From contig NZ_JASHIC010000012.1 of assembly GCF_030056705.1 (NCBI RefSeq), forward strand, positions 986-64,985: 64,000 nucleotides of DNA. Reading direction: 5' to 3'. The notes below the pieces were generated by a model. It was given only the letters and a program-made list of their open reading frames with translations, ran no database searches and was not told the origin of the DNA. This document shows, one piece after another, positions 1 through 64,000 of this stretch (position 1 is the first letter of the stretch; every line of letters begins with the position of its first letter). This DNA comes from Flectobacillus longus (lineage in GTDB: Bacteria; Bacteroidota; Bacteroidia; Cytophagales; Spirosomataceae). A program made the position numbers and the translations under genes.

Positions 1-1165
1 TTTCTTAAAACAACCATGGTAATGATATTGACAAATGCCAAAACTACCAATAAACTGACAAATTTTTTGACACTAAAATGAGCAATCATATAGCCACTCA
101 GCAGAGGTGTCAGCGCTTGTGCAACCATTGGTAGACCCGCTAATCTGCCCATGATTGTTGCATACGAGTCGGCGCCAAATATCCATAAAGGTAATGTTCC
201 TCGCAAAATTGAGCGCATTCCATTGCCCAAACCAAAACAAATTACCGCTAAAAAAGCTATTTGCTGACTCATTAAAAATAACACCAGCCCAACAAAAATG
301 GTTACTGACGATACCAAAGCTGAATTTAAAGGTGTTTTTTTAGGTAAAATTGCATCCAAAAATCGTATTCCCACTTGACTTGGCCCTAACATGGCACCAA
401 CACTTATTGCCATAGTCAAGGGAAGTCCATTGTCATTTAAGATTTCTACTAAATGGACTGAAATCCCAGTCATCAAGATAGAACCAATGGTAAAATTTAC
501 TAAAAGTATCGTAAACACACTGGTATTTTCTAAGCCTGTTGGGAGTTCTTGTTGAATATTCGTTGAGGTATTTTCCTCCTCTATCATTTGTACTTTTTCT
601 GGAATCAAAAATTTGTGAACTGGAAAAACCCAAACGATAAGAATTCCTGCATACACAAAACAAGCATTGCGCCAGCCATAATGATTCAATAAAAAAGAAA
701 GTAAAGGCCAAACAACCGTTGTGGTAAACCCAGAAATTAGAGTTACTTGTACAATAGATTTACGGGCGATTTTACCATATTTTTTACCTAAAGTAGCAAA
801 AAGTGCATCATACAAACCCATTGCCATAGCTACACCAACCACACACCAGCCTAATAAAAATAGCAAAAAATGATGGGATAAACCTATGATAATAAGCCCC
901 GCTCCCATGACAAATCCTGCATATAACAAATTGTAATTTTTAGCGATTGTCTCAATCATTTTTCCCACTTTAGATGCCAACATTCCTGATACCAACATCG
1001 CCAAAGACAAGGCGCCATACACCAATTGGTGCGACCATCCTGTTTCTGCAATAATTGGTTTGGCTAAAATAGCCAGCAAGAAAAATGACCCACCCCAAAG
1101 CAATATTTGGGTAAATCCTAAGATAAAATTTTTCGGTAATGAAACCGCCTTATATTCGATATTCA
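1..1165 (-). CDS. MFS-type transporter, partial (N-terminal ~388 aa; C-terminus lies beyond window start)
   Basis: Manual reverse-complement translation from the ATG at 1165-1163 gives one continuous frame to the window edge: MNIEYKAVSLPKNFILGFTQILLWGGSFFLLAIL... It has about 10 hydrophobic helices and a GxLaDrxGrkxxl-like loop (LGKKYGKIARK). It is divergent from the LysR gene. The track ORF 433..711 is a wrong-frame artifact inside it. Confidence 0.65.
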
Positions 1166-1440
1166 TGAATTGGGATGTTTTACGTTATGCAACATTCTTC
1201 TCAATATCATCCACACTCTAGAAATGCTTCATGATTACGCTACAAAGTTGTAGAGAAGTTTTAAATTCGTAAAACGCTTTTTTTCTATCACATCAATCGG
1301 TATTTTCGATTTATAAAAGCCTTCTCAATTTCGGATTTGGGATATTTGATTTCGGATTTATAACAAATAAACCAAAATAGGGAATCCCCTAAAACAAACG
1401 CCAATTCACAATTCACTAACTCACAACTCACTAAATACCC

Positions 1441-2322
1441 ATGGAGCTTCGTCAATTAAAATATTTCCTCAAGGCTAAAGAATTACTCAATTTTACAGAA
1501 GCAGCAGAGCAACTCAATATTAGTCAGAGCACTCTTTCTCAGCAGATTAAGCAGCTAGAAGATGAACTCGATATACCGTTATTCAATCGTATTGGCAAAC
1601 GTGTTAACCTTACCGAAGCGGGTGCATTATTTGCAGATTTTGCTTTTCAAAGTATCAATAAGGCACAGGATGGATTGCTGATGCTAAGGGACTTACACAA
1701 TTTTCAAACAGGAAAAATTACGATAGGGGTTACTTATGGACTGCGTTATGTACTGACTCCTGCACTGATTCGTTTTGCGACGCAATACCCACAAATTAAG
1801 ATAAAAATCGTATTTGGTACTTCAGAAGAATTGATAGATAAATTAAATCATTTGGAACTTGATTTTGCCCTAAGTTTTTTTGGGGATATAGCTGTTGAAA
1901 AACATTTTGATTATCAAAATCTATTTTGCTCACCTATGACAGTTGTGACAGCTCCAAATTCAGCATTAGCGCAAAAAGAGATGATAACTTTAGAACAGAT
2001 TACGCAATATCCATTGGTTCTTCCTGCCAAAGGATATATGACCAGCAAATTTGTTCATGATTTATTTGAGCGCCATGCCTTGTCGCCTAATATTGCGATT
2101 GAAATCAATGATATTCCGACTTTATTGGAATTGGTCAAAACAGGAAATTGGCATACGATTTTGGCAAAAACTTCGGTTAGTCAGAAAGACGGATTGGCAA
2201 CGATTCCGCTTCTTGGTGAAAATATGGACCGAACGGCTATGATTATTTCAATGAAAGAAGTTTATCAGAAAAAGGCTGTCAAAGAATTTTATCGAATTCT
2301 GCATGAGGAAATTAACTTGTAA
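1441..2322 (+). CDS. LysR family transcriptional regulator
   Basis: N-terminal LysR HTH: MELRQLKYFLKAKELLNFTEAAEQLNISQSTLSQQIKQLEDELDIPLFNR. C-terminal substrate-binding domain. Divergent from the MFS transporter gene, the classic LysR arrangement. Confidence 0.9.
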   Translation: MELRQLKYFLKAKELLNFTEAAEQLNISQSTLSQQIKQLEDELDIPLFNRIGKRVNLTEAGALFADFAFQSINKAQDGLLMLRDLHNFQTGKITIGVTYGLRYVLTPALIRFATQYPQIKIKIVFGTSEELIDKLNHLELDFALSFFGDIAVEKHFDYQNLFCSPMTVVTAPNSALAQKEMITLEQITQYPLVLPAKGYMTSKFVHDLFERHALSPNIAIEINDIPTLLELVKTGNWHTILAKTSVSQKDGLATIPLLGENMDRTAMIISMKEVYQKKAVKEFYRILHEEINL

Positions 2323-2377
2323 TATAGTTTTCTCGTTGTCTTTTACATGTTCGTTTGATTTTTTATAACTTTACTTC

Positions 2378-3277
2378 ATGGAAAAGGTTCATACATTAGA
2401 AGATTTTTATCTAAATAGCGCAGATTGTTTACCCGAAAACCTCCGTAAAGACGTAGGGCATTTCAATGTATTCAAGATGGAGGATTATATTGGTAAACCG
2501 ACAAAATCTGTGCCTTATAGTCGCAAGGACTATTACAAAATTTCGTTGATTATTGGCAATAATATTTATCACTACGCTGACAAATCGATTGAAGTAAAGT
2601 CTGCAGGAATCTCATTTGCTAATCCTATGATTCCTTACAAAATCGAACGAATCGGGGAATCTCAGCGAGGATATTTTTGCGTGTTCACAGAAGCTTTTTT
2701 GAATCAAATTCCTAACATCAAAGAATATCCTATTTTCAAGCCTGGCAGTTTTCCCATTTATAATCTCGATGAGGAGCAAATTGAGGAGTTTCGACTTACT
2801 TTTGAACAGATGTCAGCTGAAATAAATGTCGATTATGCCTTCAAATACGATTTTTTGAGAGCATTAGTACAACAGGTTATTCATAAAGCCATGCGCTTGT
2901 CGCCCAATGATAATATCCAAAAACATACACATTCGGCCAATAATCGTATTACCTCTTTATTTGTGGAATTACTCGAAAGACAATTTCCGATTGAATCGCC
3001 TTTACAAAGAATGAAACTACGCATTCCTGCCGATTTTGCGGGGCATCTTTCCATTCATATCAATCACCTCAACCGTGCCTTGAAAACAGTTACAGGTAAA
3101 ACTACCTCTCAGTTGATTCAAGAAAGGGTTTTGCAAGAGTCGCAAACCCTCCTCAAACATACCGATTGGAATATTGCGGAAATAGGATACGCCGTTGGAT
3201 TTGACGATCCTTCGCATTTTACTTCCTTTTTCCGTCGTTCGTTGCAAACCACTCCAAAGTTATTCCGAGAAATATAA
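2378..3277 (+). CDS. AraC family transcriptional regulator
   Basis: C-terminal AraC-type HTH: ...NIAEIGYAVGFDDPSHFTSFFRRSLQTTPKLFRE. N-terminal ligand-binding domain. Confidence 0.85.
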   Translation: MEKVHTLEDFYLNSADCLPENLRKDVGHFNVFKMEDYIGKPTKSVPYSRKDYYKISLIIGNNIYHYADKSIEVKSAGISFANPMIPYKIERIGESQRGYFCVFTEAFLNQIPNIKEYPIFKPGSFPIYNLDEEQIEEFRLTFEQMSAEINVDYAFKYDFLRALVQQVIHKAMRLSPNDNIQKHTHSANNRITSLFVELLERQFPIESPLQRMKLRIPADFAGHLSIHINHLNRALKTVTGKTTSQLIQERVLQESQTLLKHTDWNIAEIGYAVGFDDPSHFTSFFRRSLQTTPKLFREI

Positions 3278-3395
3278 ATTGTTTGATTTTTTATAGTTTC
3301 TGTTTCGTTTGGGATAACTGTACACAAGAGTTTTGTAAGAAATTTGCATCAGATTTTTAGTAAAAACTTTTTCAAAAACTAATAAAACAAAACCT

Positions 3396-4415
3396 ATGAA
3401 ATACAATTATGTAGGCGAAACTGGTCTTTTGGTATCAGAATTATGCCTCGGAACTATGACTTTTGGCGGACAAGACGCTGGTATGTGGAGTAACATTGGA
3501 CAACTTCAACAGGAGGAAGTAAACCAATTAATCAAAGCAGCGATTGATGCAGGAATTAACTTTATCGATACGGCCAACATTTATTCATTTGGTCAGTCTG
3601 AACAACTACTCGGACAGTCACTTATTGACCTCGGTATCCGTCGTGATCAGGTGGTGATTGCAACCAAGGTTTTAGGCAGAATGGACGAATCGCCTAACAG
3701 TGCAGGCTTGTCACGCTATCATATTTTTAACTCAGTAGATGCAAGTTTGAAACGTCTTCAAATGGATTATGTGGACATTTTGTATGTTCACGGCGTTGAC
3801 CCTCGTACTTCGGTTGAGCAAATTGTACATACCTTAAATGATGTAGTAAATGCAGGAAAAGCTCGCTACATTGCCATTTGTAACTGGCCCGCATGGATGG
3901 TGGCTACAGCGCAAGAAATTGCCAAAAGCCACAACTGGCATCATTTCATTGGTTTACAGTACTATTACTCGGCTGTTTCTCGTGATATTGAGCATGAATT
4001 AGTACCGATGGCACAGCATCACAAATTAGCAATTTTCCCTTGGAGTCCATTGGCTGGTGGTTTCTTAAGTGGCAAATATACCCGTCAGCAGGTAGTAGCG
4101 GGGTCGAGAAGAGAGAATTTTGATTTTCCTCCAATCGACAAAGAAAAAGCTTATGATTTGGTAGATGTTATGCAGGAAATTGCAATAGCTAATCAAACCA
4201 CCGTGGCACAAGTAGCTTTGGCATGGGTTCGTCATCAACCAGGTGTTACCAGTACGATTATCGGAGCTAAAACAATTACTCAGTTACAAGACAATATTGC
4301 TTCGACTCAGATACAACTTTCGGCTGAAGATTTGCAGAAAATTGATGCAGTGAGTCCACTTCCAATGCAATACCCAGGCTGGATGGTAAAACGTCAAGGA
4401 GATTATAGAAAATAA
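3396..4415 (+). CDS. Aldo/keto reductase (Tas/aryl-alcohol dehydrogenase-like oxidoreductase)
   Basis: 339 aa. AKR signatures: N-terminal GLGTMTFGG; IDTANIYS; IATKV; C-terminal ST(I/L)IGAKT...QL..N. Confidence 0.9.
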   Translation: MKYNYVGETGLLVSELCLGTMTFGGQDAGMWSNIGQLQQEEVNQLIKAAIDAGINFIDTANIYSFGQSEQLLGQSLIDLGIRRDQVVIATKVLGRMDESPNSAGLSRYHIFNSVDASLKRLQMDYVDILYVHGVDPRTSVEQIVHTLNDVVNAGKARYIAICNWPAWMVATAQEIAKSHNWHHFIGLQYYYSAVSRDIEHELVPMAQHHKLAIFPWSPLAGGFLSGKYTRQQVVAGSRRENFDFPPIDKEKAYDLVDVMQEIAIANQTTVAQVALAWVRHQPGVTSTIIGAKTITQLQDNIASTQIQLSAEDLQKIDAVSPLPMQYPGWMVKRQGDYRK

Positions 4416-4420
4416 TTGAG

Positions 4421-4607
4421 TGGATTGTGATTTAGTGATTATTCTTCGTGAATTTAACTTGTAGAGACGCAACGATTGCGTCTGAGGATGTGTCAATGGG
4501 GAATAGAATAAATAATCAAAAAAGGCGTTCGAAATGAGTTTTTCGAACGCCTTTTTTGATTCTAATACATTTTACAATAATCCCTCAATCAAAAATCACT
4601 AAATCTA
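4421..4607. repeat. Composite dispersed repeat, copy 1: terminal inverted repeats gtgatttagtgatt / aatcactaaatc enclose a GAGACGCAAnnATTGCGTCTnAG hairpin (4461-4486) and a terminator hairpin AAAAAAGGCGTTCGAAA..TTTCGAACGCCTTTTTT (4518-4559)
   Basis: Read directly. The same three modules recur at 26947-27096, 42291-42497 and 51941-52066, and as a lone hairpin at 54350-54384. This copy sits between the convergent aldo/keto reductase (+) and hydrolase (-) genes, so it probably acts as a bidirectional rho-independent terminator. Confidence 0.55.
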
Positions 4608-4626
4608 GGGAATGTCTCTTTTTTTG

Positions 4627-5709
4627 CTATTTCAACGCTTCTTTGATTGCTAATGCTGCTTGCAAGACGGCAACTTTAGAGGCCGTAACACCTGAAATAG
4701 GGTTCAACATACCGTAGTCATGAATCAATCCATTATATCTTGCTAAAGTAACTTTTACACCTGCTTCATTGAGCTTTCTCGCATAAGCCTCCCCTTCGTC
4801 ACGTAACACATCATTTTCGGCTGTTTGTACCAATGCCTCTGGCAAACCTTTTAATTGCTCTACCGTAGCTTGTAAAGGTGAAGCGTAGATTTCTTGACGT
4901 TTTTCTACCTCTGGCAAATAGTTGTCCCAAAACCATTTCATCATATTTTTAGTCAAAAAGCGACCTTCTGCAAACTCGTTATATGAACCTGTCTCGAAGT
5001 TGGCGTCGGTAACAGGCCATAAAAGTACTTGTAGTTTTATCGCTGGTCCGTGGTTATTTTTTGCCATAAGCGCAACTACCGCTGACATGTTCCCTCCTAC
5101 ACTATTACCTACTACTGCTAAGTTTTTACCATTTACGCCTATCTCTTTACCATGTTCGGCTACCCATTGTGTAGCAGCATAAATTTCATTGATTGCTACT
5201 GGATACTTTGCTTCTGGCGATGGAGTATAATCAGGAAAAACAGCCACGGCGCTACTATTTACCACTAGGTCACGGACTAATCTTCTATGTGTTGGATAGT
5301 CTCCTAACACCCAACCTCCTCCGTGCACAAAGATAAAAACAGGTGCGTTTGGTTTTACGCCTACAGGCTTGGTGATATGTACTTTTACTTTATATCCATT
5401 TTGAGAAATTACTTTTTCGCTCTCTTGAATTCCAGAATAATCTACCTGAACCGATTTCTGAGCACCAATCAATACTTGACGTGCATCGGCTGGACTGAGT
5501 TGTTCGAGCGGTTTACCATTACTTGTGTTGAGTGCTTTCAAAAACAGTCTTATTTCGGTAAAAACTTGTGGGTCATCCTGACCAGCATAAGGGCGTAATT
5601 GACCCAATGTGATATGCGCCATTAAAGCGAATAATAGTACTAAAAATGATTTTACAATTGTTAATTCTTGAGTGCTGCCATTATTTAAGGCAAGTGCTTG
5701 AGCTTTCAT
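4627..5709 (-). CDS. Alpha/beta hydrolase fold esterase/lipase (HGGG-motif, hormone-sensitive-lipase-like family), secreted
   Basis: FIFVHGGGWVLGD oxyanion HGGG motif and GNSVGGN GxSxG nucleophile elbow. N-terminal hydrophobic signal or anchor segment. Confidence 0.85.
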   Translation of the reverse strand: MKAQALALNNGSTQELTIVKSFLVLLFALMAHITLGQLRPYAGQDDPQVFTEIRLFLKALNTSNGKPLEQLSPADARQVLIGAQKSVQVDYSGIQESEKVISQNGYKVKVHITKPVGVKPNAPVFIFVHGGGWVLGDYPTHRRLVRDLVVNSSAVAVFPDYTPSPEAKYPVAINEIYAATQWVAEHGKEIGVNGKNLAVVGNSVGGNMSAVVALMAKNNHGPAIKLQVLLWPVTDANFETGSYNEFAEGRFLTKNMMKWFWDNYLPEVEKRQEIYASPLQATVEQLKGLPEALVQTAENDVLRDEGEAYARKLNEAGVKVTLARYNGLIHDYGMLNPISGVTASKVAVLQAALAIKEALK

Positions 5710-5795
5710 GTTTTGATTTGTTTAGTTGTTGTTTCAAATTGATATGACAAAATTACTCCAACGAACCACCCAGATAAAGGCACAAAAGCATACAA

Positions 5796-6740
5796 CTATT
5801 GTACTTTTTTCCCATGAAGGTATTTATTTCTAAAATTAGTCGTCGTATCACCTACTTTTTGAGCAAAAAGGCGATTAAAATAGGCAGGGTCGTCATACCC
5901 CAAGTGATACGCAATTTCTTTAGCGCTCATTTGTGTGTAGGTCAGAAGGCGTTTTGCCTCCAAAATAATACGGTCTTTGATTACTTCATTGGGCTGAGAC
6001 AAATGCAATCTTTTAAATTTATGTGTCAAGGTTTTTGGGGCAAACCCCAATAAGTCCGCATAGTCAGCGACGCTATGTTTTTCTTTATAATGGATTTCTA
6101 CCAATCGACTAAAATCTCGATAAAACTCCATGTCACTATTAGTTCCGTCTTGAACTTGGTGTAGTTCTTGCTTTTTCCAGATGCGAGTCGCACGAATGAT
6201 TAACTGTTTCAAATATACTCTTAACATTTCTTCCTGCCCTGATTCGTTCATGGTCAGCTCCTCCTCTATTTGTGCCCAAAGTTGATTTGCCCATCCCTGT
6301 TCGCTTGTAGGAAGTTCCACCATCGGCATATTTTGCAAATTGTTAAACAATAAACCATCGCAAGCCACCTCGGCATCATGAATTTGAATACAATAAAAAT
6401 CACGGTTGTAATACAACATGTATCCTATCTGCTCACCCACTTGGTCTATCTGTAAAAACTGATTGGAGTTCACAAAAAACAAACTCGGTTCTACCGTTTG
6501 GTATTCTTGAAAATCTACTTTTAGTTGGTATCCTTGGGGCAAGTACAAGACCTTAATAAATGGTTTGTACATATCACTATTAGCTGATGCCAAAGTATCC
6601 GTTGAAAGTGGTAATAAACCTAATTTTTTATAATGTGATTCGAAAATAGAAGGCGTTTGCTGAGTCATGTTAGCGGGAGGTAAGGATTCCTTTTTTAAAA
6701 GAACTATTTCGAAATTACTTACGTTGATTGAGTTTAACAA
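5796..6740 (-). CDS. AraC family transcriptional regulator
   Basis: C-terminal AraC HTH: ...MSAKEIAYHLGYDDPAYFNRLFAQKVGDTTTNFRNKY. The start may instead be the internal Met at ~6671 (MTQQTPSIF...). Confidence 0.8.
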   Translation of the reverse strand: MLNSINVSNFEIVLLKKESLPPANMTQQTPSIFESHYKKLGLLPLSTDTLASANSDMYKPFIKVLYLPQGYQLKVDFQEYQTVEPSLFFVNSNQFLQIDQVGEQIGYMLYYNRDFYCIQIHDAEVACDGLLFNNLQNMPMVELPTSEQGWANQLWAQIEEELTMNESGQEEMLRVYLKQLIIRATRIWKKQELHQVQDGTNSDMEFYRDFSRLVEIHYKEKHSVADYADLLGFAPKTLTHKFKRLHLSQPNEVIKDRIILEAKRLLTYTQMSAKEIAYHLGYDDPAYFNRLFAQKVGDTTTNFRNKYLHGKKVQ

Positions 6741-6756
6741 ATCTATAACCCGACCT

Positions 6757-7308
6757 ATGTCTTATTGCAAAGCTATTCAAAATATGCAAGCTGCCGACCG
6801 CAAGGCCTTGCATGCCAACTATCATGACTATCACTACGGCTTCCCGATTCACGACGATAATGCACTATTTGGAAGATTGATTTTAGAAATCAACCAAGCG
6901 GGTTTGAGCTGGGAAACAATCCTCAAAAAAGAACATGCCTTTAAAGAAGCCTATAGTCATTACGATATCAACAAAGTAGCTTCTTACACAGAGGAAGATA
7001 GAGAAAGGCTTTTATCAGATGCTGGCATTATTCGCAATCGCTTAAAAATCAATGCAGCGATAGAAAACGCAAAAAAAATTCAGGTTTTGCAAAAGGAATA
7101 TGGCTCTTTCGAAAAATGGCTAGAAGCACACCATCCCAAAACCAAGGAAGAATGGGTAAAACTTTTCAAAAAGACTTTCAAATTTACAGGAGGTGAAATT
7201 GTAGGCGAATTTTTGATGAGCATTGGCTATCTCAAAGGTTCACACGACGACGATTGTCCGACACAACAAAAAGTACTTGCCCAAAACCCTAAATGGGCGG
7301 AAGTTTAA
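6757..7308 (+). CDS. tag: DNA-3-methyladenine glycosylase I
   Basis: Tag-family signatures: ...HDYHYGFPIHDDNALFGRLILEINQAGLSWETILKK..., with the C/H zinc-site context. Start chosen at MSYCKAIQNM (6757) rather than the upstream in-frame ATG at 6667, which overlaps the AraC gene. Confidence 0.85.
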   Translation: MSYCKAIQNMQAADRKALHANYHDYHYGFPIHDDNALFGRLILEINQAGLSWETILKKEHAFKEAYSHYDINKVASYTEEDRERLLSDAGIIRNRLKINAAIENAKKIQVLQKEYGSFEKWLEAHHPKTKEEWVKLFKKTFKFTGGEIVGEFLMSIGYLKGSHDDDCPTQQKVLAQNPKWAEV

Positions 7309-7328
7309 TGGTGAATTCATTCTGGTTT

Positions 7329-7357
7329 CCCTCCTTTAAATGGGTTTAGAGGAGGGG
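7329..7357 (+). repeat. 29-bp GC-rich hairpin CCCTCCTTTAAA-TGGG-TTTAGAGGAGGGG (copy 1 of 2)
   Basis: Read directly. A near-identical copy lies at 9599-9627 in the same orientation. Together they bracket the RloB/ATPase pair. Copy 1 sits between the convergent tag and RloB-like gene stops, in a terminator position, but is not followed by a T-tract. Confidence 0.7.
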
Positions 7358-7376
7358 CAACTAGGATATGAAATAG

Positions 7377-8033
7377 CTACCCATGTTTTTTTAGTTTCAT
7401 AACAACTTTATAAACGTGAGAGCCTAAATTTTTAGGATATTCTTCATCTTTTTCATCTAATTGCTTTGCTTGTTCGATAGCAAAATCAACGGTTGGAAGA
7501 AATAACTCTGGCTTGGGATTACTTTTATTATACGCACCTAAAATTTCCACTATTTTAGCATCTACGTAATTTTTCTTGCTACTTACTTTCCCATTTTTCA
7601 ACATTAAATTAAGCTCTTCTTCACTGTATTCTGCGATATCTTTAATGTGTAAAAGTAACCAAAACTCAAAGCAAGGATTACTCACAGCGACAAACATATT
7701 TGACTGCTTTTTACATTCTGAAATTATATCTGGAATGTTTTTCCATCTATCTGTATCAATTATCATCCAAAGCTCATCGGTATCCTTAAAATTATACTCA
7801 TCTTTTGCTTCCTTTTTCAGTTTTCTAAAGACGTGATTTGGAGCACTATTGGTGTCTTTTTTAGGTCGTTTTAGGAGGTGTAAAAATATCAAGGCATCAT
7901 TGAAAACCTCTGAGTTCTTAAATTCCTCAAAATAGATTTCTTCCGTATCGTTCCCTTCAAAGGCTAAAACTATTATTTTTTCTTTTTCTAAAGAATTGCT
8001 TTCTCTAAATAAATCCTCTCTTTCTCTTGGCAT
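7377..8033 (-). CDS. RloB-like / TOPRIM-like abortive-infection protein (AbiLii-like)
   Basis: 218 aa. N-terminal IIVLAFEGNDTEEIYF carries the conserved Glu. Downstream WMIIDTDRW is a DxD motif, giving the TOPRIM/OLD-like metal-binding pattern. It is separated by 3 bp from the upstream AAA_21 ATPase gene. Size and partner match the RloA/RloB (AbiLi/AbiLii) family. Confidence 0.7.
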   Translation of the reverse strand: MPREREDLFRESNSLEKEKIIVLAFEGNDTEEIYFEEFKNSEVFNDALIFLHLLKRPKKDTNSAPNHVFRKLKKEAKDEYNFKDTDELWMIIDTDRWKNIPDIISECKKQSNMFVAVSNPCFEFWLLLHIKDIAEYSEEELNLMLKNGKVSSKKNYVDAKIVEILGAYNKSNPKPELFLPTVDFAIEQAKQLDEKDEEYPKNLGSHVYKVVMKLKKHG

Positions 8034-8036
8034 AAT

Positions 8037-9416
8037 TTACAATAAATGATGATTTAAAATTGTAAGCTTATTTCTATTGCCTATGCGAGGTACTGCCTTA
8101 AATCTTCCTAATAAATAATCTTTTCTAATTTCTTTGTCGAATCGTACATTGTAATCTTCGAGAGAATGAAGTTTACTGGCTCCAAAATTATCTTTTACCA
8201 CAAACCAAACTTCATCTTTTCGTAATAATTTTTGAGTTAATACAGATGATTCGTGACTAGCCAAAATAAGTTGGCTATTAATATTTGTAGCTTTTGAAAT
8301 AAACAAATCGATTAAATCGTACATCAGATTAGGGTGCAGACTCCTTTCCATTTCGTCAATAATAAATACATTATCACCTTTTAACAAGTCCATTAAAAGT
8401 GGTATAAAATCCATTATTCTATTTGTTCCGTCAGACTCATCACTTGTATCAAACTTTTCTAATTCGTCCTGTCCTTTAACAGAATGCTTAGTCATAAATT
8501 TCTCTACAACTAAATCTGTATCTTTTATAGAAAGAAAATAGGTGGTATTTCTATTTGACAGAATTGAAGCTCTTACATTTTCTGACTTCTTACTTAATAG
8601 ATCTTCTTTTATTTTACTTAAAATTGATTTAGGCACATCTACGCTATCAAAATCAACTTTTTCAAGGCATACACCATTAATACCAGTATCAAAATATTTT
8701 AAAAACTGCTCAAATGTTGTTAATAACTCTTCATCTTGATTCAATTCAAACTTCAAACCCTCATTGTATTTGTCATCAGGAAAAATAACTTTTAAAGAGT
8801 TTTGAAACCAATCTATCACATTCAGTATATCTTCAATTTTTGAAACATTTTCTTTAACTTTTCGAGTTCTGATTTCATTTAAAAACAACTGATTATTAGG
8901 TGTTCCTTTTGCGATAAATTTCAAAAATTGCTTTTCTTCGTCAGATTTGATATTTTTCACAATATTATCCAAATCATATATTTGGCTATTATTGATGTTT
9001 CTTTCAAATATTTTCACTTCGCTCTTCAAGCTCACCTCAAATAGCCATTCCTCCTTTATGGCAGTGGAATCAAAAACAAATCCATAAGCATAATTTTTGC
9101 CATTGTGTTGGATAACATATTCGATTCTAGAATCTTTATTAGTACAATTTTTATCTAATCTGAATTTTTGATAGTCAATAATAGATTCAGGATTTGTTCC
9201 TCGTAATACCAATCTTTTTCCAAATTCGATTGCTTTGATGAGGTTTGACTTTCCAGAAGCATTGGCACCAAATAACACGGAAGTTTTAAGGACAGAGATT
9301 CCTTTGATTTTTTTTGTCTTATGTTCTCCCTTTAGCGTTCCTTTGCCTGGTAATAATGAGAAATTCTGTCTGCCATTAAATGACGAAAAATTCTCTACAG
9401 AAAACTTAATTAACAT
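8037..9416 (-). CDS. ABC-type AAA_21 family ATPase (RloA/AbiLi-like)
   Basis: 459 aa. Walker A LFGANASGKSNLIKAIEF. C-terminal Walker B/D-loop VFIIDEMERSLHPNL and H-loop ILASHESS. Forms an operon with the downstream RloB-like gene. Confidence 0.8.
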   Translation of the reverse strand: MLIKFSVENFSSFNGRQNFSLLPGKGTLKGEHKTKKIKGISVLKTSVLFGANASGKSNLIKAIEFGKRLVLRGTNPESIIDYQKFRLDKNCTNKDSRIEYVIQHNGKNYAYGFVFDSTAIKEEWLFEVSLKSEVKIFERNINNSQIYDLDNIVKNIKSDEEKQFLKFIAKGTPNNQLFLNEIRTRKVKENVSKIEDILNVIDWFQNSLKVIFPDDKYNEGLKFELNQDEELLTTFEQFLKYFDTGINGVCLEKVDFDSVDVPKSILSKIKEDLLSKKSENVRASILSNRNTTYFLSIKDTDLVVEKFMTKHSVKGQDELEKFDTSDESDGTNRIMDFIPLLMDLLKGDNVFIIDEMERSLHPNLMYDLIDLFISKATNINSQLILASHESSVLTQKLLRKDEVWFVVKDNFGASKLHSLEDYNVRFDKEIRKDYLLGRFKAVPRIGNRNKLTILNHHLL

Positions 9417-9598
9417 ACATTTTAGTTTTATCTATGCAAATTTAGTGATTTTTTCACAAATAGTGTATTTTTAATAGGTTTTAACAATCGGTATAAAGGC
9501 ATTCTGAAAAAAATAAGGGCGTGCATATTAGCATAAGCTACTTTTATCCCCCTAAGCTTCTAAAACATCTATTTAAGCTAAGATTTGAACAAAAAAAC

Positions 9599-9627
9599 CT
9601 CCTCTAAAATGGGTTTAGAGGAGGGGA
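9599..9627 (+). repeat. 29-bp GC-rich hairpin CCTCCTCTAAA-ATGGG-TTTAGAGGAGGGG (copy 2 of 2)
   Basis: Read directly. Perfect 11-bp stem. Lies 180 bp upstream of the ATPase start, in the divergent intergenic region with the methyltransferase gene. Confidence 0.7.
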
Positions 9628-9733
9628 ATAAAATATTGGGGGTTGCAATAGAAATGACTGTTATCTATTAGTATTCTGTCATTCAAATATTTAGTCTATT
9701 CAGCAGAAAAGTACTTGTAGTTTATAAGTATCA

Positions 9734-11518
9734 TTGTATATTTTTTTACATTTGTCAATGTTAATTAAACGTAATAGTATAATGCTAATTAAAGAACTTA
9801 AAAGTACAAGTCAAATCTCATCCTTTCTTCTAAGAATTGCCTTTGGTCAAAACGACTATGAACAAGGTTTAGACAAAATTGATAGGAAGAAAAAGGGTGT
9901 TTTCTTTACAAACTCTGTTAACACAGTCGAAAATTTACTAGATGTTGTTTTAATTGATTCAGGAATTTTTACCAAAAGAATCCTTGAACCGTCTTGTGGT
10001 CAAGGTATTTTTATTTTACAATTGTTATCCGATATTTATTTAAAGTTTCCTGATGCTTTACTGATTTCAAACTTTATAACAAATAATATTTTCTTTGTTG
10101 ATGTCCAAGATGAAATGGTTGAAAAAACCAAAAGTAATATTCAAAAATTATACACTTTTCTTTTTGATGAAGCTTTTCAAGGTTCATTTAACGGAATAAC
10201 TTGGGATTTTACAGATAAAGTTTCTTCTGGATTATCGCTGTTTGATGAAGTTAGGACTACTCCATTTTCTAATTTATATAATTCGTTCGATTATGTAATC
10301 GGCAATCCACCTTATATTACATTGTATGGAAGAAGAGATAAAAAGGAGAATGAAGAACAAAGAATAAATTACTTAAATAATTATCATCAATTTCCCAGTT
10401 CAGTAAAAAATGGGAAACTTAATCTTGTGATGTTATTCATAGAACACTCGCTTGATTTTTTGAAAGAGAACGGTCAGTTGAGTTTTATTATTGATGTTTC
10501 TTTTTTTGAAACAGCTTATGAGTTTACAAGAAAATATTTATTAGACAATACAACTATTGATGAGTTGCAGGTAAACATTAAAGATTTTGATGTTGCGAGT
10601 GGTCAAGTAATTATTAAACTTTCAAAAACTAAAAGTGTAAATCATAATGTACAAATCATTGACCATAAAACAGGAAATCGATATTTGGTTGAACAGTCAA
10701 GTTGGTATAATAAAAATGATGAGTATAAATTCAGATACAATGGGTGCTCCATTTCAAAGCAAATTTTAGACAAGGTTGAAGCCAAAAAAGATAAAACCAT
10801 ATTACAATTATACCCAAACAAGAATTTACGTACTTGTGTGATGCTTTTAGATATGGAAGATAAATTTACTTTCATAGACAAAGGAAATAGAGAAGAAAAT
10901 TTATTGTATCCCTATTATCAAGGTTCAAAAGCGCTTTCCGAAAAGTATGGTAAACTGGATTTTAAAAAATATTTTTATTACGATAAATCCTTACAAGATT
11001 CTATTAATGATGAGTTAAAAATGGAACTTGAAAAACAAGGCATTAAGAATAAAAAAAGATTAGGGTTAGGCGAAACGATTATTTATGATAATCCAAAATT
11101 GTTTATTAGACAGTCGGCAAAAGAGATAATTGCTACAATTGATTTAGGTAAAAGTTCGGCAAATAATAGTCTTTACGTTTTTTCACTGAGAAATAATTCT
11201 GCAGAAACAATTGAATTTTTATATTTTTTATGTGGCTTTCTGAATACAGACTTTGTAACTTACTATGCTCAACAAATGAATATAATAAGGTTTTCACAAG
11301 GCAAACAACCGCAAATAAAAATTGGTGATTTAGGAACTATTTATATCCCTAGTGACATTAAATTACAAAATGAAATATCAAGATTCTGTAAAGAAATCTA
11401 CACCAATTTTGGCTCAAAAGATTCAGTCAAAACTCAAATAGATAAATTGGTTTACTCTTACTATGAGTTGTCTAATATTGAAATTACTACGATTGAGGCA
11501 AGTATCAAAGATTTTTGA
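9734..11518 (+). CDS. Type II N6-adenine DNA methyltransferase (gamma-class, TaqI/Eco57I-like order: motif X, I, IV, then C-terminal target recognition domain)
   Basis: Motif X GVFFTNS. Motif I ILEPSCGQGIFILQL (FxGxG). Motif IV DYVIGNPPYI (NPPY). About 300-aa C-terminal putative target recognition domain. Start could be an internal Met (9758 or 9782). The 3' end overlaps the convergent endonuclease gene by 14 bp. Confidence 0.8.
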   Translation: MYIFLHLSMLIKRNSIMLIKELKSTSQISSFLLRIAFGQNDYEQGLDKIDRKKKGVFFTNSVNTVENLLDVVLIDSGIFTKRILEPSCGQGIFILQLLSDIYLKFPDALLISNFITNNIFFVDVQDEMVEKTKSNIQKLYTFLFDEAFQGSFNGITWDFTDKVSSGLSLFDEVRTTPFSNLYNSFDYVIGNPPYITLYGRRDKKENEEQRINYLNNYHQFPSSVKNGKLNLVMLFIEHSLDFLKENGQLSFIIDVSFFETAYEFTRKYLLDNTTIDELQVNIKDFDVASGQVIIKLSKTKSVNHNVQIIDHKTGNRYLVEQSSWYNKNDEYKFRYNGCSISKQILDKVEAKKDKTILQLYPNKNLRTCVMLLDMEDKFTFIDKGNREENLLYPYYQGSKALSEKYGKLDFKKYFYYDKSLQDSINDELKMELEKQGIKNKKRLGLGETIIYDNPKLFIRQSAKEIIATIDLGKSSANNSLYVFSLRNNSAETIEFLYFLCGFLNTDFVTYYAQQMNIIRFSQGKQPQIKIGDLGTIYIPSDIKLQNEISRFCKEIYTNFGSKDSVKTQIDKLVYSYYELSNIEITTIEASIKDF

Positions 11519-12224
11519 TACTTGCTTCTTGTGATTTATTAAGCTCTTTGAGCTGGTCTAATGATAAGTCTTTTTTGAAATTACCTTGTTTTAAATTTTC
11601 TAATTCTTCCGTTGCCTTTTTCAGTTTTCTTTCGTTAGATTCAATTTTCTTTTGAAGTAAAAACTCTAAAAATTCTTCTCGGGTTCTGTATATTGGTTCT
11701 GCAAAACCATTGACTTGCATTTGGTTTGCAGGTGTTATTCTCATTGTACTACTAACATCCTTAAGGAAATATGATTTTACAAATATCTCCTTATTTTTCA
11801 CAAACTCTAACCCTGTTTCATTTCCTTTGTAATAGACAAGAATATAAGCTAAATAAAAATACCCACTATTGATCAATGTCAGTATTTTGTCTGGTGTACC
11901 ACTATCAGGATTTGTGTCGTCATTATCAACATTAATGGCTTTAAAATCAATCCAAAGCAATTCTTTGTGGTTGTTGATTTCAAAAAATGTTTGTATATCA
12001 AAAGGATTTTTTGTTTTCCCTTCGGGTGAAGCCAAAGACTCTTTAAAGTATTGATGTTTTTGGGTAAATTCTACAAACTTGCTTTCAAGAAATTTGCTAA
12101 TTCCATCTCCAACTCGTTCACCCTTCTTAACAGCAATATTTAATTTGGGATTTGCAATGATTATATCTCTTACAAGTTCATCTAATTGATTAGTAATAAG
12201 TGTTTCGTATGCTTGAATATCCAT
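11505..12224 (-). CDS. Putative type II restriction endonuclease (PD-(D/E)xK-like) cognate to the adjacent methyltransferase
   Basis: 239 aa with no obvious family motif except a plausible D...E-x-K core (NPFDIQTFFEINNHKELLWIDFK). The call is positional. It lies 3 bp downstream of an HTH controller gene, is co-oriented with it, and is convergent with the methyltransferase, which is the canonical C-R/M layout. Confidence 0.5.
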   Translation of the reverse strand: MDIQAYETLITNQLDELVRDIIIANPKLNIAVKKGERVGDGISKFLESKFVEFTQKHQYFKESLASPEGKTKNPFDIQTFFEINNHKELLWIDFKAINVDNDDTNPDSGTPDKILTLINSGYFYLAYILVYYKGNETGLEFVKNKEIFVKSYFLKDVSSTMRITPANQMQVNGFAEPIYRTREEFLEFLLQKKIESNERKLKKATEELENLKQGNFKKDLSLDQLKELNKSQEASIKNL

Positions 12225-12226
12225 AT

Positions 12227-12447
12227 TTACTTAAATAATTCTGATTGAAAAAATTGATAAACAGACATATCAAGAGCTTTTGCAATTTTTTCAATGTTTG
12301 CTATTGAAACATTTCTTTTCCCTTGCTCAATACTTGCGATATAGGTCCTATCAAGCTCACAAATAAATGAGAACTTTTCTTGACTAAGCCCCTTTTCATT
12401 TCTAAGTTCTTTAAGCCTTATTCCTAGTTTAATTCTTATGTCCATGT
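12227..12447 (-). CDS. Controller (C) protein, XRE-family HTH transcriptional regulator of the RM system
   Basis: HTH_3: IRLKELRNEKGLSQEKFSFICELDRTYIASIEQGKRNVSIANIEKIAKAL. The stop lies 3 bp before the endonuclease ATG. The start is likely MDIRIKLG (12447). The track ORF extends to 12481, but that would place the C-box inside the leader. Confidence 0.75.
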
Positions 12448-12483
12448 GTATAAAGTTCCTTGTTTGTAGTTTATAAAACAACG

Positions 12484-12498
12484 GACTATAAGTATAGT
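12484..12498 (-). promoter_or_regulatory. Putative C-box operator GACTATAAGTATAGT (inverted arms ACTATA / TATAGT)
   Basis: Read directly, about 37 bp upstream of the MDIRIKL start. It resembles the GACT-N-AGTC C-box palindromes of C.PvuII-type controllers. Confidence 0.45.
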
Positions 12499-12615
12499 TA
12501 TGGATATTATTTGAAATAATTGCACATCATTTAATAATTATAGCCTCGATTCTGTGAGCTTGCTACCAACGAAAATCCCCCCCAACAACTTTCTTACCCA
12601 ACGTCAATATACCAA

Positions 12616-12655
12616 TAAAACCCTGACAGAAATATCCATTTCCATCAGGGTTTGT
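12616..12655 (-). terminator. Probable rho-independent terminator of the CMD-family gene
   Basis: Imperfect stem AAACCCTGA..TCAGGGTTT on the minus strand, followed by a T-rich tract. Lies directly 3' of the 12681 stop. Confidence 0.35.
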
Positions 12656-12680
12656 GTCACTATTAGCGTTTCTGGTTAAG

Positions 12681-13127
12681 CTAAAACTTCTCTCCTACGG
12701 TAATGTGTGTGCTTACCGAAATACGATTCCATGCATTTATTGCAACTACAATCATAATGACTTGGGCAATGTAATCTTCGCTGAAGTATTTCAGGGCGTT
12801 TTGATAGGTTTCTTCTGTCAAACCTTTCTCACTGATGAGCGTAATTTCTTCTGTTATGGCTAATACCACCTTTTCCTCCTCCGTAAATAGGTCTGTTTCT
12901 CGCCAAGCATCTAGTAATAGAAGGCGCTGCGTTGTTTCACCATTTTTTAGGGCGTCTTTGCTGTGCATATCGATACAAAAAGCACAATGGTTGATTTGTG
13001 AGGCACGCAACTTGATAAACTCTTTGTGAGTTTTACTTACTGAGGTCGTTGTCAAATATTGTTCTAATCCGTACATGGCTTTCCAAGCCGCTGGCTGTGA
13101 TGCGTGAATTTTTACTCTAGTTGTCAT
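12681..13127 (-). CDS. Carboxymuconolactone decarboxylase (AhpD-like) family protein
   Basis: 148 aa. Conserved CMD core ...QINHCAFCIDMHSKDA.... Confidence 0.8.
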   Translation of the reverse strand: MTTRVKIHASQPAAWKAMYGLEQYLTTTSVSKTHKEFIKLRASQINHCAFCIDMHSKDALKNGETTQRLLLLDAWRETDLFTEEEKVVLAITEEITLISEKGLTEETYQNALKYFSEDYIAQVIMIVVAINAWNRISVSTHITVGEKF

Positions 13128-13256
13128 GGTATGATGTCAATTTGTCGTTTAAAAATATCCATCGAATTTTATTATTATTTTCGTCGCTGGACTACATGAC
13201 AAAGTTCACTTTTTGACTAAAGAAAAAACTTAAACCAGTTTAAGAACGCTCAAATG

Positions 13257-13844
13257 CTACTTTTTTTCTAAGGTTTTTTTCTTGCGAAGTTCACTCAAAT
13301 ACTCTGGTGAAAAACCCAGAAATGATGCCAATACTTTCTGCGGAATCCGCTGAACAAATTCGGGGTAATGCGAGGCAAAATGTTCATAAAAAATATCTTT
13401 CGACATCGTATAAAGGAATTTGACCCGAAGCAAGGACGCCGAGTACGCTCGTTGGTAGACTTTTCTAAAATACCGTTCCAATTTGGGTACTTCACACAAG
13501 AGTTTTTCCAAACTCTCGTGAGTAATTACCATCACCTCTACTTTTTCGAGTGCTTGTATGCTAAAACCCGATTCTCCAGATTTTTCGAAGGCCATCAGAT
13601 CGGTCATCCACCACGTTTCAAGCGCAAATTGAATGGTTTGCTCCTGCCCTTTTTCATTCATAAAATACAATCTCAAACAGCCTTTCGACACAAAAAATAA
13701 GTTCTTACAGATATTACCCTCTTGTAACAAATGCTCTTTTTTTTGATATTCTTGCCCTTGAAAATAACTCAAAACACAAGCAATTTCGGTATCTGTCAAT
13801 GTAATTTGTTCGGTTATATGTGTAATAAGTGGATGTTGAGACAT
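13257..13844 (-). CDS. Crp/Fnr family transcriptional regulator
   Basis: 195 aa. cNMP-binding-like beta-roll (LFFVSKGCLRLYFMNEKGQEQTIQFALE) followed by a C-terminal HTH (VQRIPQKVLASFLGFSPEYLSELRKK). Typical CMD-Crp pairing in Bacteroidota. Confidence 0.8.
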   Translation of the reverse strand: MSQHPLITHITEQITLTDTEIACVLSYFQGQEYQKKEHLLQEGNICKNLFFVSKGCLRLYFMNEKGQEQTIQFALETWWMTDLMAFEKSGESGFSIQALEKVEVMVITHESLEKLLCEVPKLERYFRKVYQRAYSASLLRVKFLYTMSKDIFYEHFASHYPEFVQRIPQKVLASFLGFSPEYLSELRKKKTLEKK

Positions 13845-14170
13845 GGTTTGGAGAGTTTAAATTGGCTTGTAGTTTTTGTATTTTTCACTTGATTCAGCAA
13901 ACATAATTTCGTCTGTCGGATATTCATAATCAAATCAGAAAAGACTGTCAGATAGCCAGAAACAAAACCATAATTTTATCCATCTTTTTCAAGATTCTAT
14001 CCATTTTACCTCAAAGTATAAATAGTGAATTTTGTATAAGTTTTTAAACTATTTCAACAGAGAAATAGCTTTAGGCTTCGTATCCACATAAACCTAGCCA
14101 CTATATTATATTGATTTATGGATTTTAAATGTTGATGCTACATCAACTCACCCTTTTTCAACGCATAAAC

Positions 14171-16993
14171 ATGGATAAAATTAAACTTTACCTCGTTGCA
14201 CTTTTATTGTTAAATACTTTTTCTATTTTTTCACAAAACAGTCTCAATTTATCAGGACAATGGCAAGTAAAACTTGACCCTGAAAATGTGGGCTTAAAGG
14301 AGCATTGGTGGTTTTCTGCGTTTTCAGAAAAAGCAAATCTCCCTGGTTCATTAGCCGAAAACAATTTAGGAAATGATATTACTCTTCAAACGCCTTGGGT
14401 CGGCGATGTGATTGATAGTTCTTATTTTTTTTCACCCAAATATGCCAAGTATCGTTCGGGAGACCTCAAAATTCCCTTTTGGCTTAAGCCTAAAAAAAGC
14501 TTTGTAGGCGTGGCATGGTACAAGCGTTCATTTGATATGCCTCAAAATTGGACAAAAAAACGTATTATTCTCCATCTTGAACGTTGTCATTGGGAAAGTT
14601 CTGTTTTTGTCAATGGTAATTTTTGCGGTACTCAAAATAGCCTAGTAGCCCCACACGATTACGACATTACGGATTACTTAAAGGCAAAAGGCAATAGTAT
14701 TTCCATCAGGGTTGATAATAGCGTTCGACTATATATCGGTCCTAATTCTTCGAGTATTACCGACCACACTCAAACCAACTGGAATGGTGTAATTGGCGAT
14801 ATTAGTCTGCAAGTGCAAGAACTTGTGCACATTGCCGACGTCAAAGTTTATCCTCATATCAATACTTCTGAAGTTGAGGTAAAAGTGTTAGTAGAGAACA
14901 AGTCCAAAGAAGATTTTTCGGGTAAATTAGCATTAAATATCAGTTTAAAAAACGCTGATAATCAATCTTTTTCAGAAAACATTTCAGTCACTTCTCATGC
15001 TCAATGGATTATTAAAACCATCAAAATTAACAATCCTAAATTCTGGGATGAATTCAATCCTAATCTTTATACGCTAGTAGTAAATTTAACCAAAGAAAAT
15101 CAAACACTTGATGCGCACAAGCTTCAGTTTGGTATGCGAGAAATCAGTGTTAAAAATAAAAGGATTCATCTGAACAACCGTCCTATTTTCCTCCGTGGCG
15201 ATGTCGATTGTGCAGGATTTCCTCTCACAGGCTATCCTTCTATGGAGCGTTCTTATTGGGAGAAAATAGGTACAACCATCAAAAATTATGGTCTCAACCA
15301 TTTGCGTTTTCACTCGTGGTGCCCACCAGAAATAGCGTTTCAAGTGGCAGATAGTTTGGGGATATATCTATATGTAGAAGGACCACTTTGGGCGAATCAA
15401 GGTAGTGCCGTAGGGACCGACGGGTTGATAGACCAGTTTATTTTCCAAGAATCTGAGCGAGTGGTACAAACTTACGGCAATCACCCTTCATTTATCATGA
15501 TGTCTTATGGCAACGAGCCTGCTGGTAGTAAACAAAACGAGTTTTTTGCTCGTTTTGTCAAACACTTCCAAGCTCTCGATACCCGTCACCTCTATACGTC
15601 GGGCGCTGGTTGGCCGATGATTCCAGAAAGCGACTTTCATATTCATTCAGATGCTCGCATACAGCGTTGGGGCGAGGGCGTTAATAGTATCATCAACGCC
15701 AAAGCTCCTTCGACTACTTACGACTGGTCGGGAATCATGGGCAAAATAGACAAGCCTTATATCAGTCATGAAATTGGACAATGGTGCGCCTATCCCAACC
15801 TCGACGAAATCGCCAAATACAAAGGCGTTTTGAGAGCAACCAATTTTGAGATTTTTAAAGAAACCTTAGAAGAAAATGGGTTGGGCGACCAAGCGAAGGA
15901 CTTCTTATACGCTTCTGGACGATTGCAAACTTTATGCTACAAAGCTGACATAGAAGCGGCATTGAGAACACCTAATTTTGGAGGGTTTCAACTTTTAGGG
16001 CTACACGATTTCTCAGGACAAGGCACAGCACTTGTGGGTGCACTTGATGCTTTTTGGGAATCTAAAGGTTATACTTCTGGAGACGAATATCGTCAGTTTT
16101 GTAACTCAACGGTGCTGTTGGCACGTATGCCAAAGCTTATTTTAACAAACCAAGAAAACTTTGAGGCGGCTTTAGAAATAGCGCATTTTGGTGCAAAACA
16201 GCTCTTGAATCAAACGATTCAATGGCGTATTCATGACGAATCAGGGAAGATTTATCAAAAAGGTTCGTTTATAAAACCAGAAATACAAATCTCTAATAAC
16301 CAAATCATTGGCAACATTTCTGCATCGCTCAGAAACTTCAAAAAAGCACAAAAGCTCATTCTTTGGACAACCATAGCGGGCACTACTATTCACAATTCGT
16401 GGGAGTTTTGGGTATATCCATCACAAGTAGATTTGAAATCGGCACAAGGCAATGTCCTTATCGCAGAAGAACTAAGTCCAGAAGTAATGACTGCTTTGGA
16501 AGTGGGCAAAAATGTATTGCTTTTGACCCATGGTAAAATCAAAAAAGGCAAAGGCGCTGAAGTAGCTATTGGCTTTTCGAGTATCTTCTGGAATACCGCA
16601 TGGACAAGTGGACAAGCTCCGCATACGATGGGATTATTGAACAACACACAGCATCCTATTTTCAAAGATTTTCCGACAGAAAAGTTTAGCAATTACCAAT
16701 GGCAAGACATGCTATCTCATAGCCAAGTGATGTTGCTCAATGATTTTCCTAAAACGCTCAAAGCTACAATCCAACCTATCGATACATGGTTTGAAAACCG
16801 TCGTTTGTCACTAGCTTTTGAGGCAAAAGTTGGAAAAGGCAAGCTCATGGTGTGTAGTATAGATTTGGTGAAAGATTTAGAAAATCGACCGTCTGCACGA
16901 CAATTCAAATATAGCTTGCTCAAATACCTCAACAGCAAAGACTTTAACCCAACACAAAACCTAGAGACAAAAGCAATACAAGCGCTTTTCTAA
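14171..16993 (+). CDS. Glycoside hydrolase, family 2-like (clan GH-A), secreted
   Basis: Signal peptide MDKIKLYLVALLLLNTFSIFSQ. GH2-like N..R..H motif NHLRFHSWCPPE. Acid/base motif MSYGNEPAG (compare WSxGNE). About 940 aa multi-domain. The track ORF starts at 14129; Met-15 is preferred. Confidence 0.65.
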   Translation: MDKIKLYLVALLLLNTFSIFSQNSLNLSGQWQVKLDPENVGLKEHWWFSAFSEKANLPGSLAENNLGNDITLQTPWVGDVIDSSYFFSPKYAKYRSGDLKIPFWLKPKKSFVGVAWYKRSFDMPQNWTKKRIILHLERCHWESSVFVNGNFCGTQNSLVAPHDYDITDYLKAKGNSISIRVDNSVRLYIGPNSSSITDHTQTNWNGVIGDISLQVQELVHIADVKVYPHINTSEVEVKVLVENKSKEDFSGKLALNISLKNADNQSFSENISVTSHAQWIIKTIKINNPKFWDEFNPNLYTLVVNLTKENQTLDAHKLQFGMREISVKNKRIHLNNRPIFLRGDVDCAGFPLTGYPSMERSYWEKIGTTIKNYGLNHLRFHSWCPPEIAFQVADSLGIYLYVEGPLWANQGSAVGTDGLIDQFIFQESERVVQTYGNHPSFIMMSYGNEPAGSKQNEFFARFVKHFQALDTRHLYTSGAGWPMIPESDFHIHSDARIQRWGEGVNSIINAKAPSTTYDWSGIMGKIDKPYISHEIGQWCAYPNLDEIAKYKGVLRATNFEIFKETLEENGLGDQAKDFLYASGRLQTLCYKADIEAALRTPNFGGFQLLGLHDFSGQGTALVGALDAFWESKGYTSGDEYRQFCNSTVLLARMPKLILTNQENFEAALEIAHFGAKQLLNQTIQWRIHDESGKIYQKGSFIKPEIQISNNQIIGNISASLRNFKKAQKLILWTTIAGTTIHNSWEFWVYPSQVDLKSAQGNVLIAEELSPEVMTALEVGKNVLLLTHGKIKKGKGAEVAIGFSSIFWNTAWTSGQAPHTMGLLNNTQHPIFKDFPTEKFSNYQWQDMLSHSQVMLLNDFPKTLKATIQPIDTWFENRRLSLAFEAKVGKGKLMVCSIDLVKDLENRPSARQFKYSLLKYLNSKDFNPTQNLETKAIQALF

Positions 16994-17180
16994 TAAGTAG
17001 GAAGACGTTATTAGTTAATAGTATATGGGTTTTGTGAAGGCATTGTTATAACCAAACCATACCTTAAAAATACTATTAATTTAACCTTTCTTATTACTTA
17101 AAACACAACAGTTCAAAGGTAAATCCAGTGGTTCAAGGATTTACCTTTGAACCCACCTTTTTATACAACACTATATCAAA

Positions 17181-20100
17181 ATGGAAGTAAAAGTTTGGGA
17201 AGAAGCCATCATCATTCCCACCTATGGCGTCGGGGAATCAGAAAAAAATCCCATGTTTCTCGAAAAAAGAGTCTATCAAGGTTCAAGTGGAGTGGTGTAT
17301 CCTCATGCCGTAATCGAGAAAATCGAAGATACCAAACATGACCAAACCTATCAAGCTGTTTTTCTAGAAAATCAATACCTTAAAATCATGATTTTGCCCG
17401 AACTCGGTGGCAGAATCCAAATGGCTTTCGACAAAGTAAAACAACGACATTTTATCTATTACAATCAAGTCATCAAACCCGCTTTGGTAGGACTCACAGG
17501 TCCTTGGATTTCGGGTGGAATCGAATTCAACTGGCCACAACATCACCGCCCTAGCACTTTCGAACCCGTTGATTTTACGATAGAATCCAACACCGATGGC
17601 TCTCAAACCGTATGGGTAAGTGAAGTAGAACGAATGTTTTCGACCAAGGGCATGGCAGGTTTTACGCTATATCCTGACAAAGCCTATCTCGAAATCAAAG
17701 GAGTATTGTACAATCGTACCGCCTTACCACAGACTTTTTTGTGGTGGGCCAACCCAGCAGTGAAAGTCAATGACCATTATCAATCGGTATTTCCGCCCGA
17801 TGTGTATGCCGTTTTTGACCATGGCAAAAGAGATGTATCTTCCTTCCCTATTGCCACGGGGACGTATTACAAAATTGATTATTCGCCCGGCACGGATATA
17901 TCGGGTTACAAAAATATCCCTGTCCCAACTTCCTACATGGCAATTCAGTCCAAATATGACTTTATGGGCGGTTATGAAAACGATACCAAGGGAGGACTTT
18001 TGCACGTGGCTAATCATCATATATCCCCTGGCAAAAAACAATGGACTTGGGGGAATGGTGAATTTGGCTATGCTTGGGATAGAAACCTTACCGACGAAGA
18101 TGGACCCTATATCGAACTCATGACGGGGGTATTTACCGACAATCAGCCTGATTTTTCGTGGATAATGCCTAACGAAGAACGTCGATTTACGCAGTATTTT
18201 ATGCCCTATAGCGAAATCGGCATGGTCAAAAATGCGACGAAAGAAGCGGCTGTAAACTTACTTTGGACTGCCTCTGAAGTACAAATAATGGCTTATGGTA
18301 CTGCCCCATATCATGCTGTTAGTATTATTTTCCGTAAAAATGACCACATAATTTTTGAAGAAAAAACGGATTTATCTCCTGAAAAACCATTCATCCAATC
18401 CATTGCTTGGACAATCGATACGCCCGAAGCCTATACCCTTGAGGTGATTTCTCAAGCAGGAAAAGTGTTGGTGAGTTATACCCCAGACGTTTATCAAACT
18501 CCCGAATTGCCAGAACCTGCCATTGCTGCGCAAGCACCTTCGGCTATTGAGCATATCGAGCAGTTGTTCTTAACAGCACAACATATTGAGCAGTATCGTC
18601 ATGCCACCTACTCGGCGATGGATTATTATGAAGAGGCACTTCGTCGTGACCCTCATGACTTTCGTTGTAACAATGCTATGGGGTTATGGTACTACAAAAA
18701 AGGGCAATTTGTCAAGGCAAAACCTTATTTTGAAAAAGCCATCCAAACACTTACTGCTCGCAATCCAAACCCTTACGATAGTGAACCTTATTATAATTTG
18801 GGACTTTGTCTCAAGCAACTCAACGAATTAACGCATGCCTATACCGCTTTTTTCAAAGCCTCTTGGTCGGCAGCATGGCAAGATGCTTCTTTCTTGGAAT
18901 TAGCACGAATTGCGAGTATTCAGCATAATTATGAAGAAGCGCTAAATCACGCCACAGACTCTTTGTATCGTAATTGGAAAGGGCATAGCACTCGACAATT
19001 GAAAGTTTCTTTGTTAAGAATTTTGGGTAGAAAAGAGGAAGCCTTACAACTGATTTCAGAAAGTTTAGCCTTTGATCAGTTTAACATGCTTTGCTATTTT
19101 GAGAAATATCTGCTTCAAAAAGACCAGCCAGAAGGTCTTGAAAGCTTGAATCAGTTCAAAAAATTGATGCGTGGGTATGTCCACAACTACCTCGAATATG
19201 CCAACGATTATATCCAAGCAGGACTATATTCGGAAGCATATCAGTTGTTGGAAACCTATTTACTAGAATTGTATTTATCGGAAAAAGACAAATCCAAAAC
19301 TTATCCGATAGCCTTATATACCTTGGCATTTTTGGCAGACAAGCTACATTTATCTGCTCAAAAAGCAGGGTATTTGCAACAAGCGCAACTAGCATCGCCA
19401 GATAAAGTTTTTCCGAATAGGTTATTTGAACTAAACACTTTGCTTTGGGTATCTCAAGAAAGTACAAATGATGGTAATGTATTTTATTTCTTAGGAAATT
19501 TTTGGTATGCCCACAGACAATATCCTGAAGCGATTAGTGCATGGGAAAAATCGACTCACTTAAAACCTGAGTTTCCTACCTCCTATCGTAACTTGTCCTT
19601 GGCATATCACAATAAGCAAAATGAACCTGAAAAGGCGTTAAAAGCTTTAGAAAAAGCCTATTTTCTTGACCCAACGGATGCTAGGGTTTTGATGGAATTA
19701 GACCAATTGTACAAAAAACTCAACGTGGCTCCAGCAACTCGATTAGCATTTTTACAAGAACGTCAAGACATTTCGCTTCAAAGGGATGATTTGTATTTAG
19801 AGTATATTGCTTTGCATAATCAAACGGAGCAGTTTGAGGAGGCTAGAGTTTTACTGTCAACGCGCAACTTTCACCCTTGGGAAGGTGGCGAAGGAAAAGT
19901 AGTTGGACAATATCTTTTTACGCATATCGAACTTGCCAAAATAGCTTTTGCGCAAAAGAACTTTTATCAAGCCTTAGTTTTATTAGAGCAAGCCGAAACA
20001 TATCCTGTCAATTTAGGAGAAGGCAAGTTGCTAGGAGCACAAGAAAACGATATTCATTATTGGAAAGGGCTTAGCTATGAAGCTTTAGGCAACAATGAAT

Positions 20101-20507
20101 TGGCATTAAGTTATTTTCAAAAAGCCTCCTCAGGCATTTCAGAGCCTGTTCAAGCGATTTTTTACAACGATCCACAACCTGATAAAATATTCTATCAAGG
20201 CTTGGCTTGGCAAAAATTAGGCAAAGTTCAGAAGGCGCAAGAGATTTTTGAGCGATTGATTCAATTTGGCGAAAAGCACCAATATGACGCTATTAAAATC
20301 GACTATTTTGCGGTATCTCTTCCCGATTTGTTGGTTTTTGATGTTGATTTGGACGAAAGAAATCATATTCATTGTCAATATTTGCAAGGCTTGGGCTGTT
20401 TAGGTTTGGGTAAAAACCAAGAAGCCAAACAATTCTTTGATGCGGTATTAGCCAAAAACATCAATCACCAAGGCGCATTGATACATCAGAAAATGTTGGT
20501 TTTATAA
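17181..20507 (+). CDS. DUF5107 domain protein with C-terminal TPR repeats
   Basis: 1108 aa. The N-terminal roughly 350 aa has the DUF5107 start ...WEEAIIIPTYGVGESEKNPMFLEKRVYQGSSGVVYPHAVIEKI.... Multiple TPR-like repeats follow, with the YYNLGLCL and A..YF.KA patterns. Family assignment is from memory and unverified. Confidence 0.6.
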   Translation: MEVKVWEEAIIIPTYGVGESEKNPMFLEKRVYQGSSGVVYPHAVIEKIEDTKHDQTYQAVFLENQYLKIMILPELGGRIQMAFDKVKQRHFIYYNQVIKPALVGLTGPWISGGIEFNWPQHHRPSTFEPVDFTIESNTDGSQTVWVSEVERMFSTKGMAGFTLYPDKAYLEIKGVLYNRTALPQTFLWWANPAVKVNDHYQSVFPPDVYAVFDHGKRDVSSFPIATGTYYKIDYSPGTDISGYKNIPVPTSYMAIQSKYDFMGGYENDTKGGLLHVANHHISPGKKQWTWGNGEFGYAWDRNLTDEDGPYIELMTGVFTDNQPDFSWIMPNEERRFTQYFMPYSEIGMVKNATKEAAVNLLWTASEVQIMAYGTAPYHAVSIIFRKNDHIIFEEKTDLSPEKPFIQSIAWTIDTPEAYTLEVISQAGKVLVSYTPDVYQTPELPEPAIAAQAPSAIEHIEQLFLTAQHIEQYRHATYSAMDYYEEALRRDPHDFRCNNAMGLWYYKKGQFVKAKPYFEKAIQTLTARNPNPYDSEPYYNLGLCLKQLNELTHAYTAFFKASWSAAWQDASFLELARIASIQHNYEEALNHATDSLYRNWKGHSTRQLKVSLLRILGRKEEALQLISESLAFDQFNMLCYFEKYLLQKDQPEGLESLNQFKKLMRGYVHNYLEYANDYIQAGLYSEAYQLLETYLLELYLSEKDKSKTYPIALYTLAFLADKLHLSAQKAGYLQQAQLASPDKVFPNRLFELNTLLWVSQESTNDGNVFYFLGNFWYAHRQYPEAISAWEKSTHLKPEFPTSYRNLSLAYHNKQNEPEKALKALEKAYFLDPTDARVLMELDQLYKKLNVAPATRLAFLQERQDISLQRDDLYLEYIALHNQTEQFEEARVLLSTRNFHPWEGGEGKVVGQYLFTHIELAKIAFAQKNFYQALVLLEQAETYPVNLGEGKLLGAQENDIHYWKGLSYEALGNNELALSYFQKASSGISEPVQAIFYNDPQPDKIFYQGLAWQKLGKVQKAQEIFERLIQFGEKHQYDAIKIDYFAVSLPDLLVFDVDLDERNHIHCQYLQGLGCLGLGKNQEAKQFFDAVLAKNINHQGALIHQKMLVL

Positions 20508-21398
20508 ATAATCAACTCCCTGTACCTTATCATTTCGAAAATCACGGGGCGATTTTCCCATGATGTTGGTAAATACCCTTGAGAAATGATAAGGATCGTG
20601 GTAGCCCATTTGAAAGGCAACTTCCTTGACTCTTAAGGTGGTAAACTCCAAAAGATAACAGGCTCGTTGCATTTTCAAAAAGGTAAAAAAGTGAACAGGC
20701 GTACTTTGTAATTTTTGACGAAATACTGCCGAAAAATGCGAGGCTGACATACCTGCTATTTGAGCAAAATCTTCCAGCGTTTTGATTTCAGACAGATGTT
20801 CTTTCATGAAATGAATCACATTTGAAATAGGGTCGTCTTGCTCAGCAGAAGTAGCAACAGTAGTAAAATGGGTGATTTTGAACGAATTCAAATACTGTCC
20901 CAAGGCAAGGTTGGCATATACCACATGTTCTTGATGATATGACATTTCGATATGAGCCAAAATATCCTTAAATAAAGCATTTCGTTCTTTGTTTTCAGGA
21001 ATATCCTGCACCCAAACACTCTGATTTGGGAACAAATACTGAAGATATTCCTTGGCATTTTGACCTGTAAAATGTATCCAATAAATACTCCAAGGGTTAG
21101 ATACATCAGCGCCGTATTGGTGGGGCGTTTGGGCTGGAATCACAAAAAACTGATGAGGTTTTATGACCCTACGAACTTCATTGACAGAATACCAGCCTTC
21201 GCCATCGACACAATAAATCAAAATGTATTGTTCGCAACCGCTGGCTCGCTCTCGATTGTGAAACGATGCTCTGGGATAATATCCAATATCAGTAATATAC
21301 AATCCTTTGGATAAAGGATGTTGTTGGTTAGACAATATGAGGTAGTCGGGTAATACAAAAGACCTCTGTCCAATAAACCCCTCGCTTTTTTTGAGCAT
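20502..21398 (-). CDS. AraC family transcriptional regulator
   Basis: C-terminal AraC HTH: ...VKEVAFQMGYHDPYHFSRVFTNIMGKSPRDFRN. Cupin-like N-terminal domain. Divergent from the MFS sugar porter gene. Confidence 0.85.
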   Translation of the reverse strand: MLKKSEGFIGQRSFVLPDYLILSNQQHPLSKGLYITDIGYYPRASFHNRERASGCEQYILIYCVDGEGWYSVNEVRRVIKPHQFFVIPAQTPHQYGADVSNPWSIYWIHFTGQNAKEYLQYLFPNQSVWVQDIPENKERNALFKDILAHIEMSYHQEHVVYANLALGQYLNSFKITHFTTVATSAEQDDPISNVIHFMKEHLSEIKTLEDFAQIAGMSASHFSAVFRQKLQSTPVHFFTFLKMQRACYLLEFTTLRVKEVAFQMGYHDPYHFSRVFTNIMGKSPRDFRNDKVQGVDYL

Positions 21399-21456
21399 AT
21401 CTGTTTGAAGTGCTTAATCTATTTTTTCAAACCCCTAAAGGCTTTTACAAATCTAT

Positions 21457-22788
21457 TTGATTATGAAACATAATTCCAACTATACTCTACTCATTTCAGC
21501 AATTTCGGCGTTGGGTGGCTATCTTTTTGGCTTTGACTTTGCGGTGATTGCTGGTGCATTACCCTTTCTCAAAACTATTTTCGAGCTCAATGCTTGGTGG
21601 GAAGGCTTTCTGACAGGCACTTTGGCGATTGGTTGTATGATAGGCTGCTATTTGGCAGGAAAAATCGCCGAAAAATTTGGTCGTCGTCCTTCCTTGATGA
21701 TTGCGGCTATCACATTTGCTTTATCATCTTTAGGAATGGCCTTTTCTTCTAGCCTAACTCTTTTTCTTGTTATGCGCTTGATGGCGGGTGTGGGCGTAGG
21801 TATGGCATCGATGCTCAGCCCAATGTATATCGCAGAAGTTTCGCCAGCCGACATTCGGGGTCGCAATGTATCTATTAATCAACTTACCATCGTATTTGGG
21901 ATTCTCATCACCAACCTTGTCAATTATGCCATAGCCGATACAGGCGCAAATGCTTGGCGTTGGATGTTTGGCTTGGGAGCAGTACCTGCTTTGGCTTTTC
22001 TAGCAGGTTTATTTTGGTTGCCCGAAAGTCCACGTTGGTTGATTTTACAAGGGAAAAGGACCGAAGGTTTAGCTATTTTGCATAAAATTGGCGGAGAAGA
22101 TTTTGCCCTCAATACACTCAATCAAGTGGAATCAAGTGTCAAAAAAACAACCACACAAGTTTCGATTTTTACCCCACAATATCTTCCAGTTTTGTTTGTA
22201 GGTATCGGATTGGCGGTATTTCAGCAGCTTTGCGGTATCAATGTGGTGTTCAATTACACCTCTACCATTTTCGAATCAGTGGGTGCAGATCTCAATAGAC
22301 AGCTTTTTGAGACAGTTTCTATTGGTGTTGTCAATGTCATTTTTACGATACTCGCCATGTTTTTAGTAGATAAAATTGGTCGCAAACCACTGATGCAAGT
22401 CGGCTCGTTGGGATTAGCAATCGCCTATATTTTGATTGCTATTTTGCTAAAAACACAAGCCCCAGCGCTGTACCTATCCATTGTAGTCCTGCTTTCTATC
22501 AGTATTTACGCTACTACGCTTGCACCAGTAACATGGGTATTAATTTCTGAAATATTCCCCAATGCAATTCGAGGAAATGCAACATCTTTCTCAATCCTAT
22601 GCCTATGGGCTGCCTATTTTATTTTGGTATTTACCTTCCCTATTTTGGCAGAAAAACTAGGTACTTATGGTCCTTTTGCTTTGTACGCACTAATATGTAC
22701 GATAGGTTTTGTTTTTGTCAAAACTCAAGTAAAAGAAACCAAAGGCAAAACGCTCGAACAAATGGAGGAAGTTTTCACAGGACACTAG
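21457..22788 (+). CDS. MFS sugar porter family transporter (sugar:H+ symporter)
   Basis: 443 aa, 12 TM. Sugar-porter motifs GRRPSLMIAA, PESPRWL and PETKGKTLE-like C-terminus (VKETKGKTLEQMEE). Confidence 0.9.
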   Translation: MIMKHNSNYTLLISAISALGGYLFGFDFAVIAGALPFLKTIFELNAWWEGFLTGTLAIGCMIGCYLAGKIAEKFGRRPSLMIAAITFALSSLGMAFSSSLTLFLVMRLMAGVGVGMASMLSPMYIAEVSPADIRGRNVSINQLTIVFGILITNLVNYAIADTGANAWRWMFGLGAVPALAFLAGLFWLPESPRWLILQGKRTEGLAILHKIGGEDFALNTLNQVESSVKKTTTQVSIFTPQYLPVLFVGIGLAVFQQLCGINVVFNYTSTIFESVGADLNRQLFETVSIGVVNVIFTILAMFLVDKIGRKPLMQVGSLGLAIAYILIAILLKTQAPALYLSIVVLLSISIYATTLAPVTWVLISEIFPNAIRGNATSFSILCLWAAYFILVFTFPILAEKLGTYGPFALYALICTIGFVFVKTQVKETKGKTLEQMEEVFTGH

Positions 22789-22814
22789 CCGCTTTAATAT
22801 AGCATTTTGAGTTA

Positions 22815-22960
22815 GGACTGTACGAAAGATTTCAAACCATTGTGGATTTGGGATTTCTGATTTCGGAAATTATAGAAATATACTTTTATTTTTTACAAAA
22901 TATAGAAGCTTACACTTCCGAAATCCAACATCCGATATCCGAATTTAATCCTTCGTACAC
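22815..22960 (+). mobile_element. MITE-like element, copy A (~146 bp, TIR GGACTGTACGAA(A/G)GAT ... ATCCTTCGTACA)
   Basis: Read directly. It is about 90% identical to the reverse complement of 24646-24805. Internal GATTTCGGA / TCCGAAATC motifs. No coding capacity. Confidence 0.6.
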
Positions 22961-22992
22961 TACTAGTGTCGAGTTGTAAATATTAATTCTCA

Positions 22993-23030
22993 AAGCTCCG
23001 TAGGTGTGATAGACTTTTACGGAGCTTTTA
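22993..23030. terminator. Hairpin AAAGCTCCGTA-GGTGTGATAGACTTT-TACGGAGCTTTT (11-bp stem + T-run); member of a small repeat family (see 40807-40870)
   Basis: Read directly, downstream of the MFS porter gene. Confidence 0.5.
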
Positions 23031-23212
23031 AATGGGTTAATAAAACGCTGGCTTATTCTGAAAAAATCAGTAAGTTATTGCTAGTTTTTGCTTTATTTAT
23101 ACGTAAAACGTATTATACCTTTTACAAAAATCCCCTATAAAATCGATATTATTACAATCAACTGTTGAAAACAAAGTGTTTATTCCGAGGCAATTAACTA
23201 AAAACAAAACAA

Positions 23213-24547
23213 ATGTTTTCACAAAAATCCGTTTTATCACTCTGCCTGTTGATAGCAGTAAATTTGACTGCTTTTTCACAAGTAAAAAATTCATTTAAGT
23301 TTGATTTTGGTACAGGTGCTGTTGCCAAAGGTTATCAAGCTGTAAGTCCAAGCGACTATTATTCAAAGGCTAAAGGTTTTGGGTTTATGCCCAACGCTAA
23401 AATCTTATCCGAAAATCGAGCTACTAAGGATGCAATTACCTCAGATTTCTGCACCAGCAATACTTCCTTTTTCTTTACGGTTGATATTCCTGAGGGAAAT
23501 TATGATGTCAAAGTAATCTTGGGCGATGCCGAAGGGACTTCTGCCACAAGCGTTAAAGCCGAATGTCGCCGATTAATGTTAGAAAAAGTAGAGACCGAGA
23601 AGGGAAAATTTGTCACTAAAAATTTTACTGTAAATGTTCGCTATCCCGAAATTTCAGATTCTTCTAGCGTAAAACTCAAAACTCGAGAAAAGGAATATTT
23701 ACATTGGGATCACCAACTGACGCTCGAATTTAATGGTAAATCGCCCAAAGTCTGTGCCATAGAAATTACGCCTGCCTCGAGTAAAATCCCAACTGTATTT
23801 TTGGCAGGAAACTCCACCGTTGTAGACCAAGCCATTGAACCTTTTGCCGCTTGGGGACAAATGATTCCAAGTTTTTTCCAAGCAAGAAAAGTAGTTTTTG
23901 CCAACCATGCCGAGTCAGGCGAAACTATTAAAAGTTTTACTTCTGAAAAACGTCTTGAAAAAGTCATGAGTCAAATCAAAAAGGGCGATTATTTCTTTAT
24001 TGAATTTGCACACAACGACCAAAAACCAGGCTCTGGACTCAAATCTCAAACTACCTACAAAGAATATTTGATTAGTTTCATCAAAAAAACGCGTGATAAA
24101 GGGGCTACTCCTGTACTAGTTACCTCAATGCATCGCCGTAGATTTGATGAAAATGGTAAAATCATTAATACGCTTGAAGATTTCCCTGAAGCTATGCGTC
24201 AGGTTGCCAAAGACGAACATGTAGCCTTAATTGATTTGAATAATATGAGTAAAACACTTTGGGAAACACTCGGCGTAGAAAATTCAAAAAAGGCTTTTGT
24301 CCATTATGAGGCTAATAGTTTTCCGAATCAAGAAAAAGCTATTCATGACGATACACACTTCAGCAACTATGGCGCATACCAATTGGCAAAATGTATCGTA
24401 GAAGGAATCAAATCCAATCATTTAGGGATAGAAAAGTATCTCAACAAAAATTTTAAAGCCTATAATCCAGCTCAACCCGATGATTTGAACACATGGGATT
24501 TCCCTGTAAGTCCTTTGGTTTCAGTAAGCAAACCTGATGGAAACTGA
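23213..24547 (+). CDS. SGNH/GDSL hydrolase family protein (carbohydrate esterase CE12-like, rhamnogalacturonan acetylesterase-like), secreted
   Basis: Signal peptide MFSQKSVLSLCLLIAVNLTAFSQ. Block I VFLAGNSTV (GDS-like, Ser nucleophile). Block V DDTHFSNYGAYQLAK (DxxH). The N-terminal roughly 180 aa is a possible carbohydrate-binding or immunoglobulin-like domain. Confidence 0.7.
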   Translation: MFSQKSVLSLCLLIAVNLTAFSQVKNSFKFDFGTGAVAKGYQAVSPSDYYSKAKGFGFMPNAKILSENRATKDAITSDFCTSNTSFFFTVDIPEGNYDVKVILGDAEGTSATSVKAECRRLMLEKVETEKGKFVTKNFTVNVRYPEISDSSSVKLKTREKEYLHWDHQLTLEFNGKSPKVCAIEITPASSKIPTVFLAGNSTVVDQAIEPFAAWGQMIPSFFQARKVVFANHAESGETIKSFTSEKRLEKVMSQIKKGDYFFIEFAHNDQKPGSGLKSQTTYKEYLISFIKKTRDKGATPVLVTSMHRRRFDENGKIINTLEDFPEAMRQVAKDEHVALIDLNNMSKTLWETLGVENSKKAFVHYEANSFPNQEKAIHDDTHFSNYGAYQLAKCIVEGIKSNHLGIEKYLNKNFKAYNPAQPDDLNTWDFPVSPLVSVSKPDGN

Positions 24548-24645
24548 TTGGAGTTGTGAGTTTTGAGTGCGGAGTTGTCCTTGCCTAAAATAGGTTGCCC
24601 TGAGTTTTGAAACAAGGACAAGTCCTAATTCACCATTTTCAACTA

Positions 24646-24805
24646 GGACTGTACGAAGGATTATAAAAACTGTTTATTTCGGATATCGGATATTGGATTT
24701 CGGAAGTATAAGCTTCTGTATTTTGTAAAAAATAAAAGTATCTTTCTATATTTCCGAAATCAGAAATCCCAAATCTGAAATATTTAGAAATCCTTCGTAA
24801 AGTCC
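24646..24805 (-). mobile_element. MITE-like element, copy B (~160 bp), inverted relative to copy A
   Basis: Its reverse complement aligns with 22815-22960 over the whole length. Perfect 16-bp TIR GGACTGTACGAAGGAT / ATCCTTCGTACAGTCC. Flanked by a 19-22-bp direct repeat TCCTAATTCACCATT(TT/CA)CAACT at 24623-24644 and 24803-24824. Confidence 0.6.
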
Positions 24806-24829
24806 TAATTCACCATTCACAACTCACCA

Positions 24830-25660
24830 TTAAAATGCCAACGTAGCCGCTACTCCCCCAAATTGTGGAGAATAGATCGGTTGAAAACTTAAGTTTTTCT
24901 TTTGTTGTAATCGTTTATGAAATTCAGGAACGAGAATACCACAAATAGCTCCCGATACAAAACCTGTAATTACATCTGATTTAAAATGCTTACCAGCTTC
25001 TGTTCGGTAATAGCCAACCAAGGCTGGCGGAATGGCAGCAAGCGTAAACAGTCCTATTCTTTTCAATCCTTTTATTTGATGGTAATCAGTATAAACTTTT
25101 GCCAAGAAAAAAGTCGCTGTTGAACTAAAAGAAACGTGTCCACTAAAAAACGAGTTACTTCTTCCATCTCCCATTTTTTCCTCCGCAGTCAAATTGGGAT
25201 TGTACGTCAGCGGACGTGGTCGACGAATAGAATACGCCGCACCAAAATACAGAGCATTATCTACAGCATGGCTCATCATATACATACTCAGTAAGTCAAC
25301 CCAATCTTTTCGGATATTTTTATCAAGCATCAATAGCGCTGGACTTACCAGCGAAAGATTTAAGAATAAGTCAGAATTCTTCTCGGCAGAGGCAAAATTG
25401 GCAGGATTTTTAAACGCAATCGGTCTATCAAAACTATTCAAATCGTTGGGATTCAGTTTTAGAATATCTTCTTTTGATAAGTGCGCTACCTTATCTAATT
25501 GTCGAAAACCGAAAAAAGACGCTACCGTCAACCCAATGCCTGTGGTTAATTCAATTTTGGGTTTTACAAAATAGATTTTTTGATGCACCAATGAGTCATT
25601 TTGTCCGTAAGACTGAGCACATATCGATAAAAAAAGGAGAACTGAGAAAGTTAATTTCAT
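24830..25660 (-). CDS. PAP2 superfamily phosphatase (phosphatidic acid phosphatase type 2 / haloperoxidase fold), secreted or lipoprotein
   Basis: Signal peptide MKLTFSVLLFLSICAQSYGQ. PAP2 motifs ...YSIRRPRP (KxxxxxxRP-like), FFSGHVS (PSGH) and GKHFKSDVITG (SRxxxxxHxxxD-like). Confidence 0.65.
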   Translation of the reverse strand: MKLTFSVLLFLSICAQSYGQNDSLVHQKIYFVKPKIELTTGIGLTVASFFGFRQLDKVAHLSKEDILKLNPNDLNSFDRPIAFKNPANFASAEKNSDLFLNLSLVSPALLMLDKNIRKDWVDLLSMYMMSHAVDNALYFGAAYSIRRPRPLTYNPNLTAEEKMGDGRSNSFFSGHVSFSSTATFFLAKVYTDYHQIKGLKRIGLFTLAAIPPALVGYYRTEAGKHFKSDVITGFVSGAICGILVPEFHKRLQQKKNLSFQPIYSPQFGGVAATLAF

Positions 25661-25986
25661 AAATAATGAATTAAAAACATAAAAAGTAAGTTGGTGGGCA
25701 AAATTAAATTAATTTTACCCGCATTAATCTCTAGTTTTTTGCATTCGGCTAAAAGTTAAAAAGTATTTCTCATGAAATAATAGAAGCTTTTTTGCCTAAT
25801 GCCTACAGCTTATAGTCTAAAGCGTATTAATGTAATTTTATTTTGCATGAATACTTAAGTAATCGTGCAAAATAAAATCTAAGAAATTGATGAGATAAAA
25901 TATTAGTAATCATAAAATTACACTCAAAATTCAGCACTCATACTTAAGTCTTGTTATCATAGTATTTTAAATAAGTCGACTCAAAA

Positions 25987-26766
25987 CTATTTCTTATGCT
26001 CAAACAACCAAGGTAGTAGATTTGGTTCAGCAAAAGCGTTATCCCAGCTATTATGATTCACATTGGGATACTCGGTATATTTCACTTCTTTGGCTTCCAA
26101 AGCACGCAAGGCCGCATACATATCTCTCGAATAGCCAACTTTTACGACACCATCAGCATCGCCATGAAATATCCAAACGGGAATAGTCTGAGCATATTTT
26201 TTGGCCCAAGTCAGATTGGCTCCTCCACAAATTGGCGCGGCAGCGGCAAATAATTTTGGATTGCGAGCAATTGCCTCAAATGTCCCCATGCCTCCCATCG
26301 ACAAGCCCATGATATAGATACGATTTTTATCTACTTTTTCAGTTTTACTGATTTGTTTTACTAAATCTACTGCGGCAGCTAACGGCCAGTTAGGTTGTTC
26401 GTTATAAGTAAAATCAATATCTAATGGAGACTTACTTCTATCAATTTTAACAGAAGCCCAATAACTATCTGTAGGACATTGTGGAAAAATAACAATGGCA
26501 GGAAATTTCTGGCGATTTTCAGGGCTCAAAAATAATTTAGAACCATGTGTCAACTGCTTTTCATTATCGTTGCCACGCTCGCCTGCACCATGTAAAACTA
26601 ATACGATAGGATATTTTTTTGAGGCATCGTAATTCTCTGGAAATAAAATTCTGTATGGCAATATATGCCCTTCTTTATCAGTAAAGATTCTTTTCTCAAA
26701 AGTTTCAGATTGCGAGAAACCCGAGATTGTTGATAATAGTAAAAATAAGTTGAGAAGGTATTCCAT
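25987..26766 (-). CDS. Alpha/beta hydrolase, phospholipase/carboxylesterase (PHB-depolymerase-like esterase) family, secreted
   Basis: Signal peptide. VLVLHGAGERGNDN. Nucleophile elbow GLSMGG. C-terminal HGDADGVV...H triad context. Confidence 0.75.
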   Translation of the reverse strand: MEYLLNLFLLLSTISGFSQSETFEKRIFTDKEGHILPYRILFPENYDASKKYPIVLVLHGAGERGNDNEKQLTHGSKLFLSPENRQKFPAIVIFPQCPTDSYWASVKIDRSKSPLDIDFTYNEQPNWPLAAAVDLVKQISKTEKVDKNRIYIMGLSMGGMGTFEAIARNPKLFAAAAPICGGANLTWAKKYAQTIPVWIFHGDADGVVKVGYSRDMYAALRALEAKEVKYTEYPNVNHNSWDNAFAEPNLLPWLFEHKK

Positions 26767-26946
26767 AATTATTTTTGGGGTTTGAGTGAAAGCACGTTAT
26801 TAGTTAACGGTATATCAGTTAATAGAACAAAACAAATAGACACTGTGCAGTGCCCTAGCATTTGCAAGTTACAAATAACAAATTCGAGAATTTATCTCGG
26901 ACTATCACTCTTCAATTACTAAAATTTAGTTTTAACAATAATCAAT

Positions 26947-27096
26947 CAAAAAAGGCGGTCAAAAACAAATTTCGACCGCCCTTTTTGAAGCTATAATTCC
27001 AGTTGATATATCCTCAGACGCAAACATTGCGTCTCTACTCGTAAAAAATCAATCACTAAATCACAACTCGCTCAATCACTAAATTCATCACTCACT
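26947..27096. repeat. Composite dispersed repeat, copy 2: terminator hairpin AAAAAAGGCGGTCAAAA..TTTCGACCGCCCTTTTT (26947-26986), GAGACGCAAAC-ATTGCGTCTC hairpin (27012-27038), aatcactaaatcacaactc tail (27050-27096)
   Basis: Read directly. Immediately 3' of the pgi stop on the minus strand, so it serves as the pgi terminator. Confidence 0.55.
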
Positions 27097-28752
<1,656 letters not shown>

Positions 28753-29142
28753 TTAAATTTATAAAAAGGAATTGTTGGACAAAAGTACGAAAACCAGTTA
28801 TAAGATACCGAAAAAAATAGCTTTTTAGCTTTGGTAATTTTTATTAGGTGTAAAATAAGAATAGAATCATCCAAAACCATAACCATATCGCCAAAATTCT
28901 GGAATGATACAGACCTATTACACTCTTTCTATTAACATTGATAGTCAAATGTTTATGGAATAATTTTCTCAATTATATACAAAAATCAAAGCTCTTCACC
29001 ACAATCCCTATTAACAAAATAGATTTTAACCATTTATTGATAATTATTTAATAGTTTTTTTGCTACTTATGTAATTTTTTCTTGATTTTTTTGTTATATT
29101 TATAATTCGTATTCTAATCACTTTACGTAAATAAGTGCTGCA

Positions 29143-29340
29143 ATGAAACAAGAAACAATCTATCAGGTGATTTGTGATGGTCATATTCATACCATCATTC
29201 CTGCGGAAAATGATGTTCCAGCAGGTTGGAAAACAACGGGTCGTTCGGGGACAAAAGATTTGTGCCTAGAGTATATCGACGAGGTAACGAGAAATTCAAT
29301 CATTTCTTTTTTGAGGAACAGAGGTAATTGTACCTATTAG
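29143..29340 (+). CDS. Hypothetical small protein (65 aa)
   Basis: Track ORF MKQETIYQVICDGHIHTIIPAENDVPAGWKTTGRSG.... No family recognised. A strong terminator follows about 90 bp downstream. Could be spurious. Confidence 0.3.
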   Translation: MKQETIYQVICDGHIHTIIPAENDVPAGWKTTGRSGTKDLCLEYIDEVTRNSIISFLRNRGNCTY

Positions 29341-29429
29341 GCGTGAGAGCAGGATTGTGAATGTCACATCGTATCCATCATTTGCTCCTCAAAATTTCTA
29401 GATTTCAAAACGATTTTTTCCAAATAATA

Positions 29430-29465
29430 AAGGGTTCTAGCTGAAGCTAGAACCCTTTTCTTTTA
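29430..29465. terminator. Bidirectional rho-independent terminator AAGGGTTCTAGCT-GA-AGCTAGAACCCTT + TTTCTTTT
   Basis: Perfect 13-bp stem with T-tracts on both sides. Lies between the small + ORF and the 3' end of the minus-strand membrane protein gene. Confidence 0.65.
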
Positions 29466-29503
29466 GATTTTATAAAAAAATTACTTAATCACCAACCACT
29501 AAA

Positions 29504-30736
29504 TTACAGATTATTAACCCATTGCATCATCAAACCTGTCAGATAACCACAATACGTGCCCAAGGCATAACCCAATATTGCCAGCAAAACACCTACCGAG
29601 GCCAAAGAAGGATGAAAAGCCGCCGCTACTACCGACGCCGAAGCTGCACCACCTACGTTAGCCTGAGAGCCCACAGCCGTGAAAAAGAAGGGAGCTTTGA
29701 CAATATAAGCCGCTAGCAAAGTAAATCCTGCATGAAAAGACATCCAAATAAGTCCAATCAGAAATAGCTGAGGTTTGTCTAAAGCCGAAATAACGTTCAT
29801 CTGCATACCGATGGTTGCAATGAGGATATACAAAAAAAGTGACCCAAATTGTGAAGCTCCCATACGTTCTATCTGACGAGCTTTAGTTTGTGATAATGCC
29901 AGTCCAAACAGTGTAACCAAAGAAATCACCCAAAATGATGACGAGGTAAGACTAAATTTCTTCAAATCAGGATAATGAGTTTCGATAAATGGTACAATTA
30001 TATCGGCACAGGCATGAGCAAAGGCTGTAGTTCCAAAGCCCACAAACAAGACCATCATCAAATCTTTCACACTCAAACTTTGTTGTTGGTTGGCTGCCTC
30101 TGCTTCCATTTTCTGCTTTACTTCCTCCACGGCTGTCGTATCAGCACCAAGCCATTTGTCTAGTTTGGCACTACGAGCTACCCCAAATAGCAATACAGCC
30201 AGCCAGAGTTCAGCTGTAATCACATCAACGGCAATTGCTTGAGAAAAGACCTCAGGACTAGGTTGAAAAACTTCCTTCAATGCTGTCTGATTGGCACTTC
30301 CTCCTATCCAACTACCTGCAATAGTGGCTAATCCACGCCATACTTCTCCTGCTAGTACTTCTGGCCATATTGTTTTGACTACCCAAATTGAAACGGGCCC
30401 GCCAACCATAACGCCCAACGAACCTGCCAAAAACACAATTAAGGCTTTAGGACCAAGTTTTTTGAGTGCCTGAAAATCGATACTTATGGTAAAATAAACT
30501 AAACAAGCTGGCAACAGAAACTTAGACGCTACTGCATACAATTTAGATTCTTCTCCAGAAATAATATGAAAAGAATTGAGTAACCCTGGCACAAAATAGC
30601 AAACCAGAATACTGGGAATAATTTGATAGAACTTTTGCCAAAAAGAAGATTTAATACTTGAAGTATAAAAGGTAAAAGCAATGATTCCAATAAGTAAACC
30701 AAAAACAATGGCATCGTTTGTAATGAGTGTCTGCAT
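29504..30736 (-). CDS. Polytopic integral membrane protein (possibly DUF819 family)
   Basis: 410 aa, about 11 predicted TM helices, Gly/Ala-rich C-terminal half. DUF819 assignment is from memory and unverified. Confidence 0.55.
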   Translation of the reverse strand: MQTLITNDAIVFGLLIGIIAFTFYTSSIKSSFWQKFYQIIPSILVCYFVPGLLNSFHIISGEESKLYAVASKFLLPACLVYFTISIDFQALKKLGPKALIVFLAGSLGVMVGGPVSIWVVKTIWPEVLAGEVWRGLATIAGSWIGGSANQTALKEVFQPSPEVFSQAIAVDVITAELWLAVLLFGVARSAKLDKWLGADTTAVEEVKQKMEAEAANQQQSLSVKDLMMVLFVGFGTTAFAHACADIIVPFIETHYPDLKKFSLTSSSFWVISLVTLFGLALSQTKARQIERMGASQFGSLFLYILIATIGMQMNVISALDKPQLFLIGLIWMSFHAGFTLLAAYIVKAPFFFTAVGSQANVGGAASASVVAAAFHPSLASVGVLLAILGYALGTYCGYLTGLMMQWVNNL

Positions 30737-31060
30737 AGAAAACTGAGGTAAGTATATATTCTGTTAATCAGCAAATTAAGGGATTATTGCGAAACAGACA
30801 AATATCTATATTCCTCTCAGTTTCTTATTCCTGATATTATTTCTACTCAAAAAATGCGACAACAAAACAATCTTTATAGCCTTATTTTAGAAAAAGAAAG
30901 CATATTTCGAGGGTAATTATATCAAATAATAGCAGTGTATTAGAGTCGGCCTGGTACAAGAATTAAATTAATAGAGTATTCAAAGTGAATGTCATTTCAA
31001 AACACCGACTGCCAAATTGCTAGTCGGTGTTTTTGTTTTTGTAGTTTTTATTCCTGACAA

Positions 31061-32971
31061 TTATTCAGCAGGATTTTCTTCATTTTTTTGTTTTTTGGTC
31101 ATTTCTTCCATCAATTTTAATCCTAAAAGCCCACTCAATGGACCACCTTGTTCATTGTTACCTCCAGTAATTAAAATATCTGGCATTACTTTGATTTTTT
31201 CTTTACCGATACTTTCAGTGATTTTCAATTGTGTAAAATTATCACCACCCATAGCAGATACTTGTAACTGATACGATTCTGCTTCGGCTTTACCAATGGC
31301 CAAAATTTTCTCGGCCTCTGCATTACCAGTTTTACTAATTTTTTCGGCTTCCGCAGTTGCCAACAACTTCACTCTTTCCGACTCGGCACTAGCTTGGAGT
31401 TTTACTCTCTCTGCTTCTGCTCCAGCTTGTAATTTCAAACTTTGGGCTTCGCCTTGTGCTTTTTTCACAGCAGCGTCAGCAATTCTTTCCGCAATTAATA
31501 CACCTTGGTCAGCTTTTACAATATCTTTCTGAATATCAGCAATCGCCGTTTCTTTCTCTAATGCCTGACGGGTTTCTTGCGCCATTTTTTGTGTATCATA
31601 GGTTACTTTTTGCTCTTCAGCCAACTTCCGATCGGTCAAAGTTTTCATCAAAGATTCTGGCGGAACGATATCCCCTATCAGCGTATCTACGGCATTTACA
31701 TTGTATTGATTGAGTACTTCGGCAATATATCTTCGGGCTGTATCTTGGCGCTCGGCACGAGAACCTAAAAATGAAATTACGTCTGAATCCTGTGCCGAAT
31801 TTCTGAAATAGTTACCAATCGTTGGTTCTAGCACCTGACTAACCAAGTTGTTCATATTACCAAAACGAGCAATTACTTTTGGTGCTTCATAATTAGGAAT
31901 ATGAATGATTTGCGAAACATCCAGATTAAATGGAAAACCATCTTTAGAACGCACTGTAATCGTCGAAAGATTTTTATCCAACTGGTGGGATTCAGAACGG
32001 GCACTTGCCCAGTTTAATACTAAGTTGGTTGTTGGTACCAATTCAATTTTTTGCACATAAGTATTCAAGGGATATTTACCAGGACCGAGAGGTTCATTCC
32101 ATACACCTTTAAAGCCTTTTTCGACAATATTGCCATGCTTAAACTCCGTCCCACTTATATCTACGCCGTCTTCGCCTACATACGAAATCACAACCCCAAC
32201 GTGTCCAATCGGAATCTCGGTCATGTGGATTTCTTCGACGCGGGCAAACCACGGATTGAGGTTATACGAACCTGCCAAGATTACTTGCTGTTGCAAACCT
32301 TTGTTACCTCCAGCATTCAGAAACTGGTCGGCGTCTTGAAAGTTATTATGCCCTTCGATAGGCTTACCAGAAATTTGTCCGACAGGAATCGACGCACCAT
32401 CCATTGTGGTGATAATTCCCACCATATTCTCCTGAATTTCTGTGATGTCTGTAATTTCTACTTCAAATAAAAGTGTGTTTATGCGGTAAGAACCCGCTGT
32501 GATTACGGCAGTTTGTCGACCTTTTCGACCACCAATTTTCAAAAATGCTTCAGCATCTTGAAAACCATCGCATTCGACCTTGCGTGCCAAAATACTACCT
32601 GTTTCTAACTCCTTACCATCACGTGCCAAAACCAAACCAATTTTACCTGTTGGCACTACGGTAAGAGGTTGTAATACGACATCATACTGCCAAATCCAAA
32701 GCCAAAAGTAAATCCCTGGCGCTAATGGTTTTGCTTGAAAACCAGCCTCTCCTTCGGTAGCAAAAATCCTGCCTTCGGGCAAAGACTTTTTATCACCAAA
32801 CAAGACAAACTTCTTGGTTACTAGACCAATACGGTCTTCTGGAACAATAATAATACCTAATAAACGGAAAATAAATTTGTAAAAAATGAGGCAAAGTATG
32901 GGTATCAAAATCACCACATACGTAGAATAGGATGTTAACATTGAAGTATGTATATTATGTAAAAGTATCAA
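31061..32971 (-). CDS. SPFH/band-7 flotillin-like protein
   Basis: 636 aa. N-terminal membrane anchor then RIGLVTKKF. Two related SPFH-like segments (...GGRKGRQTAVITAGSYRINTLLFEV... and ...GGNKGLQQQVILAGSYNLNPWFARVE...). C-terminal coiled-coil with flotillin AEAE-type repeats (KVKLLATAEAEKISKTGNAEAEKILAIGKAEAE). Confidence 0.8.
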   Translation of the reverse strand: MILLHNIHTSMLTSYSTYVVILIPILCLIFYKFIFRLLGIIIVPEDRIGLVTKKFVLFGDKKSLPEGRIFATEGEAGFQAKPLAPGIYFWLWIWQYDVVLQPLTVVPTGKIGLVLARDGKELETGSILARKVECDGFQDAEAFLKIGGRKGRQTAVITAGSYRINTLLFEVEITDITEIQENMVGIITTMDGASIPVGQISGKPIEGHNNFQDADQFLNAGGNKGLQQQVILAGSYNLNPWFARVEEIHMTEIPIGHVGVVISYVGEDGVDISGTEFKHGNIVEKGFKGVWNEPLGPGKYPLNTYVQKIELVPTTNLVLNWASARSESHQLDKNLSTITVRSKDGFPFNLDVSQIIHIPNYEAPKVIARFGNMNNLVSQVLEPTIGNYFRNSAQDSDVISFLGSRAERQDTARRYIAEVLNQYNVNAVDTLIGDIVPPESLMKTLTDRKLAEEQKVTYDTQKMAQETRQALEKETAIADIQKDIVKADQGVLIAERIADAAVKKAQGEAQSLKLQAGAEAERVKLQASAESERVKLLATAEAEKISKTGNAEAEKILAIGKAEAESYQLQVSAMGGDNFTQLKITESIGKEKIKVMPDILITGGNNEQGGPLSGLLGLKLMEEMTKKQKNEENPAE

Positions 32972-33202
32972 ACCGCTGATTAGCAGTGGTTCACGTGCTA
33001 AATTTGGCGGGAAGTCAGACTCATTATACTGCTTTTGTGAAGAATGGTAGGCGGTTAGGATAAAAGGAGCTTTTTGATTTTATCCTAAAAACACCTTTAA
33101 AATCTGAATATTTTTTCAGTTTTCGTTTTAGAAAAATAGCCTAAATATTTCTCTAAATTTGTATCTCCAAAATGTACCTCCTCAGCTTTAACAGCAAAAC
33201 TT

Positions 33203-36200
33203 ATGACGGATTTTTTGAGTGCATCTCAGCACGAAACATATTTCAAAATATATTCTTCCTCGGCAGGTTCGGGGAAAACCTACACTTTAGCAAAGGAATA
33301 CATCAAACTAGCGCTTCGTTCCAAATCTCCTTGGTATTTCAACCATATCTTGGCAGTAACATTTACGAACAAAGCGGCGGGCGAAATGAAAGAACGTATC
33401 CTGAAATATCTCCGTATTTTTTCAAGTAACGACCCGCAAGAACAAGCGACGGAACAAGGACTTTTTAATCAGATTTTAGAAGAATTACAGCAAGAAGGTA
33501 TCGAGATAGACGACGTTACCTTACGTGCCCGTGCCTCCGCTACTTTCAAGCATATCATACACGAATACGCTAACTTTTCGGTTTCGACTATCGACTCCTT
33601 TGTTCAGCGAGTGGTAAGTGCCTTTACAGAAGAATTAGGTTTTCCGTTCAATTTTGAAGTAAACCTCGATTCTGAAGTGCTATTGGATGCTGCTGTTGAG
33701 CAATTATTACAAAAAACTAATACCGAAACCTACGAGCAAATTACCGAGGCTATCAAAAGTTTTGCATTAGACAAAGCTACCGATGGGCGCTCATGGAATG
33801 GTATCAATGACGAAATTGCCAATTTTGGTCGAGATTTATTGAATGACCAATTTCAAGAACATATTGAAAAATTAGGCGCACTAGAGCCTCTGGATTTTCT
33901 AAAAATTGAACAGCAACTCAAGGATTTTAATCAAGGTGTCGAAAAACATATCAAAGAAATCGTGGCGATTGCGCTTGAAACTGCCAACGAAAATGATTTG
34001 ACGGTAGATGATTTTCCATTCAAAAAGTCTGGTCCGTTTGGTTATTTTATTCAATTGGCCAATGGTGCTGATATTTTTAAAGAACCTGGTGCAAGATTTC
34101 TGAATGCTTTGTCCGACAATACTTGGCATGCCAAAAGTACAACTAAGCCTATCGCTGCCACTATCATGGGTATTGCCGATACGCTAACTGATACAGGAAA
34201 CTTTCTATTAGAAGCGCAAAAGCGTTTAAAACCAAGATTTTTGCTTTATCGAGAAATCTTAAAGCAAATCAAAAAGCTCGCTTTGTTGAGTCAGTTGAAA
34301 AAAGAAATCGCTGCTATTCAGGACGAATCGGGACAAATCCATATTTCGGAATTTAACCGTAAAATCCTCGAAATTGTCGTAAATGAGCCTATTCCTTTTA
34401 TTTATGAGCGTTTGGGCGAACGATATAATCATATTTTGATAGATGAATTTCAGGATACTTCTACCCTACAATGGCATAACTTTTTGCCTTTGATAGAAAA
34501 CGCCCTCGCGAGTGGTCACTTCAACTTGGCTGTGGGCGACGCCAAACAATCTATTTATCGATTCAGGGGTGGCGAAATGGGTTTGATTGTCAACTTGCAC
34601 AAAAAGCAAATTGATGATTTGACCAAACCTATTGCCGACGATACCTTTTTGGTTGAACGCTATGAGAGTATTCGCCCCTATATCAAGCCCGAAAACTTGA
34701 ATACCAATTACCGAAGCTCGGCAGAAGTCATCAGCTTTAACAACGCTTTATTTGAAGCCATCAAAGTTGACCCTGAGTATTTGGCAATAGCCCCAAGTTT
34801 GCCGAGGGTTTATGACGAATATTTTGCGCAAAAAGTACCTGCAAAACCTTTGGAGGGCGGTCATGTACAGGTTGATTTTATCATAGGAAAAGAAACTGAC
34901 CGCTTGATGATTGAAAAAGTTGAGCAAGTGCTAGAAGAAGTACTTGCCATCGGTTACAAGCTCAAAGATGTGGCTGTTTTATGTCGTAGAAATAAGGATT
35001 CTAAGGTAATAGCTAATGCGCTGAAGGAACGAAATATCGATGTAATTTCTTCCGATTCTTTGAGCTTAGCAGCCTCAGACGCCGTCAATTTAATCATGGC
35101 GATCATGAAAGTAGTACAAAATCCAGATAATGCGCTTGCCAAATATGAAGCGGTGTATTTGTACTATCGAGTGGTTTTGCACAAAGTTCCTAATACGCAA
35201 GAAAACAAGGTTATCAAGGATACCATAGAGAGTCGTGACATCTTGAAGTTTTTTGAATTAATTGACAAAAGCCTTGTACCTACCGCCTTACAGCAAATGA
35301 GCTTGTACGAAATAGCCGAAAAGTTATTACAGACTTTCGAGCTTTTCAAACATGACAAAGAGCTTGACTTTATTTTCAGATTTTTGGATGTTGTCATTGA
35401 GTTTCAGCACATGAAAAGTACTCACTTGACAGACTTTATCAATTATTGGGAAAACAAAAAAGAAAGCCTTTCGATTATGTCTCCAGCAGGGCAAAATGCC
35501 GTTACGGTGACAAGTGTACATAAATCTAAAGGTTTAGAGTTTCCTGTGGTCATTATTCCTTATTGTCATTGGTCAATTGACACAGGACTTAATTCTTCTC
35601 GTTGGTTCGGATTAGAAGACGAAGGACTTTTTGAAGAATTAATCGTTGAACAAGCCGAAGAGAATATTACCAAAGCATTGACGACTGCACCGCTCAAAAT
35701 GGTCAAGGAGTTAGAAAATACGCATTTAGTAGATGAATATCGTGCAGAGAAAGAAGAAACTTTTCTTGAAAGCTTAAATATGCTCTACGTAGCGCTTACT
35801 CGTCCGAAAGATAGGCTGTATATGGTGGTTAAAAGAGATAGTAGAAACCTCAATAAGACTGTCGGTGGCTTATTGCTACGCTTTGTAGATGGCGAAGGAA
35901 TGCCTTCCGAAGAACCTTTCACGAAGGTGCTATACGATGGTTTGCCAAAGGTCCTAAAACCTGAAAAAGAAAAGATTGCTCCTACGATGACCATTCAGGA
36001 AATTGTGACCTCAGAACGTAGCCAGACCATTCAGCTCAAACAATCGGCGGAAAGACTATTTGATTTAGAGACTTTTGAAAAAAGTAAAGATTACGGAAAT
36101 AAAGTCCACGCAGCTTTTGCCAAAATAAAAACCAAAAAAGATATAGATAGTGCTTTGGCAGATTTGCAACGTGAAGGGTTAATAGTCGAAAATGAGCAAG

Positions 36201-36505
36201 AAGAGTTAAAAGCAACTATTCAAAAAATCATTGATTTACCTGAAATTAGTCCGTTTTTTGAAGTTCCTGAGCGATTTATCAGAAATGAAAGAGAAATTCT
36301 AAGACCCAATCAGTCGCCATTACGTCCAGATAGAGTAATCAAAATGGGCTCAAAGATTGTGATTTTGGATTATAAGACAGGTTCAAAAAGCAATAGCCAC
36401 AAATATCAAGTCAAAGACTACCAGAAAATCTATCAAGCTATGGGCTATACCGAAGTGGAAGGGTATTTGGTATATCTTGAAACGATGGAAATAGTAAAAG
36501 TTTAG
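33203..36505 (+). CDS. UvrD/AddA-like ATP-dependent helicase fused to a C-terminal PD-(D/E)xK nuclease
   Basis: 1100 aa. Walker A SSAGSGKTYTL. Motif Ia VTFTNKAAGEM. Walker B/DExx ILIDEFQDTS. Motif V/VI VTSVHKSKGLEFPVV. C-terminal nuclease motif VILDYKTGSK....Y. Confidence 0.85.
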   Translation: MTDFLSASQHETYFKIYSSSAGSGKTYTLAKEYIKLALRSKSPWYFNHILAVTFTNKAAGEMKERILKYLRIFSSNDPQEQATEQGLFNQILEELQQEGIEIDDVTLRARASATFKHIIHEYANFSVSTIDSFVQRVVSAFTEELGFPFNFEVNLDSEVLLDAAVEQLLQKTNTETYEQITEAIKSFALDKATDGRSWNGINDEIANFGRDLLNDQFQEHIEKLGALEPLDFLKIEQQLKDFNQGVEKHIKEIVAIALETANENDLTVDDFPFKKSGPFGYFIQLANGADIFKEPGARFLNALSDNTWHAKSTTKPIAATIMGIADTLTDTGNFLLEAQKRLKPRFLLYREILKQIKKLALLSQLKKEIAAIQDESGQIHISEFNRKILEIVVNEPIPFIYERLGERYNHILIDEFQDTSTLQWHNFLPLIENALASGHFNLAVGDAKQSIYRFRGGEMGLIVNLHKKQIDDLTKPIADDTFLVERYESIRPYIKPENLNTNYRSSAEVISFNNALFEAIKVDPEYLAIAPSLPRVYDEYFAQKVPAKPLEGGHVQVDFIIGKETDRLMIEKVEQVLEEVLAIGYKLKDVAVLCRRNKDSKVIANALKERNIDVISSDSLSLAASDAVNLIMAIMKVVQNPDNALAKYEAVYLYYRVVLHKVPNTQENKVIKDTIESRDILKFFELIDKSLVPTALQQMSLYEIAEKLLQTFELFKHDKELDFIFRFLDVVIEFQHMKSTHLTDFINYWENKKESLSIMSPAGQNAVTVTSVHKSKGLEFPVVIIPYCHWSIDTGLNSSRWFGLEDEGLFEELIVEQAEENITKALTTAPLKMVKELENTHLVDEYRAEKEETFLESLNMLYVALTRPKDRLYMVVKRDSRNLNKTVGGLLLRFVDGEGMPSEEPFTKVLYDGLPKVLKPEKEKIAPTMTIQEIVTSERSQTIQLKQSAERLFDLETFEKSKDYGNKVHAAFAKIKTKKDIDSALADLQREGLIVENEQEELKATIQKIIDLPEISPFFEVPERFIRNEREILRPNQSPLRPDRVIKMGSKIVILDYKTGSKSNSHKYQVKDYQKIYQAMGYTEVEGYLVYLETMEIVKV

Positions 36506-36646
36506 GAATATTTCTGATGAAATGATGGAAACACTTTTGTCAAATGCCCATAGCTGATTGCTTAGCTTAAATCATGTTTAACAACAAATGTGCCCCAAAC
36601 ACCATTTTTATTGTGATGTTTAGGGCGCTTTTGTTTGTTTTAGACC

Positions 36647-37888
36647 TTATAATTTTTTCATCTCCTTATAAGCATTCCTCATCCAATAAATTACCCCAAA
36701 GAAAATAATCAGTTGAAAAGCGTATTCGATGACAAACTTGATTTGTAAGAAATATAGCCAATTATAAAACGGTTTTCCAATTCTAAACCAAAGTGATGCT
36801 TGTAAAACTGCTGCTGTTTGAATGATAAAAGAGTAAACGAAATACTTTTTATCTTCAAAATTTACTAATCCAAAAAGCATTGGCATGGCATAGATAAAAA
36901 TATAATTGGAGTAAGCTCCTATTTGAAATATCATCATTACGCCAAAAATACCTAGCCACACAAAAGGTACAAATTGTTTTAATTCAAGATTTTTAAATTT
37001 GACAGCCTGCCAAGACGAAACCCCAATAATCACAAAAAGTCCAATCCAGTTTAAGATTCTAATATTAAATTTGGCGATTAATTCGCCCAATATAGGGTAA
37101 GTTATTGACCAAACATTAGGACACATAGGCTCTTGTGCCAATTGGATTGGCATCAAAAAAGCGGTACCTCCATGCAAATACAAGAAAGCTAATGTTGGGA
37201 TTCCTAAAGCAGCCATTCCTAAAATAAAATTCCAACGATTGCTTAGTTTTAGAAAAATTGGAGGTACAAACAATACAAAAAATGCTTTTGTAACAATCAA
37301 CCCTAAAGCCACAATTACTCCCAACACAAAGTCTGATTTACCCTTCAACCATGCCCAAACCATCAAACAAGCAAATCCCCACATCCAGATATCTTCTTGT
37401 CCACCAATAACACAAAATATAAAAGGTGCAGGAAAACACAGATAAATCAAAGATTTAAACAAAATTTGTCCATTAGATAAACCATTGCGGTATGTCTTCA
37501 TCGTTAGAAGCAAAATCAAGAGCTCAACGATAATCATTAATAGCGTTAAGGCCCTAGCTGTATCCCAGAAAACTAGCGGAATAGCGGTAATATAAGCAAA
37601 CAAAGGAGAATACAAAGAAGGGAAATCTCGATAAACTATACCTAATTCCTGTGCCTTTTGTGCCGAGTGCCAAAAAATCTGTACATCAGACTGTGCATCA
37701 AAACCGTAATACACATACACAACCAAAAATGGAAGTATCCTAAATATAAAAGCTAATAATGAAAAAGAAGCAATTTTGCCAATACGGTCAAAAAATGATT
37801 CGACTTGCGGTCTAAACCTAAATGCCAGCCATGCAATCAAACAGAGGCTTAAAGAAAGATATGTTTTGTTGTAAATAACTTCGTACAT
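36647..37888 (-). CDS. Polytopic membrane protein, GT-C-like (DUF2029/mannosyltransferase-like) glycosyltransferase candidate
   Basis: 413 aa. At least 10 TM helices with periplasmic-loop acidic residues. Family call is from general architecture only. Confidence 0.45.
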   Translation of the reverse strand: MYEVIYNKTYLSLSLCLIAWLAFRFRPQVESFFDRIGKIASFSLLAFIFRILPFLVVYVYYGFDAQSDVQIFWHSAQKAQELGIVYRDFPSLYSPLFAYITAIPLVFWDTARALTLLMIIVELLILLLTMKTYRNGLSNGQILFKSLIYLCFPAPFIFCVIGGQEDIWMWGFACLMVWAWLKGKSDFVLGVIVALGLIVTKAFFVLFVPPIFLKLSNRWNFILGMAALGIPTLAFLYLHGGTAFLMPIQLAQEPMCPNVWSITYPILGELIAKFNIRILNWIGLFVIIGVSSWQAVKFKNLELKQFVPFVWLGIFGVMMIFQIGAYSNYIFIYAMPMLFGLVNFEDKKYFVYSFIIQTAAVLQASLWFRIGKPFYNWLYFLQIKFVIEYAFQLIIFFGVIYWMRNAYKEMKKL

Positions 37889-38441
37889 AAAGAGATTGTT
37901 TGTGGATACTTCCTCAGAAATACTAAAAAGTGATAGAATATTCTGAGTTAAGTTACGGAACCACTTTTACCGATAGTCTGTATTATTAGATAAACACCGT
38001 GATAGATGTAACTAGCAAGAGAAATCACGAAGTTACATAAACAAAATGTGATTAGAATCGTTACAAAAACAGGGTAAAAAACCAAAGGAATTTTCTTTTA
38101 ACAATGATAATTCCCATTGGGATTGCAAAATTAACTTTTCTAAAATTAATTATAGAAAGTTTGAGTAAAAACTATCAGGATTAATAAAGGACAAAATTAT
38201 ATTTTTCAAAGATAACTTTTGAAACAAATCCTTTACTCTTATTTTTGGCGTCTGAAATGAAACAGGGTACCGCCAGAAAAAAGATTTGATTAGTGGTTAT
38301 TGACTAATACAAATGTGTTGTCTAGCTTTAATGCTTGTTTTATATTTGTGAATTACTTTAAAACGGTATTTTCAATCCCTTTAATTAAAGATTGATGCAA
38401 CGCAAGTTGCTTCGACCATAAATTTCCTATAACTAAGAATC

Positions 38442-40097
38442 ATGGCAGAAATTATTACGATGCCCAAAATGAGCGACACCATGACTGAAGGTGTTGTGGC
38501 AGAGTGGCTCAAGAAAGTTGGCGACGTCCTCAAGCCAGGCGACGGTCTTTTGGCTGAAATCGAAACAGATAAAGCGACAATGGAGCTTGATTTGGATGAG
38601 AGAATGGACTTGAGCAATTTTAAAGATTGTAGACTTTTATACATTGGCTTAGAAAAAGGTAAAGCTGTACCTATCGATAGCATCATCGCTATCATCGGTG
38701 AAAATGGCGAAGCATACGAGCATCTTTTGAGTGGTGCTCCTGCGGCGGCGGCTCCTGCACCTGTTGCTGAAGCTCCTGCTGCGGCTCCTGCTGCTACAGC
38801 AGCTCCTGCGGTTGATACGTCAAATATCAAAGCTGAAATCATTGGTATGCCAAAAATGAGTGATACCATGACAGAAGGTACACTTGTAGCTTGGCTTCGC
38901 AAAGTTGGGGATGTTATCAAACCTGGCGAAGCACTTTTGGCTGAAGTTGAAACAGACAAAGCAACAATGGAGTTTGACCTTGACAACTTCATTGACATTT
39001 CTAAATATTCTCCTTGTACGCTGTTGTACATTGGTATCGAAGAAGGTAAAACAGTTGCAGTAGATGACGTTATCGCTGTTATTGGTGAGCCAGGTGCCAA
39101 CTATCAAGCATTGTTGTCAGCGGGTTCTGCACCAGCAGCCACTCCCGCACCAGTAGCAACTGCTACTCCTGCGGCAGCTCCTGCACCAGCAGCTCCAGTA
39201 GCTGAGGCAACTGTGACTTCTGCGGATGGTCGAGTGAAAGCTTCTCCTCTAGCAAAAGCTTTGGCAAAAGATAAAGGTATCAATTTGAACGAAGTAAAAG
39301 GTTCGGGAGAAAATGGTCGTATCGTAAAAACTGACATCGACAATTACGTTCCTGCTCCTAAGGCTGCACCAGCTGCTAAACCAGCGGCGGCGGCACCTGC
39401 TACAATCTTGGGTCAAGAAAGCTACGAGGAATTCTCAGTAAACCAAATGCGTAAAACTATCGCACGTCGTTTGTCTGAGTCTAAATTCTCTGCTCCTGAG
39501 TTCTATCTAACGATGGAAATCAATATGGACAAAGCTATGGCTGCTCGTACTTCAATGAACGAATTCTCTCCAGTAAAAATCTCGTTCAACGACATGGTAA
39601 TCAAAGCTGTAGCTGCTGCATTGACTAAACACCCGAAAGTAAACTCTTACTGGTTGGGCGACAAAATCCGTATCAACCACCACGTACACATTGGTATGGC
39701 GGTAGCAGTTGAGGACGGTTTGTTGGTTCCAGTAATCCGTTTTGCTAATACGAAGTCATTATCACAAATCTCGGCTGAAGCGAAAGATTTGGGTGGTAAG
39801 GCTAAAAATAAACAATTGCAACCAAAAGATTGGGAAGGCAATACTTTTACCGTAAGTAACTTAGGTATGTTCGGTATCGACGAGTTTACTTCTATCATCA
39901 ACCAACCAGAATCTTGTATTTTAGCTGTAGGTGGTATCAAAGAAACAGTTGGTGTGAAAAACGGACAGTTCTATGCTACTAACGTAATGAAAGTAACATT
40001 AACTTGTGACCACCGTACTGTGGATGGCGCAACTGGTGCTGCTTTCTTGCAAACATTCAAGCAATTGCTTGAAGATCCAATCAAATTATTGGTGTAA
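38442..40097 (+). CDS. Dihydrolipoyllysine-residue acyltransferase, E2 component of a 2-oxo acid (pyruvate) dehydrogenase complex, with two lipoyl domains
   Basis: Two lipoyl domains (…[13 protein letters not shown]… and …[13 protein letters not shown]…). Ala/Pro linkers. E3-binding domain ([36 protein letters not shown]). Catalytic domain with DHRTVDGA. Confidence 0.9.
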
Positions 40098-40234
40098 TCC
40101 AAGTATTTGAACCATCAAAAGATGAAAGATACTTCTTATCCAAAAGATGGGAAGCGTCTTTCATCTTTTGTGTTTTATAGAGGACTTAACGTCTTTCGTT
40201 TCTTTACCGACAAACATTTTATTCTTGAAAATAG

Positions 40235-40777
40235 ATGGAAAAAATTAGATCAACCACCGTCTTGGCGATTGTGCACAATGGCGAGGTAGCCATCGGAGCA
40301 GATGGACAAGCAACTATGGGAAGCACCGTAGCCAAAAACCATGTTCGTAAAATCCGAAAACTGTTGAATGGTAAAATTGTGACAGGTTTCGCTGGTTCTA
40401 CTGCCGATGCATTTACCCTTTTGGAAAGATTTGAAGAAAAACTCAATGCTTTTGGAGGTAATATGAAGCGTGCTAGTATTGAATTAGCAAAAGACTGGCG
40501 TACCGACCGCTATTTGCGCAGATTAGAAGCCATGATGATTGTAGCTGATAAAGAGGAGGCTTTGATTATTTCAGGTACAGGAGATGTCCTAGAACCAGAA
40601 AATGGTATTGCTGCAATTGGTTCTGGAAGTAACTATGCCCTTTCAGCAGCTTTGGCTTTGAAAAAACATGCTCCTCATCTAACAGCTGAAGAAATGGTTA
40701 GAGAAGGGTTAACTATTGCGGCAGATATTTGTATTTATACTAATCATAACTTCGTTATCGAAAAACCTGCTGTTTAG
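40235..40777 (+). CDS. hslV: ATP-dependent protease subunit HslV
   Basis: …[55 protein letters not shown]…, with the N-terminal Thr nucleophile context. No hslU follows in this window. Confidence 0.9.
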
Positions 40778-40806
40778 GTATAAATGCGAAATTATGAGCT
40801 AAGTCA

Positions 40807-40870
40807 AAAGCTCCGTAGCGACGATAGAATTATACTAAATTTGTTTTCTATCGTCGCTACGGAGCTTTTA
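40807..40870. terminator. Long hairpin AAAGCTCCGTAGCGACGATAGAA...TTCTATCGTCGCTACGGAGCTTTT (23-bp stem), terminator of hslV
   Basis: Read directly. Shares its AAAGCTCCGTAG / CTACGGAGCTTT arms with the hairpin at 22993-23030. Confidence 0.55.
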
Positions 40871-40888
40871 TATGTATCAATCGCTACT

Positions 40889-41407
40889 TTACTTTCTGGT
40901 CTCTTCTCTGGCAAAAACAATAAAATCAGTGACAGGTAGTTCCTGCATTTTGCCCTTCAAATGACTCACCAATTGCCCACGGTGATAGCCCGAATGAAGC
41001 ATCAAATGTGTAAGTATTTCATATAAACTAGAAAAATGTGTTTCGTCCTTGCTATTAGTATAGGATACAGTCCTCCCAAAGGTCAATTCTTCACTCTGAT
41101 CTATGAGTTCTTGCCATCTTTGAGTAATATTTCTCAACATAATTACACATTCCGAAAAATCCTTAGTTTCCCATAAAGGAATATACGCTCGTACTTCTCT
41201 AGCACGATTATACCATGTCAAATGAGCTGCCAAAATATGTGATAATAGTTCTAGTGAGCGTGTATCTGGTCTATCAAGTGATTGTAAGGCTTGGATAACT
41301 TGTTCGTTTGCCCAAACTTCATAATTCATTAATTTAGCAAAATGATACTTCATAGTAAGAGTGTTTTTTGGATGATATTTAAAGGTATCAAAGTGGACAT
41401 TTATCAT
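40889..41407 (-). CDS. DinB/YfiT-like (DinB_2) family protein
   Basis: …HLMLHSGYHRGQL… C-terminal motif and an N-terminal His region. The true start is probably the internal MKYHFAKL (41353). Confidence 0.7.
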   Translation of the reverse strand: MINVHFDTFKYHPKNTLTMKYHFAKLMNYEVWANEQVIQALQSLDRPDTRSLELLSHILAAHLTWYNRAREVRAYIPLWETKDFSECVIMLRNITQRWQELIDQSEELTFGRTVSYTNSKDETHFSSLYEILTHLMLHSGYHRGQLVSHLKGKMQELPVTDFIVFAREETRK

Positions 41408-41584
41408 TAAAATAATAAAAAATAGACCTAATCTTTGTATATTCGGCTAAATCTTTTCGAAAAAAGTTGATTTTTATCAAGATTCATAAAGTTTTCTTCA
41501 AAACTGGAACTAAAACAAATATAATCTTGTAAGTTTATAGACTAATTAGAGTACCCATAGTATAAACCTAAAACAAATATTATT

Positions 41585-42220
41585 ATGTCATTAAGATTAG
41601 GAGACATTGCCCCAGACTTTACGGCAGAAACAACGCAAGGTACAATCAATTTCCACGAGTGGATTGGCGATTCATGGGCTTTATTGTTCAGTCACCCAGC
41701 TGATTTTACTCCTGTTTGTACTACAGAGTTAGGTAAAACAGCGCTTTTGAAAGGTGAATTTGAGAAAAAAGGCGTAAAAGTTATTGCTGTTTCGGTAGAT
41801 GATTTGGACTCTCACCAACGTTGGATTCCAGATATTGAAGAGGTAAATGGTGTGTCAGTTAATTTTCCTATCATTGCTGACGAAAGCCGTAACGTTGCTA
41901 CTTTGTACGATATGATTCACCCGAATGCTTCTGAAAAAGCTACAGTTCGTTCGGTGTTTATTATCGGTCCAGATAAAAAAATCAAATTGACTCTTACTTA
42001 CCCAGCTTCTACTGGTCGTAACTTCCAAGAATTGCTTCGTGTAATTGACTCTTTGCAGTTGACTGCCAACTACCAAGTAGCTACTCCAGCAGACTGGAAA
42101 GACGGTGAAGATGTAATTATTACGCCTGCGGTAAAAACAGAAGATGCTGCTGAGAAATTCCCTAAAGGATTTACAGTAGTTAAACCATATTTGCGTACAA
42201 CACCACAGCCAAATAAATAG
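41585..42220 (+). CDS. 1-Cys peroxiredoxin (Prx6 subfamily)
   Basis: 211 aa. …SHPADFTPVCTTELG… peroxidatic Cys motif. No resolving Cys in the usual 2-Cys position. Confidence 0.9.
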   Translation: MSLRLGDIAPDFTAETTQGTINFHEWIGDSWALLFSHPADFTPVCTTELGKTALLKGEFEKKGVKVIAVSVDDLDSHQRWIPDIEEVNGVSVNFPIIADESRNVATLYDMIHPNASEKATVRSVFIIGPDKKIKLTLTYPASTGRNFQELLRVIDSLQLTANYQVATPADWKDGEDVIITPAVKTEDAAEKFPKGFTVVKPYLRTTPQPNK

Positions 42221-42290
42221 GTTGTCTTATGCTATGCTTAGTTTCAAAATCTAATTGAGTGAATTGAAATTGAGTGATTATTTTAAGCTG

Positions 42291-42497
42291 TATAGGCGCA
42301 ATGCTTTGCATCTTAAGCTGAGTCAGCCATAGCAATGTAGTAACAAAACATGAATCATTCCTAATTTAGTGATTTCGTGATTGAATGAGTGATTAATTTA
42401 AAATTTGTATTCTAATATTGCGTCTTAAGCTGAATAAAATCTAGCATAGTAGCATCAAAAAAGCGGTCGGAAAATATTTTCCGACCGCTTTTTTGAT
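42291..42497. repeat. Composite dispersed repeat, copy 3 (degenerate): GCGCAATGCTTTGCATCTTAAGCTGAG, aatttagtgatttcgtgattgaatgagtgatt, terminator hairpin AAAAAAGCGGTCGGAAAATATTTTCCGACCGCTTTTTT (42457-42497)
   Basis: Read directly. Lies 3' of the peroxiredoxin gene. Confidence 0.5.
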
Positions 42498-42625
42498 GAA
42501 AACTTAGAGAATAACCCCAATTCCAAAATCTGAGAAGACTCAAGTTTGTATTTTCTGTCAAAATCTTCTATCAAAAGCGCAAGTAGTTCAGAAATAGTTT
42601 ACTATGAATTTTATATTTTTGCAAT

Positions 42626-43429
42626 ATGATTCAACTATTACTGAAAAGATATTTCGCTTTACCACGCAATATAAAGATTGCCATACTTCTTACGATTTTC
42701 TTGTCAATTGTTTGCCTAATCATTTGGGGCATTTATGGTATTGTCATGCTTTTTAGACCTAATCCTAATGGCTGGGAAAATGTTTCTAAATTAGGTATTT
42801 CAGTTCCTTTACGCTACGAAGTACATGGCATTGATGTATCTCATCACAATGGTGAAATAAATTGGAAGAAAGTCGAGAAAATGAGATTTGATGAAAATCG
42901 TAAGATTGAATTTGCTTTTTTGAAAGCTACTGAAGGTATTACACACGCCGACCGCCAGTTTGACCGCAATTGGGAGCATGCACGCAAGTCAGGAATGCGA
43001 CGTGGCGCCTATCATTTTTATATTGCTTGGCGCGAACCAGTAGGACAAGCAAGAAACTTCATTAATTCGGTAAAACTCGAAAAAGGAGACTTTGCTCCTG
43101 TTTTAGATATTGAACAAAATTCCTTGAAATCCGACGAACAAATTATTAAAGAAATTGGTGTATGGCTCAATATGGTCGAAAATCATTACGGTACAAAGCC
43201 AATTATTTATACCAATCCTAATTTCTACAAGAAGTTTATCAAAGGTAATTACGACGATTATCCACTCTGGATTGCCGATTATTCTAATGAAGCACTTAAA
43301 GGATATGGTTCAAATCTTTGGTTTTGGCAACATAATAAAAATGGCTGGGTCGAGGGTATCAAAGGAACAGTAGATTTTAACGTTTTTTTAGGAAGCAAAG
43401 CTGATTTAGATAATCTATATATCAAATAA
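42626..43429 (+). CDS. GH25 family lysozyme (muramidase) with N-terminal membrane anchor
   Basis: …HGIDVSHHNGEINWKKV… and …FAFLKATEGITHADRQFDRNWEHARKSGMRRGAYHFY…, the GH25 catalytic D/E context. N-terminal TM helix (IAILLTIFLSIVCLIIWGIYGIVMLF). Confidence 0.8.
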   Translation: MIQLLLKRYFALPRNIKIAILLTIFLSIVCLIIWGIYGIVMLFRPNPNGWENVSKLGISVPLRYEVHGIDVSHHNGEINWKKVEKMRFDENRKIEFAFLKATEGITHADRQFDRNWEHARKSGMRRGAYHFYIAWREPVGQARNFINSVKLEKGDFAPVLDIEQNSLKSDEQIIKEIGVWLNMVENHYGTKPIIYTNPNFYKKFIKGNYDDYPLWIADYSNEALKGYGSNLWFWQHNKNGWVEGIKGTVDFNVFLGSKADLDNLYIK

Positions 43430-43506
43430 TTTCTCGAAAGTACCAACCAAAAAAGCCCCACTAACTCTTGTCGGTGGGGTTTATTCATTTATATTGATGT
43501 AATCAG

Positions 43507-44871
43507 TTATTCGTTAATTTTTGCAAAAATATCGTCAATCGAAAGTTTGAATTGTTCCCCAGAAGTCATGTCTTTCAGAGTCAACAAACCTGATTGTAAC
43601 TCGTCAGAACCAATAATTACGACAAAAGGAATCTTCTTACGGTCTGCATAATCCAATTGCTTTTTGATTTTGGCATTGTCTGGAAAAACCTCTGCATTAA
43701 TACCTCTTTCACGAGCAGCACGCAGCAATGGTAAGGTATAGTTTTGTTCTTCTTTTCCAAAGTGACAGAATAATAATTTGGTAGTTACAGCCTGATTATT
43801 AGGGAATAAGTTTAATTCTTCCAAAACATCATAAATACGATCAACTCCAAAAGAAATACCTACACCCGACAATCCTGGCACCCCAAAAGTACCAGTTAGG
43901 TTGTCATAACGACCACCACCTGTGATAGAGCCAATTTGAACATCCAATGCTTTTACTTCGAAAATTGCACCAGTATAATACGACAAACCACGTGCAAGCG
44001 TAATGTCTAATTCAATATTTTCGTCGGTCACGCCAAAGGCTGTCATGTAATTCCACATTTCACGAAGCTCTTCAATACCTTTTTTACCAACTTCCGAAGT
44101 TTGAAGTAATTCCTCCAATTTTGTAAACTTCTCTTGGTTAGAACCTGTGATAGAGAAAACAGGCGTCAAATTAGCCAAAGCCTCCGCTGAGAAACCTCTT
44201 TCCGCCAACTCTTCCATTACTTTTTCCTGACCAATTTTATCTAATTTATCAATTGCTACAGCTAAAGCGGCTTCTTGTCCAGCAGCACCAATGGCTTCAG
44301 ACAAACCAGAAAGAATTTTACGGTTATTGATTTTCAGGTTAAAGTTGATATTCAAACTTTGCATTACCTCCTGAATCATCATGACGATTTCAGCTTCACA
44401 AATCAGAGAATCCGTACCTACCACATCGGCATCGCATTGGTAAAATTCACGATAACGACCTTTTTGAGGGCGGTCAGCACGCCAAACTGGTTGGATTTGA
44501 TATCTTTTGAAAGGAAGAGGCAATTCGTTACGATTCATCACCACGTATCTTGCAAATGGCACTGTAAGGTCATAACGCAAGCCCTTTTCTGAAATCTTAG
44601 TCGTTAGTTTTTTATACCCTTCATCCAAATCTGTTTGTGAGATTTTCTCAGAAAAGTTTCCAGAATTCAAGATTTTAAATAAAAGTTGGTCACCTTCATC
44701 TCCATATTTACCCATCAAAACCGAGAGATTTTCCATCGATGGAGTTTCCAATGGTTGGAAGCCAAATCTTTGAAAAACGGCCTTGATTGTGTCAAAAATA
44801 TAATTTCTTTTGACCATTTTCTCTGGGCCAAAATCTCTAGTTCCTCTTGCTAATGATGGTTTGCTACTCAT
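43507..44871 (-). CDS. hisS: Histidine--tRNA ligase
   Basis: 454 aa. Class II aaRS HisRS N-terminus MSSKPSLARGTRDFGPEKMVKRNYIFDTIKAVFQRFGFQPLETPSMENL...YRYDRPQKGRYREFYQCD. C-terminal anticodon-binding domain. Confidence 0.95.
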   Translation of the reverse strand: MSSKPSLARGTRDFGPEKMVKRNYIFDTIKAVFQRFGFQPLETPSMENLSVLMGKYGDEGDQLLFKILNSGNFSEKISQTDLDEGYKKLTTKISEKGLRYDLTVPFARYVVMNRNELPLPFKRYQIQPVWRADRPQKGRYREFYQCDADVVGTDSLICEAEIVMMIQEVMQSLNINFNLKINNRKILSGLSEAIGAAGQEAALAVAIDKLDKIGQEKVMEELAERGFSAEALANLTPVFSITGSNQEKFTKLEELLQTSEVGKKGIEELREMWNYMTAFGVTDENIELDITLARGLSYYTGAIFEVKALDVQIGSITGGGRYDNLTGTFGVPGLSGVGISFGVDRIYDVLEELNLFPNNQAVTTKLLFCHFGKEEQNYTLPLLRAARERGINAEVFPDNAKIKKQLDYADRKKIPFVVIIGSDELQSGLLTLKDMTSGEQFKLSIDDIFAKINE

Positions 44872-45145
44872 GATTCTGAATTAGTAATTTGATTAACTCT
44901 TAAAAAGTAGGTGCTTTTGAGGGCAATACGAATATAAAAGCACTGAATCGCAACATATTTAAGCATTTTTGAGATTCAAACTTGATTTATTGATTTCCTA
45001 CTCTTTATTTAAAATGTCTGCAAAAATAACAAACCCTTTAGGTTTTTGGAAGCCTAAAGGGTTTTAATATCCGAAAATCTCTATATTTCAGGGGATTTCT
45101 TAAAGGAATATCCAATATTATGTTGGATAAGAATGTTTAATTCTG

Positions 45146-45153
45146 TAATTTTG
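45146..45153 (+). promoter_or_regulatory. Bacteroidota sigma-A -7 element TAATTTTG (TAnnTTTG consensus)
   Basis: Read directly, 27 nt upstream of the ATG at 45180. Confidence 0.4.
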
Positions 45154-45179
45154 CACCTCAAACAAAAAATCTGTTTACA

Positions 45180-45335
45180 ATGGCCGTTACAAGACTAAAA
45201 AGAAAAGACAGAAGAAATAAGGCTATAGCTACAAACAAAGTCGAAGCAATTAAGCGTTTGCGTATTAAGCCAGAAATCAAGTTAATTGATATCGAAGCAA
45301 TCAAAGCTGAATTTGCTGCGAAGGCTGCGAAGTAA
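45180..45335 (+). CDS. Small basic protein (51 aa), unknown function
   Basis: Not in the ORF track because it is under 60 aa. Manual translation gives MAVTRLKRKDRRNKAIATNKVEAIKRLRIKPEIKLIDIEAIKAEFAAKAAK. It is preceded by a consensus -7 promoter motif. The Lys/Arg-rich N-terminus could indicate nucleic-acid binding or a ribosome-associated protein. Confidence 0.35.
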   Translation: MAVTRLKRKDRRNKAIATNKVEAIKRLRIKPEIKLIDIEAIKAEFAAKAAK

Positions 45336-45359
45336 TTTTCGAAATTTCTTCTAAGAGAT

Positions 45360-45914
45360 TTAAACCTCGTCGGTAGTGGCGGGGTTTTCTTGTTTATCTA
45401 CCCTTGGTTTTTCGTTGACCTTTCTCTGATTATTAAGCTTTCCTTTTCTATCATCTTTTTTATCCTCTTTCTTTTCCACTTTTTTATCTTCTTTATTTCT
45501 AAGCACTTCACCCAAGTGATTTAATTTCTTAATTTGCTTTGCTAGTTCTTTTTCTTGCTTATTCATTTTCTTATTGATATCCATCAATAATCTAAAGCGA
45601 ACAGCCTGTCCAAGGCATACCAATCCCAAACTTGTCAAGATTAATCCGTACAAGCCTAGCAAAAACCATATATAAAAGGCCTCATTCATGCCTTTTTTGA
45701 ATGCAGCAGTAGCTACCACAGAAAGGCCAAATCCAAATAATAAAATACCAGCAGCGGCGCACAAAATCCATTTGGTACGCAATGGCATACGCTTTACTAA
45801 TCTTTCTCCTGGTGCTTTTTTTGCAATTTTTGGTCTCATTTCGTATTGTAAAAGTATTAGGGTTAAAAGAAGTGTTCGTTTAGCTTGGACTTTTGGCGGT
45901 AGACCATCAGCCAA
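45360..45914 (-). CDS. Hypothetical membrane protein with Lys/Glu-rich C-terminal tail
   Basis: Two TM helices followed by KQEKELAKQIKKL…KEDKKVEKKEDKKDDRKGK…. The true start is probably an internal Met (MRPKIAKK or MPLRTKW). Confidence 0.45.
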   Translation of the reverse strand: MADGLPPKVQAKRTLLLTLILLQYEMRPKIAKKAPGERLVKRMPLRTKWILCAAAGILLFGFGLSVVATAAFKKGMNEAFYIWFLLGLYGLILTSLGLVCLGQAVRFRLLMDINKKMNKQEKELAKQIKKLNHLGEVLRNKEDKKVEKKEDKKDDRKGKLNNQRKVNEKPRVDKQENPATTDEV

Positions 45915-45960
45915 AATAACGATGATTGTTATCGCTTGTCAGCAAAATACTGCTAGAAGT

Positions 45961-46491
45961 TTATTTAGAAAGCCAATAGTCGGCCAACAGTTTTTCTACC
46001 TCTCTAAATTCGTCGTACAAACTTTGTGGCAAAATGGCTTTTGAATACGAATAACCATGTTTTTGCCAGAGAAAAAAAGTATAGTAGTCAGACTCATAAA
46101 TGGCTTTCATGATAGACTTTTGTTTGGTATTGAGTTTGGTTGGCAATTTTTTCTCAACACTCATCAAAAAGTATGCTTTGGTTTTGAAAAGTAGCATTTT
46201 TTTCCCGTTTACATACTTTTCAACGGGTTGTGCTTTCATTTCTATACTTTTTAGCGCCTCTTTGGGCAAATATACATCATCGATACGTTCGATATAAAAA
46301 TTTGAACCATTGGTTTTAAATATCCAACCTTGTGGTAACTCGTTTCGGAGAGCCAAAACACGTTTGTCTTTGCATAATGTATTTACATCAAGATAGCGAA
46401 AAGCTGTATTTTGTCCAAAAAAAGTATGTGCTATAAGTATAAACCCTGATAGGATATAGAATTTAATCCAATTAATTTGGGCATTTTTCAT
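45961..46491 (-). CDS. Hypothetical secreted protein
   Basis: 176 aa. N-terminal hydrophobic signal or anchor. No motif recognised. Confidence 0.45.
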   Translation of the reverse strand: MKNAQINWIKFYILSGFILIAHTFFGQNTAFRYLDVNTLCKDKRVLALRNELPQGWIFKTNGSNFYIERIDDVYLPKEALKSIEMKAQPVEKYVNGKKMLLFKTKAYFLMSVEKKLPTKLNTKQKSIMKAIYESDYYTFFLWQKHGYSYSKAILPQSLYDEFREVEKLLADYWLSK

Positions 46492-46668
46492 ATTTATTCA
46501 AGTTTGCTGTTAAATTTACAGGCAGTTTATTTCGGTAAACTTAAAACTATTTTTATAATCAATAACTATTCCCGAATTACAGTTCAATAAAACGTCTTAT
46601 TGGGATACACTCAAAACAGTCGAATTGTTTTACTGTAGATTAAAATTTAAACTTAAACAATTTTTCCA

Positions 46669-47430
46669 ATGAAAATCAAGAAGAAGGTAATTTTAAGTGC
46701 CGCAGTTTGTCTTTTGGGCTTAAAAGTCCAAGCACAGGATTTCCGATTTGTAGAAAAAAATCCTGAAAAGCCAGACGCTACTGAATATTGGGACCCAGAA
46801 GTTCGCGTTGTAACCCCAGGAGCTATTCCTTCAGATGCTATCGTGCTATTTGATGGCAAAAATCTTGATCAGTGGGAGTCTATCAAAGACGGTAGTGCTG
46901 CTAAATGGGAAGTGAAAGATGGTGTTTTTACAGTAGTTAAAGGTGCTGGAAATATCTCTACCAAAAAGCATTTTGGTGATTGCCAATTACATATCGAATG
47001 GCGTTCTCCTGAAGAGCCAGAGAATGTAAAAAGCCAAGGGCGCGGCAATAGCGGTGTTTTCTTCCACGGAATTTACGAAGTACAAGTATTAAATTCGTAC
47101 AAAAACAGAACGTATCGTAACGGTCAAGCTGGTTCGATTTATAAGCAAACACCTCCAATGGTAAATGCAACAGCGAAACAAGGTGATTGGAATACTTACG
47201 ATATTATCTATACAGCGCCACGTTTTACAGTAAATGGCGGTATCGAAACGCCTGGTTATGTTACAGTAATCCACAACGGTATCATCGTACAAAATCACAC
47301 TAAAATTCAGGGTGTAACCAACTATATCGGTCAACCAACCAATCCTGTACACGGGCCAAAAGGTCCAATCTCATTGCAAGACCACGGAAATGCAGTAAGT
47401 TTCAGAAATGTTTGGATTAGAGAATTGTAA
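46669..47430 (+). CDS. DUF1080 (3-keto-disaccharide hydrolase, concanavalin-like) domain protein, secreted
   Basis: 253 aa. Signal peptide. Characteristic …DGKNLDQWES…WEVKDGV…, …GNSGVFFHG…YEVQVL… and C-terminal …HG.AVSFRNVWIREL. Confidence 0.85.
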   Translation: MKIKKKVILSAAVCLLGLKVQAQDFRFVEKNPEKPDATEYWDPEVRVVTPGAIPSDAIVLFDGKNLDQWESIKDGSAAKWEVKDGVFTVVKGAGNISTKKHFGDCQLHIEWRSPEEPENVKSQGRGNSGVFFHGIYEVQVLNSYKNRTYRNGQAGSIYKQTPPMVNATAKQGDWNTYDIIYTAPRFTVNGGIETPGYVTVIHNGIIVQNHTKIQGVTNYIGQPTNPVHGPKGPISLQDHGNAVSFRNVWIREL

Positions 47431-47492
47431 GATTTTTATACAATCAAACAAAAAAGCGAGCGTTTTGAAAAACGCTCGCTTTTTTGTTTTTA

Positions 47493-48251
47493 TTACTTAC
47501 TCAAATTATACCCCAATGAAAGACCAACCTTGGTGATGGTGGCTTTTACAAAATTGCTCCACGATGTTCTTCCTGAATTGTTTTGAGAAAAGTTTATACT
47601 GGTGAATAATCTGCCAAATCTTGTTCCTAGACCTACTCTATATCCAATTATATCATCATGATAAACAAATGTTTTCATAGGGGTACTATCACTTATAACT
47701 TTTTCAAAAGTTGGGCCAGCTTGTACAAATAAAGCGACCGTTTCTGCTTCATTTTGGTAAAAAACGTATTGTGGTAAAAGTGCAAAACTTAGGGCTGTTA
47801 CATTTCTTGCGGGTAAAAATCCAGCGTTCATTTGTGCAAGTTCTTGATAGCTTGCAAAAGCTGCATCAACCTCTATCCCTAGCTTTCGATTAAATCCCTT
47901 TGGTTCCCATAACAAACCCGCTCCCAAAGACATATTCGACAACGCTGATTTATGAAATAGCCTCTCATTATCCGCATTTCTGTAGGTATTATATCTATAG
48001 GTATTATACTCTGCTTTTACAAACATTTGAATCCTCTTTTTTTCAGTAAATATATTATAGGTTGAAAGACTCCCTGTCGGTCTAATTAACTCAGAATCAT
48101 CAGAGATATCAAGGATGTGTTCCGTGGTATTTTTTGTTTCAGTGGTAGAAATCTGCACTATTTGAGCTGGACTATCAAGTATATCTTGGGCAATCAAAGG
48201 TGCAGTACAGACAAAGAGCAAACAGGAGGCGAACATAAAATTTTTCTTCAC
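47493..48251 (-). CDS. Outer-membrane beta-barrel protein (porin-like / OMP_b-brl family)
   Basis: Signal peptide MKKNFMFASCLLFVCTAPLIAQ. Alternating amphipathic beta-strand pattern. C-terminal aromatic (…LSLGYNLSK). Confidence 0.55.
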   Translation of the reverse strand: MKKNFMFASCLLFVCTAPLIAQDILDSPAQIVQISTTETKNTTEHILDISDDSELIRPTGSLSTYNIFTEKKRIQMFVKAEYNTYRYNTYRNADNERLFHKSALSNMSLGAGLLWEPKGFNRKLGIEVDAAFASYQELAQMNAGFLPARNVTALSFALLPQYVFYQNEAETVALFVQAGPTFEKVISDSTPMKTFVYHDDIIGYRVGLGTRFGRLFTSINFSQNNSGRTSWSNFVKATITKVGLSLGYNLSK

Positions 48252-48461
48252 GAGCTATTAAAATTTAGGTTGAAACTAAAAAACAATAGCTAGATTCACC
48301 TAAAATATGAATCTAGCTATTCTATGCAACGATTGGATGAATGCTTTATTTTAGTGTTTATATGTTAAAAAATGTTATAATAGTCACGAATTATTAAGAT
48401 ATTCAAATAACTGATTATATCTAACCAAAAACACTTTATCAGGTTCTGAAGAAGATTCTCG

Positions 48462-48995
48462 TTACAAAACCTCCATCCTTTTTACATTACCATCGATAAG
48501 TGCAATAATAAGCTTCTTACCTTTTTCTGGCACATAAAACAGATAGGTAGAATTTTGCCCTATAATGGTCACGTTCTGGATTTGTCCGTCATCAAAAGTA
48601 ATTTGGTAATTGGGCTTAGTTTTACCTTCGGCAATAAGACTCTTTTGTTTAGAGCCTCTTCCTAGTTCGATACCAATAAAAAAACCAAAAAAGATAAGTC
48701 CAGTACAGAGGATAAGTAAATTCATCGCTTGCTCTTTGTCATGTTTTGCGTTAAACTTTTCGCTCAATTTATTCACTAGCACCAGTAGTAAAACCATTCC
48801 TAAAATGGTAACAGGAATCAGCCAATGGCTCATGAGTAAGGTTAATGGAGCGGTTAGAATATCTGACAAAGAGGCAAAATAAAGGATATTGATCCCCAAC
48901 ATTTTGTAAAAAATAGACTCGCTAACGACGCCTAATATCAACAAATAAAGATACCCAATAGATAGGTATTCCTGAAATCCTAAATTTTTCAGCAT
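48462..48995 (-). CDS. Hypothetical membrane protein (177 aa)
   Basis: 4 TM helices. Lies 3 bp downstream of the 80-aa membrane protein gene, with which it forms an operon. Confidence 0.45.
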   Translation of the reverse strand: MLKNLGFQEYLSIGYLYLLILGVVSESIFYKMLGINILYFASLSDILTAPLTLLMSHWLIPVTILGMVLLLVLVNKLSEKFNAKHDKEQAMNLLILCTGLIFFGFFIGIELGRGSKQKSLIAEGKTKPNYQITFDDGQIQNVTIIGQNSTYLFYVPEKGKKLIIALIDGNVKRMEVL

Positions 48996-48997
48996 TA

Positions 48998-49240
48998 TTA
49001 AATACGGTTTTTAATTTCTTCTTGAACTTTTTTGAGACTTTTTTGCGTAAGAATCAAACTTGGTATCAAGCCCCCTGAAATAGCAATGAAGGTAAATTGC
49101 TTTTGGGTAATCATCAAGTAAATCGCTAATATTACTATCAGAATCTGTAATCCCAACAAGGCTCCCAATACAACTTTATACGTCTTTTCTTTGGCTTTTA
49201 GTTCTTCGAGGGTCAATTTTGAATAGGTTTCATCTTTCAT
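48998..49240 (-). CDS. Small membrane protein (80 aa); paralog of 52138..52395
   Basis: MKDETYSKLTLEELKAKEK… followed by a TM helix and a KKVQEEIKNRI tail. Same architecture and same MKD(E)T…L..L..K.K… start as the 85-aa ORF at 52138..52395. Confidence 0.45.
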   Translation of the reverse strand: MKDETYSKLTLEELKAKEKTYKVVLGALLGLQILIVILAIYLMITQKQFTFIAISGGLIPSLILTQKSLKKVQEEIKNRI

Positions 49241-49634
49241 TTCGAGAGGTGATTTAGTTTAGTCGTGATTTAATGAACTTCAAGTTATAAAAAATATAGT
49301 TGTTCGTACATTAAAAAAGTGATTATCAGCAAAACCAGATACAAATTTCTCTTCTTTTCGAACTTTAGGGTATTTAATTCTTTTGCCAGTCGATAAACTT
49401 CTTATCTTTACTAATACCGAATTTGACTAAAGTATTAATGCAAAATAAAATTGCATCAATACGCTTTAAGCAATAAGCTGTAGGTTTTAGGCTAAATGAG
49501 TTAATAATTTCGTAAGAAATATTTTTTATCTACAGGTTATGGCCTAATGCCTAAAGCGGATAAAATTAATTTCGTTTTGCCTACTAATTTATTTATTCGG
49601 CGATTATGTTCACTTTTCTTCATCATAACTTATT

Positions 49635-51863
49635 ATGAAAAAACTGATTACACTCCTAGGATTTTTGTGCCTAGGACAACTTACCTCGTCGGCTCAAAAC
49701 CTCCTCGGATTCTCTGAAAAAGGTACTGCTTCCGAAAAAGAATTAGAAGCCAAATTTGATGCTCAACTTAACGCCCAAAACTTACGTACTTGGATGAAGT
49801 TTATGAGTTCGAAACCACATTATGTGGGCTCGCCACACAACCGTGCCAATGCTGTATATATGCGCGATTTGTTTAAATCGTGGGGATTTGAGGCTCGTAT
49901 AGATACACTTTACACGCTTTTTCCAACTCCTAAAGTACGTGAAGTTAGTTTGGTAAGTCCTACGCTTTTCAAAGCTAGCTTGGTTGAGCCAATGCTCAAA
50001 GAAGATGGCACTTCGAACCAGCTAAAAGATCATTTACCGACTTACAATTGCTTTTCAGCAGATGGTGATGTGACCGCTGAGTTAGTTTATGTAAATTTTG
50101 GTCGTCCTGATGATTATGAAGTACTCGAAAAAATAGGTGTTAGTGTTAAGGGAAAAATTGTGATTGTGCGCTACGGTGGTTCATGGCGTGGCTTAAAACC
50201 TAAATTAGCTGCCGAAAAAGGTGCAGTGGGTTGTATTATTTACTCCGACCCTAAAGACGATGGCTATGGTCAAGGTGATGTATATCCAAAAGGCCCTTTT
50301 CGTCCAGAAGCTGGTGTTCAACGAGGCTCGGTGTTAGACTTGCCTGTTGCGCCTGGCGACCCTCTTACTCCTGGTTATGGCGATACCAAAGATGCCAAAA
50401 GATTGGAGGTAAAAGATGCTACAACCATCATGACGATTCCTGTCTTACCTATTTCTTATGGCGATGCCTTGCCCCTACTCAAAGCATTGGATGGAAGAAT
50501 AGCACCCGAATCTTGGAGAGGTGGCTTACCTATTGCCTATCATGTGGGTCCTGGAGCTGCCAAAGTGCATTTAAAGCTCCAATTCGATTTTAAAGTAGAA
50601 CCTTTGTTCAATGTTATTGCAGTAATGAAAGGTTCAGAATTTCCTGACCAGTGGATTCTCAGAGGCAATCACCATGATGCTTGGGTATTTGGCGCAGCCG
50701 ATCCTTTGAGTGGGATGGTAGCCGTTATGGAAGAAGCTCGTGCTATTGGAGAATTGGCCAAAACAGGCTGGAAACCAAAAAGAACCTTGGTATTTTGTGC
50801 TTGGGATGGTGAAGAACCAGGTTTGTTAGGCTCAACCGAATGGGCTGAGGCAAATCGTTCTGAGTTACAGAAAAAAGCTGTAGCATATCTTAACTCAGAT
50901 GGCAATGGACGTGGCTTTCTGTCTGCTGGTGGTTCGCACACATTAGAAAAATTCTTTAACCAAGTAAGCCGAGATGTAATCGACCCACAAAAAAACATCA
51001 GTGTTTATGACCGTTTACGTTCGTATATTTTGGTAAATGGGTCTGGCGAAAGCAAAAAAGAAGCCTTAAGTCGCGGCGATATTCGTATTGGCGCTTTGGG
51101 TTCGGGTTCGGATTTTACACCATTTTTACAACATTTGGGCGTGTCTGCTATGAATGTGGGTTATGGTGGCGAAGATGAAGGTGGCGAATATCACTCTATT
51201 TATGATTCTTTTGACCATTACACTCGTTTCAAAGACCCTGACTTTGCTTATGGTGTAACATTGGCAAAAACCATGGGAAGAACAGTTTTGCGTCTTGCAA
51301 ATGCGGATGTATTGCCTTTTGAGTTCCAAAACTTTTCAAATACGCTTCAAAACTATGGTACTGAAGTAAAAGCTTTACTAGAAAATATTCGTAGCAAAAC
51401 TGAAGAAAACAATCGTCTGGTAAAAGAAGGGCATTTTGCGGCAGCCGCTGACCCGAACGAACCGATTGTTGTGAAAACTTATGAGGAGGTTCCTTATATT
51501 AATTTTGCTCCGCTCGAAAATAGTTTGAATCGTCTCAACAAAAGTGCTAATGCTTACGCTTCTGTGGTAAAAAATAGCAATAAATTAGCACCAGCGAAGC
51601 TTGAGGCATTGAACCAACTTCTCTATACGATTGAAAGAACCTTGACCCTGCCAGAAGGTTTACCGAATCGTCCGTGGTACAAACACCAAATTTATGCTCC
51701 TGGATTTTTTACAGGATATGGTGTAAAAACAATCCCTTCAGTACGTGAGTCTATCGAGCAAAGAAAATGGAAAGATGCAGAAAAAGGCATTGAGATTGTC
51801 TCATCAGTACTAAATAAATACTGTGATCAAATAGACAAAGCAGTTGCTTTGCTTGGAGAATAA
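49635..51863 (+). CDS. M28 family metallopeptidase, glutamate carboxypeptidase II / transferrin-receptor-like (PA domain + M28 + TfR dimerisation domain)
   Basis: 742 aa, signal peptide. PA-domain block (…KGKIVIVRYGG…). M28 zinc ligands (…RGNHHDAW…, …WDGEEPGLLGSTEW…). C-terminal TfR-like dimer domain. Confidence 0.85.
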   Translation: MKKLITLLGFLCLGQLTSSAQNLLGFSEKGTASEKELEAKFDAQLNAQNLRTWMKFMSSKPHYVGSPHNRANAVYMRDLFKSWGFEARIDTLYTLFPTPKVREVSLVSPTLFKASLVEPMLKEDGTSNQLKDHLPTYNCFSADGDVTAELVYVNFGRPDDYEVLEKIGVSVKGKIVIVRYGGSWRGLKPKLAAEKGAVGCIIYSDPKDDGYGQGDVYPKGPFRPEAGVQRGSVLDLPVAPGDPLTPGYGDTKDAKRLEVKDATTIMTIPVLPISYGDALPLLKALDGRIAPESWRGGLPIAYHVGPGAAKVHLKLQFDFKVEPLFNVIAVMKGSEFPDQWILRGNHHDAWVFGAADPLSGMVAVMEEARAIGELAKTGWKPKRTLVFCAWDGEEPGLLGSTEWAEANRSELQKKAVAYLNSDGNGRGFLSAGGSHTLEKFFNQVSRDVIDPQKNISVYDRLRSYILVNGSGESKKEALSRGDIRIGALGSGSDFTPFLQHLGVSAMNVGYGGEDEGGEYHSIYDSFDHYTRFKDPDFAYGVTLAKTMGRTVLRLANADVLPFEFQNFSNTLQNYGTEVKALLENIRSKTEENNRLVKEGHFAAAADPNEPIVVKTYEEVPYINFAPLENSLNRLNKSANAYASVVKNSNKLAPAKLEALNQLLYTIERTLTLPEGLPNRPWYKHQIYAPGFFTGYGVKTIPSVRESIEQRKWKDAEKGIEIVSSVLNKYCDQIDKAVALLGE

Positions 51864-51940
51864 AGGTAAAAGTTTAGTCATCACGAAGGCTCCATTTTTC
51901 CAAAATACATGAATCTATCTTCATTGAGTGAATTTGGATT

Positions 51941-52066
51941 GAGTGATTTAGTGATTAATATGAATTTGACCAGTAGAGACGCAAAGCATTGCGTCTAGAG
52001 AGGTGTCATTTTGAAATTTAGTATCAAAAAGGCGGTTGAAAAATTAATTTCAACTGCCTTTTTTGA
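51941..52066. repeat. Composite dispersed repeat, copy 4: gagtgatttagtgatt (51941-51956), GTAGAGACGCAAAGCATTGCGTCTAGAG (51973-52000), terminator hairpin AAAAAGGCGGTTGAAAAATTAATTTCAACTGCCTTTTTT (52026-52066)
   Basis: Read directly, between the convergent M28 peptidase (+) and small membrane protein (-) genes. Confidence 0.55.
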
Positions 52067-52137
52067 TAAACATTTTGCCAAGTACCCATAGCTAACTGCC
52101 GAAAGCCCAATAATACAAATTGCATTATTACCTAGAA

Positions 52138-52395
52138 TTACTTTCTTCTTGAATAAATCTCCTCCTCTACCATTTTCAATTGCAGTCTATGTTTGTTGCG
52201 ATATAGCTGTACCCCAACGTTCAACAAAATTAAGAGAGCAATCCAGCCCTGTTTGTTGATTGCAGAGATAAGATATACTGATATAAGTACCAATGTAATT
52301 TGGAATACTAAGAAAGTGTTAACATAAAACTTTAGAGATTGTTTTTTGCTCAAAAGTTTAGATAAGGTCCAGTTAGCAAAGACGGTATCTTTCAT
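52138..52395 (-). CDS. Small membrane protein (85 aa); paralog of 48998..49240
   Basis: MKDTVFANWTLSKLLSKKQSLKFYVNTFLVFQITLVLISVYLI… followed by a hairpin helix and a KMVEEEIYSRRK tail. Confidence 0.45.
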   Translation of the reverse strand: MKDTVFANWTLSKLLSKKQSLKFYVNTFLVFQITLVLISVYLISAINKQGWIALLILLNVGVQLYRNKHRLQLKMVEEEIYSRRK

Positions 52396-52691
52396 AAAAT
52401 ATTTGTATAAGTTGTTGAGGATTAAGTTTTACTACTTTACTAGAACAAAAAAGAGACACTTTTATTGCAACAAAATGTAATTTGTAGACCTATTTAAGAT
52501 TATTTTTCATCAGAAAAATATGTTCTTGATTCTCTAGTATCTTATATGTGGGTAAAATTTTGTAAGAGACCTTTTTTAATAGTTCTCTCTTTAATGTTTT
52601 ATGTTAGAACATGTTACTTTTCTTTAGCCCGAAAAAATAATTCACATACCGATTGGTATGTGAATTATTTTTTTTCTTATATTTACAATCC

Positions 52692-53279
52692 ATGGAAACG
52701 ACGCAAGAATACATACTCGAAAAAGTAGCTCCTCTTTTTAACAAAAAAGGCTACAATGGTACGTCGCTTTCTGAGATTACCAAGGCTACCAATCTCACCA
52801 AAGGAGCGGTATATTTTTACTTCAGAAACAAAGAAGATTTAGCTTTTCAGGCTTTTCATTTGAATGTAAAAAAATTGGTAAAACCCCTTAATAATGTAGT
52901 CATTGAACGTAAAGGTGCTATAAATAAGCTTTATGGTATGACCTTTTATTTCAAAGAATACTATTATGAGTTAGCATCAGAAAGAGGTGGTTGTCCGCTT
53001 CTTAATTTGGGAGTTGATGCTCGTTTCAACAATCCAATTTTGTTTGAGGAGGCTCGTAAAATTTGTGATAGACTTATCCAAAATACGGCAACTATTATCG
53101 CCCATGGCATTAAGCACAAAGAAATCAAAGAAGCCACTGACGCACATACCTTAGCTACCAATATTTACTCTATGATTGAAGGAGGAATATTCATGTCTTT
53201 GATTACCCAAAATAAAAATTACATAGTAAATATCGCTAATCATATTGAGTCGGCTATTATTGAACAAATCCGCCTCTAA
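52692..53279 (+). CDS. TetR/AcrR family transcriptional regulator
   Basis: N-terminal TetR HTH …GYNGTSLSEITKATNLTKGAVYFYFRNKEDL…. Start taken at METTQEY (52692). The track ORF begins at 52653. Confidence 0.85.
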   Translation: METTQEYILEKVAPLFNKKGYNGTSLSEITKATNLTKGAVYFYFRNKEDLAFQAFHLNVKKLVKPLNNVVIERKGAINKLYGMTFYFKEYYYELASERGGCPLLNLGVDARFNNPILFEEARKICDRLIQNTATIIAHGIKHKEIKEATDAHTLATNIYSMIEGGIFMSLITQNKNYIVNIANHIESAIIEQIRL

Positions 53280-53342
53280 AAAAATTTGTAGTACCACATA
53301 CCATTCGGTATGTGTATTCAAACAATTCAAAAACAAGTTAAT

Positions 53343-54323
53343 ATGAATGCAATTATTGATTCTATCGGGGTGTATCTTCCTGAAAAGAAAATCGACAACC
53401 ATTATTTCGAACAATTTTTGGAAACTACCGACGAATGGATAGTGAGCAGAACAGGGATTAATACCCGCTATTACAGCTCAGAAACCGAATATACCAGTGA
53501 TTTGTGTGTAAAAGCGGCTCAAAACTTGGCTGACAATTATCAAAAGAATCTTGCAGACATTGACTTTGTAATTGTTGCTACCAGTACACCCGAACAATCC
53601 TTTCCTAGTATGGCTAGCCAAGTACAGAGCCGTTTGGGTATTCCGAATGCAGGATGCTTGGACGTTTCGGCTGGTTGCGCAGGTTTTGCCTACGGTTTGA
53701 TTTTGGCAAAGGGTCTTATCGCAACAGGTGACTACCAAAAGGTATTGGTTATCGGTGGCGAAACGTTATCAAAAATTTCTGACTTTACCGACCGCACTAG
53801 TTGTGTATTATTTGGTGATGGCGCAGGTGCAGTTTTAGTAGAAAGCTCAGAAACGCAATATCTACATAAGTCTATTTCAACAACCAACGGCGACTTAGGA
53901 AAAGATTTGTATTTATCGAATCAACCAGCTCCAATCAATTTTGAGCAAATAGACTACAACGGAAAAATCCACCAAAATGGACGTACCGTATTCAAGTGGG
54001 CTGTATCGAACCTCCCTGCAAATATTATCAAATTGGCAGAAAAAAATGGTATCACCACAGATCAAATCGATTGGATGATTCCTCACAGTGCAAATATTCG
54101 TATTTTGGAAGCAGCTTGCTCACAGATGGATTTCCCTATTGAAAAATGCTTGGAGAGCGTTGTCAACTACGGAAATACCTCAGCAGCCTCTATTCCAATT
54201 GCTTGGTACAACGGTATCCAAAATGGGAAAGTACAACTTGATGACAAATTAATGTTAGCAGGTTTTGGCAGTGGACTTACGTTAGCAGGTATTTATTTGA
54301 CTAATCGTATTCAGAAAGCTTAA
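53343..54323 (+). CDS. fabH: 3-oxoacyl-ACP synthase III (KAS III)
   Basis: MNAIIDSIGVYLPEKKIDNHYFEQ…WIVSRTGI…. Active-site Cys context (…DVSAGCAGFAYGL…). His/Asn region (…HSANIRI…, …NYGNTSAASIP…). Confidence 0.85.
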   Translation: MNAIIDSIGVYLPEKKIDNHYFEQFLETTDEWIVSRTGINTRYYSSETEYTSDLCVKAAQNLADNYQKNLADIDFVIVATSTPEQSFPSMASQVQSRLGIPNAGCLDVSAGCAGFAYGLILAKGLIATGDYQKVLVIGGETLSKISDFTDRTSCVLFGDGAGAVLVESSETQYLHKSISTTNGDLGKDLYLSNQPAPINFEQIDYNGKIHQNGRTVFKWAVSNLPANIIKLAEKNGITTDQIDWMIPHSANIRILEAACSQMDFPIEKCLESVVNYGNTSAASIPIAWYNGIQNGKVQLDDKLMLAGFGSGLTLAGIYLTNRIQKA

Positions 54324-54349
54324 TATATTCATGAGTTTTTGAGATAAAC

Positions 54350-54384
54350 AAAAGCGGTCGAAATGAGTTTTTCGACCGCTTTTG
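54350..54384. terminator. Bidirectional terminator hairpin AAAAGCGGTCGAAA-TGAGTT-TTTCGACCGCTTTT (lone module of the composite repeat)
   Basis: Perfect 14-bp stem. Lies between the convergent fabH (+) and the defense-candidate operon (-). Confidence 0.65.
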
Positions 54385-54489
54385 TGATTTTATTTTTTAA
54401 AGAACTCTCGAATTGATTTAGGAACTTTATTCCATAGTTTTTCATCCTCCAAGTGGAAAGCATGATACTGGTTCTGTGGGTTATCTCCT

Positions 54490-55200
54490 TCAAATGGAAA
54501 TACTAGGTAAGTATCTATCATCAAAAATATAACACCAAGGGGTTTCTCGCAAATCAAAAATCGCATTATCCAATAAGTTTTGTGCTTCTTCATCACTACA
54601 TTTCAATTGTGATGCTTGTTCGTTTCTTTTAGGAGGATTTGCTTTTTTCTGGCTATTACCATGTTTTGATGAGAAATGGTATATACGTTTAGGTAGCTTG
54701 CTGTTAATAAATTTCCAGAGCAAAATATCTGAACAAAAATAGTTAATTTTCACTTTTTCAAATTCACTTTCTGAATCTACTTTAAGTAAGTTACTTTCTC
54801 CTGACAGGCTTACTGAAATAATTATATGATTGGCTGCATCTGTTAAACAATTTAAACATTTACTATCAGCATAAAATGCTAAACTTGACTGTTTTTCATT
54901 GAAGACAACTTCAAAATACAAACCCCTAGATTTATGAGGTATTGCATCCTTAAACAAAACCTCTAAATAAGCCTGTGGACTTTGAATATATTCATCAAAG
55001 CCTTCTACGTCACTAATTTCTGCAAATTTTTCAGCGAGCTTTTCTATATCCTCTGAAGAAAAATAAATATCAGCTTCAAGTTGTCTAGCAACCTCCAAAA
55101 TTGAGTAAGTAGCTTTTCTATATATCTCAAAATTTTCAGTTGTGAAATGCTCATCATTGAACATTTCGGAATGGATGTAGAATACAAATTCGTTTTTCAT
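54490..55200 (-). CDS. Hypothetical protein (236 aa), third gene of the DUF262-ATPase operon; no recognisable domain
   Basis: The start overlaps the ATPase stop as TAATG at 55198-55202. Acidic N-terminal half (MKNEFVFYIHSEMFNDEHFTTENFEIYRKA…). C-terminal Cys-containing region (…SKCLNCLTD…CSDILLW…) and a basic patch (SSKHGNSQKKANPPKRNE). Confidence 0.55.
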   Translation of the reverse strand: MKNEFVFYIHSEMFNDEHFTTENFEIYRKATYSILEVARQLEADIYFSSEDIEKLAEKFAEISDVEGFDEYIQSPQAYLEVLFKDAIPHKSRGLYFEVVFNEKQSSLAFYADSKCLNCLTDAANHIIISVSLSGESNLLKVDSESEFEKVKINYFCSDILLWKFINSKLPKRIYHFSSKHGNSQKKANPPKRNEQASQLKCSDEEAQNLLDNAIFDLRETPWCYIFDDRYLPSISI

Positions 55201-56336
55201 TAAAATCCCATTAAAAACTTTCTGTCAATTGTAAATTGGTCAAAAAAACCTTTGGGTGGATAACGTAACCTTCCACCACTTTCCAATTTAATCTTGTTTG
55301 CTACAGTACAGTGATTAGTTTCGTCACGATCAAAATGATAAATTTTTACATTATCTTTTGAAATGCCCTCGTTCCCTTCTTCAAATCTTTTACATTGTAC
55401 CAATACTCCATTAATGACATGATCACTATGTGTTTCTATAATGATTTGTATTCCTAACTCAGCAGCCAGACATATCAACTCAGTGAGTTTAGATATACCA
55501 TGCGGATGTAGGTGAGCCTCTGGGTTCTCTATTATTAACAAAGCACCAGGCTCGGCAGAGAGAATAGCTATAATTATTGGCATCACATAACTAATACCAA
55601 ATCCAACGTTCGATGCTTCAAATAAATTAGTTCTACCAGTACTTCCTCTGTTAGTCTCAAAAGAATACTTTAATGTAAAACCTAACTTTCCTTGATCTCT
55701 AATATCTATATTAATTCCACTACTTATCTCTTGTTCCCATGCTATGACCTGAGAAAATAAATCATCATAATCATTTTTAATACATAAAGCTTTAGCCACT
55801 GTCAAATTTCTATACTGATTCAGAAAATGAACAAAGTATTCAGCCTTACCATCCATTTCCGATATTTGTCGTCGAATATCTACAATTTTATCATCCTTGG
55901 GATATTGCTCTTGTGGACCAAGTCTGTTTGCACTTATGTATTGAAATTTGTAGGAAAATAGACTCTCTTCATCAATCTTACTATTTGCACTGGATTCGAC
56001 AAGATTAATAAAACTCTTTATCTTTGCCTCTTCCTTTTCAGCTGAATACTTAAAAAAATAGGAGTCAATTGAAGTCAAAAAATGAAAAGTAAAGCCATCT
56101 TCCTCTGCATATTGATAAATAGCATCTCCTGCAGTGCCAATTTTAACGGAGTTAGATTTCAAATCCAGATTTTCGAAATTCCGTTCTTTAATATAGTTAT
56201 CTCGTAGTAATAAGAGGGCTTGTATAGAAGAAGACTTACCTACCCCATTAGCACCACACAAAAGGGTTAAATTTTCAAACTCAACAAGAGTTTCAGCATG
56301 ACTTTTAAAATTTTGAAGCTTTATCTCTTTTATCAT
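55200..56336 (-). CDS. ABC-type AAA_21 ATPase (SMC/RecF-like; C-terminal DUF3696-like region)
   Basis: 378 aa. Walker A LLCGANGVGKSSSIQALLLL. Walker B/D-loop ALLIIENPEAHLHPHG. H-loop IIIETHSDHV. The 5' end overlaps the DUF262 gene by about 32 nt. Confidence 0.8.
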   Translation of the reverse strand: MIKEIKLQNFKSHAETLVEFENLTLLCGANGVGKSSSIQALLLLRDNYIKERNFENLDLKSNSVKIGTAGDAIYQYAEEDGFTFHFLTSIDSYFFKYSAEKEEAKIKSFINLVESSANSKIDEESLFSYKFQYISANRLGPQEQYPKDDKIVDIRRQISEMDGKAEYFVHFLNQYRNLTVAKALCIKNDYDDLFSQVIAWEQEISSGINIDIRDQGKLGFTLKYSFETNRGSTGRTNLFEASNVGFGISYVMPIIIAILSAEPGALLIIENPEAHLHPHGISKLTELICLAAELGIQIIIETHSDHVINGVLVQCKRFEEGNEGISKDNVKIYHFDRDETNHCTVANKIKLESGGRLRYPPKGFFDQFTIDRKFLMGF

Positions 56337-57477
56337 TAATGAATGTAGTTAATAGTGTATTAAACTCGGTATTTCTATTTATAACACTTTCTTTAGTAGC
56401 TGTTCCAGTAGTTATAGCATCAAGAAATTTTTTATTATTGGTTAAAAATTCTATAAATTTCATTCTAAACTCCAACGAGTTTAATTCTAAAAGAGATATT
56501 TCATCTTCAGGTAAGTTAGCAAATGCTACACTAATTACCTCAAAAATTGGCTTATTTACAGGTTTACGTGGATCATTGACGCTAAACCTTTTCCTAAAAG
56601 CGTCAGTTCCAAAAATATTAAAAGCTAACTTCAGCGCTTTAGTAAAATTAGCTTTTATTTCGCTGAGTTTTTTTTCATCGCTAGGAATAATACGTGTTCC
56701 TTTTGTTATAAATCTATCTAAATCTGGCTCGTAGGTTGTAAAACCCAGTAAATAAAACGCTAAAAATCTTGAGACAAAATCTAAATCTTCTTGTCTTTTT
56801 GTTTTTACAGAATTATCTGTTGCTTTTCGAAAATATATCCCAGATTCTTGTTGTTGATCTAATAAAAACTCCAAAAAATCTACTCTGTATCCCTGAAAGA
56901 GGGCTGTACGAATTTCTTGCGCCTTAAGTGGTACATCTCCCTGATTTATTCGGCTAAAAATGGTGTATTTAACCTCGTCTGGTGTTCCCTTTCCAATTAG
57001 GTTGATAGTTACTTGATTTGAATTAATCCTCCGTTTCACATCTCTGGGTAGCTCCTCCCATTTATTACCATTGTACTGTGTTAGAAACTCCAAGTTCTCC
57101 AAAACTAAATGCGATTTATTTTTCCCAACCTCACCGCGACCTAGTATAAAATGCTCCAATGTGCTCATTCTTTGAAGACCATCAACCACGTACCATTTTT
57201 TGTCATCTGCCTCATCAAAATAGAATAATGGGATAGGTAAATCTAGCATTAAAGACTCAATAAAACGACTCTTCTTAGTATTACTCCATAGATTTGGTAA
57301 TCTTTGATAACGAGGAACTAATATCTGATCATCCTCCATCAATTCTACCAGTTGTCCGATATTTCTAGGTATGATTTTAATATTTATCTCGGATGGGTTA
57401 AAAGGAATTGTAATACTTACATCCTCATTCCCTTCTTCTTTTTCAATGTCATCCCAGTCATCAGTAGATTGTAACAT
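56305..57477 (-). CDS. DUF262 (ParB/Srx-fold, GmrS-like NTPase) domain protein, stand-alone (no fused DUF1524/HNH nuclease)
   Basis: 390 aa. …ILVPRYQRLPNLWSNTKKSRFIESLMLDLPIPLFYFDEADDKKWYVVDGLQRMSTLEHF… matches the DUF262 xxYQRxxxW and DGQQR motifs. About 250-aa C-terminal region with no recognised domain. Confidence 0.8.
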   Translation of the reverse strand: MLQSTDDWDDIEKEEGNEDVSITIPFNPSEINIKIIPRNIGQLVELMEDDQILVPRYQRLPNLWSNTKKSRFIESLMLDLPIPLFYFDEADDKKWYVVDGLQRMSTLEHFILGRGEVGKNKSHLVLENLEFLTQYNGNKWEELPRDVKRRINSNQVTINLIGKGTPDEVKYTIFSRINQGDVPLKAQEIRTALFQGYRVDFLEFLLDQQQESGIYFRKATDNSVKTKRQEDLDFVSRFLAFYLLGFTTYEPDLDRFITKGTRIIPSDEKKLSEIKANFTKALKLAFNIFGTDAFRKRFSVNDPRKPVNKPIFEVISVAFANLPEDEISLLELNSLEFRMKFIEFLTNNKKFLDAITTGTATKESVINRNTEFNTLLTTFINDKRDKASKF

Positions 57478-57499
57478 AGCTATATATTTAGTTTTACTA

Positions 57500-57524
57500 A
57501 ATGTAAAAATACAACATTTACATT
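57500..57524. promoter_or_regulatory. Inverted repeat AATGTAAA-N9-TTTACATT in the promoter region of the DUF262 operon (candidate operator)
   Basis: Read directly, 23-47 bp upstream of the 57477 start codon. Confidence 0.3.
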
Positions 57525-57584
57525 GAATATAAGTAATCGATAAAATCTCTTAATTTAAGAAATTCGTCATTTTAGAGAATATAA

Positions 57585-58442
57585 TTGTATAAAACCGGGA
57601 CAGTATTTCTCCCTCCTATTTTATTTCGGAATCATTTTTTACCTTTGCAAAAAATATATTTGACCATCATTTCCATGAAAAAAATTATTAGCTGGACACT
57701 CCGAAACATTCCTCGTAAGTATTTGCAATTAGTTAGTCACTTTGCCATGAACCTATATGCGTTCTTTTTGCGAGGTAATAAGGTGGAATGTACAGTTTGT
57801 GGCTCTACATTTTCGAAATTCGTTCCTTATGGTCGTCTCGAGCCTCGTGATAACGCTCTTTGTCCAAACTGCCTTGCGCTCGAACGTCACCGTTTGATGT
57901 ATTTATACCTTCAACAAAAGACTAATTTCTTCAAAGCCGACCTTAAAGTTTTGCATGTGGCGCCTGAGTATTGTTTTATCGACCGTTTCGAAAAAATGAA
58001 AAACCTGGACTATATCACTGCTGATATTGAGTCGCCTTTGGCAAAAGTAAAAATGGACTTGCACAATATTCCTTTCGAAGACAATACTTTCGATGTAGTT
58101 TTCTGTAATCACGTATTGGAGCACGTCGACGATGATATTCGTTGTATGCAAGAAATGCGTCGTGTACTAAAACCAAACGGTTGGGGTATTATGCAATCAC
58201 CACAAGACTGGAACTTGGAAACTACTTTTGAGGATAAAACCATCACCGACCCGAAAGAGCGTGAGCGTCTGTTCAAACAAGATGACCACTTCCGTATTTT
58301 TGGTCGTGACTACCACAAACGCCTCGAACAAGGTGGTTGGCATGTTACACAAGACCGTTTTGTGATGGAAATGCCCAAAGACAAAGTAGAACGCTATGCT
58401 CTTCCGAAGGAGGAGATTATTTATTTGTGCGAAAAAAAATAA
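57585..58442 (+). CDS. Class I SAM-dependent methyltransferase (Methyltransf_11-like) with N-terminal Cys4 zinc-ribbon
   Basis: CTVCGS…CPNC zinc ribbon. Motif I-like VLHVAPEY. Post-I/II FDVVFCNHVLEHVDDD. The start may be the internal MKKIISW (57681). Confidence 0.7.
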   Translation: MYKTGTVFLPPILFRNHFLPLQKIYLTIISMKKIISWTLRNIPRKYLQLVSHFAMNLYAFFLRGNKVECTVCGSTFSKFVPYGRLEPRDNALCPNCLALERHRLMYLYLQQKTNFFKADLKVLHVAPEYCFIDRFEKMKNLDYITADIESPLAKVKMDLHNIPFEDNTFDVVFCNHVLEHVDDDIRCMQEMRRVLKPNGWGIMQSPQDWNLETTFEDKTITDPKERERLFKQDDHFRIFGRDYHKRLEQGGWHVTQDRFVMEMPKDKVERYALPKEEIIYLCEKK

Positions 58443-58460
58443 CACCAACAACACTCATCA

Positions 58461-59750
58461 ATGAAATACTTACCGATAGATAGTCAACTGTTTGTAACAA
58501 ACAGAGCTAGATTAAACCAGCTATTGAAACCAAAAGGTATAGCGATTTTCAACTCAAATGACATTATGCCGACCAATGCTGACGGTACAATGGGCTTCAG
58601 ACAAAACTCTGATTTGTTTTATTTGAGTGGTATCGATCAAGAAGAAACGATTCTTTTGTTGTTTCCAGATGCTCCAGACCCACGTATGAGAGAAATTTTA
58701 TTCTTACGTGAAACTTCTGATGTGATTGCAGTTTGGGAAGGATACAAATACACAAAAGAACACGCAAAAGAGGTTTCTGGCATTGAGACAATCTATTGGA
58801 CTAGCCAATTCGAGCAAGTTTTGACTACCTTGGTATTTGAGGCAGAAGCCATTTATCTCAATACCAACGAACATATCCGTAATAGTTCTGAGGTACAAAC
58901 ACGCGATGCGAAGTTTATCAACTGGGTAAAAGACCGTTATCCTTTACACCGTCTTGAGCGTGTGGCTCCATTGATGCACCATCTACGTGTTATCAAAAAT
59001 CCTGTAGAGATTGCGCAACTCAACGAAGCTATTCGTATTACAGAATTAGGTTTTAGAAAACTCTTGAATTTTGTAAAACCTGGTGTTACAGAATACGAAG
59101 TAGAAGCAGAACTTATCCATGAGTTTGTAAGAAATCGCTCAAAAGGATTTGCATATCAGCCAATTATCGCTTCAGGTGCCAATGCTTGTGTATTGCACTA
59201 CATCGAAAACAGCCGTATTTGTAAAGATGGAGATTTGTTGTTGTTGGACGTAGCAGCCGAATATGCTAACTACAATGCGGACTTAACGCGTACTATTCCT
59301 GTCAATGGTCGTTATACAGCTCGTCAGCGTGCAGTATATGATGCTGTTCATCGTGCTTTCAAATTCGCTAAATCTATCATGCAGGTAGGTGTTTTATGGA
59401 GTGAATACCAACACGAAGTAGAAATGTTCATTGAATCTGAATTGATTGGACTAGGTTTATTTGATAAAACTGATGTAAAAAATCAAAATCCAGAATCTCC
59501 TTTATTCAAAAAATACTTTATGCACGGAACATCACACCACTTAGGTTTGGATGTGCATGATGTATGGAGTCGCTACCGTCGTTTTGAGGCTGGAATGGTA
59601 TTTACAATTGAGCCTGGGATTTATATCCAAGAAGAAGGTCTGGGAGTTCGTCTCGAAAATAATATCCTTGTTACTGAGGATGGTAATCTCGATTTGATGG
59701 GAAGCATTCCAATGGAAGCTGACGAAATCGAAAGCTTAATGAATGCCTAA
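58461..59750 (+). CDS. pepP: Xaa-Pro aminopeptidase (M24B family)
   Basis: 429 aa. N-terminal creatinase/prolidase domain. M24 metal ligands (…DLLLLDVAAEYANYNAD…, …HGTSHHLGLDVHD…, …FTIEPGIY…LENN…). Confidence 0.85.
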   Translation: MKYLPIDSQLFVTNRARLNQLLKPKGIAIFNSNDIMPTNADGTMGFRQNSDLFYLSGIDQEETILLLFPDAPDPRMREILFLRETSDVIAVWEGYKYTKEHAKEVSGIETIYWTSQFEQVLTTLVFEAEAIYLNTNEHIRNSSEVQTRDAKFINWVKDRYPLHRLERVAPLMHHLRVIKNPVEIAQLNEAIRITELGFRKLLNFVKPGVTEYEVEAELIHEFVRNRSKGFAYQPIIASGANACVLHYIENSRICKDGDLLLLDVAAEYANYNADLTRTIPVNGRYTARQRAVYDAVHRAFKFAKSIMQVGVLWSEYQHEVEMFIESELIGLGLFDKTDVKNQNPESPLFKKYFMHGTSHHLGLDVHDVWSRYRRFEAGMVFTIEPGIYIQEEGLGVRLENNILVTEDGNLDLMGSIPMEADEIESLMNA

Positions 59751-59797
59751 AAAGGCACCAAGTGGCAAAGGCACAAAGGTACAAAGTGTCTTTGCAA

Positions 59798-59862
59798 TTT
59801 GGGATTTCAGATATTGGATTTCGGAAATGTTCGATTTTTTTCCGAAATCCAACATCCCAAAT
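59798..59862. repeat. 65-bp palindromic MITE-related fragment ATTTGGGATTTCAGATATTGGATTTCGGAAA…TTTCCGAAATCCAACATCCCAAAT
   Basis: Shares the GGATTTCGGAA / TTCCGAAATCCAACATCC core with the MITE copies at 22.8 and 24.7 kb. The downstream cactcaaaactcagcactcagcactcaaa resembles the flank of MITE copy B (24549-24578, reverse complement). Confidence 0.5.
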
Positions 59863-59906
59863 AAGTTAAAAACTCCTCACTCAAAACTCAGCACTCAGCA
59901 CTCAAA

Positions 59907-61121
59907 ATGCCTTTCCCGACTATTTTATTATTTGATTTAGATGCTTCTGGTCATCATTCTGAATATCTAGCACATTTGATTGAATATCAGTTAGAACATC
60001 GTCTTCCTATCAAATTAATAGCCTTGGTAAGTCCAAATTTTGCTTCGAAACACGTCAAGCTTACGCAAAGAACGTCGGTGGATGCTTCTGTTTTTGAGTG
60101 GAAATATATTTCTGAGGAAGAATTTCAGCAGTATCAAGCAGAAAGTAATATCATCAAACGTGGAGATTTTGAATGGGGATTATTCTGTAAATATGCTTCT
60201 CTATTTCAAGCCCAACATAGTGTTTTGATGTATCTTGACCATTTACAATTGGCGATTTTACAAAAAGGCAATCAAGCTCCTTGTACTTTTTCTGGCATAT
60301 TTTTTAGAACTACACTGACCAATTATCGTCCCGACTCTTGGAAAGAACGTATCAATTTTATTCGTAAAAAATGGATGCTTCGTGGGTTACTTTTTTCTAA
60401 AAAGTTGACCAATCTTTATTGCCTTGACCCCTTTGCAGCAGAGTATATTCAAGAAAAATGGCATAGTAACAAAGCATTGTATTTGCCTGACCCAGTCAAA
60501 ACCTATCCATTCCCAGCGGAAGCTCCCGCTTTGCTCCGACAACAGTTAGGTATTGAACCGCATCGTAAGGTATTTCTTATTTTTGGTTTTTTGGATGAAA
60601 GAAAAGGAATCATTCCAACGCTGGAGGCATTGCTTCAATTACCCCAAAAACAACAACAGGATGCTTGCTTACTGCTAGTAGGCGGCTGGACTGCCGAAGA
60701 AAAAAATCGTTTTGAGGAAAAATTAAAAGCGGTTGGAGCCGAAAACCACTTACAAATTGTTAAAGTTGATTATTTCGTAGAACCCGAACTAATTGAACAA
60801 TTCTTTGCACTTTCTGATGTAATTATGGGCTTGTATCAAAAACATATTGGTATGAGTGGTATCATGGTGCGCTCAGCTTTTGCCCAAAAACCGCTCTTAA
60901 CTTATAATTACGGTTTGATGGGAGAACTTACCCGAAGAAATCAACTGGGAATTACCGTAGAGCCAAATAATCAAGAAGAGTTACAAGAAAAAATACAATT
61001 TTTGTTAAGTCAATCAAAAACTGTCGGAAATCAGACCATGATGAAAGAGTTTTCTGACCATCATCAGGTAAAATTTTTCGCAGAATGTATCTTCAAAAAA
61101 AATAAAAAAATATTCTCCTGA
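59907..61121 (+). CDS. Putative glycosyltransferase (GT-B fold, GT1/GT4-like)
   Basis: 404 aa. The C-terminal half has a GT-B pattern (…LLLVGGW…, …E.GIMVRSAFAQKPLL…). Weak call. Confidence 0.45.
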   Translation: MPFPTILLFDLDASGHHSEYLAHLIEYQLEHRLPIKLIALVSPNFASKHVKLTQRTSVDASVFEWKYISEEEFQQYQAESNIIKRGDFEWGLFCKYASLFQAQHSVLMYLDHLQLAILQKGNQAPCTFSGIFFRTTLTNYRPDSWKERINFIRKKWMLRGLLFSKKLTNLYCLDPFAAEYIQEKWHSNKALYLPDPVKTYPFPAEAPALLRQQLGIEPHRKVFLIFGFLDERKGIIPTLEALLQLPQKQQQDACLLLVGGWTAEEKNRFEEKLKAVGAENHLQIVKVDYFVEPELIEQFFALSDVIMGLYQKHIGMSGIMVRSAFAQKPLLTYNYGLMGELTRRNQLGITVEPNNQEELQEKIQFLLSQSKTVGNQTMMKEFSDHHQVKFFAECIFKKNKKIFS

Positions 61122-61245
61122 AAATCAGGCACTTCAAAAAAACTTAGCCACTTTACACTTAGAGTTCTAAGGAATTTTCTTACCTTTGTATCCCGTAACC
61201 ATAGTTTCGGATTTTCTAAAATGAAATCTTCTTTGGGAAATCTGA

Positions 61246-62952
<1,707 letters not shown>

Positions 62953-62999
62953 CCTTTTGTAAAAAAATACAGCTAAAAAGCCAAGTTCTTTGTAATTTT

Positions 63000-63034
63000 G
63001 CACCGCCAAAGTCGAGGCGGTGCATTTTTATTTC
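63000..63034 (+). terminator. Rho-independent terminator of pyrG: TGCACCGCC-AAAGTCGA-GGCGGTGCA + TTTTTATTTC
   Basis: Perfect 9-bp GC-rich stem followed by a T-tract, 48 bp after the pyrG stop. Confidence 0.7.
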
Positions 63035-63182
63035 TTTACCATTCGATTTTGACGATTTTAAATATATTGAGGCTGTTTAAACTTTGGGAAATTGCTTGCG
63101 TAAGCAATGAATTTATACTGTTACTATTTGAGCGAATCGAGGTGGAACGCCACACCGATTATAAATTCTTGACTTTCTTTTG

Positions 63183-63214
63183 CTACTTTTCTTGTGTCAA
63201 GACAAGAAAAGTAG
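63183..63214. promoter_or_regulatory. Near-perfect inverted repeat CTACTTTTCTTGT-GTCAAG-ACAAGAAAAGTAG in the yidC upstream region
   Basis: Read directly. 13-bp arms. Function unknown; it could be an operator or an RNA structure. Confidence 0.3.
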
Positions 63215-63406
63215 GGCTTTGCGAAGAGAAAAAATAGTATTTATATACAAACTAAACATTTATTTAACCTTATTCTCAATACGAAAAGACTAGCCAACAG
63301 TTACTTTTGTTTTTGCCACAAAATACCAAGGTCAAACTTTTAAATACTACAATTCCAAAAATAACTAGCCTTTTAAAAACGAAAGGCGCTTTTAAACAAA
63401 TACCAA

Positions 63407-64000
63407 ATGGATAGAAATCAAGTCACGGGGCTATTATTGCTGATGGGGATGTTGCTGGGGTACCAGTTTTTCTTTGCTCCGAAAGATGAACCAAAACAGG
63501 CGCAAAAAGCGCAAGTTGCTCAAACTACTATTCACAGATCTGCCGCTACAACAACTGTTGATACCGTTGCATTGAAAGCAGCAGCTGGTGATTTTGCGAC
63601 GGCAGCTACTGGCGTGGCGCAAGAGGTAGTTCTTGAAAACAAAGACATCAAAGTTACTTTCTCTACTAAAGGTGGTAAAGTAAAACAAGTATTGCTTAAG
63701 CATTACAAAACATATAATGACTTTGCAGCTCATAAAGAAAACCCTTTGACGATTTATGATGAAGCATTCGACAAACTTTCTTTCGAACTAGCTACTACAA
63801 AAGGTAATGTAGACATCAACAAGTTGTTCTTCACTACCCAATCAAAAGGTGGTGTGGTAGCTGAGGGTCAAAAACAATCTGTAACGTTCACATTGGCTCT
63901 AGCAAATGGTCAGTCTATCGAACAAACTTATACTTTGGCTGGTGAAGGTTTCTTAGTGGACCAAAATACACAGATTAAAGGTTTGGATGGTTTGTTGAAA
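63407..64000 (+). CDS. yidC: Membrane protein insertase YidC, N-terminal part (continues beyond window end)
   Basis: Manual translation gives MDRNQVTGLLLLMGMLLGYQFFFAPKDEPKQAQKAQVAQ…LENKDIKVTFSTKGGKVKQVLLKHYKTYNDF…. This is typical of the Bacteroidota YidC N-terminal TM helix and periplasmic domain. pyrG-yidC adjacency is conserved in the phylum. Confidence 0.8.
   Translation, partial: MDRNQVTGLLLLMGMLLGYQFFFAPKDEPKQAQKAQVAQTTIHRSAATTTVDTVALKAAAGDFATAATGVAQEVVLENKDIKVTFSTKGGKVKQVLLKHYKTYNDFAAHKENPLTIYDEAFDKLSFELATTKGNVDINKLFFTTQSKGGVVAEGQKQSVTFTLALANGQSIEQTYTLAGEGFLVDQNTQIKGLDGLLK

Follow-up and report, generated by a model that had tools for sequence, protein, structure and literature searches.

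The window analysed here, a 64,000-nucleotide stretch of the Flectobacillus longus contig NZ_JASHIC010000012.1, carries three minus-strand genes that match nsnA, nsnB and nsnC of the Menshen anti-phage defence system (Table 1). An ORF check of the window returned reading frames of 390 aa (56305-57477), 378 aa (55200-56336) and 236 aa (54490-55200), packed by a 32-nt overlap of nsnA and nsnB (56305-56336) and by a TAATG junction in which base 55200 is common to nsnB and nsnC (a 1-nt overlap), exactly the layout given in the original prediction. The genes run in the order A-B-C on one strand and in one operon, as in Menshen loci, and a gene-neighbourhood comparison of the kind proposed with that prediction found the same order in two further loci, L083 and L084, the latter in an unrelated genomic context.

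Table 1. Features of the Menshen locus, in window coordinates
Feature	Position	Strand	Description or basis
nsnA	56305..57477	-	ParB-like DUF262 NTPase with C-terminal helical DNA-binding (ParBDB) domain, predicted sensor
nsnB	55200..56336	-	ABC-type ATPase (AAA_15/AAA_21) with DUF3696 tail, predicted transducer holding NsnC
nsnC, frameshifted (pseudogene or truncated allele)	54390..55200	-	split PADLOC NsnC profile
5-bp deletion junction, CTATT (coding strand) missing	54515..54516	-	alignment with L001 and L002
Upstream region of nsnA, cassette-specific, presumed promoter-bearing	57478..57609	-	F. roseus homology resumes at 57610
Variable segment comprising the complete Menshen cassette (3,217 bp)	54393..57609	.	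GC content and F. roseus comparison
Bidirectional intrinsic-terminator hairpin, common to convergent fabH and nsnC	54348..54385	.	perfect 16-bp stem

Identity of the operon

NsnA matched the PADLOC NsnA model over profile positions 23-384 of 385 (E 1.6e-113), and Pfam placed a GmrSD_N/DUF262 domain at aa 45-194 (E 6.7e-22). The motifs QRLPNLW (58-64), DGLQR (99-103) and FSRIN (174-178) are kept in a 49%-identical homologue and represent the QRxxxW, DGxQR and FxxxN motifs of the Menshen ParB-DUF262 protein, which is coupled to ParBDB and lacks a fused nuclease. The ParBDB domain of NsnA was assigned from the full-length HMM match. Neither DUF1524 nor HNH was matched in any of the three proteins (Pfam, E <= 0.1), and the motif positions together with this search confirm the earlier reading of a DUF262 protein without its nuclease. 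Because NsnA has no N-terminal extra domain, the system was assigned to type I. A sigma-70-type promoter scan returned 20 sites against 15.6 ± 4.0 expected from shuffled sequence, which is not above chance, and the promoter was therefore left unassigned.

NsnB matched its PADLOC model over profile positions 1-343 of 345 (E 7.9e-98) and contained AAA_15 (E 2e-28), AAA_21 (E 1.7e-21) and DUF3696 (E 3.1e-09, aa 325-371) domains, all above the Pfam gathering thresholds. The Walker A (GANGVGKS, 28-35) and ETHSDH (301-306) motifs uphold the previous description of an ABC ATPase. Walker B reads LLIIEN (266-271) and the signature GFG (245-247), so that the AAA_15/OLD-ABC type ATPase, the DUF3696 helix, the EN Walker B variant and the GxG signature of Menshen NsnB are all present, the last two having been described for this protein family (PMC12065111). 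Secondary PADLOC matches were to PD-T4-2_A (2.7e-28), AriA (1.3e-29) and GajA; the Menshen models outscored the next PADLOC models by about 70-85 orders of magnitude, the AriA and GajA matches to NsnB being ~70-80 orders weaker than that of the NsnB model. Weak SMC_N and RecF-like similarity was also observed at the N-terminus of NsnB (Pfam).

All three proteins match PADLOC Menshen models end to end, with the nsnC profile split over two ORFs, and judged by its sequence the locus is an ordinary representative of Menshen (nsnA, nsnB, nsnC), an anti-phage defence system that already has a name. This system was reportedly described by Millman in 2022. The name Menshen was not used in an early version of the Millman preprint. 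The module is thus a known one with the architecture of the commonest Menshen type; Li et al. (2025, NAR, PMC12065111) worked out the domain logic from 1,997 Menshen loci and catalogued the system across 27 phyla. The Menshen system of S. silvestris, the only one for which resistance was demonstrated by experiment, protects against phage, and its defence is lost when the DUF262 gene is mutated or deleted (PMC10952713; PMC12065111). Even in the type system, the division into sensor, transducer and effector is a bioinformatic proposal. Viral contigs scanned for relatives of NsnA yielded no confirmed match.

The Pfam and PADLOC searches proposed with the original prediction therefore identified Menshen: the matches support its suggestion of a probable anti-phage defence operon and vindicate its guess of a relation to Menshen, while the module it called a candidate uncharacterised one is neither uncharacterised nor unnamed, given the match of all three proteins and the catalogue of Li et al. 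(PMC12065111). Discovery value is accordingly small, since standard defence annotators using the PADLOC Menshen models would call the locus.

The nsnC allele

Codons 1-228 of nsnC are in frame and give the annotated 236-aa ORF. The final 41 codons are read in a different frame, from 54515 down to a TAA stop at 54390-54392, and the feature was for this reason ended at 54390 rather than 54490. Accordingly, positions 1-229 of the PADLOC NsnC profile matched the 236-aa ORF (E 5.7e-39) and positions 231-270 matched a 68-aa ORF at 54390-54596 (E 4.9e-12). An intact 271-aa allele, matching profile positions 1-270 of 274 (E 5.8e-55), was found on a metagenome contig (L001) with 99.84% identity to the window over 11,153 bp. 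Across this length the window differs from L001 and a second contig, L002, by 13 substitutions, and the 5-bp deletion in nsnC is the sole gap; both contigs come from one sequencing run (ERR1078381), and the deletion is known from one draft assembly. No mention of the project PRJEB11402 was found in the literature. PGAP lists the 236-aa ORF as an ordinary gene product (WP_283327369.1, a hypothetical protein), an entry to be corrected to a frameshifted nsnC. The original prediction likewise took it for a complete protein and a possible intact novel effector. It is instead the 5' portion of a gene of 271 codons whose tail is still readable to 54390, and the assignment as NsnC supports a putative effector role for the full-length product. 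The label 'domainless' stands for Pfam, where neither truncated nor intact NsnC gave a match at E <= 0.1, but fails against the PADLOC NsnC model.

Structure prediction for NsnC was run on an 80%-identical homologue (P0002). As in Menshen, the N-domain is PIN-like without the D-E-D-D catalytic residues, with only one acidic column at 80% conservation among 41 full-length NsnC sequences, and the C-domain is predicted to be a BECR-type toxin/effector domain. The assignment is to BECR as a whole; Li et al. distinguish 35 inPIN families and nine BECR families, including PB-BECR1 (PMC12065111). A Foldseek search of the full-length model against the PDB, also proposed earlier, gave no match at E <= 0.001 and a high probability for 5t87 alone; the NsnC profile searched against PDB sequences returned only chance-level MsrA matches (E ~1). 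Across the 41 full-length sequences, conservation reaches 98-100% at K179, H180, G181, D227, H248 and H251 (window numbering). The exact catalytic set is uncertain, because Li et al. give an H-R-H triad for the C-domain (PMC12065111) whereas H, D and H..H are strictly conserved in a 50-sequence NsnC alignment.

Through the deletion the predicted RNase domain loses β3, β4 and its C-terminal helices, and with them E239, H248 and H251. Since the catalytic end of the toxin gene is thereby removed, the system is probably dead here, and the Menshen system of this strain is most likely non-functional through recent decay of its toxic effector. The reading of the whole locus as a type I Menshen system, carried in F. 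longus as a 3.2-kb cassette in the variable slot that fabH and a core methyltransferase gene enclose, and most likely inactivated by the 5-bp deletion in nsnC, is held with high confidence. The strain should therefore be scored as carrying a disrupted rather than an intact Menshen.

The main alternative is a fully functional Menshen whose 5-bp gap arose as an artefact when the draft genome was sequenced or assembled. In its favour, the deletion appears in a single assembly, the other homologues are all intact (15/15 with a complete C-terminus), purifying selection acts on nsnC (dN/dS 0.137 between lineages), and NsnA and NsnB are intact and protein-identical to those of the metagenome contig. 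However, a loss of 5 bp outside any homopolymer (GATGATA^GATAC) is untypical of short-read or homopolymer error, and the remaining 11 kb shows 13 substitutions and no further indel. An artefact is thus considered unlikely, though it deserves consideration ahead of the other alternatives. Within window 54400-54650, GATACTATTGATAC would correspond to an artefact and an intact system, and GATAGATAC to a genuine pseudogene.

It is less probable still, and indeed quite improbable, that the truncated NsnC remains meaningful, either in an effector-less Menshen where it binds NsnB as a disarmed or decoy form, or with NsnA and NsnB serving another effector. The predicted NsnB-binding N-domain (aa 1-168) is unaffected, nsnA and nsnB are uninterrupted, and Li et al. 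report sporadic domain loss and pseudogenisation in Menshen with a suggested link to phage tolerance (PMC12065111). Against this, no matching natural truncation with conserved sequence was present among the cluster representatives, 16 of them close and 308 remote, near identity to the intact allele suggests an event too recent for selection, and the ~14 kb upstream and 5 kb downstream contain no candidate for another effector.

The cassette and its genomic slot

The most likely disrupted Menshen system lies between fabH and the gene of a core class-I methyltransferase, in a segment whose GC content of 0.323 is below the 0.384 and 0.387 of its flanks. In F. roseus LMG 24501 the same flanking genes enclose, at L004 5817-8919, four unrelated genes, two of them paralogues, for which no PADLOC match and no Pfam match above threshold was obtained; strain BC115SP carries an intact Menshen at the same slot. 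Menshen is absent from the syntenic site in F. roseus and Arcicella, where the flanks are conserved. The cassette and its borders showed neither an integrase nor a tRNA gene nor a flanking repeat, and a search for flanking direct or inverted repeats and tRNA genes yielded only repeats of chance size and the fabH terminator. As read from these comparisons, the cassette is horizontally exchanged within a conserved housekeeping slot, and the locus provides a small, clean example of such a swap of a defence cassette. The low GC content and the different F. roseus cargo support the original prediction of a small horizontally acquired cassette among housekeeping genes, two details of which need amendment. 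Its terminator-type repeat, a hairpin with a 6-nt loop and A- and T-runs on its sides, belongs to the conserved fabH flank and not to the cassette, because F. roseus homology runs through it to 54392. Of the neighbours it named, fabH is correct but pepP is not immediate, the core methyltransferase gene lying between nsnA and pepP.

A link of this methyltransferase to Menshen was considered and rejected: it is a Methyltransf_11 class-I enzyme whose gene stays paired with pepP in Arcicella and Siphonobacter genomes, and in these tblastn found no nsn gene within 10 kb.

Taken jointly, a real deletion creating a natural effector-null Menshen allele, a slot acting as a recombination hotspot in Flectobacillus, and F. 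roseus cargo that is possibly an undescribed defence or immunity module form a tentative combination that is rather doubtful as a whole. If true, an effector-null allele would coexist with a 99.84%-identical intact counterpart still circulating in the environment, the two would form a ready-made allele pair with which to measure what the NsnC RNase costs in fitness or causes in autoimmunity, and the fabH/methyltransferase slot would be a hotspot exchanged by recombination.

Predicted mechanism and related systems

From the work of Li et al. (2025) and the predicted folds, NsnA, as a ParB/DUF262 NTPase with a DNA-binding domain, would sense phage DNA. NsnB, a predicted tetrameric ABC ATPase, would hold NsnC through its DUF3696 tail and control it through ATP binding or hydrolysis. 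The inactive PIN-like N-domain of NsnC may serve for docking or RNA binding, and its C-domain, a putative BECR-fold ribonuclease with conserved K-H-G, D, E and H..H, would cleave RNA and so stop the infection. Type I Menshen with a BECR-type NsnC has the same three genes, order and NsnA/NsnB/NsnC domain make-up as found here, and the locus differs from it by the 5-bp nsnC deletion and the resulting loss of the distal half of the RNase domain.

GmrSD, BrxU and SspE share with NsnA a DUF262 sensor (QR...W, DGxQR, FxxxN) followed by a helical DNA-binding domain. In those enzymes a DUF1524/HNH nuclease is fused, whereas here a separate BECR RNase-like effector appears to be coupled via an ABC ATPase, and no DUF1524 His-Me/HNH domain accompanies DUF262, either in the same protein or next to it. 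The ParB superfamily membership of DUF262, the SMC_N and RecF-like similarity of NsnB and the secondary PADLOC matches might point to a ParB/SMC-like housekeeping module for chromosome partition or DNA repair, or to a modification-dependent restriction enzyme of the GmrSD type whose nuclease is split. Such a reading is extremely improbable given the missing module between conserved flanks in F. roseus and Arcicella, its GC content below that of the flanks, the lack of DUF1524, HNH or Toprim domains, the margin of the Menshen models and a third protein predicted to have a BECR toxin fold rather than a GmrSD-type DNA nuclease.

Septu (PtuAB), PARIS (AriAB) and Gabija (GajAB) likewise use an AAA_15/AAA_21 ABC ATPase predicted to hold and gate a toxic nuclease. 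Their HNH (PtuB) or Toprim (AriB, GajA) nuclease was not found with the ABC ATPase here (Pfam, PADLOC); the present locus instead has an extra DUF262 sensor protein, and NsnB bears a DUF3696 tail in place of a nuclease domain. The BECR toxins RelE, ParE and YafQ and those of the CdiA-CT/LXG (YxiD) type have no detectable sequence similarity to NsnC and are under antitoxin or immunity control, whereas the NsnC domain follows an inactive PIN-like domain in the same protein and would be controlled by NsnA and NsnB.

The Menshen operon

The three minus-strand ORFs lie at the coordinates originally proposed for them, with an overlap of 32 nt between the first two genes, as claimed, and one base common to both ORFs at the expected TAATG junction of the second and third. 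On the basis of PADLOC model matches, the operon is identified as a Menshen anti-phage system. NsnA, the DUF262 protein, matched its model with an E-value of 1.6e-113 (profile positions 23–384 of 385), NsnB, the ABC ATPase, with 7.9e-98 (1–343 of 345) and the 236-aa product of the third ORF matched the NsnC model with 5.7e-39 (1–229 of 274). The runner-up models, PD-T4-2_A, AriA and GajA, were approximately 70–85 orders of magnitude weaker than those of Menshen. The original prediction of an uncharacterised module therefore does not hold, the system being already named, and its guess of a relation to Menshen was correct. The points added here to a known system are solely a pseudogenised effector and a variable genomic slot.

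Searches against Pfam placed GmrSD_N/DUF262 in NsnA (E 6.7e-22) with no nuclease domain, in agreement with the proposed absence of the nuclease half, and AAA_15, AAA_21 and DUF3696 in NsnB. The motifs first noted (QRLPNLW and DGLQR in NsnA, GANGVGKS and ETHSDH in NsnB) are all present. The third protein, described as domainless, indeed has no Pfam match, but is recognised by the PADLOC NsnC model and represents a truncated NsnC.

The first validation of Menshen came from Solibacillus silvestris, followed by a bioinformatic dissection by Li et al. [quoted passage not shown] Menshen defence is lost when the DUF262 gene is mutated or deleted (PMC10952713). The NsnB of the window matches the Walker B and signature exactly (LLIIEN and GFG), and its NsnA has no extra N-terminal domain and therefore corresponds to the common ‘type I’.

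Features of the operon, its flanks and the compared F. roseus locus (L004); window coordinates unless stated
Feature	Position	Strand	Details
nsnA ORF	56305-57477	-	390 aa
nsnB ORF	55200-56336	-	378 aa
Third ORF (nsnC 5' part)	54490-55200	-	236 aa
ORF in other frame	54390-54596		68 aa
NsnA motifs (residues)	58-64, 99-103, 174-178		QRLPNLW, DGLQR, FSRIN
NsnB motifs (residues)	28-35, 301-306		GANGVGKS, ETHSDH; also LLIIEN, GFG
F. roseus slot cargo	L004 5817-8919	-	257, 153, 258, 258 aa; both 258-aa proteins paralogous
Palindrome	52632-52673		candidate TetR operator
Terminator hairpins	52026-52068, 54348-54385		bidirectional

Frameshift and predicted function of NsnC

A 68-aa ORF in another frame matched NsnC profile positions 231–270, the end absent from the 236-aa match (PADLOC, E 4.9e-12). 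Exact-sequence look-up of NsnB returned two contigs, both from metagenome run ERR1078381, and the 13-kb contig of the two aligned to the window with 99.84% identity across 11,153 bp, with 13 mismatches and one gap. This gap is a 5-bp sequence, CTATT on the coding strand, missing from the window between 54516 and 54515. With CTATT present, nsnC is open to 271 aa and matches NsnC positions 1–270 of 274 (E 5.8e-55), and the C-terminus was complete in all 15 other homologues recovered (255–274 aa). The 236-aa ORF is thus a truncated NsnC. Because the site is not a homopolymer, the deletion is more likely genuine than an artefact of this one assembly. The public record (WP_283327369.1, ‘hypothetical protein [Flectobacillus longus]’) treats the ORF as an ordinary protein, not as a pseudogene with a frameshift.

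An NsnC profile, run against 1.84 billion representatives, gave 308 clusters at E ≤ 1e-3, including stand-alone C-domain proteins of 100–143 aa. Four library matches (P0098, P0067, P0070 and P0062; 100–128 aa) consist of the BECR-like C-terminal domain alone with the same KHG...D...H..H residues, and may be independent toxins. Across 41–50 aligned sequences, the C-domain residues K179-H180-G181, D227, E239, H248 and H251 (window numbering) are 92–100% conserved, and the N-domain retains only a single semi-conserved acidic column, as would fit an inactive PIN. The reading frame shifts at the end of β2, immediately past D228, so that β3 and β4 are lost together with the terminal helices, E239 and the two histidines. 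The predicted ribonuclease would therefore be disabled in this genome.

In the proposed mechanism, NsnA would recognise phage DNA with use of NTP, and an NsnB ATPase oligomer would hold the NsnC N-domain between its DUF3696 tails, releasing or activating NsnC on signal. The BECR RNase domain would then degrade RNA and abort infection, a final step that the frameshift suggests is lost in this strain.

A variable slot between fabH and a core methyltransferase gene

A scan of reference genomes with neighbouring PepP identified 80 syntenic loci. Flectobacillus roseus LMG 24501 shares the flanks of the window (M28 peptidase, TetR and FabH on one side; methyltransferase, PepP, glycosyltransferase and PyrG on the other), with nucleotide homology that runs through the fabH terminator hairpin, ends at 54392 on the final base of the nsnC stop and resumes at 57610. 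Four unrelated genes, all on the minus strand, occupy 3.5 kb in its slot; none has a PADLOC match, and the 257-aa protein has a weak, sub-threshold match to DUF4304. These may be immunity-type or unknown defence genes. This unrelated cargo, and a cassette GC of 0.323, lower than the 0.384 and 0.387 of the flanks, support the earlier proposal of a horizontally acquired cassette. The three nsn genes make up the entire coding content of the cassette, which therefore lacks an integrase; a search for boundary repeats found none, no tRNA gene lies between 45 kb and the window end, and none of the ten ORFs at 40.2–49.0 kb that reach 150 aa or more gave a further PADLOC match. Homologous recombination within the conserved flanks would most simply account for the exchange. 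The adjacent methyltransferase was ruled out as Menshen-associated and is a core gene, because its pairing with PepP extends to Arcicella and Siphonobacter.

An intact Menshen occupies the same slot in ‘Cellulophaga sp. BC115SP’ (GCA_009905545.1), which is syntenic with the window over ~14 kb with flank genes 93–99% nucleotide-identical; its genus assignment seems mistaken. The TAATG junction is again the start of its nsnC, which is called 12 codons short (258 aa) although this start is intact. A TonB/SusD neighbourhood surrounds a further A-B-C trio, whose NsnC is 36% identical.

Between the intact metagenomic allele and BC115SP, dN/dS values of 0.068 (nsnA), 0.091 (nsnB) and 0.137 (nsnC) indicate purifying selection with nsnC evolving fastest, in agreement with reported polymorphism (Li et al., PMC12065111). 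Nucleotide identity of the window to BC115SP (54390–57477) falls along the operon from 93.7% (nsnA) through 90.6% (nsnB) to 85.2% (nsnC), and dS in the cassette (0.29–0.60) greatly exceeds that of the methyltransferase and PepP genes in the right flank (~0.05) and is similar to that of FabH (0.29). This pattern suggests a recombination mosaic.

The TetR-family gene preceding fabH has, approximately 20 nt upstream of it, a near-perfect palindrome, AATAATTCACATACC-GATT-GGTATGTGAATTATT, a candidate TetR operator with 100% conservation in F. roseus. Two bidirectional terminator hairpins of similar build (A-run, GC-rich stem, T-run) lie between convergent genes; when the window is compared with BC115SP, the one at 52026–52068 additionally gives a reverse match to itself.
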